A stretch of DNA of 63,262 nucleotides, filler included, from Rhabdomonas costata (Eukaryota), in the NCBI GenBank assembly GCA_019059605.1. It is 42 parts of 42 records of this genome, joined end to end, with 100 filler letters (N's around TTAATTAATTAA, not from the genome) between each part and the next. Parts side by side here need not be neighbours in the genome. Positions count along the whole stretch, not along the records: positions 24,159 to 25,567 come from JAHMHO010016798.1; 41 more parts are not named here. One strand, 5' to 3'. Positions within the stretch are counted from its first letter, which is position 1; every line of letters starts with the position of its first letter. This document shows, one piece after another, positions 1 to 63,262 of the stretch. The translations under genes and the position numbers were made by a program. The notes beneath the pieces were generated by a model that saw only the letters and a list, made by a program, of their open reading frames with translations, did not search any database and was not told the DNA's origin.

Positions 1-10
1 GGTTTTTTGG

Positions 11-116
11 AGCTGTTCCATGGTGATCGCGTACCTCATCCACCGCCTGGGCCACACCTACGACAGCGCTCTGGCCCTAATTCGCCAGAAGCGGCCGTTC
101 GTTTCTCCAAACATTG
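11..116 (+). CDS. Dual-specificity protein phosphatase, exon just downstream of the catalytic motif (5'-truncated)
   Basis: Translates SCSMVIAYLIHRLGHTYDSALALIRQKRPFVSPNIG, matching the DUSP pattern S-x3-IAYL...A...R-x2-RP-x-V-x-PN-x-G. A GTATGT donor follows at 117. Confidence 0.85.
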
Positions 117-342
117 GTATGTTTGGGGATGAGGGATATGGAAGTTGAGGGATTTCCTTGACCAGCAGGGTGCTTCAGTTGTCACATCCTCCTGGAGCAC
201 TGGAGGTGGGTGGTGGTGGTGGGCACCCCCGAGCCTTGCACTAACGGCATTATTTGGAGTAAGTGAGCCCTTCTCTTCTCGTCTCAGCGGAGGGCACTTT
301 TTAAAAACCTCTGCTCAGTCCCTTTTTCTTTGTGTGTGAAAG

Positions 343-1360
343 TACGACCAGTACTGTGGTGGTGGAAGAGGAGGGGTGCTGGGGTTCAGGGTTTGCACAC
401 CAGCTGCGGCAGTCCGAGGCGGGCTTTAGAGCGACTACCAGCTCCCCCGAGAGGACCCCCTCCCCTGTGCAGCCCGACACGGTTAAGGCCGACGCTGCTG
501 AAAGCCGAAGCACCACCCAAAGCCCCTGTCCTGCTCCTGATGAAGTTTCGGCCCTCTCCGGAAGCAACACCTCTTGGTTTCAGGACTACGCCACCCCCAC
601 TACCACGGCGGCCAACCACTCCACAGTCACACAGGCGGCCAGCGATGCGGGAACCTCGCGCTGTGTGCTCAGCCGCAGCCCAGTTCCGCACAGTGGCCCA
701 GGCACGGCAGCGGCGTGCAGAGCGGGTGGCGGAATGGTTAGCCCCAATGCCGTGGGGCAGTACTGCAGTACACATCCGCATGCGGGCGCCACAGACCCGA
801 CGGAAGCGGTCGTGTACGTATACACCAGCTGCGGCACGACAGGGCACTGGGGTGGCTGGGAGCACAGCTCGACCCAGGCAAGCCCAAGCTCAGGGAAGTG
901 GCGCGGGGTGGAGGCCGGGGGGCAGGGCTACGCCCCGCTAACAGAGGGGTTCCCCCAAGGGGCGATGTCGGCGATGAACCTTAGCGGAGTCTCAGAGGTC
1001 AGCCCGGGAAAGCCCCAATCCACGCAAGTGTGGGTCACCGCGCAGGCGCACGGGATTTGGGAGGTCGGCAGCCATGCGCAGGCGCAGGCGCCCGAGGGGA
1101 ATGGGAATGGCTATGTGGTCCCGAGCAATAAGGGCATCCCGGAGAACGTGGACGAGGATATGGTGAACACGACCACGGAGTACTCCTTTAAGGTATTGCA
1201 TTGAATTATTTTCCAACATGATTTTCTGAATTTTACTGAATCGAAAAGTTACGAGAGGGGGTGCAGAGGGGGTCCCGGTGCTGATCCATGCCATTTAAAC
1301 ACACAGATGAGTCCTAATCCTTCTCTGAGCGGAGCCTTTCCTTTGCAGTGGGGGCGTTGA
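343..1360 (+). CDS. Ser/Thr/Gly-rich low-complexity exon plus short terminal exon, probably the C-terminal tail of the phosphatase gene
   Basis: Long open frame (ORF 332-1204) after a pyrimidine-rich AG at 341-342. Donor AAG|GTATTG at 1193 and acceptor TTTGCAG at 1348 give ...EYSFK-WGR-TGA. The link to the DUSP exon is not resolved. Confidence 0.5.
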
Positions 1361-1409
1361 CTTCGAACCCTCCCTCCCAGTATGCAGGGCACATGCTTGC
1401 GTTCACTTT

Positions 1410-1509
1410 NNNNNNNNNNNNNNNNNNNNNNNNNNNNNNNNNNNNNNNNNNNNTTAATTAATTAANNNNNNNNNNNNNNNNNNNNNNNNNNNNNNNNNNN
1501 NNNNNNNNN
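1410..1509. other. Artificial contig-joining spacer (N44-TTAATTAATTAA-N44); first of 41 identical copies recurring about every 1,508-1,509 nt
   Basis: Identical 100-nt block with a six-frame-stop 12-mer repeats throughout the window. The segments between are nearly all 1,404-1,409 bp and unrelated in content. Confidence 0.99.
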
Positions 1510-3021
1510 GTTGTTGTGGAAAAAAGAAGAGCTTTGAAGAGCTTTGAAGAGCGCTTAGCCGAAGCAGGCCATGGGGAGACTTTCGGTATTGTATTCATAT
1601 TTCAACTCGGCCGCTCCGGTGAGAATCTTGTGCCCCTTCACAGGCAGCTGCCTTTGGCCAGCCAGGAGTGATCCCCTTGCCTGCTATCCCAGCAGTACTG
1701 CTGCGTGGAGCGGGGCTCCACCCCCGGATGCCACCCTTGGGCGTACTTCAAGCCAGGCTGTTGTTGCAATGGCTAGTGGAGGCGGAGGAGGCTGGCCCAT
1801 GGGCTGATTTGGGCATGCCTCCTCCCGCCCTCCATGAGGTGACCAAGGTGTGCCTTTCCCTTGGCTTGGGGGGGGGGGGAGATTCCACCTCGCTCAGTCT
1901 GATGATCAGGCGCTGAAGAGCTTTGGATTTGTTGGTTTGGTTCGGGTGTGGGGATCAAGAGACAAACCTGGGTCCTGCTTGAGTATTTACGCGTTGTGCT
2001 TGACAGGAACAATTTCGGCGCTTGCTCAGCCCTCCGTCCTGGTTCACGGTCTTTGTGAGGTTTGCTCGGGACAACCGTCGGCACAGGCTTCGAGAACGGC
2101 TTCGCCCGGAGGCGGAGCGGACCTTTGTGAAGCAAAGCGACAAGAACGGGTCTGCCAACACTCCAGCCCCTCCATCTTGTGTGTGTGTGCTCGGTGTTTA
2201 GGGCCAGGAAGCCCTGGGTTCCTTCAGGGGTTCGCCGAAGCGTGTATCCCGGAACCCGAAGGCAGCCGGCGCTAGGTGAGAACACCGGGGAGCGCAGGGC
2301 CCACGTGCGAGGGAGGCCACTCACCGTCTCCTGGAGGAAGAGGAGGAGCACCGGAGTTGAGAGCCGCCTTCGCCGGGGCCTCACGTAGGTGGAGGTGCCG
2401 CTTCAACCACAGGTGCAGATCAGCAGCAGCGTCACGAGGTGCCCCAAAAGCGGCCTTGAAAGTGCGACGTGCAACCATGGTCGGAGTCACCCGAGGACCA
2501 GGAGCAGCGCGCTCCGCTTGCCGAAGATCATCCACTGTGAGCTGCCGGGAGGCGTCGACCACAAAGGACCGGGAAGACGAGGGCATAGGACAGGATGAAG
2601 ATGCTCCAGGTGATGGGGTTCGGTTGGCTTCCATCACTAGCAGCTCCCGCCGCCGCATAACCTCTGCAAGGCGTGACACCAGACCAAGATGGAAGTACCG
2701 AAGAAGTTGGGGGGTCAGCCAGTCCACGTCCGCGGGAATAAACGACAGCAGTGAGCGGGGAAGGAGCCCCACAGATAGTTGCAAAGTGCCTTGAAACCCA
2801 ATCCGCAGATAAGGCGGTCAGTGTAGCCCCGCGTTCCTGACCAACACGGACCCAAAGCCGAGCGGCAAAATCGGCGCAGTCGGATGAACCAGAAGCATCG
2901 CACCCCGTCAGAGCATGANNNNNNNNNNNNNNNNNNNNNNNNNNNNNNNNNNNNNNNNNNNNTTAATTAATTAANNNNNNNNNNNNNNNNNNNNNNNNNN
3001 NNNNNNNNNNNNNNNNNNGGT

Positions 3022-4427
3022 TTTTTGGCCAGAACCGCATGTCCTGAGGCATTATAACGATCTGGGTTGATCTGATGTTCGACTTTCTTGTTTGTGTCGA
3101 GGTGAGATGAAGTTCTTTTGCATCGATTCTATCGACAGAGTTGGTTCCCACATTAGAGCTGCAAAGAAGACTGATGCCCAGCAGCGTCAAAGTGTCTCAG
3201 TCAGGGAGCTGTCCTTCCTTCCAGACCCTGTCGTATTGTTTTTCAAGTGCGATGGCGCGGGCGGCGTTCACTGCGGAAACACGTGACATCCTTGCTGTCC
3301 GCATATCTACAGTAGCAGTTACCTTGGAAAGACGAGTGTACAACTCGTACCTCGACAAAACGTCGCGACGCTTCTGGATCACCTGAATTATGCAATTGAA
3401 AGGCTGAGCCCAGGCCGAGGCCAAAAGGAGTGCTTTTGTTTCCTGTTCGAATTCTTCCAACCCTCACACTCTTTCAGGCCTCCCTGTTGAGCAATGGCTA
3501 TCCAGGAGCAGCTGCAACCCCCAGGCGTCAGCCGCGAAGCAGGAGACTTAAGAGAACGTGCGAGCCTGGAGCAAGGCCTCAGAGGGGAGGAGACAGGATG
3601 CATGTCCCCTCCCAGCATAACAATCTCCACAAGGAAATCTGGGTGACAATTCAGGAGATGTAGATGTGCCCCATTTTCTCAAAGGACTTCTTCACCCAGG
3701 TGCAAACGAATGGGCAGATCAATCTGAATTTTGAGGAGATGGAGCAGACCTTCAATAGAATCATACCGCTCGAGCATGGCGGAGTACATCATCACCGACA
3801 AGGTTTCTCTCCGATCAGTTTGGGAGTAAGAAAGAAGTGGTGCTTTGTGAGTCACATGGGATTTTTTTGTGACTTACGACTTCGGGCGGCTTTCGCCAGC
3901 CTGTGGGTCACATGGCGATGTGTGTGAACTCTTTCTTCTTGGTTTCGATTGATTGAGATGAATGTCTAATATCTGTAACGGCCGCCAAAAGAGATTCCTC
4001 TTATCGCATATAGTAGTTATCATTAACGCAAATCGATTGCAAATACAAGCATAGCTTTCAGGTCAGAGGCGGCTTAAAAGCAGAATACCACCTCTTCTGA
4101 CCAAAATACGAATGGAAGCAACCACTTGTAGGCTGGCAACGCAACGCAACGCGTTCCCTATTTCAGCACCTGGAAACCTCGACCTCGTTCGCTCTGGAAT
4201 TCTGACGTGGATTGGGTTCTGAGTAGACGTAGGCTCCGAGTCATCCTGTTTCGGATCGTGCAACTGGTGTATTTTTGGCCAGAACCGCATGTCCTGAGGC
4301 ATTGTAACGATCTGGGTTGATCTGATGTTCGACTTTCTTGTTTGTGTCGAGGTGAGATGAAGTTCTTTTGCATCGATTTTGTCGACAGAGTTGGTCCCCA
4401 CATTAGAGCTGCAAAGAAGACTGATGC
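3022..4427. repeat. Terminal direct repeat of about 156 bp (3022-3177 and 4272-4427), period 1,250 bp
   Basis: The two copies align end to end with 4 substitutions visible by eye. Confidence 0.95.
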
Positions 4428-4527
4428 NNNNNNNNNNNNNNNNNNNNNNNNNNNNNNNNNNNNNNNNNNNNTTAATTAATTAANNNNNNNNNNNNNNNNN
4501 NNNNNNNNNNNNNNNNNNNNNNNNNNN

Positions 4528-4834
4528 CGCTCCGCTTCTGTCGCGGTCCGGGCCTCTGCCTGAGCCCGCTGAAGCTCCCCTTCCAGCCGCTTGTTCTCCG
4601 CCTCCACCTCGCCCACTCTCTTCGAGGCCTCCTCAGCTTTCTGCTTGAAGCCCTATGCGGTGGCGGCGAGGGCGCGGTACTGCTCCGCGACTTGCTTCAC
4701 TCGGGCCCGGGTCTCCTCCAGAAGGGCTCTGAAGTCAGGCTCCACGGGACCAGGGGTGACCGGCGCTGATTCAGGGCGTACTGGTGGGCTTGTCGCGGGC
4801 AGAACGAGGCCTGAGCCATCGCGGGCGGAGTTCC
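4528..4834 (-). CDS. Coiled-coil protein exon with one in-frame TAG (4653-4655); possibly a pseudogene
   Basis: Acceptor TTCCTCAG, then ...DFRALLEETRARVKQVAEQYRALAATA*GFKQKAEEASKRVGEVEAENKRLEGELQRAQAEARTATEAE. Heptad-like E/K/R/A composition continues on both sides of the stop. Confidence 0.6.
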
Positions 4835-6201
4835 CTGAGGAAGAAAGTGGGGTTATACGCGAAACAAGCCTATAATAAAATCAGTGGGGGAGGAGATTAA
4901 GAATAAGGAGAAATTCAAAATATTCATGGCAGTGGAAAAGCTACCCAACCCAAAAGACGAAAGGTGCGAGGCGATGGCTGCGACAATTTATCCAAGTGCA
5001 GTTTAAGGAAAAAAGGAAATGGGAGGAAATGGGGGCAAACCCGTATATGAAGGAAGGCGAAAAGGGTATTACACACAGCATCCGTTAATACTGATAAAAA
5101 TGGAATCCGAACAGTTTTTTTTCGTCGGCATGATTAACAAGTTGCAGGAGTCTCAGACCAAATCTCATCGAAAGCCAAAAAAGCAGTCTTCAAACTCCCG
5201 TAAAAATTACACCTAAGTTCTCCGAGGAAACGCCGCGGATGGAAATGCCGCGCATACTGCTCCGCAGTGGGTGTGGAAGTGAGTGGGCGCGAAGGAAAGC
5301 CTGCACCGGGGACCGTCTCCCAAATGGCTGGACCCAAGCATGACCGAATGATCTAGCAACGAATACCATGCAAGGCATGGTGTGGCAGTCTCAATCAAAG
5401 AAAAGAACCCAGAGGAAAAAAAGCTGAGAGTGGGAGAGGTGCATGTCATCCCAACAGAACAGAGGCACCCCTAGGGAAGGTTCCGGTGCATCCAAAGAAG
5501 CTAGTAGTCCTGTTCAACCCACTCAGTAAAAGAATTCAGTGGGAATGGTGCAGCTCTTCAGCGAAGGCGATCGCCGCGACGATCGTATGCCGATACCCAG
5601 AAACATCCACTAACACGACATGCTGTGGAACAGCAACTGTGCTCTTGGGCAAAGTTCTTTACGTTCCACCGAAAGTAAGGTTGACCACAACAGGAAATCA
5701 TCTGAATTTGCATCTCCGAGCTGGACCTAGCATTTGCAAGCACCAAAAATTGACGACTACATCACCAAACGGATAAAATCGGCGATCTGAACTGATAATC
5801 GGTAAGGGTGGGGCAAAGGGGTAAGGGAAGGCCAGAAGAAGAAGAAGAATCAGTATCGATACCTTCGCAAAAAGCGCAACTTTCCGGGCGAAAAAGGCGA
5901 GAAATGCACCGCCTCCAATAAAAGCAAAACACCACCNNNNNNNNNNNNNNNNNNNNNNNNNNNNNNNNNNNNNNNNNNNNTTAATTAATTAANNNNNNNN
6001 NNNNNNNNNNNNNNNNNNNNNNNNNNNNNNNNNNNNTTTTGTGGTTACCGCTAGTCACAATTACGAACACTCAGTCAACTGATCCGACTAGCGGTAACGT
6101 TCATACTACCTAACTTGCGTGAAGTGTGCAGCGCATGATGGCAGTTACTGGAATCCGGTCAGACAGACTCAATGACACTATTTTGTGCAATTTTGAAGAT
6201 A

Positions 6202-6423
6202 CCTCTCAACAGTATTGCCTAGAGCACAACTGATCGCACTATTACACTGTTATAAATGGCTTCCAATGCTATGCTCCACACAGGACTAGAAGAAAAAGCT
6301 TGGACTGAGGCGCCACCCAATATATTTAGAGCGCGGCTGAACTTTTTACATTAGGTTCACTTCCATGAGCTGTGGTTTGCGGTGTCTTGGGAACGCGCTA
6401 GAAAGCCATCCGTGTACATCCAC
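6202..6423 (+). mobile_element. Decayed Ty1/copia integrase-core remnant
   Basis: Reads PLNSIA*STTDRTITLL*MASNAMLHTGLEEKAWTEA...HELWF...RKPSV, resembling copia PQxNGVAERxNRT..MAR.ML..GL...W.EA...PYELW.G.KP. Interrupted by stops. Confidence 0.5.
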
Positions 6424-7388
6424 TCTGGACGCTCAGTAGTGGAAGTTCACTCGTCTTGTCGACTGTTACACTGCACTTAGTGCTCATCTGAATGAGTAAT
6501 TCATAAATAAGTGCTCATCTAAAAATCCTCCGCATGCAGAGAAAGTTTCACACGCTGCAACGCCGCAGGCTTGCAGCTCGCAGTCATTCATCGCTGCTAT
6601 TTGTACGTTTGAGTACATATGTGTGTTGTAAACAAGTTTGTCTCTATTCCATTGTTAATGTCAGAACTCAGACACCAATGAACGCCTGCAGCCCCTCGGA
6701 GGTCATCGCGTAGCCGGAAACACAAGAAGGCCATTCAAGCCCCGCTGTATGGCAGCCAAAAGTTAGCCATGCCAGAAAAATGTAGCGTATTACAGCAGAT
6801 TTCACCGCGGAGCCGCACCACATAGAGCTGATTTTACGTTGTCTTATTAAATATACGTTAGTGCCTCCATCCATGTTAATGGTATTTGTAAATAGCACAG
6901 CTGCAGGTGCCTTGTAGATCCTGTATAGACTCTGAAAGTGAGGTACCATAACTCATCTACAGTACCATTTACAGGGACCATATCAGTTACCATTTGTCAT
7001 GAACTCTTCTTTGAAAATGCTGCGACCAACCTCTACTACAACGATTTCTCTTTGCACTTTTTCCTTCCACATTTTTAGCACTTATACAGAGATAATTTTT
7101 TAATACGCCATTTATAACTCTATTGTACATTTTTGCTACAAACAGAGTAAAAGTGAGCGTTTTGATCATAGTGCCAGTGGCGTAGTGTTTGTGAACAGAA
7201 TTGTGTTTCACGTATCACTACAAACAGCATAGTATTTAGAAATGAAGACGTTGTAACTGCAGCTAAAACGTGTCATTTTTACACACAAAAACGTGTCTAT
7301 ATAACTTCATGAATGTAATTTTAGGTGACTTCTGTTAACTTACACAAAACTGTGCATACCTATTTGGAACGTTTAACATCAAAATGAT

Positions 7389-7440
7389 GTTTTCATAAAA
7401 AATCTACATAGACATGTCTATGTAGATTTTTTATGAAAAC
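7389..7440. repeat. Perfect 52-bp palindrome at a contig end (probable fold-back artefact)
   Basis: gttttcataaaaaatctacatagaca|tgtctatgtagattttttatgaaaac, followed only by a short A/C tail. Confidence 0.9.
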
Positions 7441-7971
7441 ACCACNNNNNNNNNNNNNNNNNNNNNNNNNNNNNNNNNNNNNNNNNNNNTTAATTAATTA
7501 ANNNNNNNNNNNNNNNNNNNNNNNNNNNNNNNNNNNNNNNNNNNNTTGTGTTGTTCTGGTCCATTCTGCATTCACCTTCCGTTTGCTTGCCAGGTTTGCC
7601 TTCATCCCTGCCCTGAGCTCTGTTTCGTGGCGTCGCTCTCCTTGTCGTGTTTTGGCTTTTTGTCTCGGCAGCACCGCGGCTGCTTGTTCTGCCGATTATC
7701 TGCCGCCTGCCATCGCTTTGAGTGTGAACGCTGTGTTGTTGTTTTGTGCTCCCCTTACGTGGGCAGGACAGGGGTCGCTCCGCTGAATCGAGGGGCTTAC
7801 AGCTGCCATTTGCTCAGAGTCACATATCGCTGGTATGGTTGTCCTTCGTACTTTTTCCCTGTGCTCTGTGTCTCAGCCGCAGCCTGGAAATCCTTTCCTT
7901 TGACCGCAAGGTTTGTCTTGGCCTGTACCATAATCCTCCCCCCAAAAACCCCCTGCTTTGCGTTTCCGCAG

Positions 7972-8482
7972 CCAACCCGAGCTTCCCTTGCCTCAGCCTG
8001 AGCTGCCCTGAGGGCTTCCGCTACAAGCCCTTCAGCGCGGCGATGTGCCGTTCCCAGGGCTGTACGGTGGACGCGTGCTGCGTGCGCGGTACGTGTGCTT
8101 TCTTTTTTGTAAGTGTTCTGATTTCTCCTCATGCTCGAGTCCACTGTCCTCCAGCAAGAAGAGAGAGAGAGAGAGAGAAAGTGTCGGGGTCTAGTGGGAC
8201 CCGAGCTCGCGCCACCACTCGTTTCCATATTCCTCACCCAGAGAGAGAAGGCAAACTGAGAAGCCCAGAATTTGAGAACCATTTAGGCGCTCTTTTCTAC
8301 AACTCCAGATGTATTCTGTGGCACCCCAACCATGGTTCCCTCCAATGGGGTTCTGCCGGTGTGCCCATCGGGGCTGACGGAGGGGAAGGTCTGCACCTTT
8401 GGCTGCGCCGTGGGCTACACTGGTGGGGGCACTCTGACGTGCACCTCGGCCGGGACATGGACTTTGAGTGGCAGCTGCACAG
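7972..8482 (+). CDS. Extracellular Cys-rich protein: Cys-repeat exon (7972-8088) plus CCP/sushi-like exon (8309-8482)
   Basis: NPSFPCLSLSCPEGFRYKPFSAAMCRSQGCTVDACCVR and DVFCGTPTMVPSNG...CTFGCAVGYTGGGTLTCTSAGTWTLSGSCT (CCP-type C-x-F-x-C-x2-GY...C-x3-G-x-W...C). Both exons are AG/GT-bounded and phase 1-1. Confidence 0.7.
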
Positions 8483-9560
8483 GTCTTCGTTTCTCTGTGC
8501 GCTGGTTCGTGAAGGTGGCGTTTTGGTTCCTTTCTGGGTCTCCTGACTTCTCCTGAGTGGAAAAAATTGACTTTTCCATTTTGTGTCGCGTTCCTCGAGA
8601 TTGTTAAACACCCGCAGAGAGGATAGTTTTAGAGGATTTTTCTTGTTTGGTCCTGTCCCAACCGCCGTTTCTCGCTGTGTTTTTTAGTGAACCGTTGTAA
8701 GGAAAATATAACTGACCATTTGAAAGGCCAAGCATAGGTTCCTTCGGAAGTTGTTTTCTCCCCGCTAGCACAAGAGAACAGCATGTCCATGGAAACAGAA
8801 GGCGTCAAGGTTCAAAGTGAGCAAGCTTTAGTGCATCGCAGACAACGATTGGGGTCGGGCGGGCGAGTACCAAACAAAAGATTAGAATAAACCACGTGCT
8901 GCAGAATGGGTCGACAACAACAGATTCCGGAGGAGACCTCCGCGCCCGCTGTATNNNNNNNNNNNNNNNNNNNNNNNNNNNNNNNNNNNNNNNNNNNNTT
9001 AATTAATTAANNNNNNNNNNNNNNNNNNNNNNNNNNNNNNNNNNNNNNNNNNNNCTGCGGCCCTCGCGGCACCCCAGGGGAGTGATAGAGGAGCTCGCCG
9101 CAGGGTTCCCGGCGCACGCTGTGGCCGGACCCTCTAACCTGTGCCTGGGGCGTCTCGACCAGGCCCGGATCAAGGCCTGCGCCAGCGCTGGCCTGGCGGA
9201 CACCTTCGTTCCAGCGGAACTATGCGAAGGCTCAACTGTGGTATGTATATGTTTGTGGTGGTGAGGGGGAGGTGTATGTCCTTATGTGCGTGTGTTCACG
9301 TGTTTATTTGCGCGTCGAGAGCGAAGGGCTCGGCACAGCGCGCCGGGTGTGCGAATGTGCGTGGTATGCACAGAGGGTGTGTCTGTGTGTCTGTGGACGT
9401 TTGCTTTGTGCTCTGTTGTTTTCTGCCGAGAATCTTTGGGCCTCGGGCCTTAGGAAAGAGTGTACTTAGCCCACCCGTGGATGTCCGAGGGCCTGCAGCG
9501 CAGCTGCACAAGGCGATGAGTGGACGCAACTGATCGAAGCGTATTGTGTGTTAGTGTGTG

Positions 9561-9601
9561 CGAGTCTTCCCCAGAAAAAAGTCGTCCTGGCCAAGTGCAC
9601 A

Positions 9602-9608
<7 letters not shown>
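9561..9608 (+). repeat. Short dispersed repeat family A (other copies 15123-15170 +, 51582-51625 +, partial 25916-25940 -)
   Basis: Shared core CCCC(A/G)GAAAAAA(G/C)TC...CC(T)TG(G/T)C(C)AAGTGCAC(A/C)AAG-GT-rich, found in four independent contigs. Confidence 0.8.

Positions 9609-9641
<33 letters not shown>
9604..9641. repeat. (GT)19 microsatellite
   Basis: Direct reading. It abuts the family A repeat. Confidence 0.95.
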
Positions 9642-9643
<2 letters not shown>

Positions 9644-10593
9644 ACAACTGCTCTCGAGAGGCTCTGAACAAAAAGACCGCCTTCACTTCTAATGCATATG
9701 GTGCATATGGTGCTGTTATGCTTGCAGGGTGTTTGAGTGTATCCACTGTTTTTTCTCTGCCCTTTTATGGTCTTCGTGATTTTCTCTGCATACAGGAGGC
9801 GCAGTACTTGCCCGTCTCCGCCAATGGGATTCCTTTGGGCCCCGCAAAGGCGTTGGAAGAGCTCCTTCAAGGATTGCGGTGAGCCGTCGGTGGGTGTTCA
9901 ATGCAGGAGTTCCGTGGTCTTCCACGAATTAGCGTGGACGAGGGTGCCGCACCTCGCGGTCCTGTTCGCATCTAATGTCTCTCGTACCCCTGTGGAATGG
10001 CTTCGCTGCACTTCCGGCCTTGGAGGCCGTGTTTGGGGCAGCTTCGACAGAGGCGCTGCCCTGCCCTGTGCATCTGCTGATTCATGTGCAGTCCGATGGT
10101 TGGTCCTGTTACATGTGAAATGGAACGGTGCAACTTTGTTGGCTGTTGAACGTCTGCAGCGCATCGGCTTACTGGCACAAACCTACACACACATGTTCAC
10201 AATCATGTATGGCTCCCGGTCAACCCTCCCGCCCTGTGTTGGTTCACTCCGGACGGCACTGTCCATGATTTGCAGCGAGTATCTCTCCTGGGACCTTGTT
10301 TGCTGCACTTTTACGGTTTGGCACCCTATGTGCGGGCATGTCCTTCTGTTGTGAGGATTTTTTCTTCATCATGGCACTTTCCTCTCAATCAGTTCAGTGG
10401 TTCTTTTCGGCAGGTGACTTGCGAAGATCAAAAAGCAGGGAATGAGAGGAAAGTGCCATGATGAAGAAAAAATCCCCACANNNNNNNNNNNNNNNNNNNN
10501 NNNNNNNNNNNNNNNNNNNNNNNNTTAATTAATTAANNNNNNNNNNNNNNNNNNNNNNNNNNNNNNNNNNNNNNNNNNNNGTATTGGGCGTGT

Positions 10594-11934
10594 TTGGGGT
10601 TTTGGTTTAAGTGGAGAGCGATGGATTTATCACTAGCAGAAGGAGATGAGAAGCGCATGATGCATATAAAGCTGAGTAGTGCAGAGAGAATCAACTTCAA
10701 AGAACTGGAAGGGAATGACCACGCCATGTTCTTACCATTTCAGTACCCCGTAGTTGTGCCCACAGAAGAGGAGGCGCGGAACCACGTTCGTTGAAACCAG
10801 AAGAGAGAGAGGTGATGATTGGTGTTGACGCAAATGGAGATGACGAGACAGAGGAGACGGCCACGTCATATAGGAGTGTGTTAGATGAATATTACCAGTC
10901 AGTGTCAAGGTCGAGACACGATAAGAGGCGTGAGAAACAGGAGGAGGGCGTGGTGAGGTGTTTTTGTAATAATCCTGTGATATACAAAACCGCAAAGATT
11001 ATGGACGTGGATATGTAGTACTTTGAATATTCTTCGGAATTGGTCTATTCGCACCCCACGCATGACCACACAGGCGTATATGAAAAGACAGTAAGCTCCA
11101 TTGCTCTTCTCTAAGTGGAACGCATATCAAGATACACCAGGATTCCTGGAGGAGACGCTGAACAGAAGATGCCAGAGAGGCCACTTTTGAAGACGAATGG
11201 TGACCCTTGCCGCGCCCAGGCAACTCATGGGGATGAGGGAAGCGGACTGGCAGCCAAGATACTGTCATTGATCAATGGCCAAGGAGATATCCTGCGCACG
11301 CTGCTACACCTAGGCATCAAAAAACGCAGAGCTCCCTACTGGGATTACCAGCACGACAAGGCCCTTCCACCTGTCCACGCGCAGCACGTACTGCAGGCCA
11401 GGATGCTGAAATGTACTAGAATCGTGGCCCACAGCCGGCACTTTGCTCGATGGAGATTCAGGAGAATGGCGGAAGCTCTAGCATAAATATCTGTTAGAGA
11501 TCGGTTAAGAAGGCGCACGTGGACGCAGAGATAGCCATCGTAAAGGTAGAAAGCCGCACACGGCAAGGCATCCAGCACGTCTCGCATGGAAGCACGAAGC
11601 GTCACAGCAAAGGACAGCGGCCTGCACACTTCCACCGGTTGATTACCCACCTCCGAGCGAATGGTGTAGACGTTCGCCTTCAGGGAGTTGGAGAACAGTA
11701 GCACCACAACGCATATCGTAGGAAGAAAGGAAAATGGACCGCTATGGCGGAGAGCACGGAGGAGCGGCCCAGCGTGTTAAAAGCGTTCGAGAAGTCTACC
11801 TGGAGTATTGCTTACCATGGGGGAAGACTGCCGGAAATGTACCGAACGCAATGAATAACAACTTCCGCATCACACTGGAGACAAAGTCCGACATCATTGG
11901 GGTGAAGTTGTGCAGCAGTTGTTCAGCTTGGTAG
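10594..11934 (+). pseudogene. Decayed, intron-free coding-like region of unknown family (possibly element or virus derived)
   Basis: Successive + strand ORF pieces (10594-10794, 10791-11018, 11115-11486, 11519-11701, 11734-11934) broken by stops and frameshifts. Purine-rich coding-like bias, no clear intron signals. Confidence 0.35.
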
Positions 11935-13658
11935 AGCCCAACTAGACAATTAGCCTCCAGGCTGCGTAGGCATCCCACAACAACAAACANNNNNNNNNNN
12001 NNNNNNNNNNNNNNNNNNNNNNNNNNNNNNNNNTTAATTAATTAANNNNNNNNNNNNNNNNNNNNNNNNNNNNNNNNNNNNNNNNNNNNTTCTTTCGGGT
12101 AAACACAAACTATGCGGATTTTCACAACAAAACAAAACAAGAAGCTGCGAAGGAAACGGGCAACGGACGTGACCTGAGGAAATCCACTTTGGTAACAGTT
12201 CCCCGATAAGCATGTGAAAGGCAGGGCACTGCGCACAGCAGCAACCTTTGGCCGTGAAAGAACGTTGACTGTTGCACAAACTAAGAAGCACCATTCTTCA
12301 ATGGTCTAAGTCCGCAAGAATAATCGTATTCGTTTCTTGCAGAAAAGACGCGGTCAAAGCAGCTGCGAGGTAGAAGCACTGGTTTCCAGTGACAGTGACC
12401 TGACCATCGAACCCTCTTCACTCCATTTCTGCAGGCGACTTAACAGAATGTGATAAATCGCTGTCACTATAATCCCTGCTGCACCACCCGCCAAAAAAAA
12501 ACAGCAGCAGCGTCCAGGGCGCTGCGGCGGATGCGACGAATATGCGGAGAAGAGACCGGTACAAAGCACCGCATACAGAGACCGAAAAAAGAAAAAAAGA
12601 ATTGCCGTAGCTGAAACCAAAAAGCGAAAATACGTGGAAGCAGACATAGAATCAGCAAAACTTTAGTCCCGCTTTCTAGCCACTTGATACATAACGACGT
12701 GCGGATCAATACCGCTGGGGAAATATACACACGGCCGACAAAGAAGGGTCAGACACACAATCACTTACAGATGGAGCTTTCGGGGGCATCAGGCGCACAA
12801 ACCAACCCACACAATGAAGCTATAGAGAAGTTACGCAGCGGTCCTTGTGAAGGCGAGCGCGAAAAAGCGAGAGGGGCAAGAGAGAGAGAAGCACAACGTC
12901 AAAATCCAACGGGGCACCGTAAAAATGCAACGACGGTTACGTTTTGCTTCAGGGACACGATTCGCACATCCGGTGGTTGGTATATCCTTTTTCTTTCCGA
13001 TCTGAGGAAGGCAGCTGCTCTGCTCTCCTGAGGTTTCTGCAATGGCCATTAGTATGCGCCCCCTTTTCCGGGCTTTGCCAGTACCAGGCTCGACAAGAAG
13101 GGGCTGAAGATAAGGCTGCCCCCTCCCCCATATCCACAACGGAGGTGACAGAAGGAAGACGAAAGGAAGACGTACCAAATGCGGGGAAAGGGGAAGGGAG
13201 AAGGAAGGCTGCCTTTTATTAGCTGGAGGCCAGTCGCCGCGGCTGAAGCCAGCCCGAAGGGATAGGTGCGCTCACCATCAATCGCCTTCTCACGGCACAG
13301 GTGCTGGCACAGGTCGCTACTCAGGCTGCCACAGATCGGGAAGACCTCCGTCTCCTGCGTCCGAGTCAGCTCCACCGCGGGCAGCCAAAGGCTGGAACCA
13401 GAAGGGATCGAAAATAATTCATACAATTTTAGCGTTTCCAAATATGCGACCACAGACACTTACTAAGAACGCTTTGAGTGGGCTCAAGGTTTCAAAAGNN
13501 NNNNNNNNNNNNNNNNNNNNNNNNNNNNNNNNNNNNNNNNNNTTAATTAATTAANNNNNNNNNNNNNNNNNNNNNNNNNNNNNNNNNNNNNNNNNNNNGT
13601 TTGTTATTTCGCCTCTTCTCCTTGTTTGTTCCTTGCTATTGCCCTCACTCTTCAGATT

Positions 13659-14740
13659 CGGCCAGGTTCGAGAGGATCCGGAGGTGCACGCGACCACCGG
13701 TGATCTCTTCAATCATCGGCTGAATCTGAAGAGTGAGGGCAATAGCAAGGAACAAACAAGGAGAAGAGGCGAAATAACAAACACAAATATTACGTCAGAA
13801 AATCCAATAAGGTGACAATGTATTGCCTTTTCGCAGGCCGTGTTGATGGCGTTGGCGCCCATTGCGTCGCAGGTGTTGTAAATCAGATGGCAGACTAAAA
13901 AGGGGCCCACAGGGGAGCTCGCAAACTCGCGGACTTCCAGCTCACGCGCCCCGCCCCCGGCCTTCACAATGATTGGGTCGATCTTATTCACCGCCTCAAG
14001 AATCCTGGCCTTCGCCTCCAGGATCTTTAGCTTTGCCACAGCAAGGTTGTCCAAGTCCAGGATCTGCAGCTGCCCTATCATCTCAGGCTCCGTAGAAGAC
14101 GCTGTGAAGTGCAGAAGACTAATGATGACGAAGACGAGAAAACAATTACACTGTCCCACTGATATTTCAAGATGACTGGGTGACATTCATTTCTTCATGC
14201 CTGCCAAGTGCCTTTATCTACATTGAGCCTTGACACTGAGTCGGGCACACATGGAAAAACAAGCATTCTGAAACGCACTCTGAAAGCCTCCCCCGTCTCG
14301 AGCCAGCTTCGCCATAAAGGAACACCCGGCAACGATTGAAGGCTCCTCCGTGACCATGGGAATGAGCACTTCGCGGCCATTAACCTGAGAAAAACATCGG
14401 AGTAAGCGGTGCTTGTGCAACGCTGGATGGGCTAAATCTGAAGTGGGTTGAGATGCCGCCAAAACTTGCTGTGTTCACAACAAACAATGTTTCGCGCCCC
14501 GGAAACAAACAGGGTCAGACCATGAAGTTCGTGGCGACTCCCAAGGGCAGGGCGAAGGTGCCGATGACATTCTCAATGAGAGTGTCGCCCTTGGTGGCGT
14601 CGATGCCTCCGTTCAGGGCCTGTATATCCGAGGAAGGCAGCTTGACAAGCTCCACGACCTTCTTCTGCCGCTCTGCGGGGGTGAGTTTGAAGAAGTCCGG
14701 GATCCGCGAGGAGGGCCCCGCAGTCGACAAAGGCCGAACG
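13659..14740 (-). CDS. Class II (prokaryote-type) HMG-CoA reductase, 4 exons: 14740-14521, 14384-14279, 14101-13827, 13725-~13659; incomplete at both ends
   Basis: Spliced product contains [55 protein letters not shown] and [19 protein letters not shown] and LRILSNL are class II signatures (class I has TTEG). Introns 14385-14520 and 14102-14278 are GT-AG; 13726-13826 is GC-AG. Confidence 0.95.
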
Positions 14741-15261
14741 CTGAAAATAAATGGGGACTACCATTTGACCATCCAGGTGTCGATGATAGAGCATTATGGC
14801 GCTTTGGAGTGGGTGGAGTGGATGACGTATAACGTTGCTATGCGGCAATTGGTCAGCCACGTGCACGTAGAACTGCTGACTCACCCCCCCCCCCCCACAC
14901 ACACATCAAACAACAAACGAAACTGACCAATCAAAAAACAATAAAGGGAAGAGAGTGAAAGGGAAATACCCCGTAAAAAGCAACGTCTTGCACAGTCCAC
15001 AAACCCNNNNNNNNNNNNNNNNNNNNNNNNNNNNNNNNNNNNNNNNNNNNTTAATTAATTAANNNNNNNNNNNNNNNNNNNNNNNNNNNNNNNNNNNNNN
15101 NNNNNNGGGGGTGTGTGGACCTCGAGTCCTCCCCAGAAAAAACTCATCCTTGTCAAGTGCACCAAGTGTGTGTGGGGGGGTATTTTGCTTATGTGGCGTG
15201 AAGTAAAGGAGCCAAAGGCCGCACCAGTGAACCTTGGTTGACTTTTTCATTTGTTTGTTAG

Positions 15262-16503
15262 GGTAGAGAGCTACAAGCTCACGAAGAGCCTCCCTTCGGA
15301 GCAGTTCGGGGACATGGTTCAGCGGCTCTACTACCGCCAACTGGAGCAGGGCTCTGCCCGGGGAGCGCGGGGAGGGGGAGGGGTGTCAGCAGGATTTTTT
15401 TTGGTGGTTCTAGTTTAGTGGCTTGGGATTGGAGCTTATCTCCATGTGTAGTATGTGATGGCTTGGTTGGGCCCCCATGGTCACGAGGGTTCGCACACAC
15501 ACACACATACTCTTCACACACGCGCACGCATGCATGCACGCACGCGCGCGCTCCTATCTACCCGCACACGGAGGTTGGGGGGGGGGAGGCGCAAAGCAAT
15601 TGGACCCCTGCCGTGTTCCTCACCTTCCTTCTCATAATGTTGCTTCTTCCTAAGAGAGGTACACCTCAGTAATTCGTTGGGTATGTGCGTATATACGTTG
15701 TGTATCTTCCTTTTCCGTATTTGCGTTTACATACTTCGGTGCACACTCTTGGGTTGCGTCTTGTCTTTCTCTGATCTGCTGATAGATAAACATCGGGCTC
15801 AAAAGCAAGCCGCCCAGGCTCCTCCCCCTGCCCCGAAGAGCCCCCCACGCTCCCAGGCGGAAGCCACGCAGCTGTACTACGAGCGGTCTCCTTCACTGCA
15901 CCCCTTCCCTGTTCTTGCTGCATACATGCTCCCCACATGGTCTGTGGCACAGGTATGAGGTGCCGAATAAGTGGTTCATTCATTGCACCCCGCATCCCCA
16001 TCGCCATCAGTGTGTGTGGTCGTGATCGTTTGAGAAAACAGCAAGATGAGTGAAAACGGCAAGGTGAGAGAAGTTTTGCCCTAAAACTGCCCAAGGATTA
16101 ACCAATTGCTGGGCTTTGTTAAGGAAGCCTGTTCGAAACGCAGCCTGAGCTGCTGCTGCTGCTGATTCCGTGCTATTTTTATGACATGTTACAATCTTTA
16201 CAATCTTATAGTGGGACTCGAGGGAATTTTCACCACTGCCAACGGTTGCTCTCCTCCCCAAGATCCTGAGCACCCCTTATGGCCGTTTCCCTGTGCTTTT
16301 GCTGTGCTTCAAAGTTCATTCCTGATGTGTTGGGAGTTAGGCTGAAGGAGCGAGAGGAGAGCCGCGAGCAGCTTCGCGCGAAGTACCTCACCGAGCCACA
16401 AGTCTCGAGACTGACTGAGGAGCAGATGAGCGCGCTCTCCGCCCGCCTCAGCCCGCCAAGGCAGACCTCGACCCCATCGTCGAAGGCGAAGCGTGCCTCC
16501 TGA
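15262..16503 (+). CDS. C-terminal exons (15262-15350, 15786-15885, 16341-16503) of a charged helical-repeat protein of unknown function
   Basis: SLPSEQFGDMVQRLYYRQLEQ / DKHRAQKQ...ATQLYYE / RLKEREESREQLRAKYL...RLTEEQMSALSARL...TGA. The L-x2-EQ-x5/6-RL motif repeats and splice phases are compatible. Confidence 0.55.
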
Positions 16504-19500
16504 GCCCACAACCCCNNNNNNNNNNNNNNNNNNNNNNNNNNNNNNNNNNNNNNNNNNNNTTAATTAATTAANNNNNNNNNNNNNNNNNNNNNNNNNNNNN
16601 NNNNNNNNNNNNNNNGGGGGTTTGTAGGACATGGTTAACTATTATTTTTGCGTGGGCCGATTCTTCTTTTGCTCTCCGCATTGATGGAAGCCTGAGAGTT
16701 TTCTCGGTGGTTGACTGGATTGTTCTTTAGTGATGGCCCGAGTGCATCGCGTGCATCGAGTGCACGCCATCGCAATATCAGTAGGTCCCGTCTAACAGAG
16801 TAACCTGTTTCGTTCGAAGTGTCGCCCGTGATGTGCGTGTCGATGTGGTTGGTGGTGATGCGTTCTTCTTGTACATTGGTTGAAGTTTCGCCCTCCTACC
16901 TTGCGTTCATCCCATGCGATCCCTGACCCCTCTCTCCTTGAGAGATTTTCGTCCCCGTCAATCCTCGTGGAGATGAGAGGGAAAATGGGCGATTGCCTCC
17001 ATCCCGATTCGTAAGACAGACTCTTACGGAGAGGATCGCACACGAAGCCTGTTATTTCAGGTCACAGGAAAGTATTTTCTATGCTGCTGTGCTGCTGTGG
17101 CTTTGTGCTGGGCATCCTTCTCTGTCGGGGTGAGGTTTCACCTCCTGTGGTAACACGATTAATTGCCCTTTTATGTACCCGCCCACTGGGTGTGATGCCA
17201 CAATTTTTTGCGTTTTGTGTTGTTGTAGAAACACCCATAGTGGAACAGTGATGTTGCTCCCCGGTTGAGTTTCTTTTGTTTCCCTGCCATAGGGATTCCT
17301 TATAGTGGTCGGATCCCCAATTCTTTAAAATGATGATGATCTAATAACAACTGCATAGAAAAGTGAAAGTGTTTCATTGTGCTAAGTTAATGGTAAAGAT
17401 GCAACTGTGGGGGGTTTTCTTTTTCTGTGGGGTTGCGAAACTGCTCGTCTTGGGTTTTTCAACGCCGCACATCTCTGATCGGCACTCTCTACCCCTCTGC
17501 CGAGAAGATTTTTATCATGCGTGACAGCCCGATATCCCGGACGTCTCCCCAACGACTTGCTCATCAATAACATACATGAACACGGAGGCAGACCACATAA
17601 CCGAACTTCTGTGGGCTTCATTCCAGAGTCGCCTTTCTCACAAAAATGGACAAATTGGAAAGCACATCACTATAAGAAACGCAAGACCATACCCGATCTG
17701 GAGGAACTGTTGGTTACGGTTCTTCTATACTCTCCTCTCAGTTTCACCTTACCCATGGAAAACGATTCTGACGTTATAAGCCGGGGGGTAAGTTAGGTCT
17801 CAGCTGTTTTCCTTTGTATCCTGCGTCGTGAGGCGTTTAGGAGAAGGTTCTGGCGGTTTTCTTTTTGATGTGAGAGCAGCGATTTTGTGACCTTTTGTTT
17901 TGGTTTTCAACTGCATGATGCCTTACCAAGAGCATTGGGTGATGAGAAAGCTATGAGTAAAGCCAACCTCTGACCTTGGAGTTTTTTCTTGCTGAGGGAG
18001 AGAATGCGAGAGTGCTTTGCTTCCNNNNNNNNNNNNNNNNNNNNNNNNNNNNNNNNNNNNNNNNNNNNTTAATTAATTAANNNNNNNNNNNNNNNNNNNN
18101 NNNNNNNNNNNNNNNNNNNNNNNNGGGGGGGGTTGGGATCTCCACGACGCGACGAGCAAGAACAACATCATGAAACGACAACCATCCATGACGCCTTCCA
18201 CTGGCATGTGGTGGGTCATTGTGCCCGTGCTTGGGCTGATTCTGGTCGTAGTGCTCCTCCTGGTCGTTAGACCACATGTGTTTGCTCCTGCTCTGACATT
18301 GGTGCGAATATGCTCTACCAGCAATCCCCAGTTCCGTACGACGTGGCGGAGGTGAAGTGCAGGTTCATAAGCATCAGAATAACCACCATAAAATGGATCA
18401 GGCGGAACAACAACTAAAACTCAAAGTAGAATACGAATCCCCTTGGCAGCCCTCCACCAGCCATTATCGGGGCGCCTTGAGCCCACAACTTAGGAGCTCG
18501 ACTACTTGAATAACAACCTGAAGCTATCCTCAACCATGTTGTTGTTGTAACACTCCAACGATATTGCTGGAACACTCACTCCTACCTCTGGCGCTGGTGA
18601 TTCAGTTGTATTCTGCTGGTGTTTTACTGTATCCCGACATTTATTGCACAAGGTGGGAGCTGCTTCGAATTATCTAGGTGACTGCACTTCTTCAAATTAA
18701 GTGGGTCGCTGTGGATCTGCTTTCCTTGAGCATATCATTCAAAAATTAATGGCGCCGATCACTTGCCGTTTGGCGATTTTGAATCTTGAAACCTCATGCA
18801 AATGAGGTGTGTGATGAGACGCACATGTAGTTTTGGAAAGCTGCTCTGGACACAGGTGTGGTCGAATTGACAGGCCTTAATGCTCACATCTTCTGGGATG
18901 TGGAGGTGTTCTGCTGGGAGGGATCCTTTCGCAATTTTTTCAACGATCTCCCACCCAAACAAAAGGACGTGAAAGTGGCAATCGACTGCTCACGCACCAT
19001 GTCCTGTGTAACTCTGCAGTGTCGTTCACAAACCAACTCTGCAAACTCTACACCACCGCACGTCTAAACAGTCTTCCTCCTTGTCTCCTCTCGTCTGTGG
19101 ACTGCGGGTCTGCAAAATCAAAGTGAAAAAACTCTGAAAAAACAATCTGGCGACGACTTTTTGATTTGCTGAACGCATAACGTTATGCACATATAACGAA
19201 AGTAAATATTTTAAAATCCTAGACAAAATAAGGCGTGTAACAAGACACACTATTCGCCTTCTCCGCCTCCTCGGCGGCCTTGTCGGTAAAAATACTCTGG
19301 ATAATTGGACTCATCGCCTCTCCATGCGGCTTCCTCCAGTGGTCAGGCTCTCTGTCACACTGGGCCTCCACACACAATCACTCCATCGGGTGGTTGGCCT
19401 CGAGAGGATTAACTTGGACATCCGTAGCCATTCACCTTTTCGACCTAAGTGAATCTTCCTTAAGCCTTTGAAAGCTTGTTTCTGGAAACACCGTATTCCC

Positions 19501-19849
19501 TGGTAAGTGTAGAGGTAGAAATGACCCAAAACANNNNNNNNNNNNNNNNNNNNNNNNNNNNNNNNNNNNNNNNNNNNTTAATTAATTAANNNNNNNNNNN
19601 NNNNNNNNNNNNNNNNNNNNNNNNNNNNNNNNNTGTTGGGGTGGGGTCACTGCTCAAATGAAGAGATGAGACTTTGCATGTGCGAAACAAAAGTTTGTGA
19701 AGCAAACTCTCTTTTCTTTCTTCTTTGTTGCGCTTTTTCTTTGAATCGGAAACTCACGGAAATCAAAACAGAGCATGCCCGGAACAGACGGAGAGTGGAG
19801 ATGCTTTGCGCAATGGTTGGGTGGTGGGCTACGCTATTCAGTGGGCCAC

Positions 19850-19964
19850 GCAGGCCCGGCCGAAAGCTTAGGCTCAGGCTGCAGGCCTGCAAAGGTCCAA
19901 AAAGTGCACTTGAAAATTTCCAAGTCGAAAAGGCCCTTAAAAGGGCCAAAATGGGACCCTGAAA
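19850..19964 (+). repeat. Dispersed repeat family B (second diverged copy at 40947-41031, - strand)
   Basis: Three collinear blocks shared with the reverse complement of contig 28: GCAGGCCCG(G/A)CCGAAAG, GCA(G/A)GCCTGCAAAGG and CAAAATGG..CCCTGAAA. Confidence 0.6.
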
Positions 19965-22692
19965 GGGCCAAATCTCGGCGTAGAGGAGTTCGAGACCAGA
20001 ACTGGTAGAACCTCCAGAACAGCGGTACGAGAAAGAACTGTGTTTGTGTTTAAAGCTAAAAATCTGCATTTGAACTTTCGCCTCCCCCCCCCCCCCCGAC
20101 CGCAACTGGAAACTCGGTTTCGCTTTGTCTGTGGCGAAAAAGGCTTAGAATTGCCGAAGCTGGCGCAAAACTTCAGCGGACTTTGTTTTCATGTGCTGCG
20201 TCCAGCACAGCATTATGTCGCTAATGCATTCGAGGAAATCGCCCAAAACCACATATTAGGCATGGATGAATGCACGCAGAATCAGAGGGATTAAAATTTC
20301 AAAGGGAACGTGAGAGGTACCCGTAGGAGACCCATTCGCTCCTCGCAGGGTGCGACCGTGGGCACTTTTGAACTTCGCTGCCGTCCCGTTGCCCCGGAAG
20401 TGACGGTGCACAGAGGAAGGATGCACGCCATCCCCCAGCAACACTTCAGGGTGCAGAAGCAGCACAAGCATGGCAAGCCCCCAGGCCCACGGGGAAGACC
20501 GCTTCACACACATTTTGTCCAACGCGCACGATGGTCTTCCTTGCTCTCTCCGAGCGAGGCCGCCAGAACGGAACTAGCAGCTCCCCAGTTCTGCCAAATG
20601 GTCCGATAAAAGTAAAAAAGAAACAAGAAGGAAGGAAGGATGGAAGGAAGAACTTATAAAAGCCTGCAAAATACAGGATTGGTTTAACCCACCATCTACA
20701 ATCCCCCAGAAAACCAAAGCAGGGACTGTGACAGTTTCCCTCAATCGTTTGGTTTTTCTAGAATTGCTAAGCAACTTTCCGAAGAAGTTGAGACGCAAAG
20801 GGGCACATAGCCGCAACTGCTTACGGACATTAGATTTGAGTGTTGTTTGGACCGTCTGGTTGCACTGCAGCGCTCCCAAACCATTTTGATTTGCTGCACT
20901 CGTGTCTGGGTGCTTGCAAATTGTCTTACGCTGCACGCACCCTCCTCGAACCCGTTTTGCACGTGTTCGTCCTTTGTACGCGATGCCCTCTGTCAGTGTT
21001 TCGGCTCCCCCCATTTCAGATGGTCAGCGGACCCAACCCCNNNNNNNNNNNNNNNNNNNNNNNNNNNNNNNNNNNNNNNNNNNNTTAATTAATTAANNNN
21101 NNNNNNNNNNNNNNNNNNNNNNNNNNNNNNNNNNNNNNNNGTGGTGGGTGTGTTTGGTGTTTTGGTGTCCAAGCGGGGCCTTTTACCATTAGGGTACCGC
21201 TTACGCTTGGGGCGCCTTCGGCGCTGTACTGTATTTTCCTGTGGTACTGCTCTCTGCCTGCTTTGTTCACCCCTGTCTGCTTCATTTTTGCTCTTTATTA
21301 TTTTGCGAACTCATTCGTTTGGGGGAGCTTCGACACGAACCTTCCACTATCTCCACGGGAGGGGAGCCGCTTTTTGGTCGATTGCAGTTCTCTTCTCAGC
21401 ACGTACTTTGACCTCCTTCTCCTCTCCTATTCTCTTCTTCTACTTCTTTGTGTGCAGTATCCCTCGTTCCTCGGCTTTTGTCCGCTGTGACCCCCCCTAG
21501 CAAGCGACTCATCACCTCCCATCCTTTTCCACTGGGACCTCCAGCAGGACAGGTGGCTCTCCCTCAGGCAGCTGCTTCTGGGAGCTTCTGGGAGAGGAGA
21601 GAAAAAGAGAGAAGACCATGCCCTTGCAAGGAAACGGGGCGGATAGGGGCTTCTTGGGGTGCGCCTGCGATGGTGCCCGCCGTACTCTTAGAGAGCTGGC
21701 ACCACCGCTCTCGTTGCCTTTCACTCCGACTTCCCGAGAAAGCCGCCCTCGACCGCCCTTCCTCCCCAGTCCCGCAAGCATTATACGGGTGAGCCCGGCA
21801 AAAGAAAAAACCTTGAAGCGACGCTCCCTGCACCTCTTTCTCTCTCTGTCCGCTTTTCGTCTCTCTGTATCTCTGGCTTGCTGTCTGCCAGAGAACCATT
21901 GAATAAACAGATTTTACTGAGGAAGTACCGTTTTGTTTCTTTTCTGTGTTTGTGTTTGGCTCTTCGGAGCCTTCTCGGAGGCCCTTCTGCACCCTTTCCA
22001 CTTGTGTTGTGACCAGCCCTTCTTAACATTACGCTCTCATAGGAGAAGGGCTTTGGATCGGTCCAAACCAGCGGGTGAGGGTGTGAACTTCGCCGCCTTA
22101 TTAAGCAAAACTCTAGCTTCGAAGTAGAAACGAGCTTTTGAGTGCAAGCGATTCGCTCAAATGAACTTTTGGTGCCTTGTGAAACATTGTTCACGGGCCA
22201 TTAATGCCATTGAGGGAATCCAGGCAATTCATCCGTCAAATATCGCGGTGGACATTTTTATTTAGCGAACTCAAAAAGTAGGATTGCGAGTAATGTAGTG
22301 AACTGCAAACACAGTTTCTCCCCTGGAAAACTCCTGAAAACCCAAAATCAGACCGAAAAATGTTAAAACTTGGCTTGAAAAGAGACTCAAATCAAGGTAA
22401 GGGCGACGTTCAGGTGCTTTGAGATTCCAACGAGCTCGGTTGACAATGTTTTTTGAGGTACGCTTTTCAGAACAAAGAGGTCACCGTTTTTTGTAGATCA
22501 GTGTAGATTTTTTCACCCGAAAAACCTCTCTTTTTTTTATATTTGACAANNNNNNNNNNNNNNNNNNNNNNNNNNNNNNNNNNNNNNNNNNNNTTAATTA
22601 ATTAANNNNNNNNNNNNNNNNNNNNNNNNNNNNNNNNNNNNNNNNNNNNGTGTTTTGGTGATGCCAACTCTAGGCGCCCTGAATGGGCCTAT

Positions 22693-23220
22693 GTGCGCGA
22701 GTGGCTTGAGCACAACTTCGCCCAGACGTGGATGCTATGGGACCCCGAGGATCTGGAAAACAATATCCGCTTGGGGCAAATGCTTCAGGATGCGGAGCAG
22801 CAGTATGAGGGGTTACGTGCAATTATGAGAGTGTCAGACTACAGCGAACAGCATTGGCTGTCGACCCCACATCAGGTGCAGGATGTCTCAAACCACCGAA
22901 CGCTGTTTGCGTTTGATGACTACTTCGCCTTATTTGGTTTGGGCCGTTCCAACGCGGCCCTTATTAGACGTGCTGGACAAGCAACTGCCGCTCAGTTGCA
23001 CGGGTCGGCCCCTCCCGCACAACCGACTGATCGCGCTTCTTCGTCCTCAGCGATGGTTGTCGCGCCACCATCAATCGCTCCATTGGCAGGTGCGGAAGAA
23101 GCAATCTTTTCAACTGATACCACGCGCAATGTGGAGGCCGCGATTGTCTGCGATGAACTCACGTCAGGAACACCACATTCAACAACGCATGATCCAGCAT
23201 CCGCTCAGCTGGAATCGTGA
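22693..23220 (+). CDS. Intronless hypothetical ORF overlapping the downstream nuclease ORF (possibly one frameshifted gene)
   Basis: 175-codon ORF with a globular-looking N-terminal half and an Ala/Ser/Thr-rich end. Its stop overlaps the start of the -1 frame ORF at 23217. Confidence 0.5.
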   Translation: MREWLEHNFAQTWMLWDPEDLENNIRLGQMLQDAEQQYEGLRAIMRVSDYSEQHWLSTPHQVQDVSNHRTLFAFDDYFALFGLGRSNAALIRRAGQATAAQLHGSAPPAQPTDRASSSSAMVVAPPSIAPLAGAEEAIFSTDTTRNVEAAIVCDELTSGTPHSTTHDPASAQLES

Positions 23221-24058
23221 ATGCACACTCCAGTGTCCCCCTCCGGAAGCCCTCACCGCAGGAGAGCCAGCAACAATCGGCACAGGCGACTAAAGTTTCC
23301 GCATCGCCTCCATCGACTCCGCGGTCAACCGACTCCAGTTCCACATTGAGCACAGTGGAGCCACCATCCGACGATGTCATTAACCGAGATGAGATGCTGC
23401 GCTTGCGTAAGGCGGATCCGCCGTGGTGCTTGAACAACCCCGAACGCTGGGTGGTTTTCGACGCGGAATACTTCAGTCTCAGCGAAGAGTGGAGCAAGTC
23501 CATCGGTAATACCCTTGCCTATCTCGAGCACACCTGGGACCGCCGCACTTCCCTGCAGCAAATGTCCTTGCAAGAAGTGCATACTCTCAGCCGAGATGTC
23601 GGAAAGCGCTCCAAACGTCGCGCAGAAATCCTATGGCCCCGTGAGGTGGTATGGGCTTTCATGACCCCCGACGGCCGTTCGGTCGTTTGGGATGCGTACA
23701 AGGTGAGCATGCCCATCTCCTTCGCCGAGCTCAATGACCCCGCCAATCATTGTGGCACCAAGGACCAACAAGTGGCAAGGTATAATACCGACAACGTGCA
23801 CCACCTGCCCTGGGACGCCCCTTCTGGTCCCAACACTCTTCACGCTTTGCCAGCATTCCGCAAACTCGCCTCCTTCTGCCGCTCAGTTGGTGCGCGACGG
23901 TTATTCATCAAGGGTCCCACACTCGAAGGTGACCGTGTCGCAAGTTGGTTGAATATTGCAGACCCGGAACTTAAGATCTCCATCCACAGCTCACCGGATT
24001 GGCGTTACGTTGCACCCCGCCATCGCGGAGAGCAGAAATTGCAGCATTATGTCCGAGA
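23217..24058 (+). CDS. DEDD/DnaQ-like 3'-5' exonuclease-fold protein (Maelstrom-like / Polinton-associated type), 3'-truncated
   Basis: ExoI-like WVVFDAEYF, then WPREVVWAF, MPISFAEL, ARYNTDNVHHLPWD and LFIKG...SWL. About 280 codons with no intron; first ATG at 23394. Confidence 0.65.
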
Positions 24059-24367
24059 NNNNNNNNNNNNNNNNNNNNNNNNNNNNNNNNNNNNNNNNNN
24101 NNTTAATTAATTAANNNNNNNNNNNNNNNNNNNNNNNNNNNNNNNNNNNNNNNNNNNNTATGTGGTTGAAATTATGCACGGTGTGTGTGTTCGTGCGTGT
24201 ATGTGCGCGTCGGGAAACCCGAGCCGAGGCCGCTGTAGAGCTGCGAAAAACGTACAAACGCCGTCTTACATAACAGCTGAGGACAGAACGTCGTCCTCAT
24301 AACTTCCAAGGAATGCATACACACACAACAGCGCACACCGGCTCGCAGAACCATGTCACCAAAGCAC

Positions 24368-24572
24368 CGGGCCCGACCAGAAGCCGCCCATCGGCCTCAG
24401 TAACAGAAACGGTGAGGCAATCCGTGCGCGAAGTGACGAGCTGGGTGGGCGCCAAATGGGTGACAAGAACGTCAGGGCCCCTCTGGCGAGCGAGCCTCCG
24501 GGCAGCGCGGCGCACCCCTGCTGCCCGGTGAATCACAGCGAGCTCTTCCAGGATGTCTTCCAGGGCGTCACC
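24368..24572 (-). CDS. Internal exon of an unknown spliced gene downstream of the YecH-like gene
   Basis: Acceptor CTCTTTCCCCAG, open frame GDALEDILEELAVIHRAAG...GRLLVGP, then a GT donor. Confidence 0.5.
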
Positions 24573-25357
24573 CTGGGGAAAGAGTGTGCGATTTTTTCAT
24601 TCAATTTCATCCATTTCAAAACAAACGCCTTTTCCACCCTGCTTTTCCCGCTCACGTGGAAAACACGAAAAGTTCCAATTACAATGCAATTTAGGCCATC
24701 TTAACATCACCTATCCATATCACCCCACTTATACACGTCACACCGCGGTGTTGCGGAGAGCGACCCGTGACATCAAATCCGCGAAGGGGACATCGGTTAG
24801 CAGAATCAGCTCCTCAACGGTGGGGGAGCGAGCCATTTGCTTCAGAAAGGGTTCCGCGGACACTGGCACAAAGCCTTGTCCTCCGACTCACCTTGCAGTT
24901 TCATGGAGAATTGAAAGCGACCTACTTCCACAGCGAGACGCTCCAATATGAGCAAGCCAGGGCACCTTCATGATCAGCACCTGCTGTCCCGGCGAGTTAA
25001 GTGCTTTCGCCCACTCATTTTGGAGGAACCAGGAATTCACACAGGCTCAAGGACACCTGAAAGTGTATTTTGCTTATACTCACTTTCAACCCCAAAGGAG
25101 GCCACAAAAACAGATCTAATCCAAGGTTCAAAACATCCAACAGTGGCAGCCAGTGGGGAATAACACCAGCCACTCAAGGAAACAAACTGCACCACATAAA
25201 GCAAAAAGCATGCGGTGTTCTTGTTCTTCATAAGGGACGGCACACGGTTCGCCAATTCCGGTTCGCCACCCACAGAAAAGAAACTCTGACTCCCCACAGA
25301 GCTGCAGCGCGACGCCGGCAAGGCCAGCATCGCCGCTGCTGCTTGCCCTCCGCCGTC

Positions 25358-25567
25358 TCAGTGGCACTGGTGCTTCACTCGCAGCTTGGGCTGCGCGGCA
25401 GAGCCCTCCGCAGCCGCGACCAGCTTGCCCTTACCCTGGAGGTGAGCAATGATCTCCCGCGCGGTCAGGGTGTTTGCGGAGCAGGTGTAGAACCGCGCGT
25501 CAGCGCCAAACTCCGTTACGATGGCCTTCTCCAGGGCGGCAGGGGTGTACGCCTGCTCCCAAACACC
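25358..25567 (-). CDS. yecH: YecH / DUF2492-family small metal-binding protein (5'-truncated by the contig end; absent from the ORF track)
   Basis: EQAYTPAALEKAIVTEFGADARFYTCSANTLTAREIIAHLQGKGKLV...KHQCH-TGA matches the bacterial YecH pattern YT..SL..AI...FG..ARF(H/Y)TCSA..MTA.EL..FL..KGK...C(x)H*. Confidence 0.85.
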   Translation of the reverse strand, partial: GVWEQAYTPAALEKAIVTEFGADARFYTCSANTLTAREIIAHLQGKGKLVAAAEGSAAQPKLRVKHQCH

Positions 25568-25968
25568 NNNNNNNNNNNNNNNNNNNNNNNNNNNNNNNNN
25601 NNNNNNNNNNNTTAATTAATTAANNNNNNNNNNNNNNNNNNNNNNNNNNNNNNNNNNNNNNNNNNNNAAAGACTAGCTTACCACACGATCTTTAAATCAA
25701 TCAAAAAGTCGTCTTTCACACAAAGCACTAAAACCAACGGCTATAATTTGGAAACCTCACCACTTAGGGTTCACCGTGTAAGGGATCAGATCCACGGATG
25801 GCAAAAGCGATGAAGCGTCAGAAGAAGTGGAACGGGGCGTTTCGCGTTCCACTGCCCTGCGGGCATCGTGGCCAGCACTCACTCCAGTGACTTCATTGGT
25901 TTTTGTGGTAGGCAGAGACTTTGCGCACTTGGCGAAGGCAATTGCAGTCAAACACACAAAGCACGCAC

Positions 25969-26650
25969 CAGGCTCGTCTTCTGAGTCCGGACTCTCCACC
26001 GAGGGCTCTGGGCTACCTGCGGGCTCGTCCTCCGCTTCCGCAGGAGGGCGGCCGCCACTACCACCTGCCTCCCTAAGGAACTGCTGCACCGCTGTCTTGT
26101 GCTTCTTGCTTTTCTCGTGCTGCTCCATCCTGTAAATATGTAAACCTGAACTGACATGACCTGACATAACCTGACCTGGCATGACATTACATTACAAACG
26201 CGTCAAACCGACACACCTTCGATCCTCGTCGGACGTCAACTTTTCGCTCCGCGTGTCAACAAGTCGGCTGCTTACACAATGGGGAAAATAGCCCCACACT
26301 CCAAGGGCATGTTCGCACTCGCACTCGCACGGACGCGGTGCGGATTCATAACGGGGGGTGACCTCTGCTTCCTCTGTCTCGCGAACCGGAGTCCCCAGGC
26401 GGTCATGTTCGCTACAACTGACGGCATCCGCAGGTCATTTGCCTTGGGAAAAGCACAGGAGGATATGGGAGAAGGGAAGCGAAATGAAATCATACTGGGC
26501 CTCCGTTTTGAAGGACTTCTTGCACGCCGCGCAGTGGAACTCGATGATCTCCTCCTCGTCCTCCTCGGCAGCGGGACGGCCTCCGCCTTTACCGCGGCGG
26601 TTGCGCCGGCGCCCCCCACCGTCACCACCGCCGGACTGCGCCAGCATGGC
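25969..26650 (-). CDS. C2H2 zinc-finger region of a DNAJC21/Jjj1-like protein, exons 26650-26496 and 26129-25969
   Basis: Acidic tract, then FHCAACKKSFKTEAQ|MEQHEKSKKHK after removing GT-AG intron 26130-26495. No J-domain is on this contig. Confidence 0.75.
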
Positions 26651-28288
26651 CTGAACTGAGTTGGGGGGATGGGGCGGCGAGAAAGAACGGCCCATGTTTT
26701 CGTTTTTGCAGCAGAGAAGTCCTTTCCGCTTTCCACCAGCTCGAAATGCTTCGAAATGCGTTCGAAGCATTACTTCGATTATTTCCTTTTTCGTTTTCGT
26801 TTTGAACTCACGTGCTTGTAGAAACCAAAGATATCCGCTTTCAAGAAAAAACACTTTCCTTAGCGTTGTTGCAGACACCACAAGACCACCGGAGGAAAGA
26901 AAATACAAAGCTCGGTCAGGGTCAGTTGCTTCTTCTTGGCATATACTTCCATTCTTGCTTACAGAAGAGAAGAGAAAAGAGGGGCCAGAACAAGAGTATA
27001 CAAAAGTAGTCTCGTTTTACATGATCATTTCGGTTTTATCCACACTCGAACCCCCCCACCAAACAAACCAACACANNNNNNNNNNNNNNNNNNNNNNNNN
27101 NNNNNNNNNNNNNNNNNNNTTAATTAATTAANNNNNNNNNNNNNNNNNNNNNNNNNNNNNNNNNNNNNNNNNNNNCACAGGGGTGACGCGACAGCGCGAA
27201 CAAACCGCAGGCACAAAAAATTTGAATGGGAATTACCTCGGAAGATAACCCAACCCAATGGTCCCAATATAATCCCAGGGAGACGAACAGCAATGAACAA
27301 ACAGGGGGGGGGGTGGCAACCGGCACGCCCCCAAACATCGTACGACGCCCTACGCAGCAAGTGAATATATAACCTTGGCTGGAGGATCCCCTAAGCACGC
27401 CAGCTTCTAGAGCGCGGCTTGCAGCTAAATAAATACCTGCTTGAGCTCCGGTGCTCTCCCGGCATCCCGTAACCTTGACTCGAGACCCAGGTCCAGGGAT
27501 GTCGTGCATAGCCGCAGGACCATCCGACAAGGACCAACCCGGAACCCAGGACCGTGCACTTGTTGCGGTTCAGCTTCCATTAGCAGCGGCAGTTAGCAAC
27601 GGCAGCAGGGTCCAGACATTCCAACGCTGTTCCCAAGGAGTATGCTTAAGGTTTGTGAAATAATGTCCTTTTATGACATAAAACTGGAAGACGTGGTCCT
27701 GGGACTGACCCAAGGCGCCAGATAGGCGCGGGGGTTGCGAAGCTCTGGGATCTTCCCAGCCCGATCAAGACAACCGAAAACGCGGTTCTTGACAAAGACC
27801 AAAACTCAAATCACTCGCGGGCTGGCAACCGCCAAGCAACCAGATTCAGGCTGAAACCTCGACTGAAAAGGAAAGAAGGGCGACCGGGGTAAGGGCGCTC
27901 CTGTTCTCAAACTCTGCCCCATCCGCTGACGCGTTGGGCGCCTTGCAGGCGCTGCACTGCGGGCCAATTTCTGAGGATGTTGTGTGCCTGACCGAGGACT
28001 CCGTTTCGGACGCCTCGCTGTCATTTGCCCCTGGTTGCTCCGCGGGGTCCTCCCACCTTTTACAGAGAACGCGAAGAAGGTGATTTTCAACTTCTTTTCT
28101 TTTGTGAACACAAACAACACCGCAGCAAGTAAAGAGCTACCTGGGGATCGAGGAACTTTGCCAGGCTGCAATTGGGCCTGGTGCTTGGTCTCTCCGAGAA
28201 ATTGAGCAACACCTTCTTCCGAACCGTGGTGTTCCTGTGACTGCCTTTGGGAAACTCCAATTGAGGAACGGGACTCACGCCGAGTGAA

Positions 28289-28350
28289 AGGTCGGGACTC
28301 TCCTGACCCCAAGGACCGGCCACGCAGCGTTTCGGGAGGCCTGCTGTATA
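28289..28350 (+). repeat. Dispersed repeat family C (second copy 30851-30912, - strand)
   Basis: CTCCTGACCCCAAGGACCGGCCAC(G/A)CAGCGTTTCGGGAGGCCTGCTG(T/C)ATA: about 51 nt with 2 mismatches between independent contigs. Confidence 0.9.
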
Positions 28351-29420
28351 CACAAAAAACCCCAGGCCTGCTTCGGCTTAGCCCTCTACTCGCTAAAAAT
28401 CACGCCGAGCCCCTGTATATTCAGGGAGAAGTGCCTAAATGTTCAGCAGACTTCGAGCCCAACAACCTGCACACCGTCATCCAGATGCTAGACCTGCCAC
28501 CTTGCAGGCTGCTGACCCTGCTAACGCGAGCGCAAAAAAAAGAAGGGTCGAGAGGGTCGCCTTGGTGGGTGTTTTGGGTGGAAANNNNNNNNNNNNNNNN
28601 NNNNNNNNNNNNNNNNNNNNNNNNNNNNTTAATTAATTAANNNNNNNNNNNNNNNNNNNNNNNNNNNNNNNNNNNNNNNNNNNNAGAGCGTGTTTGAGGA
28701 GCTAGTGTCTCTGTTGGGCAGGGCAGACACCCTGTTTGCCAGTGAGGAGGTTGTTGATGAGGACGTTGATGAGTAACTGTGGTTCTTGCAACTGTTTTCC
28801 TGGAGAGAGAGAGGGGGGTGCACATAGCCGGAGTAGAGTCGCCTTTTCAACGATAGTTTTCTTCTTTGACTCAGGGATATTCACTGTGGTTGATTGGAAG
28901 GCACAAAAAACACGCAGCAGAAAAGCAGCACCTCCAAGAAGCTTCGAACTTGTTTGAAAGGGCGCAATCTAAGGTTGACATCAAAGATAATCCCATCGCT
29001 AGGAAATTGAACGCCCTTTGGTAAAAGAAGTCACCAAAAGAATGACACAGAAATTGAATATTACAAAAGATGCTGGCAACGGAACAAGTTGAGAAACCTT
29101 GCAACGAGTAAGTCTTTGGTTTCGCACCAGGCCGCGGACTTGTCGGTGAACCTGCGCGGTGCTCAACTCAACCGCATTTGAAATGTCCCACAAATAACAA
29201 GCCGTAACCGCGAGCAAGACCGTAAACGAGACAAACAACATCAAATCTCGACAACAGAACTGAAAAAAGGGGAGACCACTCCGGAGGAGAAAAAAAGCGA
29301 AAATAAGGACAGTACAGAGCAGATAGATACCACTGGATGGGTCCTCCAGTTTTCTCTTTCAAAGTTTCGGTTAAGTTTGTCAAATGCCCCCCCCCCCTTT
29401 ATAGCAACGCATTTCCCAGG

Positions 29421-29572
29421 TGCTAGTGCAGTGCAGTCTCAAAAAGTCTCCGAAAAAGGTCCCCGAAGTGAGTTTATTTGTCTCGCAGGGGGTTAGGGGT
29501 GGTACACGTGTTCCCTAGGTGAGCTTATTTTACTCTCGCAGGGCGTTAAGGGGCGGTGCACGTGCTCTAGCA
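29421..29572. mobile_element. MITE-like 152-bp element with imperfect inverted ends and an internal tandem duplication of about 51 bp
   Basis: TGCTAGTGCAGTGCA (29421-29435) versus TGCACGTGCTCTAGCA (29557-29572). Internal units 29468-29518 and 29519-29570. Confidence 0.4.
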
Positions 29573-32048
29573 GCACTTTTTTTTTTGCTATGCTATGAAT
29601 TTCTCATCAGAAAATTTTATAGCGTCAATATAAAATATATGACATTATGACATATGATATTGTATAACTCCCATTTAACCCAAGCACGTCTTTATCCATA
29701 TACACTTTATGACATTCATTACGTTCCGCCCTTCGTAATCGAACCAAATAAGAAGTACCAGACGACTTTCACATATGCCTCGTTTGTGTAATCTGATATT
29801 CATACTGCTCCACACGGGTTGATAATTACATAAGAAGAGGCTCCATCTCGTCAGCCGCCAAGATTTTTTTCGGGATTGTCATATCCTGGGCGTCAGCCTT
29901 ATCATTCAGCAGAAGTGTAATGGATGCCTTTTTTTCCCGTATCAGCCTTTCGTTTGTGCGAAGTACTTGGTTTTCAAGGCGTTCCACAAGGCGGATTGCG
30001 CGAGTGCCGGTGATTCCATTGCGCATGAAAAAAAGGCATCCATTACACTTCTGCTGAATGATAAGGCTGACGCCCAGGATATGACAACCCCCNNNNNNNN
30101 NNNNNNNNNNNNNNNNNNNNNNNNNNNNNNNNNNNNTTAATTAATTAANNNNNNNNNNNNNNNNNNNNNNNNNNNNNNNNNNNNNNNNNNNNTTTTGTTG
30201 GTAAAATTGCCCCAGAAGAAATTGCATGACGACTTTCACCAAGAAGATCAACACTCGCCCTTAGTAACCCTATGGCTTGTGTAGGCATGGGAAAAATCCA
30301 CAGATTCCCCTCTTCTTATCGTTTTAATTTCGGTCCTCTGTTTCAAAGGCAAAGTCACAAACGAAATATAAACGAGACCAAGCCTCACGGAAAGGTTGCG
30401 TCCAGAACTCAACCAAAAAATAAACGGACTTAGCTCTCCGTAAACGAAGTAGGGCGCACGCTGAGCTTTTGAGGTGGTGTAACATAATCTAAAACAAGGA
30501 GCACAACGCAGAGCCGATATGGCAAGGCGACGATAACATCCCCAGTCGGAACATAACGGGGGGAGTGAGCGACATGCCGAAGAACGACTTAGCTGCAGCT
30601 TGTCCCGCTAGCATGGCCTCCATCAGGTCAAGCATTCGCTTCACCACTCCGCTGTGCATAATATACCGCTGGAGGGTGTTCAGCACCACCGTGGTCTAAG
30701 CCAAAGAGGGCCAGATTACACGCAATGGGGAGAAGAACAAAAACACCCCGGTCTGATTTGCGAGCAGGTGAACCTGGCAGTGCCCCCTGCGGCAACCGGG
30801 GCTGCAAACACAGGGTCATATGTGCAGCTATCCTTGTTTAGCATGTTCTATATGCAGCAGGCCTCCCGAAACGCTGTGTGGCCGGTCCTTGGGGTCAGGA
30901 GTTTCCTGACCTGTCCTTCTCGGCAGGTTGTGCCCTTGGCAGCTCTTTTGTATCCCGTTGAGCGCCGCTTCTTGCCCCACGCAGCGGAACAAAAGAATAA
31001 CCCGCATATTGCTTATTATTTCTTTTACTGTTTCTTTTACTGGTTGCACTTGGATCGGTTGCTAACCCTTGGAATGTCCTCCAAGAAACGAAAAAACCAG
31101 CAAAAGAACAATGTTTACAACTCCAAAATGGTGTCCTGCAACTTCATCCCTCACTTCCAAATAGGGTGAACCCGTTCATTACAATACTTCAAACTGCACA
31201 CTTCCCAAGAGCAAGTGCGCATCGGGTGGTGAGGGGGCGGCCACCATACCCCACCCAGCCATCCCAGGATGACACCGTTCGCTGGGTTGCTGGCCAGGAG
31301 GTCCCGCAGTCGCGCAGTGTCGAGCTGTGGCCAACAGAACACAACCCCAAATCCATAATACACACCACCAGGAAGTCTCTCAAAAATGCGTGGCACCGTA
31401 GCATCTAAGGTTACATATCTGCTTGCCCACTTGGAGGTGGCTTCAGTCCATGACGCCTTCGCGCATGATGTCACCGCGAAACTTTCATCAAAAGGCGGGG
31501 CACCGCTCCGGAGAAGAAACGCTGTCTACATACAAAGGGGATCAGACCAACCTACGCACAAGAGTCACATCAATAAAGAACATTCGTGTAAGAGAAACAA
31601 NNNNNNNNNNNNNNNNNNNNNNNNNNNNNNNNNNNNNNNNNNNNTTAATTAATTAANNNNNNNNNNNNNNNNNNNNNNNNNNNNNNNNNNNNNNNNNNNN
31701 CAGTACTGCCTCGACTTAAGGCACCTGGGATGGATGGAATCAGGTGGACCTCACTGGGTCTATTCGCTTTGGTGGTGTGAAATCTTCTTGGGTGGAGTGA
31801 AATCCGTCTAAAACCAGGAAACCTGTCTCTCAAGTTGGTCATTAGCATTAAAGATCCTGCCGCTCGGTCACTTACCATGCAACGACGAGGCACAAATGAT
31901 CTTGTTTCCCTACAAGAGATGCTTCTCTGTCCTTCTGATGGTACCGCAAGACAGCGCGTTCGCGCCCCAACAGGGACAGTATGACTAATTCGATTCCAAT
32001 GTCAATCACAGATTCAAGCCCCCTTCACTTCAGGAAAAACGCACCCAC

Positions 32049-32520
32049 CTGGGAACATCGAGCTGAACCCGGCGCCCCCTGTGGCCGTGCCGATGATCAC
32101 CCCCAGCCCGATCACCCCGTGGGGGTGGCACGCAAGCACGTACCTCCCCGAGGGCTCCAGCGCCGCCGTCCGCACAATGCTCACCGGGAAGTACGCCGCG
32201 TAGTACCTCCAGTACGGCAGCCCGCGCACCGCCTCGCACCACGCCGGCCACCGCCCGCTGCGCGGGGAGTCGTCGAACAGGGCCCACACCATGTACACTG
32301 CCAGGGCCCACCGCACCCAGGACACGTAGTACGCGAGGGCGGCGATGAGCGCGAGGTACGGGACAAAGCCAACGGTGGGGAGCGCAAAGGTCATGCAGAG
32401 GTTGGGAATAATGGAGTCGTGCAAAAACGCAGCGAACGATCCCGCCGCTTCTTTAGAGGAGGACGGCGACGTTTGGGCGGTGGGCAGAGTCGAGGACTCC
32501 TTATAAGCTTTTGCAGCCAT
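32049..32520 (-). CDS. DGAT2/MOGAT-family acyltransferase, first coding exon
   Basis: ATG at 32520, N-terminal hydrophobic segment, YFP motif, the diagnostic HPHG motif, then FPG followed by a GTGGGT donor. Confidence 0.92.
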
Positions 32521-35309
32521 AATACCAGCAATACCAGCAGGAGGAAAGGTGAGGGACGAGGCTGGAGGTTAATGCGAGAGTCAGTATGAAGGGCTTTTGT
32601 GAACGTGGAAGAGTGAACTGGAAAAGGCATGAAAAAAGATTTACAGAAGTGGAAGGGCATGCCCCCCAAAACATCATGCTAAATCACTCCAATTAAAAAA
32701 GGTCGACGAAACCGAATGCAGTGCGAAGTGAACCACAAAAGAATAAAGCTACTCTGTGGTCATAGATTTATAAAAATACATACAAATGCACAGTGCCAAA
32801 AACGGCTTCTCATAACCAATCACGGCTGGCAGGGGGCACGGGATGCAATGCAAAGTAATAAGGAATTGCAAGCGGAAGGATGCCTTGCTGCAGAGATGGC
32901 TGCATCGAAGTGCTCTTATCAGGCTCATACACATAACGAGAGCACGCTGCCCACTTCGGGCGTCAAATCCAACAACAGTTGTTGGGGCATGAGGGAGAAA
33001 CAAATGTCATCACATTGTTTCCACACCAGTACCAGATCAGGACAAACACGCAGCAGAAGAGTTGGATCAGAAACAATCGCGGCGCGGGGCGCGCACCGAC
33101 AAACCCACNNNNNNNNNNNNNNNNNNNNNNNNNNNNNNNNNNNNNNNNNNNNTTAATTAATTAANNNNNNNNNNNNNNNNNNNNNNNNNNNNNNNNNNNN
33201 NNNNNNNNTTTTGTGAGGAGCGAGGATTAGGGGAATTCGTGGAGTGGGCAAGGAAAGAGACAAACGGGTTGGATAGAGAACAATAATGGATCGACTCACG
33301 TTTCTGCATCTTGCTGCGTCTTTGCGTGACTCATGTTTTTCTCAGCCTTTTGGAGACCTCGGGTCCTGTCCTCCAGGAATGCACCAACAGCGCCAGTGGG
33401 GTTCCCTCCAAGAGTAGGTGTGGCTTGCTGGAATTTCGATTGGCCGCGCTGACTTTGTTTGCGAGTCTGTGAACAATCGTTCTATGATCATCATCGTGTT
33501 TATCCCTGTGGGTGTTTGCAAGACTGTGTGAAACAATTGTTCCTTTTTCTTTTCAGAACTTTTTTTTGAGGGGTGGGGAATGCGTCTCTCAGACCACTAT
33601 GCTAACCCTTTTTATGCTTACTTTATAAAGCAAATGCGGACTCCGGATTTTGCGTGACTTTTCGTTATAGAACAGAGCAGCAGGGCATCCCTTGTTAATG
33701 GAACGTCGAATGCAGGGCGGTGTTTCCAAGGCGAATAAGTCATATTTGTGAGGTGTTCCTTTCAGGCGACCAGTATTCTTTTGCTTTTCGCTAACATTTC
33801 CAGTACCTTCGCCGCAAGCACATCCTGGGTGCAAGCAAACGTAGAAGAGCGTATGTAGCGAGTCGTGACGTGATTATGCGTCTGGTGCAGCAGCCTCGCG
33901 TTTTCCTCTCAGGTCAGGTCTTGACGACTCTGCCTGCGGGACCTCCACTCGCGCACGGCCGGGGAGTGCCAAGGCGCACTCCGTGCCCTGGTCTTCCCCA
34001 CCGGCAAAGGGGGCGCGCGCTCAAGTTGGAAGCTCCGCAGTTCGGTCTTCTTCCGCCACTGCTGGTGGCGGGCGTCGGCTCAAGACCTGCCTCGGCATTG
34101 GGAGGTCAAGTTGCGTTCCGTCCTCTCCGAGTCAGCTTCTCCATCCCGCAGTGGGTGGTGGTGGTGGGGATGGGTGCGCCAAAGGCGAGACGGTGCTTTT
34201 ACCCCAACTGCTTTGCGGTGGCATCCATTTACAGGGCATTTATCAGCCTGGGATCACGGGTTCATGCACGATACAGTTCTTTTTTTTTTGGTTAAATGCT
34301 AACTGGTTGTTCGGTTATAGTTCCCTCCCCCTGTGGTAGTGTTGTGGCTGTTCTTCTCAGCGCTCGCCCTGGCCGCGATGGTGTGGCGAAGATGCGGCGC
34401 CCTACACCATCGCCGAGAAGTCGCTCCCCAGAGGGTTGTCTGTCACACAACTGTGCATGCCCGTGCTGATGCAGTTATGCTTTGGGGTGCCTAACACCAG
34501 CCATCTCGGCCCATCCATATTGGTTTCACTGTAGCGGTTAGAAGGCGATGTATGTTCCCAAGTGACTCAGATGGAAGGTTTCTATTCTTTACAATTCTCC
34601 TTTGTCCAAGTCTCGNNNNNNNNNNNNNNNNNNNNNNNNNNNNNNNNNNNNNNNNNNNNTTAATTAATTAANNNNNNNNNNNNNNNNNNNNNNNNNNNNN
34701 NNNNNNNNNNNNNNNTGCTGGTGAAGCTGGTGAGGTGGGTGAGTGGTTTTGGCTTTGGAGTTGGATTGCTGGCTGCTGAGGTCACTGAGGGTATTCGGAA
34801 CGGCCAGCAGCAAGTTCCGGAAAAACCTGTATCCGCAAAAATGGGAAAACAACGACGCGGATAAAGCTGTTCGCCTTGGGTGCGAGACAAAAACGAACTC
34901 ATGACAAGCGCAAGCCTGATCGAAAGGAAGAGGCACTCCTGCATAACAGACCCCCATTGACCCCACGGCATGTTCCAGCTTCCGCGCCTGCATTTCCCCT
35001 CTCTTTTGTCCAAGACAGGCTGGCATGACTGATGTCCTCCTCCTCCTTCTCCCTCCCCGACAAAGCTAAATGAAAGAGAGCAAATTACACCTCATTACAT
35101 CTCACCCTTTCTGAGAAACTTAGACAACTACCGCCGTACGTACCTAACATCACCGGAACACCAAACATACGTTTTATTGAAAGGCATGGTTCATTGGCGA
35201 ACCCAATCTTAGAAAGCCATCAAAACAGGAAAGTGATACACCATTCTGTGCATCGTTCAGCGGCGGGGAATGGGGGTAAGCGCTCCGGTGCCACTTCTGA
35301 CAGGCAAAC

Positions 35310-35656
35310 CTGGCCAAGGGGATGTCCACCAGGATGCCCTCGTACAGGGCCTTGCCCAAAAGCTTTCCAACGAAGCGGTACTTCGACGCGGGGTCTTCCA
35401 CGGCACGAGTCACGGCGGGGTTGGGGTAGACCTAATCAGCAAGGAAGCGGGAGATCCTTCCGCAAAGAAAAATTTTGGAGGTAACACCATTGCGCGCGCG
35501 CAGATGCACACCCCGGACTTGTCCGCGGTGGGCAAGAAAAGCCCGTAGAGCTCCGAGAAGGCTTCGCGGCACACGGAGGTCAGAAATTCCTTGGCCACGC
35601 CTTCACCGAAACCAGCCTCGGGGTACCCCTGCAAGCTGATGAATTCCACTCGCAGC
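35310..35656 (-). CDS. HECT E3 ubiquitin ligase (UBE3B/C-like) N-lobe exons 35656-35512 and 35431-35310
   Basis: LRVEFISLQGYPEAGFGEGVAKEFLTSVCREAFSELYGLF...VYPNP...YRFVGKLLGKALYEGILVDIPLA, with an 80-nt GT-AG intron at 35432-35511. Confidence 0.93.
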
Positions 35657-38600
35657 CTGATCAGCGGATGCAGATTTGTGAAATCAAATGCTACAAAGAG
35701 AAGCCACAGGATGCAATACCCACCACACCCGCCACCCGCTGTGCAGCAGTACAAATCAGGCAGAGTTTGAGCACAGCGGGGACTCCGTGCCGCGAGTGTC
35801 CGAGGAAATCATGCCCGGAAGGACCCACCGCATCCCGATTTAGTCGATCCACCCGTTCCCAAGGTTTCGGTGTACCCTGTACACGCAGCTGACCACATAG
35901 TACCTTTTTCAGCGCAGTTGCGCGATTTGAGATTACGCGAGTAGAAGCTGGAACAGAAAGGGAGACGTATTTCTGCCACATAAACGGCACATTACGTTTT
36001 GTCAGCTTTGAATTGCTCCAAAAAAAACGATAGACGATCTTTCGAAGTTCGCATGAGGCGACATGTGAAATTATTCACCCACTGTGTGAGCTCCGCAGTG
36101 CAAATACGTTGCGAAAACCAACCNNNNNNNNNNNNNNNNNNNNNNNNNNNNNNNNNNNNNNNNNNNNTTAATTAATTAANNNNNNNNNNNNNNNNNNNNN
36201 NNNNNNNNNNNNNNNNNNNNNNNGGTTGTTGGGTGACATCCTACCGGGTGTCCCATTGAAAATGAGGCAATATATATTTGGAATTACTTACGTAAAATTC
36301 ATTATTTTGTGGCCGGTGTGGAGTGATGCGGCAGCACGTCGTGGGAGAATATTTCTGGTCACAGACCGAGGGTTCACGCATTTGCGTGATAGAATGCAGA
36401 GAGTTGGAGAAAGTAGTTGCTGCAGAAATTGACAGGAACCTGTGTTGTAGACGAGGTAACTGGCAATGCAGGACCCCCTCAACGTGTCCGGGTATTTGGG
36501 CTCCGCTGGACCGAGCCGGGGCCTAGCTGAGCGACATATTCACTCAGGCGGAGGGGATCGGACCAACCGTACCAGAGACCTTATAACTAAATGGACATCA
36601 GAACTCCAGGTTGGGTGGAGGGTTGGCGCTCGTATTTGGTGGTGTGGTTGTAGTTCTGAGATGAGTTGGATAGGATTAGGACTCCACGCTGAGACATCAC
36701 CTTCGAAACCCTGCACAAAGAATGTAGGGCTGCTTGCACCCGACATGCTGCTGGCTCGGGAGTGGGCCGAAATGCCTCGTTGGTGTTGTTTATCTCTTTT
36801 TCTCTCTCTATCTCTCACATCCTGCTACCTCTCTATAATGAAACAGGTGCCCTTTGCCCTGAAGGCTGTTGAAAGACACTCGCCCAAACGCAGGTCGCGT
36901 GGCTCCGCGTCAGCGACGCCAAAAGTTTCGGCAGCGTATGCCAGTATAACCCGCTCTCAGATTGAGGAGTTCGAAACCCGGCTCAAGGGACTGGAAGAAC
37001 GGACGAAGGGGTAGCTCTTGATGCGTCACCTCTATTGGTGTTTCGTACCATGTCATTGTTAGAAGTGTTGCCGAGATTTTGTGAAAAATCAATGCAACAA
37101 CGATCATTCAAAAAGCAGCGACCGCCGGCCTTTCTGTAAACATTATCACTGAAATACCGACCAAGGCGCAAATTGATACTTTCTGAATTGGTGAGATGTG
37201 ATGCAATCCGGAATGAAGCACCATACTATGTCTCCTACAAATGCACGATTTCAAGGAGAATAACACAGCTGGTTGAAGACTAAATCATTGCCCAACGAGG
37301 ACGGATGCCACTTGGCATTCCTAGTGTTAACCTAGTGTTAATGATGCGGCTCGGTCTCCCTAATCTTGTGCTGGGTTCAAGGCCCGGGGAAACCGGTCGT
37401 TGACCGCAAGTCGGGGCTAGGTCTACCTGTCCGCGCACGGAATAAACTTAGAAACAAAAAGCGGGCACGGAGCATTCTGGCGCCGTCGCCTCGGGAAAAA
37501 TCCAGCTTCGGCCGTCACCGCTCATTCCGAAACCCCACTGCCATATGCGGGGGGGGGAAGAAAACGACCCCGAAACAACGAGGATCGAGCAGTTTCCTCC
37601 TATGACACCGGCGAGACGCCCGCGCTTTCAGNNNNNNNNNNNNNNNNNNNNNNNNNNNNNNNNNNNNNNNNNNNNTTAATTAATTAANNNNNNNNNNNNN
37701 NNNNNNNNNNNNNNNNNNNNNNNNNNNNNNNTCGTCTTGCTTGTATGCAAATCACTTTCGCCTTACACAAACTCTGTCTATCCCTCACCTAACTGCTGGC
37801 CACTGGTTTTGCCGGGCCTGTACCCTACACTAACCCATAGCTGGTGTATGGTGTACCCTTTCACCTACAAAGGTCCCGAATGAAACGAAGGGCTTTACTG
37901 TGTTCATTTTCGATTGTTTTCTGGGACGTCACTTTGGGCCTTCATGGCCGCAACTACGATACCACGAAGAGGTGCACCCTTCTCATCCTCCCTGATTTTG
38001 GGATGGAGCTGGTGATGTATTGCGCAAAAGAAGCCGATAATCGATGCTCAATCTGAATGGTCAAAAGTTCGAGTGATGCATCCATTTCTTGACCACGTGC
38101 CTTTATGCCGGTCCGAGTTTTTATTTGTTTGTGTCTTGTCATTTTCAGTCGCTGTGCTGCTTTTGTGTGAAAGCTCTCACCACTCACACGCTTTTAACTG
38201 GCAGGCTTTCGGGGGAATCTGCGAAGCTTGGCGTGCGCCCTGGCCTGGACCAGGAGAGCTTGCCCCTGGTCCGGCTTTCTCTTGCGGAAGGCTGCGAGTC
38301 ACAGGTTGTCAGCAAGTGCATGGCTACTTTTTTGGAGGGGGGTTACCCCCCTTGGTTCCGTGGGGTCACCTGTGCACGTCTGCCCTTTTTAATTCTCTCT
38401 TTCGTTTTTAAATGCAGACAAACACGCAGTGCTGGTGATACACAGTGGCCCAATTGCCATGAGGAGCAAAAAAGAACGAGAAGTGGGCAGGGGGAGAAAA
38501 CAAATAGAAGCTGGCCACACAATGATGTCGCGAGTCAGAGAGGAAGGGAGGGAGGGAGAATTGTGCAAGTCAATACGGTGTTGTGTAGGTTAGGTCAAGA

Positions 38601-40381
38601 GCTGAGAAGGCAGTAGTGGAGAGAGCAGCGCTCTTTCGTTTCTTAGCTTTTGTGTGAATTGACCTGAATATTCCACCTCCGAGAAATTGGCAGAAAAACA
38701 CAAAGACAAGAGAATAAGGTGTTACGGATCGGGTGCTGTGGAATGGTGTAAACCATTAGAAGGGGCTGTTAGTTTTGGAATGTCAGTTTTAGCGCCCCCC
38801 ACCCCCCCCCCCACCTGACGACCGCTCCCTCCGAGTTGGGCGGGAATTTCGTAGCCTGCGGTTTCGGTGACGCTCCTGAAGCTCTGCCCGTACTCTCCCC
38901 TGTGCACCTCGGAGGACGACAGCCGTGTTCGGATTATGATATCCGCCCCTGTGCAGGTGCGGGTTGGGTTAGGGCCTCCCCCAGCGGCTCTTCTCCATTT
39001 GCAATACATTTTTTTTGATCGCGCTGAGCTTTGTGCACAGTCACTCGGTACCATATGGTTCCTCGATTAAGTGAGCCGGGTGTTGTGCAGCTCTGCTTGG
39101 ACATTCACCACCGAAAGCACCGAAAGAACTTCACACCCNNNNNNNNNNNNNNNNNNNNNNNNNNNNNNNNNNNNNNNNNNNNTTAATTAATTAANNNNNN
39201 NNNNNNNNNNNNNNNNNNNNNNNNNNNNNNNNNNNNNNTAATTGCCAAGAAATGACACATAACACCAGTGAAAACAAGTTTGGATTGCATCCTCAAAAAG
39301 ACGTTTGGATAAAACTGGGGTTCCTCAGGGAGTACAACAAAAATGTAGTTCCGAGCGTGAAACAGATGCGGCCGCTGAGGGCTGCTTCGATTAAGGGTAA
39401 TGGCTCTGCACTGATGCCAGGCGTTGATGCGAGAGATGACGCCGACGGTGCAAAAGGACCATGTTGATGGCAATAGAGACCGAACTTGCACAAGCACAGT
39501 GTTAGCACGAAAGCGGAGGAAGCGCCTGACGGCTGGCAAAGAGTAATATGCGGAATCCTGTGTGTACCCAGATCTATTCTCTCTAAGCCACCAAAAACCC
39601 CTCAGGCCATGAAGAACGTCCGAGAGCCCTGGGCCGCCTGTACTGACGGAGACCTCCACACACAATCTAACACTTTACCATGGCCCAATCAGAGAGAGAG
39701 TGAGTGGCTGGCTGGGGGAGGGGACAGAGCGAGAGGAAGGCTGCAGAGCACACCTGGTTGGCTGTGCCCACGAAGGACATCCGGCGCACCGCCTGAACCA
39801 TATCGCAAGCCTCCATAGAGAGGAGCTCGTGCTCACTGTGGTGGAGGGCCGCTGACACAAACCTGTGACGGGGAGGGGGTCCGGGAGCAAATCAACAGAA
39901 ATGAATATTCAACCACCGATTCGGCTTTGCCGTGAAGGGGAAGAAAACAGAAGCCCCGAGGTTGTCTATCTTTAATACAGCGACCTTTTTTATATACCAC
40001 CCCTGTGTGGTAGAAAGTTGAAGAGAGTAAGAGAGAAGGATGCCAAAAGGCAAGGGAGGGAAGTAGAAGGTGGGGCCGCTTGGGGCTGTGGATGGCTCGC
40101 AATGATCGAATTGTGTGGGTCACTGCAGTCACTAAAGACGAGCCCCTCCCCAGGAACCCCAAAATAAAAATCATATGACGGACTCTCTACTCTGTCAGCT
40201 CAACCTCACCAGCCCCCAAGCCTTCACTAATGCGGGAATACAGCAAAAGTGCTGCTGACACACAATTAAAGGGCGCCCGCCCTTTTGGTTCGATGGTTCA
40301 GGTTCGCGGTTGGTGTGTGTGCGTGTCTTTTCCCCGCGGAAAGGACTAGAACAAAGTGTGTGTGTCGGGGGGATCTCCAAC

Positions 40382-40612
40382 CTGAGGAAGAAGCCCCAAC
40401 CCTGCAGGAAGAGACCGTCCCATAGCCTTTCCACGACGCCTCGAGGTACGCTGTCGCCCAGCACGGAGCAGAACCAGGGCCCGGCCACCACGGGGAGGTC
40501 CACCCCATCCTCCTGCATGGCCTGCAGCAGGGCAGGCACCGTGGAGGTCAGCAGGCGGCGCAGCTGCCATAGCAACTCGGTGAGGTACGGAAACCCTAAG
40601 AGCCCACCCACC
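40382..40612 (-). CDS. Rab-GAP TBC domain exon
   Basis: QLRRLLTSTVPALLQAMQEDGVDLPVVAGPWFCSVLGDSVPRGVVERLWDGLFLQGWGFFLR matches the TBC C-terminal P-x-L...WF...R(L/I)WD..F..G pattern. AG/GT bounded. Confidence 0.88.
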
Positions 40613-42256
40613 CTGGCATTGACGATGGGCACGTGTCACCGCTGACNNNNNNNNNNNNNNNNNNNNNNNNNNNNNNNNNNNNNNNNNNNNTTAATTAATT
40701 AANNNNNNNNNNNNNNNNNNNNNNNNNNNNNNNNNNNNNNNNNNNNTCGTTTTTTGTTTTTCGGGGCACTTTTGAGAGCCTTTTAGTTGATTTTATTTAT
40801 TTGAGGGCTTTGGAAAGGAAGGGCCCTTTGCAGCCAATGCGTTCGGCAGGGCATGCTTAGGATACCTAAATGTAGGGCCCAGCAACGCTTCATACTGGCC
40901 CCTCAGTTGACCGGTTTGCAGATGCCCAAGAGACCATTTAGAGCCATTTCAGGGCCATTTTGATGTAGTTTTGCCTTTACAAAGGCCGGGAAGGGCCCTT
41001 TGCAGGCTTGCATACTTTCGGTCGGGCCTGCTCAGCATCCCTGAGGGAAGAGCCCAGAAGTAATTTATCCTGGAACCCGAGTGGGCCATCTTAAGTGGCA
41101 TTCTTGGGGATTTTTGAGGCTCGCTTTGGGACTTTCTGGCCTGAGAGAGGTATGTTGACACACCACCAGCGCCCACTCTCTTTACTGCGCGCGGTTATTT
41201 CATCCTGTACAACCGTGTCATCTGGCATTGACGTGCAACGTGAGGCGAGACTTTCTCCCTCTCTTCTCTGCTTTCTTGAAAGGAGAACCCGAAACGAACC
41301 GTCAATAACTATTGCTGGCGGCTTCTTTCGGGAGGAGGGCATACTTTGGGCGTACACCACGGCCTCGGAGAAAGGGGCGCTGCTTTGGTTGCGTCGTTCC
41401 CTGGGGAACTGGTTGTAGTGCTGCGCCACACCCAAGTTGTGCAGGCACGCCACCAGCACATGCCTGTGAGTGTGTGTGTAGGGTGCGTAGCGCGATGCCT
41501 GTTGCCTGCCTGGTTGTTGCCCGTGGCTGTGGTGAACGCTGTTGGCCACATGGGTGTTCGCGAAAGGTATGGCGCGCGTCATGTCAAAAGCGAGAGTTAC
41601 AGCCGAAGCGATAATTCTGGCAAAAAAAACTGACCATGGAACCTCACAGATGAGATGAGATGACCCTCAGAAGGTCGATATAATGTCCAAAAAGGCTGAA
41701 AAATTCCTGAAACACCCCATAAAGTCGCGCGCCATGTGACAAAACCATGTGTCGTCTTTTCAGTGCACAGTTCGCAGAGATGCCTACTCCCAACAACCAT
41801 GCTATTCAATGCAACCTCTTAACAGACATTTCACAGCAAAGCTTTTCCAAAGAAATATCGCTTGTACGGTATCCTTTTGATTGCATCTCACAAAGACTCT
41901 CACTTTTAAGGTGGCGCGGGCAATATAACTTCAATGGGATGTGAGGACGAAATTCGCCTCGTTTTGATGTACGACCTTTTCGGGAATCGTCAAGCATCTC
42001 CGAAGTTCTCCAGAAGCGTCTCGTCAACGTGATGCAATGATTACGGGTGACAAACGTTTCCCAAGTCATCCACAAGCTTACTCCACAAACATTCACTCAC
42101 CCTCGCCGCACACCTGTCCTCGGAGCCGTCCGAGGTCGTGGCAGAACACACCACNNNNNNNNNNNNNNNNNNNNNNNNNNNNNNNNNNNNNNNNNNNNTT
42201 AATTAATTAANNNNNNNNNNNNNNNNNNNNNNNNNNNNNNNNNNNNNNNNNNNNTC

Positions 42257-42458
42257 GGAGGTCGGGACCGGGTTGCCATCTTCGGAGATGTGTGGTCGTC
42301 CAGCGATGGGGTGAAGTGGGTGTCTCGGGCGCGGGCACCGAGCCCGCTTGCGGAGTTTGGGGTGGCGGTGATTCAGGGGAGCCTGGTCACGATGGGAGGC
42401 TTTGAGAACGGTTACCAGGGCACTACCACCGGCGCGACCAGCGCGGTGTTCGTGATGG
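42257..42458 (+). CDS. Kelch-repeat beta-propeller exon
   Basis: GGRDRVAIFGDVWSSSDGVKW...AEFGVAVIQGSLVTMGG: two GG motifs at kelch spacing with a conserved W. GT donor at 42459. Confidence 0.8.
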
Positions 42459-44411
42459 GTGTGTGGCGCCAACTTCGTTTTGCCTACGCCTCATCTGTTC
42501 TGTTTGGTTTTCCGTTTTCGCGAGGAAGCTGCACCTGACCGAGTCGGTTCAGGGCTAACTGCACTCCCTCCGCATCCGCACCATTGGAGTGCTGGGTACG
42601 TGTGCGGCATTTTTGCAGCAGGTTGCTCGACGATGAAATGCGGAACCATCCTGGGAACCATCCTGCCCAAGCAGGTCCAAGCAGCCTGCTGGTAGCAAAG
42701 GGTACGTAAAACAAATGCATTTCCGTATAATATGCCCACGTTAAACAAAGGTATCAACCGCTGAGGACTTGTAAGGACCTATACGGTCCTTTGGGGTCAC
42801 GCTATCTGGTAAGGAAACTGATAGTACCTGTTAGCTGTCCCTCTCGCCCAATGGCGGTGCGAAGCGATTTTTTCCGGTTTTTTATATTCTAAGAAACCTT
42901 ATTTTCTCATTGACGATGGAGCGACCGTGATGCTGCTCGAAGGTGCGGAATCGTATGCAGGCAGCAAAATCCAAATAAATTTCACCGATTGTGGGAAAGG
43001 AAAAGGCATATTTTACGGCAAAAGCAGAAAGCATAAGGCTATATGCGTGTTGCAAAACCAGAAAACTTTATGCCGCAAATCGGAGTTTATGCTGCTCACG
43101 GGTCCATGAGCATGATTCGTCTCACTGGAGTTGCGATGCTGCTGTCTTTTTCTTTATATCGCCTGACTGCGGTGCTCAGGGCTGGCCTCATGACCTGGTG
43201 AACCACGGGTTCTCAAGGGGTCTTCTGGGACTGCCGTGCTCCGTCTGCGTCTGCACGGTGAAAGGTGAAAGGTGCTGGGCGTTTTTTCCGCTCTGAGAAA
43301 AGTCTTCGCCCACCTACCCCTTCCCCCGCGAAATTGAAGCTGCACCGTTGTGACGACGACGACGATAACGACGACAATCCTCTCTGCCGACAAAACAAAT
43401 TTGCAGATTGATGGGAATGAACACGAAAGGGACAAACCGCGAGTTAGAGGAACCCTCTCTTCCCTCTTGGCAAATCTGTATACATGGTGTTTACCCTTCT
43501 TGCATCGGCGAGCCTCTTGCCAGTGCTTGACTTCGATTTGTTCAGCAAAGACTCTTCATTAAGTTCAGCAATTAGATTGGCAGCACTCAAGTTTTCAAAT
43601 GCACAGCTAAGGTCTGCGGTGGGTGAAAGAAGGGTAAGCTGGGAGTCGCAATCCCACAAACCNNNNNNNNNNNNNNNNNNNNNNNNNNNNNNNNNNNNNN
43701 NNNNNNTTAATTAATTAANNNNNNNNNNNNNNNNNNNNNNNNNNNNNNNNNNNNNNNNNNNNTAGAAGTACTCCCGAGCTCTGCCTCAGTTTCAGGCATT
43801 TCAGCCGTAAAGCTGAAGTCGGGAGGCAGCGTGGACAGGGCGGGAAAAGAATGCCCACCAGTCCCGTGAAACGCGAATTCAGGAGACAAGAAGCAAGAAT
43901 CCATTTCGACCCTGAAGAGGCCCCAACGGGGCGCACAAGCCCACCCCAGGAGTGTCATCTCCACTCGCAATAGGAGCCTCCTATCGACCACTCACTCAAG
44001 CTCGAGTGATGTGGTGCACGCTCGGTCCTTTTCAATTAGACGTGTTACCCAGGAAGTGGAGTCAAGCGGTCTGTCAACTGGTGCAGGAATGGAATGGAGG
44101 CGAGCTGAATAGACCAGGTGCGTCGATAAACGAAAAACTTCAATTGCAAAAAGACTCCGCGAAAGGTAATAGTTCGCGACCGAATCTCTTGGAAAACTGA
44201 TGGCAATAAGGAGTTGAGGAAGTCCGCATTGCCAACTATTCCAGAGGGGGAGTTATTGAAAACATCCACGCAGCGTGCGCTGCGGAACTGTCACGCCAAC
44301 ACGGGCACAGTCCTCTCCAGTTACGACAAGCGACAACAAAGCAAGGCTGAGGAGAGGGAGACCAGGAGGGTGTGCACCAACCGGCATACAATCGTTGTGA
44401 AAAAAAAACGC

Positions 44412-45133
44412 TCAGAAAGGTCCGAAGCTGAAAAATTCACGTGACGGAGATCCAGAGGAAAACGATGCACAGGCCAGAAACCACAAGAGGTGCCACCCGC
44501 CAAGCGGGGGACCCCGTGCATCCACTTCCCCCTCCCCCTCAGCCTCTGCCTCTCCTTCGAAATCCTCATCATTCCTAGCTCCACAATCCACTACATCGCC
44601 CGCTCTGAGACCCTTCTTTTGCCCATATGCATCGTCGATGTCGTCTTCGCCTTCCGGCATGAAGGCAGCGGGATCGGTGATGCGAACTTGGTAAGGGATC
44701 AGCTGACTCATGTGAAAGACAGGACTACCCGCTCCGAGAAGTTCTGGTGTGATGTCCAGCTCCATAGAAGTGCGACTAACAACCTTTTTGATTAAAAATG
44801 GTCCTCGTGCTTTCGGTGACAGGGGAGTCCGAGGGCCAAAGCTTCGTTGGTGCTTACTTTGATTGACCAAAACCATTTGTCCGACTTTAAACTGGTAGTC
44901 ACTTCGCTTTTTATTAGCTTGTCGGACCATACGCTGCTGGTTCTCCTCAAAGGCCTTCTGTACGTCTCGCCATCCCTTGTGGAGCCGCTTGACAAACTGC
45001 TTGACAGTTTCTTGTTCTGAAGCCTCGGGATCGACTCCGTCGGGTACATCGTCAAAAAGGACGGGATGGAAGCCATAGTTAAGGTAGAAGGGGTGAATTC
45101 GGTGTCACCAATTGGGGCGTTGTTGATGGCCAT
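44412..45133 (-). mobile_element. Ty3/gypsy LTR retrotransposon, integrase C-terminal region (one frameshift)
   Basis: AINNA...FT/PFYLNYGFHP...QANKKRSDYQFKVGQMVLV...LSPKARGPFLIKKV...PVFHMSQLIPY (GPF-type SH3-like module). Frameshift in the C-run near 45092. Confidence 0.9.
44525..44540 (-). promoter_or_regulatory. Candidate polypurine tract directly followed by TG (putative start of the 3' LTR at 44524)
   Basis: GAGGGGGAGGGGGAAG-TG on the element's sense strand, downstream of the integrase. Confidence 0.5.
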
Positions 45134-45711
45134 TTTGGTGACACCGAATTCACCCCTTCTACCACAACCANNNNNNNNNNNNNNNNNNNNNNNNNNNNNN
45201 NNNNNNNNNNNNNNTTAATTAATTAANNNNNNNNNNNNNNNNNNNNNNNNNNNNNNNNNNNNNNNNNNNNGTGGGGTGGTTGGACCAGTATCTGTGGTTC
45301 GGGCGGTTCTGGCTGACCCACGGCACAGGTCCTTCTGCAGTTGTGCGTGCTTGACTCCGTGAGAGTGGCGTTTGGAGGGAGGTTTGCTTGAGCAGAAATG
45401 CTCATGAACCGAGAAAAGCAAGCCGGGATGTGCATGAAACTCCCAGAGGCCATCTGCATGCTGTGTTCTGCAAAAGCGCTTTAGACCGGGACATTCTGTA
45501 CTGTTCCTGCTGTTGCTGCAACCCCCAGATGCCCTTAGATAATATATACTGGAGGTTTGCTTGAGACCCTGGTGTCTTTTTTGCACGCGTCAGAATGACG
45601 AATGGAATATGTCCGGCTCGTTGTTGTAAGTTGTATGGGCGTTACGCCCCCGGTGCCTAATTGCACACTTCCTGCCCTCTTGCAACCTTGAGGTCGCTGC
45701 CTTCCTTTTAG

Positions 45712-46353
45712 GGGTGTACTCGCCCACGGGGACTTTCCTGGGCGTTACCGGGGTGGACCTGGAGCTTGGCTTCCTGAACCAGCTCCTGGTGAGTCTGAAC
45801 CTGCAGAAAGGCTACAGCATTTTCATTGTGGACGCCTTGGCTGCGAGTGTGGTAGCGGCGTTCCCCTCACTAGAGCTCATCAAGTGCAACGGCGGCACCG
45901 GGACGGACTGCGACGGTGGGACCCTGGAGAAGGTTGTCAGTTAGGTTAGGGAAAGTGATACTTTGGACTTGGGTGGGATCTAGACTCACTTTGTAATCTA
46001 TGAAATTGTTTCATTGGTTATCGGCTTTTGCTTGCTGGGCGCATCAGGTTTCCCCCATGGACCTCCACAGCAATGAGGTGGACAGCATCTTCGCCGCGGT
46101 AAAAGTATGCCTGCGCGCCTGCTGTGAATAGCGCCCCATTTCGAGGAGCAAACTTTGCTTCATCCATTGTTCTTTTTTTATGGTGCTGCGCCCCTGTTTT
46201 GGCAGCTTCCCAGCCCACACTTGTGTTTCTTTGCGTTTGTATGCAGTCTACGTTCGGCGCCTGGATTGGAGTCCAGCCCGGCCTGCTGAAAATTGCTGTG
46301 CAGGGCAACCCTCACTACTGCGCGATGATGCCGATTGCGCAGACCAACATCAG
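45712..46353 (+). CDS. dCache-type sensory domain exons (45712-45932, 46048-46104, 46247-46353) of a receptor protein
   Basis: VYSPTGTFLGVTGVDLELGFLNQLLVSLNLQKGYSIFIVD matches the dCache_1 pattern G-x-F-x-GV-x-G-x-D...L..L......G..F-x-VD. The GT-AG introns keep the frame. Confidence 0.75.
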
Positions 46354-48592
46354 GTTAGAGTACAACTTCCATACACACAGCCTGCGCTGTGCAAAAACCA
46401 GTTCACTTTCTTTTTGTTTGCTATGCTCCATCATTCTCCATAAGAGATTTGGCATACCGTAAATTTTCAGTAACAAGCTTCATTTCTTTTCGGCACGCAG
46501 ATGAAATTGCTGTCCCCCTCTTTATCCTATTGGCGATTACTTCGTGTCTCTTGGCTTGAGCCTCACGTTTCTGTCATCTGTGAGCTGTGAGCAGGTGCAC
46601 ATGAACATAGCTCTGCGGGGCAGTGACGGCTGCGGTGAAGAAGTGATGACAGAAACGTGAGGCTCAAGCCAAAACCACNNNNNNNNNNNNNNNNNNNNNN
46701 NNNNNNNNNNNNNNNNNNNNNNTTAATTAATTAANNNNNNNNNNNNNNNNNNNNNNNNNNNNNNNNNNNNNNNNNNNNCTGTGTTACCAACTCTGAAAGC
46801 CACGCAGATTGAAAAAGAAAAAACAGGTGCAGATTCCAAGACTTGCTGTTATGGAGGCCGGGCTGGCCTTGAGCATCCTCGAGGAGGGCCTTGAGTTCAC
46901 CGACCTAAAAAATCCGGGCACAGAACACGCAAAGTACCGGGGAGCCGCAGACGTCGGTTGAGTCAGGGATAAGGGCCCCGTGCTCATGGGTGGGTGAGTG
47001 GACTGCGAGGGCTGAGGCCTTAGACTGCGAGCTTCAGCAGGGGGATGGGAGAGCCCTGGGGTGGGAAGCTCCCCTGTTGAGCCTGCTGCGTCCGCAGAAG
47101 CGGACGCCAAAGCACCAAGGCCAGCGACAGCATCCCTTCCAAACTGCTCGCAAGCTTCCCACTGCAAAAAAAATGTTGGTCGCCCAGGAAGCAGGGAGGA
47201 GGGGGGGAGAGCTGCGAATCGATGCGAATTGGCGCGAAAAAAGTGCAAAAATAAGCAAACTAAAAAAGTTGCATTATCATGCCATTTTGCCTATATTACA
47301 AAACCGTTTTGGCGAGAAGCGTCAGGAAAGTGCATTTCAAGTCAAGTTTTTGGAGGGGACGAAATGACAAAAAATTTCACAGCACTGCAGGAAGACGCAG
47401 AACCCATATAGGAGGGTGAGCCGCCGGCAGAAATCGTCGGAAAGAGGAAATGAAATCAAAACGGGCCAAAGTCACCTGACAACGCACGTTTAACAGGGAG
47501 TGGCAAGCTGCGTATGGACAACAACTTTCAAAGGAGAATATCTGTTCTGCAATATAACTCTCACCACTTACATTCCAAGAACCATGAGCGGTATTAAGGC
47601 TTGGTTTTGAAACTCAAAATGAGATGGTGCTCAGACCTGAACTGGTGTGTCGGGGGTGTGGGGTGACGCGGAAGAGGCCCGAGCCAGCAGATCACCCTCC
47701 TCAGAGCCACTGGCGTAGCTGTGGTCCAGCTGCCGCTCGAAGCTGCTGGTACCACTGGAGTTCTCCGCGGGAGGGCTGCTTCCATCGGGCTCAGCAACCG
47801 GAGCAAGAGAAGGAGAGACCCCCACGCCACCATGAGGAACCTGCTGTCGGTGCGGCGCGGGGTATGTCTCTCCCCTCAGCACAACAGTGGTTGCGACGAG
47901 AACTTCCGAGGATGGTGGGAGCTCCGGAGGTGGTTGAGCTGGGAGAGACGAGGTTGCACCCTGTGCAGACACGCGCAACTGGCACACAAATCCAAACTGG
48001 CAACCGGTCACAAAGCTAGCTCACTATTTTTTGCGGCAGCAGAGTCCTCTTCGTTGGGTGAAAGGCAATACAATAGTTCACACTGGTGAGGAAAAGCTGA
48101 AGTTCACAAATCGTACGAACCGGCAATCCGAAGTGTAAGAGCAAAGTCTTTAAAATCAACAAAACTCGAGACCTGCCCCACACAAANNNNNNNNNNNNNN
48201 NNNNNNNNNNNNNNNNNNNNNNNNNNNNNNTTAATTAATTAANNNNNNNNNNNNNNNNNNNNNNNNNNNNNNNNNNNNNNNNNNNNGGTGTGTGTGAGAT
48301 TCGCAACCGGATGTCGTCGCGTCCTGCATTTTCAGTCAGCTCTGATGTCCTGATGAGCAGACTTCCCGCTTTCTTTCCATGCCTCAAAATCAACCTCGGT
48401 AAGAAAGAAAAAGGGCACCCCATGGGGCACTATTAGGGTTCTTATGTGGCGTTTCTTGCCCCCACTGAGTGAGGGTGTTTTGCCCTTCCGCCTTTCAGCG
48501 AAGTGCGCAAAATACTTTGTGCGAAAGGCATGGCAAATTGGAAGGGGGCTTCGCTGTGCCCGCGTGGAGGGAGGGAGGGGAGTGGCGCTTAG

Positions 48593-48741
48593 GTCAACGA
48601 TGTGGACCTCCTGGGGTCCAAGCTGACCGAGCAGAGCAAGCAGATCATTAACACAGCGGTGCAGGAGGTGCTGTCTTGGCTGGACCACAACTCCTCACCC
48701 CTGGCCGACGAGTCTCGAGAGAAGTATAAATTGTTGGAAAG
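48593..48741 (+). CDS. Hsp70/BiP-like C-terminal helical lid exon (divergent)
   Basis: VNDVDLLGSKLTEQSKQIINTAVQEVLSWLDHNSSPLADESREKYKLLE resembles Hsp70 L..KL...DK..I..AV.E...WLD.N......Y.EK.K.LE. AG/GT bounded. Confidence 0.7.
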
Positions 48742-51346
48742 GTTTTGCTGTCACCCTTTCTCCACCGCCCACCCCCTCCCTCCAAAGCTCACCGCCACAG
48801 GTGTGCTGGGGTTGCCAGTGACACGTTAATTTGGAATATCTGCAATGAACCAGGTCCTCGCCCAGGTGGCGTTGTTGGTGAAGGGATGCCAATTTTTCAG
48901 TTACTTGGGGACAGGGAACAAGCAGGAGGTAAAGCAACAAACCCACCGTCGCTGTCACAGAACACTTTTATCCAAGAGTCTACCAAAGATTTGAACCACC
49001 GGAAACGGAAGCGGAAGCGGAACTGTGGGTTGCTTTCAAAGGAATCACGGTAAAGCCAGGCAAGTGATGCTAGATGGCGCTGGACGGTGGGGGCCACAAA
49101 CCCAGAAACAGCATGCACAGAAGCAAAGGGGGTCGCGAAGACAAGATTTGGCCCACACACAAAGGAAGGCCAGAGATCAGCAGCCCAAGACGTTTCCTCT
49201 GCCAGCACCACAGGAAATGGAAATGAGGCCAGGTGGGAATATACGTACCCAAAGGCAAGGCATAATTTAACAAGCACACAGGCCCAGGAAAGCGTCGAAA
49301 GGGTCAGCAGAAGTCACAGAAATGTTTGTTCTTGCGCCAAGCGAGCTCGTAAATAGCCATCTCAGCGCCCTGAGTACTGAAATGGTGGTACCTGAGATGA
49401 GTTTTGACGAGACCCCAGAGGAGATCGATGGTTTTCGTATGACACGAAGAACCATCGGGTAAGCGTCGAACATACTCACCATCTTTATGACAGACAAATT
49501 GCGACGCAGGGTATCCCATGTCAATCAGGTTCTCCCAATAAGCTCGGAGCCCATCGGAGAAGATCCTTGAGCCTGCTCTACTCGCCCTCCCCCGTGCTGC
49601 ACGACAGGGTTGTGGCGGTGAGGGGTGGGTCCATGAGCATCACCATCACCATGAACGGCATCCGGAAGAAAAACAACGAAAACGCAAACAAAAANNNNNN
49701 NNNNNNNNNNNNNNNNNNNNNNNNNNNNNNNNNNNNNNTTAATTAATTAANNNNNNNNNNNNNNNNNNNNNNNNNNNNNNNNNNNNNNNNNNNNGGGGGT
49801 GTGCCATCATTTTTCTGACACTTTTGTTGAATGTACCGCTGTTAGCGGTTGAAAAAATACCGGTCTTTTCAATGGATGGACAAAGCAGTGTCCAATCCTT
49901 GCCATAATGCTGTTTTGCTGTGTTCGCTGTAATAGGGCAGGCACTTAAAGTCGCCCGGCGCCTTGTTGCACGTGATTTCCGGTAGTAGTCGCCGATTGCG
50001 TTTCCGGCGCAATACGGATTACTTTCCGCGGGCTTACCGCCGCGCCGCAAGATCATTTTATGGTGCACCATATTTTTCAATTACGAAAACCGAAATTAGT
50101 TCCCAAAACGCACAACAGCCGAACCGTACGCAAAGGCGGCCGGAAAATCGAGGGCCGCTGGTTTAAAAGGACCGATACCACAAGGGACACCCTACGAGAA
50201 ACAAACGAGGCATTCGACGTCAAAGGGCACAGTCTGGACGTGCAGAAATCGGTCGGGGAAGTTGCGGCAGCAGTTAGGAGGGTTTGTGGTTTGTCCACCG
50301 GGCCACTGGTGAAAAACGCTCCCAATCCATAGTTTGTAGAACTGAAAGCGACAGGTCTCAAACAGATACCTGCCCCTGACATATGAAGAATGATTCGAAG
50401 AGCTGGGAACCGGGATTCGGATTGGCCGATTTGGCATCGAATGTTATGATGATTCCTTCAGGCGTTCCCGCGGTGGGGAAAGCCCAACTGACCGAAGGGA
50501 TTACCGTGCAATAGAAACCATGAAAACTGTTCGAACAATGTGACACTCCAAACGCCTCCGCGGGAAAGGTGCGCCCACCATGCACATGATGGACCCCCAC
50601 AAGCAGAGGACACCCCATCATGGCTTGGAGGACTTGTCCGCATTCTTCTTCGCCCACCTTCCCTTCCGTTTTGAGCCCTTCTGGACATTCTTCCAGTCAG
50701 TACCTGTGGCGCGGAGCGAAACCAAAATAAACCACCCAGAACTAAAACAAAACGTTAAGAAAAGGAAATGAGATGGCACGCTCCGCTCACCTTTTTCCTT
50801 CTTGGGAGTATTCTTTCCCCCCTCCTTTGGCTTCGCGTCCTTCGGCTTTGCGTCCTTCGGCTTCGGCGGCTTCTTGGCGTTGTTGGGTTTGCTCTCTGCA
50901 AAAACAGGAGTATTTTAAGGGACAATAAGAGCGGAGACGCACAATAAACTCGGAAACGCACTTTGCGTGAGCAGGCCCGATTCGCACGACGACGACCGTG
51001 GTTACAATGGCGGATGTCTAAAAAAACGTACACACATCTCATTAACTTACAACATCGTGCGCATGCTCTTCTGCAAACCCCGTTGCTTCGCTGAAGACCC
51101 CCGCTTCTTTCTTTTTCGCTTTTCCGCCTCTGCATGTGAAACCGCCGGCGCAGGGCAGAGCGATAATCGCTACACACAAACCCAAACACACCCACCACNN
51201 NNNNNNNNNNNNNNNNNNNNNNNNNNNNNNNNNNNNNNNNNNTTAATTAATTAANNNNNNNNNNNNNNNNNNNNNNNNNNNNNNNNNNNNNNNNNNNNCC
51301 GCGCTTCTCGGTGTGTGTGTGTGTGTCTGCCTCTGCAAGCCTGCAG

Positions 51347-52460
51347 GTCAACCGGGGTTTACGAGCGCGGATAGTTGGGTGCCCGTGAACAGCACTCCAG
51401 ACGCGTCAGTCAGGGTTCCCAATGCCCCGACGCACACCCTCGGTCGTAGGTTGGGGCACACCGACGTGGTGAGGCAGGGGAGAGTAGCGTGAGGCAGCGA
51501 GGCCCAGAGGAGACAAAGAAGGGGGTGAGGTACGACGGGCGCATGCACCATCGAGAGTGACTAGCCCGGGAGGAAGAGAAGCCCCGGAAAAAAGTCGCCT
51601 TGGCCAAGTGCACAAAGCGTGTGTGCCTCCCTCACTCTGTGCGAAAATTGTCGTTAGGAGTAGGAGTCTTCCAGCAGCACCCGTTTAAGTACACCTGTTG
51701 GGGTCTCTCGGGGAATCGGGGAAACGCGACCACGCACTTCCGCTTAAATATTCTTCCGATTCCGATTGGTTGGGGAACTTCACCTGTTGGCCCCACTAGC
51801 CGATGTCTATGTGTGTGTCTCCTGGGCATTGTTGCAGTTGAACCAAAGCAGTGATCTGTTGAACCGTTGCTTCTTCAGTTAGTTGCGTTTGTTCGCGTTA
51901 CTTTCGTTCCTCGTGCATCCCGTCCTTTCGCTTTTTTTTTCTACAATTCGCAGGAGACCTTCCTCCAGAAGGAGCGTCTCCGAAAATCGCCGTGTCTCTG
52001 TGAGGTATGCTTTTGTCTTTTCATTGGTTCTAGCGCACTTCAGCGCACTGTTCGTGCATTCCAGTAATCTGAGAAAGGCAGCAAGATGCTGTGCATGACA
52101 CTTGCCAGTATGCAACAACAGATCTGTTCCATCTTCCAGTGTTGATCAATGCTTCACATTTGTGAAGGTGTGATCGTCACTTCCTCACTTCGGCATACTC
52201 TGTCCCTCCCGCGCAGTGCGCTGTGACTTCAGCTGGGCAGCTGCGTGGTAGCCGCCGGGTCTGCGTTTCTTTCCTTCTCTCCTACGCTCCCCCCTCCCCC
52301 TTTTCCCCGCAGCCTTCCCTCCGCGGAGGGAGTGGAGGACACCCACCTTGTCTTCCAACGAAGGGCAGATGGGGTGGTAGTCGCCCGCGCCGCCTTGGGC
52401 GCTGCCGTGGAGGTCAACGGGGAGTGTGTCCTCGAGGGGCAGGACGTGCTCCTTCAGCAT
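51347..52460 (+). CDS. FHA-like domain gene fragment, exons 51347-51473 and 52313-52460 (possible phase 2-2 cassette 51954-52004)
   Basis: Joined product HTLGRRLGHTDVVS-LPSAEGVEDTHLVFQ...GAAVEVNGECV...VLLQH fits FHA GR...D-x-x-L...H...VNG...L-x-H. The join requires a GC donor at 51474. Confidence 0.65.
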
Positions 52461-55400
52461 GTTCGTCGCCTTGCCTTCAGTTGCCGTGGCTCTCTTCTTT
52501 CTTGCCCCAACACGGCGCAACCAGAGCACAGTGCTGAGCCCCACTCCGCTCACCCATACTCAAGAGTCCTGTAAGTATCGTTTTTTTGTCTGTTTGGTTC
52601 TGAACCCTTCCGCTGCAGTGCCGTGTATCGCTTCTTGATTTTTATGAAGTACTTTTTTTAGGGAACAGGACGAATGAGGCCTCACAGTTTTCTTGCCCCC
52701 AAAAAAANNNNNNNNNNNNNNNNNNNNNNNNNNNNNNNNNNNNNNNNNNNNTTAATTAATTAANNNNNNNNNNNNNNNNNNNNNNNNNNNNNNNNNNNNN
52801 NNNNNNNGGGTTGGGGTGAAGCGAAGGCGAACTGCCCCCCCTCCCTCCGCTGAGCAGAAGTGCTACCACACTTTGGGAGTGCTACAGGGTAGCGTTGCAC
52901 CTGCTCGGCAATTCGCAGAAGTCGGTGCTGCCGGTTCTCGCACTCCGTAGCCAACTGCGCAGCTCCGCTGTCGTCAACCGTGTCAGCTGAATACTGATGC
53001 AGAGCTAACGAAAACGCGGACAGAACCACAGGGGCAGTGGATACCAATACGGCGTGTAACAAAAAGACCCCAGAGAACAAGGCAAACGGTGTCTAGGGCG
53101 GCAGAAAGGCAAGCTATCGACAGATATGTTACTAACACAGCGGAGAAGGACACTGGACAACAGCGGCTCGCATCTCATTAATGCAGTCAGAGTTGCGGGA
53201 AGTAGCTGCGAAAATAAAAATTAAGGAGCTTTAAGGAAATTAAGGGCCTTATGCAACTCACTTTATGGTTGCGAAATGTCAAGGCCAAAAAGCCAAAAAG
53301 CCATCAGGGTGAGAGTGATCAGTCGATGGTACCCACGAGCCACCAACAATACTTCCCCACCATCACAGACACACAGAGGAATGGGAAATACTCTGTTGGT
53401 CGGAGTCTTCAGCGCGAGTAACCACGGAGCACTTCTGTTTGCAAAATGATCTCCACTGTGCAATGGCCTGGCTTAGCAGCAGCTCTTCCCCCTGCGACCG
53501 GCAAGGCGGATGGGTGGATGACGTCCGCAAAAGGCCGAACAGCAAACTTGCAAACACAACCGAAGCACTATTGCACTCCCCACCAACAAATCTTCCTATC
53601 CAACCCGTCTGTCAAGAAACACCAACAACCCTCACAGACGGAAATTATATCCAGAAAATACACACCAAAATTTTAGCAAACGAAAAAAGTGAAGTGCCGA
53701 AGCAATCAAACGATGGCGGATACGCGGATTTCTATCCTGACGATTTCCTCAGGACACACAACTAGTTGTACAGAAAACGTCCACCAAACCATCAGAAATT
53801 TGACAGAAGGCAGAAGGCAGAGGGCTCGCATGCCTCATCTTTGGTCTCAAGAGCCGCGAGCTGTGCAGCACGGGCGACGCGCTCGACATCATTGACGGAA
53901 AGTTCCCTCTTTCGTTTCCCAAAAGGGAGCATTCAAAGAACTGAATTGAATTCAAACTTCAAACTGTAGCAAAAAAAACAAGTCGCAGAAGAACTAAATG
54001 AAAGGGGCACAACAGCTTTGGGTGTCAGGCATTGAGCTAACTAGCTCACCTCTTCGCGGCAACAAGTACACAAACCAAAACGCGAAAGGGAAAGCAAGCA
54101 ACGCTGCAAAGAATTTCCGATGCCTACACTGCAATTCCTGATAAAACATCGAAGTTCGCAAAGGGGCTCACCAACCCCCGGCAAATGCAGAAAGAAAGGG
54201 GACCCAAACCAACCCNNNNNNNNNNNNNNNNNNNNNNNNNNNNNNNNNNNNNNNNNNNNTTAATTAATTAANNNNNNNNNNNNNNNNNNNNNNNNNNNNN
54301 NNNNNNNNNNNNNNNGGGTTGGTGGTTTCCCTCTTGCGCTCCCTCAGGGCATTGCACGAGCGGCCAGGCGGCCTTGCTCGGAGTATGCGTGGACGTAGTT
54401 GCATGCCTGGCCGTTCGTGCAATGCCCTGAGGGAGCGCAAGAGGGAAACCAGAAACATCAAAACATCAGAGAAAAAGAGCCGTCGCGAGCAAGGCACCTG
54501 GTTGCCTGCGTGTAGGGGGGAGGGAAGACAATTTGGGTGACTGCAACTAAGGAAAAGCAAGACGCCGTGCTTAAAATAGGGATGTTAGGCTTCCACTCCA
54601 CTTTGCCGCGGGAACGGCACTCCAAAGGTCGCTCCTTGGTGTTAAATGTGTAAGCCAAAGCTTGGATTAGGCAACCTTTTCAGAAGGAACATTCCGGCTT
54701 CTCTTACCTGTACACCTGTCACACTATTTCTCTCCATATCCGCACACATATCTAAACATGCAAAGTACCAAGACATGTGCACACAGCATGTCCCCTTAAC
54801 CTGCTCAATTAACGCCACTCCACACACATCCGTGCATCCGAGCACGTTGTGTAAAGGGGCACACAGACACACGCGCAGACCTCGGAACCTCCAGGCGTGG
54901 CAGTGCAGCCCGGGGACGTACCGCGTGGGGCCCTCCAGCTCCGCTCGGGTGCTGCGCTGGGTGGCCTCCACCTCGTCGAGCTGCAGCCATACCCCTTCCA
55001 CGAGCAGCCGGCCAGGGTAAGGCGGCCCCTTGACTCCCCTGCCACAAATCACAGCCGGCCCACCTCAAGCCCCACACACACCCAAAGGAAAAACTGAGCG
55101 AAACCTCAGACCGTAGCCAACGACAGGCTCTCACCTGAATCCCTCACTCGAATGCTCACATCCTAATATAGTACAGCTGAGCAACCCGGGAACGGATTCG
55201 ACACCCGGAGGTGACCATTCACATGTGTGCGTGTATGTATCGATGGGAATGCGCACACCCTCATCCCAACCCTGGTCGACAAGACCAGCACGAAAAACCT
55301 GCATCGACAATGCGAAACACCTCAAGCACTGCAAGACAGCAAGAAGGGCAACACCCACCAAGGCGCTGTGTGCGTGGGGTTCGGGTGGGGCATACGCGGC

Positions 55401-57331
55401 CTTGGAGCCGTCGTGGCCCTTCATCTGCGGAAGCAGCCGAGGAAGCTGGGCCAAAAGCTTCGCCTGCTGAGTGGCCAGCTCTTTCGCCTCCTTCTCGCGC
55501 TTCCTATGAGCACGACCGACGTAGAATAGAATAAAAATCAAACCAAGACAGACACCTTCACACAAGACCAGTGCAAGTTTGCGCCCTGAGAGGTAGCAGC
55601 TGCAGCGGCATTCTTCGGGCCAAAACAGCGGATGGTAGAAGGCGCGGGGGTGTCCCCAGGGAAACCTCCACTCGCCTGCACCCACGCACAAACTCATGCG
55701 CGCATACTTCTCGGCCTTCTTGGNNNNNNNNNNNNNNNNNNNNNNNNNNNNNNNNNNNNNNNNNNNNTTAATTAATTAANNNNNNNNNNNNNNNNNNNNN
55801 NNNNNNNNNNNNNNNNNNNNNNNTTTGGGGATCCGTGTGGTGAACCGGGTGATAGGGGCGAGTGATAGCGGCACGGAGAGAGAGAGAGGGGGGGGTGCGT
55901 AAAGAGACCCAATGGTTAGAGAACCAAGATGCTGCTCTGACCCTGAGAATCTGAGATCTGAGAATGGTCGGAGAAGCGAGAGGAGGTATGGTTGGGACGA
56001 AATAGCCCCTGCTTTTGGAAAGACAAACAGCATTCGAACCAGCGCAGTGTGTGTGTGTATGGTTGTGGGAGTGTAAGAGGTGAAGTTGGCACTGAAATGT
56101 TCCGGAATAGATCTGGGGATGAACCTGGGTGCGTGGACTGCATGCACAGTGGAAGAGGAAGAGGAACGAGGTGGGGCCCCTCCCCAACAGCACGCCGCCT
56201 CCGGCTGAGTCCCGGGCCTTACACCACGCGCCCGCGCACCAGGAAAAGGGACCAGAACGTAGCGGCATAAGAGAGACAGCAAACGAACCACTTGCGTTGA
56301 ACACTTGCAATGCAGCAACGAGCCAGATCGGCACGCATGAGAATCACTCGCGCTACTCACCCTTGTGTGCGGAGCCCAGAACTTTTCGCGCTTCCCCACG
56401 CTTCGTTGATCACCCATCGATAACCCTTGCTTGTATCAGTTCAGCCCGAGCAGGAGTGACGCAGAGACGCTCAGGAGCCAAGAAGCGCCAACAGAAACGT
56501 GGTGGTGGTGGTGGTGGTGTGGTGGAGGGCGCCCTGAAGCGGCAGCATCCATGTCCATGACAAAGTGTTGCTACAAGTTTGTGCGCAAGCAAGCATCGCA
56601 AAACGAAGGCAAAGAGTAAAAGTTGAAGAAAAAACGGATGCACAGCCAAAATCGAAAAGAATTGGCAGAGGCATCCAAGACGCCCTTCCATCGAAGAGCA
56701 GAGAGGAAGAGGGGATTGGTATGGGCAGAGCGAGCCAAAACGGTGCGGAAGGCGAGATCGCTGCTTTGGTCTGAGAATAGTTGGAGAGGAGCGAGAGAGA
56801 GGGCGTGGTTGCGGTAGAGCGCTCCCCAGCAACGCGCCGCCTTCAGCTTCCGCGTATACGCATGGGATACAAGAGAACACCGCGGCCAAAGGAGGAGTGA
56901 GCACCTCCACTGCAGCAATGAGGTACAGCGACGCGCAAAACAACTCAATAAAGTGCAATAAAGTTATACACTGATACGGGAAAAATCAACAGGCTCCCCA
57001 AACACGCCTTGGCCCGCTCGCCACGCGCAGGCGATGCAGGAAGACAAGAAGAAGCCGTACTTCGAATTTCGATCTCATCAAACCCATCAAAACCAAACAC
57101 GCACAAAAAGACGGGTGAAACGGCACGACACGATACATCTCCTACATATCACCCATAGGAAAGAGCATCCCTATGAACGGTAAACTAGGGCAATCAGGGG
57201 AACTAGGGCACGCTATCTCTGTCCACAAAACNNNNNNNNNNNNNNNNNNNNNNNNNNNNNNNNNNNNNNNNNNNNTTAATTAATTAANNNNNNNNNNNNN
57301 NNNNNNNNNNNNNNNNNNNNNNNNNNNNNNN

Positions 57332-57701
57332 GTGTTGGGGTTTCTTAACTTGTTGCTTTTTCAAAAATATTGCCTTCTGCAGCGTCTTGCGAAATCCAAG
57401 AACAGTGCTGCAGCTTCACCGCCAATTCAGACAGTCTGTATTTTCTTTTGTACCTGTTTTCCTTTGTCAGTTTACTATGACGATGTCCAAAAGGTTAATG
57501 GGGCAAAGAACTCGCAATGCAATCCCCTGCCGCAGGTGGTTTTAGCGAAGCTGGCAGGTGTTGCAAACCCCGTTTGATAAGAGTTTTTTTCGCACCACAA
57601 AACGAAGGTATCTTTTTGGTCAAATAAGCGAATCGGTGTTGGGGTTTCTTAACTTGTTGCTTTTTCAAAAATATTGCCTTCTGCAGCGTCTTGCGAAATC
57701 C
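57332..57701. repeat. Exact 66-bp direct repeat (57332-57397 and 57636-57701), period 304 bp
   Basis: Direct reading. The first copy is cut by the contig start. Confidence 0.92.
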
Positions 57702-57911
57702 GTCCCTTCCTAGATTTGCATTTTTATTCAAGTCACCATGGACTTCATGAAAAATACAACACTTAATTAGAAACACTTTGGAAAAACTTCAAAACTGTAG
57801 AGAGCATTGTACACAATTCGCAAAAAAAACCATAAAAATGCAAATAAAAAAGGAAGGTGTGGAAAGGACTTCCCACCCACCCACCGTGTTGCCTTTTAGT
57901 AGTTAGGGTGT

Positions 57912-58148
57912 GTGCTGGACGAAGATGTTTTTTGGGGGAGTGCGGCCAGCAACGGTTGTCCTTTTGTGGACCGATTGTACGGTACCAGCTGTAACTACTG
58001 CTCTGAAATCCCGGGTCAGAAATTCGGAGTCCTTCCAGAATCCCTCTTTGTTACCGATCGGGAATTGCCCGCTTTTATGAAGGCTTTCTCTGTACAGTGT
58101 TTTTCCTCACCTCTTCCGGGAACATGGCTGACGAACAACGAGCGTTGA
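57912..58148 (+). mobile_element. Probable decayed Mutator/MULE transposase fragment
   Basis: PESLFVTDRELPAFMKAF...PLPGTWLTNN resembles the MULE second-Asp region P..(I/F)VTDR(D/E)..LM.A...F....LC.WH..N, but the CxxH motif is lost. Confidence 0.4.
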
Positions 58149-58929
58149 GGAAAAGACTTCTTGCGGAGGCAAAGCTGCTCCAACAAAATGTTGAGCAGCT
58201 TTCCACCTCTCCCCTTGCGCAATCATCTGTTTAGTGAGACCCGATGTGCCATTTCAACCTGTCTTTGCTACATTTCCTTTATATTTCTAAAGTGTGATCG
58301 TTTTCGAGTTTCCACAAACACACACACATACAAAACATTGAATTTTTTTATAGCTCCCGCTCAGTGCCCTCCTCTGCACTGCTACCTTGCATTGCTGCCA
58401 AATCGTTTTGTTTCCCCTTCACATCTTTTCGTTCCTCCTTGTGCATTGTCTGTTTGTTGCTGAACTTCGGCGTAAGGACTCTGTGAATTGTTATAGTGAT
58501 CGCCATTAAATATTTTTATGGAAAATTTTTTAAATCACCGCTTTAAAAAGGGGGGCTGCTATCAGCAAACCAAGCCAACTTGCTTCACTCTTGAGGTTGT
58601 GATGGCGGTCCCTATGAGTAAAATGAAAGAGCGAAGAACGAGAAAAGAAACAAGTCGCTCTTCTTTTTTACTTTGTGGTGTGCCATTCTACACACTTCTC
58701 CACAGGTTCTCAAGGTCATTTGTTCGACAAACACCACACNNNNNNNNNNNNNNNNNNNNNNNNNNNNNNNNNNNNNNNNNNNNTTAATTAATTAANNNNN
58801 NNNNNNNNNNNNNNNNNNNNNNNNNNNNNNNNNNNNNNNGGGTGGTTGGACGAGACTTCATGTAAATCATCATATTCAACGAACTCGTTTCTATAATGAT
58901 GAGCTCGTTGGGGGCTGGTGCACTCACAG

Positions 58930-59223
58930 GACTTCTGGGCGACGATGCGCACACTGAAGGGCCTGGTGGCTTGCTTTGAGGCGACCAAGGACTTCAAGAG
59001 GGCCATCAGCACAGCCGAGCGGTGCTGCCTCCTCATTACTCATATTCTTTGTTACGCTTTTCGGTGCATTATTTTGAAGGGCTGCCTGCCTTAAATTTGC
59101 TCATCGCATTATGCGATGTCTTTTATTGCCAGGGCAATTTTGTGGTGTGACCGGCACAAGCAGCCGGAGATCCGCAAGGAGTTTGAGGAGCGTTTGGAAG
59201 AACTCCGCAGTGCCTCCAAGTGA
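58930..59223 (+). CDS. Last two exons (58930-59021, 59133-59223) of a helical TPR-like protein
   Basis: DFWATMRTLKGLVACFEATKDFKRAISTAER|AILWCDRHKQPEIRKEFEERLEELRSASK-TGA, with a phase-compatible GT-AG intron. Confidence 0.6.
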
Positions 59224-60347
59224 GTCCGCTCGCGAACGCTCTCCCGTGTTCCCAAAGGACACCACCGCGCACTGGGATGTTTGCACGCTTTTTGGTCAAC
59301 TTGCGGACTCGTTTCCTGTGCAAGGTGGTGACTTTCCACTTTCCCACTGGACTGGAGGAGTTCAGCATTGTAAAGTGTTTGGTCTGCTGAATCTAGCCAA
59401 AACACGTAAACTTGCTCCGAGATGGTGCGAGGAATGAATCATTGCCGGTCTCTGATCCACAGAGAGGTACTGGTTAGCTGATCCGCGGAGACCATCATTT
59501 TAATCCAGCGGATGTTTATGTTTATTCTTGATTAATATGTGGGCATCCTTTCATGCTGCGCAAATTTCAATGCTTTTTCAGACCCGGTTACCAGTCTGCT
59601 GCTCGTACTCTTCACAGCAGTCCCGTAACTATTGATATGTGGATAAGGCATTTTCCTGAAACAGACTAATGGTAAAGGTTAAAAAGAAGAGGATGCTTTA
59701 CACATGCAGCGTTGATCAGCCATTCGACCACTTGACCATTGACCTTTCACCATGGTTTTGTTAGCTCATGTGCATCTGTATGTGTGGTGCTCCACTCCAG
59801 CAAAACGTTTTTGGATAAACTCTTTGGGTATATTTCAAACCTTGGGTTGTTTTTATGATGAGATCCCGTTGAAATTTTGTTTGTTTGTTGTGCAGTGCAA
59901 AATGTATTCTTTTGGTTGTGCCGGTATTGCCAGCACAAGGGCTAAAAGTGGTCTACGGACTAACCGTGGGGATTGCTCCTGGGAAAAAGGTTGCTGAAGG
60001 AGTCGTGTCCCTTTTCCTGCTAGCCAAGAGCATCCGCCATTTTGTGCCTGTGACGTTTAAAACTGTTTCTTTACGTCTGATCAGTCTGATCAGTTGCTTG
60101 TAGCGAAGCAATTTATCCCCGTCTTGCTTTGGGCCCTGCCTTTTTGCCTTTAACCTGTGTCGCTGCCTGCTGGAGCTTCTAGACGCCTTTGGCCTGCATG
60201 CAGCTCTCTGGCCGTGGCCCTGATGGCCCAGACCTTCCAACCCCACANNNNNNNNNNNNNNNNNNNNNNNNNNNNNNNNNNNNNNNNNNNNTTAATTAAT
60301 TAANNNNNNNNNNNNNNNNNNNNNNNNNNNNNNNNNNNNNNNNNNNN

Positions 60348-61754
60348 TGTGTTTAGGAACAACCACGAGCACGCCATCGCCATTTCCAAAAGACTTCAAT
60401 TCACTGCATCGGGACTGCCACTGAATGCCGGTTGCGGTTACCACCCAGAACGTGGGGGGTGGACCCCCATTTGGTGTAGGACTGCTCACCACGGATACCC
60501 CAGCGTAGTTAAGCATCGAGGTGGTTGCCTGTTTTCGAACTGGATCATCATCCTCCACCACGGCGGTGAGACTGGTACATGGGAGAAAAACTTTGCCAAA
60601 CGACGCAGGGATTTCAAAATGGAATCCGGCATGCTCCTCCAACTCGGCCCCCTCACAAGAGAAGTCGCCACCCATCGCTTTGACAATAAACCCACAAACT
60701 TGCAGTCCCAGAGTCATTCCTGCGCCCAGAGAGCGGACAGCAGGAAAGTTGCTTCTGTGTGGGTCATGTCTACCCACCACGTGGCCGTGCAAGCGGTTGC
60801 TGGACAAGCTCCAGGATAGACTAAGTACAACACGGCCGCCACTTGCGAAACCTTGAGCCACCACCACGAGATTGGCCAGTACCCTCTGCAGAAGCACCGG
60901 GTCGCACCAAACCTCCGTGGGCACTGCTGAGTCCGCACTAAATATCAGCTCCGTCTTATCCTGGGCAGCACTGAGCTCTGCGGTTCGCAATACCCGAATC
61001 GCTAGCCTAAACAACACAAAAACATGTTGCAGAACGTTTCGTGCGCAGTGAAACCAAAAACAAGAATGCATAAAACGGTGCAGAACCTTCGAACGTTCAC
61101 ACGTCGCTGAACAGGTCGAATACCCACCTCCTGGTGTGTGCTGAAGTCCAGCATGTTGTTGACACATAACAGACCGCTTTGCAGGGACACCCACGCCTTT
61201 TGCAGCAGCTCTTCACCATCGCCCTCTCCAGTAACGGTCTGGGAGTCGATCAGAACCTCAAGTGCTGCCAGCGCCGTGGTCAGCGGGGTGCGAATGTCGT
61301 GGCTTAGTGTGAAAGGAATCGAGCAAGCATCACAAGGTAAGTTGGATGACCGTCCCACGTGAGTATAGGATGGCTCACCAACGGCAGACTCAGTGCTCAA
61401 AGCACTTGTGCTGCTGCTCACTTGTGCAAAGGGGATCTCAGGCGCGCTTCGTGGTTGCTGGTAACTGCCTTTGCTGGTCGGCAAAGAGCAGGGCACAACC
61501 GACGGGAGGGTCGCAACACCCGTGTCCAGTGCAGGAGCTGACGACGACGCAGGTTCTGACAAACCCGAGCTGCACAGATGCACTATTGAGGAAAAATCGT
61601 AGCCCGGATATGATGTCATAGCCTTCACATCCACAACGCAGTTCACACCGGAGCGGGTGCATGGCTGAACGTGACTCGGTGCCTCTGTCGTCGACGAGCG
61701 ACACAAGGTCAAGGATACCGCCCCGGAGACTCGGTTCTGCTGTCGTTGATGCAT
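60348..61754 (-). CDS. Hybrid sensor histidine kinase-like protein (HisKA + degenerate HATPase_c + start of a receiver-like fold), exons 61754-61087 and 61006-60348
   Basis: H-box LSHDIRTPL, NNMLDFS, VWCDPVLLQRVLANLV, LGLQVCGFIVKAMGG, FHFEIP, then AVVEDDDPV. The 80-nt GT-AG intron 61007-61086 joins the two ORFs in frame. Confidence 0.88.
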
Positions 61755-61998
61755 NNNNNNNNNNNNNNNNNNNNNNNNNNNNNNNNNNNNNNNNNNNNTT
61801 AATTAATTAANNNNNNNNNNNNNNNNNNNNNNNNNNNNNNNNNNNNNNNNNNNNCTCAATTCCATTGAAGAAGTGGTTGCAGATAGTGTTTCTCTGGGCG
61901 GTGAGGTCCTCCTTTAGCTCTGTTGTTGCAGTTTCGGGTTGTGGAAAACAGACAGTGGCCAAGGTTTTCCTGCTGTTAAGGAGTGCGCCAAGAAGTGC

Positions 61999-62368
61999 TG
62001 TGATGGCTATGGCTTGAAGGCCTACAGATCAAATCTGGAGGATATGGGCTACAAACACGATTTACGTCAAGCAAGGTGACGGTAAATTTGTTAAGAAAAA
62101 ATCCGTTCGTATCACCCGGTCTGTCTCTACGTTGGGGAAAGTGCACACTAATACAATTGATGGGTGTTGGGGTTCCTTCAAGAACGCTATGAGGGGGATG
62201 AAGTCCAGGCGAGAGCACCAGCCCTTGTTCTTCGCGGAGTTTATGTGGAGGCACAACGCTACAGTTTTGAATCCATCTCGCTGCCTTTTCGAGCAGATTT
62301 TAGCTCTTCTGGGGTTGTATTCTGACAACAAGACTCTTATTGACGCTCTAAACAGTCTTTCGTGCTAG
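61999..62368 (+). mobile_element. Decayed Merlin / IS1595(ISXO2)-type DDE transposase C-terminus
   Basis: DG..LKAYR.NLEDMGYKH...FV...KVHTNTIDGCWGSFK...FFAEFMWRHN matches the IS1595-family DG..AY..L...GY.H / HTN.IEG.W..K / EF.WR.N pattern. Contains frameshifts. Confidence 0.88.
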
Positions 62369-63262
62369 ATTTTGTGGCCTTCTGCTCCTCCTCCTGCCTT
62401 ACAAACACCCTACCATTCCCCGGTACACTTTGGAACTTGTGCCGATTATTCTATTCCGGATTACTTTTTCACATTTTGGGTCACCGCAAGACTCTGTCGT
62501 CGCGAGCATTCATAGGTTGTCATCTGACATCTTCTCCTCGTCTTTTGCTGTTCGTTGTAGTTCTTCTTGATGTCAGTCGCTTGTCTAGCGGAGGTATGGA
62601 GGTAATGGTGATGACTTAACCGCCACCACCCTGTCATGCAGCACGAGGGAGGGCGGAGGTTATCCTCCTCCATGGTTTTCGTCATTCACCTGCCATATCC
62701 AACGACGCAACGACGGCAAGGCGACGCAAGAAATCCCGAGAGATAAACAACAAAGTGAACAGGGTGACAAGCACCCCCACACCAGAATACAGGAGCCATA
62801 CCGCAAAGCAGGAACACAGAATTCAAAGAAATCTGCACCTGCGTTGCGATTACCCACCGGAAGATCGCGGGAAGTGGGGCGGAACAAAGTCGGATACGCC
62901 CGACGCAAAGCCGTGCAGCTGAAACCCAAAGTTGTTTTTTCTTGGTGGGCCGGATGAAGATAAAAAAACGCGGTTATAAAACGGAGTAAAAAAACATAAC
63001 ACGGCGAATAAATCTCACAATCATACCACATACCGAACCCATCGCCCCCCACCCTTTAGCCCCACGCAAGCCTTAGACTACAAGTCCGAGAGTTCGGACA
63101 CCCTTCAAGTTCAAAGCTGTGGTTTCTGGAAGACCACCCTCAGGGACTTCATGTCTTCCTCCAGGAACTGCTTCACCGCAGGAAGGCCGAGCACCCTCTG
63201 GTAGAACGCCCTCACACCCGAGTACTTCGCTATGAACCCAACCCACCAACCACACCCAACAC

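Follow-up and report, generated by a model that had tools for sequence, protein, structure and literature searches.

We propose that the minus-strand frame at positions 25358-25567 of the DNA analysed here (63,262 bases from the eukaryote Rhabdomonas costata, hereafter the window) is the C-terminal four fifths of a real gene of the YecH/DUF2492 family carried in eukaryotic nuclear DNA, and that this gene was probably gained from bacteria by lateral transfer and has diverged since, which is the most likely of the readings considered below. YecH/DUF2492 proteins are small, widespread in bacteria and have no known tested function, and a eukaryotic copy, if true, would give a handle on the role of the family: a YecH kept in a eukaryotic nucleus would show a function that does not need the context of a bacterial operon, and the altered ligands at its C-terminus would tell which residues are important. 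The result is a modest one, a single truncated gene on a contig of 1.4 kb. In the parts of the literature on 'DUF2492' or 'YecH' that were available, neither a eukaryotic YecH nor a tested YecH function appears among the matches listed, which agrees with the preliminary description of this DNA, where no characterised eukaryotic member was known.

The window is not one molecule. A spacer motif occurs 41 times in it and separates 42 contigs of 1,404–1,426 bp each (about 59 kb), and the assembly behind it is very fragmented. The YecH-like frame lies on contig 17 (24159-25567, 1,409 bp) and reaches its final base, after which the N spacer begins. The preliminary description had reported here a frame of 69 codons with FG-x-x-ARFYTCSA, KGK and a terminal Cys-His, and translation of the minus strand confirmed it: the 69-residue protein, which we call P0001, holds FGADARFYTCSA and KGK, its last residues are Cys-His, and its 69 codons contain no internal stop, no frameshift and no intron. 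The frame has no ATG, GTG or TTG start, and for this reason it is absent from the ORF list. Since it stays open to the last base of the contig, the N-terminal part of the protein (about 15 residues, including the HxH region of the family), with any fusion partner, would lie beyond the contig end, as had been anticipated; this missing piece was not found elsewhere in the window. The GC content of the frame by codon position is 0.67/0.49/0.81. The features of contig 17 are collected in Table 1, where the DNA downstream of the stop codon may be a 3' untranslated region with intergenic DNA behind it, or else the beginning of an adjacent gene.

Table 1. Features placed on contig 17, in window positions
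Feature	Position	Strand	Basis
YecH/DUF2492-like gene, coding part, 69 codons	25361..25567	-	Translation; PF10678 and TIGR03853 matches
TGA stop of the YecH-like frame	25358..25360	-	Translation; protein end ...KHQCH, near the end of bacterial members
Remainder of contig 17, host-like DNA downstream of the gene	24159..25357	.	Tetranucleotide make-up
Tentative first exon of a downstream gene, ATG at 24836	24744..24836	-	GC by codon position 0.69/0.43/0.67 (frame 24741-24887)
Tentative 171-nt GT..AG intron	24573..24743	-	Donor GTGTGA from 24743; acceptor AG 24574-24573 after a pyrimidine-rich run
Tentative second exon, open frame, 3' end not fixed	24300..24572	-	GC by codon position 0.70/0.51/0.65

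The assignment of the frame to the YecH family, made in the preliminary description from motifs, was borne out by profile searches. PF10678 (DUF2492) matches P0001 over profile positions 16-71 of 77 with 56.7 bits (E 3e-15), against a cut-off of 27, which is far above chance, and judged by this match P0001 is a real YecH/DUF2492 member. TIGR03853, the profile of the YecH family metal-binding protein, gives a score of 57.3 bits (E 1.6e-15). This falls under its equivalog cut-off of 65.7 and so counts among the points against a nuclear YecH gene, although such a score is expected because the first 14-15 profile positions lie past the contig end. The conserved core of the family is intact. In an alignment of 55 sequences with P0001 as the reference row, the protein keeps the invariant columns L12, G21 and C29, the last being the Cys of the T-C-S motif, as well as the nearly invariant F20, F26, T28, S30, L43 and G47. 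In an 11-row alignment that includes P0001 the final His is invariant, and P0001 ends at about the point where the family members end.

The relatives of P0001 are bacterial wherever an organism could be named. A word-based homologue search scored three candidates and returned one match, and when 1.84 billion representative proteins were searched exhaustively with phmmer, 56 matches were obtained at E <=0.001, just one of them at E <=1e-10. That one, P0003, is the nearest relative: a protein of 77 aa encoded on a contig of 1,971 bp in a public metagenome assembly, matched at E 1.6e-18 and with 63-67% identity. All the other phmmer matches show at most 56% identity to P0001, and only two of the proteins matched are much longer, P0054 with 208 aa and P0020 with 755 aa and no scored stretch. 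In the 20 clusters that were looked up, the members with organism names come from Escherichia, Citrobacter, Superficieibacter, Aeromonas and Photobacterium, and in the ESM Atlas 23 of 30 feature matches fall in DUF2492 clusters, the three best of which are 100% Bacteria. Two pattern scans were also made. Across 185,579 prokaryote species, each represented by a single genome, the scan yielded 15 relatives among 26 stretches, the closest at 53%, although its pattern, DARFYTCS, is exact in both P0001 and P0003. The scan of the JGI metagenomes revealed nothing closer than 56% (13 relatives among 270 matched stretches). The bacterial ancestry put forward earlier fits this distribution.

Compared with the bacterial YecH proteins (Escherichia and others, covered by PF10678/TIGR03853), P0001 has the same domain, is 39-44% identical to the enterobacterial members, and has in common with them an F-G-x-x-A-R-F-x-T-C-S core, a G-K motif, a similar end point and the same predicted fold. 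Unlike them, it sits in eukaryote-like DNA, its HxH is cut off by the contig end, it stands on a long branch, and it has Val for the Cys of the terminal CxH, with Cys-His two residues later. The Cys-x-His is a majority feature of the family and not an invariant one (55-row alignment). In the column of this Cys, P0001 has Val and P0003 has Ala, while each of the two proteins carries an additional Cys and His further on (11-row alignment), so that in the tail of P0001 a Cys/His pair is present but permuted, His-x-Cys...His replacing Cys-x-His. P0003 and P0001 also have in common the stretch G-S-A-Q-P-x-L-R-x-x-H-x-C, with no Cys at the canonical CxH place, although P0003 has a longer tail, C-D-D-G-G-C-H. 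As called, P0003 starts at the 'MM' position of the family and has no HxH, which could be due to an upstream intron, to a stop or to a real loss. Since the two proteins are just 63-67% identical and yet have the variant tail in common, this tail is an inherited conserved variant and not the product of decay.

We built a tree by maximum likelihood from 81 rows and 80 columns, in which the 79 rows besides P0001 and P0003 are all bacterial or metagenomic. P0020 and L013 were omitted from it, and so were L004, L010 and L011, which repeat L002 and L009 either in full or as a cut copy. P0001 and P0003 pair with support 100/100 among the bacterial rows, on a long stem of 0.875, and the end branch to P0001 is short (0.094). 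Both fall within a 7-row group together with four unnamed proteins and one Verrucomicrobiia genome, at a support of 92/79 (not starred), and the forks inside this group have 69/65 and 45/0. These values single out no donor group, which counts against the preferred reading. The best explanation of the sequence comparisons would be that P0001 and P0003 form a separate, fast-evolving branch of the YecH family. We give somewhat less than even chances to a bolder extension, in which the two would found a eukaryote-borne branch, that is, a functional nuclear gene under selection, marked by the His-x-Cys...His tail, which would be the first YecH outside bacteria. P0003 could, however, come from a bacterium, in which case the supposed 'eukaryotic branch' would be a bacterial lineage that has so far escaped sampling.

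We have also considered that the frame may be a dead relic, either a fragment left from the transfer or a pseudogene, with expression and function lost. Neither a start codon nor the N-terminal motif is seen, Val stands in place of the canonical C-terminal Cys, and the stem branch is long, all of which speak for a relic. However, a relic would not be expected to retain 69 codons free of stops and frameshifts, with all the invariant and nearly invariant columns kept, nor a coding-like GC content by codon position, nor a short end branch, nor a changed tail that P0003 also has. For these reasons we regard a relic as improbable.

Is the gene physically part of the host genome? We measured host-likeness as the tetranucleotide correlation of each contig to the pool of the other contigs. 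Contig 17 has r = 0.748 as a whole, and r = 0.756 against the other 41 contigs for the 1,199 bp outside the gene, compared with a mean of 0.68 (sd 0.12) for the 42 contigs and with a mean of 0.29 and a maximum of 0.60 for 78 pieces of 1,409 bp taken from bacterial and metagenome loci. The flank of the YecH gene is therefore host-type DNA on the same molecule, provided that the contig is correctly assembled. In the other 31 frames of at least 35 aa on contig 17 no Pfam family was found at E <=0.05, and a stretch of 1.2 kb in which no gene can be recognised does not resemble the coding density of bacteria. No repeats common to contig 17 and the other contigs were found, which counts against a nuclear gene.

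The main alternative is that contig 17 is contaminated or chimeric, a 210-bp piece of a bacterial YecH gene having been joined to host DNA by the assembler. That the gene occupies the outermost end of so short a contig fits such a join, and as the gene has no intron it bears no eukaryotic mark of its own; both points likewise weigh against a nuclear gene. The YecH piece alone has a tetranucleotide r of just 0.37 to the window, although 210 bp are too short to judge; a 65-nt fold-back at the end of another contig looks like an assembly artefact; and all the named relatives are bacterial. In contrast, the GC content does not change abruptly where the gene ends: it remains high (0.66) for about 100 bp past the stop and declines gradually from there. 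The third-position GC of the frame (0.81) is also within what the recognised host exons show (0.62-0.93). Furthermore, nothing above 56% identity turned up in the prokaryote genomes or JGI metagenomes searched, and the long branch of P0001 and P0003 is unexpected for an ordinary contaminant. We consider a chimera unlikely, roughly a one-in-several prospect, and we keep the nuclear gene of bacterial origin as the preferred reading.

The preliminary description had tied contig 17 to the host through spliced exons. The linkage finds support in composition, in the correlation of the flank, and not in the splice motifs. The motifs themselves are present on the minus strand, an AG at 24574-24573 and a GGTGAGT at 24893-24888. 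AGGTGAGT occurs once in the window against 1.9 occurrences expected by chance, and the motif alone is thus no evidence. A pairing of the GTGAGT donor at 24893-24888 with the acceptor at 24573 was rejected, as it runs into a stop after 13 codons, and we prefer the GT at 24743. With this donor the two tentative exons of Table 1, whose GC by codon position is coding-like, join in frame, in phase 0 on both sides of the intron. No Pfam family was found for them, and 24300-24836 may tentatively be the two-exon start of a neighbouring gene, on the same strand and downstream of the YecH stop.

What would the product of the gene be? If expressed, it would be a small stand-alone winged-helix-like domain of about 80 residues, to judge from the family. 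AlphaFold2 models made with the 55-row alignment (pLDDT 80.2 for P0001 and 92.9 for its full-length relative P0008) have three helices and a beta-hairpin. Foldseek gave no match in the PDB at E 0.001 or better for either model; winged-helix domains stand at the top of its lists with TM 0.4-0.56. In an all-against-all structural scan the top matches were mostly winged-helix domains, with Z 5.1-6.2 over 58-72 aligned residues; Z values under 8 may reflect a common arrangement, and such weak fold matches are a further point against a nuclear YecH gene. The predicted three-helix and hairpin architecture of the YecH family resembles that of the MCM8 WH, cullin WHB, PerR/Fur-type and MarR/PadR-type regulator domains, although there is no sequence relation to them; the likeness implies no DNA-binding role, and we do not claim membership. 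A sequence search of the PDB revealed no solved structure of the YecH family. With the family profile, this search returned only TAL-effector repeat chains, in which no stretch passed by itself, and we read them as a repeat artefact.

The N-terminal HxH is part of the family consensus in the 55-row alignment, and the invariant Cys, the terminal His/Cys pair and this HxH would fit a single metal site. Following the family, one metal ion may be held by the Cys of T-C-S, the C-terminal His/Cys pair and the N-terminal His-x-His that lies off the contig, and the product may act as a small metal-binding accessory protein, as the family name and the residues suggest.

The preliminary description had suggested a partner radical SAM maturase or sulfatase. 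In its full form this would place the YecH gene in a module for sulfatase activation that works independently of oxygen and was acquired along with an anaerobic sulfatase-maturating radical SAM enzyme (anSME) and a sulfatase. The short name of TIGR03853, 'matur_matur', which we take to refer to sulfatase maturases, points in this direction. So does a set of 14 control genomes, where YecH was matched in two, E. coli and Bacteroides thetaiotaomicron, each of which also has an anSME over the cut-off. In a Verrucomicrobiota sample of 151 genomes, with a YecH match in 7 and an anSME-like match (E <=1e-60) in 56, anSME-like matches were found in 5/7 YecH-positive against 51/144 YecH-negative genomes. 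This co-occurrence is not significant, however (Fisher p 0.10), and where both cut-offs were met the figures became 2/5 against 50/146 (p 1.0). We also examined 21 bacterial or metagenome loci, with 130 ORFs of at least 100 aa within 3 kb of YecH, the 59 nearest of which were scanned. A sulfatase adjoins YecH at one of them, L014, in a Hydrogenedentota genome, where it lies at 4324-5637, directly upstream of the YecH homologue at 6001-6177, with an anSME over the cut-off on another contig of the same genome. Against a module stand the lack of a radical SAM gene at all of the 21 loci among the ORFs scanned, the neighbours of YecH, which vary by locus, and the fact that just one of four YecH-holding genomes has an anSME over the TIGR03942 cut-off. 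In the window, a tiny sample of the genome (about 59 kb), no sulfatase or radical SAM match was found in 131 ORFs. The association of YecH with anSME in bacteria is at best weak, and we consider a transferred module very improbable.

The rest of the window gave further information about this genome. Among the 131 stop-to-stop frames of at least 110 aa, seven have a Pfam match: RabGAP-TBC, DAGAT, a Tf2-type integrase SH3 domain, HisKA, HMG-CoA reductase, and two IS1595-like pieces that fall under the cut-off. The RabGAP-TBC, DAGAT and integrase pieces are of eukaryotic type, in line with the preferred reading. The RabGAP piece falls among Atlas clusters that are 100% Eukaryota, and a search with the DAGAT exon found nothing in longer proteins. 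The Rfam and tRNA scans of the window returned no families and no tRNAs, respectively.

The HMG-CoA reductase, on contig 10 (13657-14709, minus strand), is a class II enzyme of bacterial type whose best relatives show 54-63% identity, the named ones being 'degradative' enzymes of Anaerolineales/Chloroflexota. Its sequence comes in four or more pieces that lie in two frames; of the three gaps that separate them, two have GT..AG borders and the third apparently starts with GC. This split indicates that spliceosomal introns occur in the genome and that the YecH piece is not alone there in being of bacterial type. As with the YecH piece, the relatives are bacterial, the contig is host-like and the third positions are GC-rich; in contrast to the 69 YecH codons, which have no such mark, the HMG-CoA reductase has in its GT..AG introns a direct eukaryotic mark. 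Taken together, the YecH piece and this intron-bearing gene suggest that several genes have passed from bacteria into this organism. A class II HMG-CoA reductase with introns, in a eukaryote, may be more unusual than the YecH piece.

Contig 10 also carries the fold-back mentioned above, an inverted repeat of 65 nt (13599-13663 and 13718-13782, 98% complementary, with 54 nt between the arms) that reaches the contig end and spans an intron end and an exon start. It looks like a fold-back assembly artefact and is a warning on the contig ends of this assembly.

Other contigs hold pieces of interest. On contig 41, minus strand, HisKA (E 9.6e-9) lies in an open frame of 250 aa (61005-61754), which is followed in another frame by a family-less frame of 288 aa (60349-61212); the two may belong to a single gene that is interrupted by an intron or a frameshift. 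On contig 16, plus strand, open frames of 189 aa and 288 aa in different frames nearly fill the contig (22651-24056) and have no Pfam family; they may represent a lineage-specific gene whose frame changes near 23200 through a frameshift or a short intron. IS1595/ISXO2-like DDE transposase pieces were found at 49307-49639 (minus strand, contig 33) and 62018-62365 (plus strand, contig 42), scoring 23.7 and 20.5 bits, below the cut-off of 27. At 44415-45104 (minus strand, contig 30) there is an SH3 domain of a Tf2/Ty3-type integrase, with 34.9 bits. These transposase and integrase pieces are remains of mobile elements.
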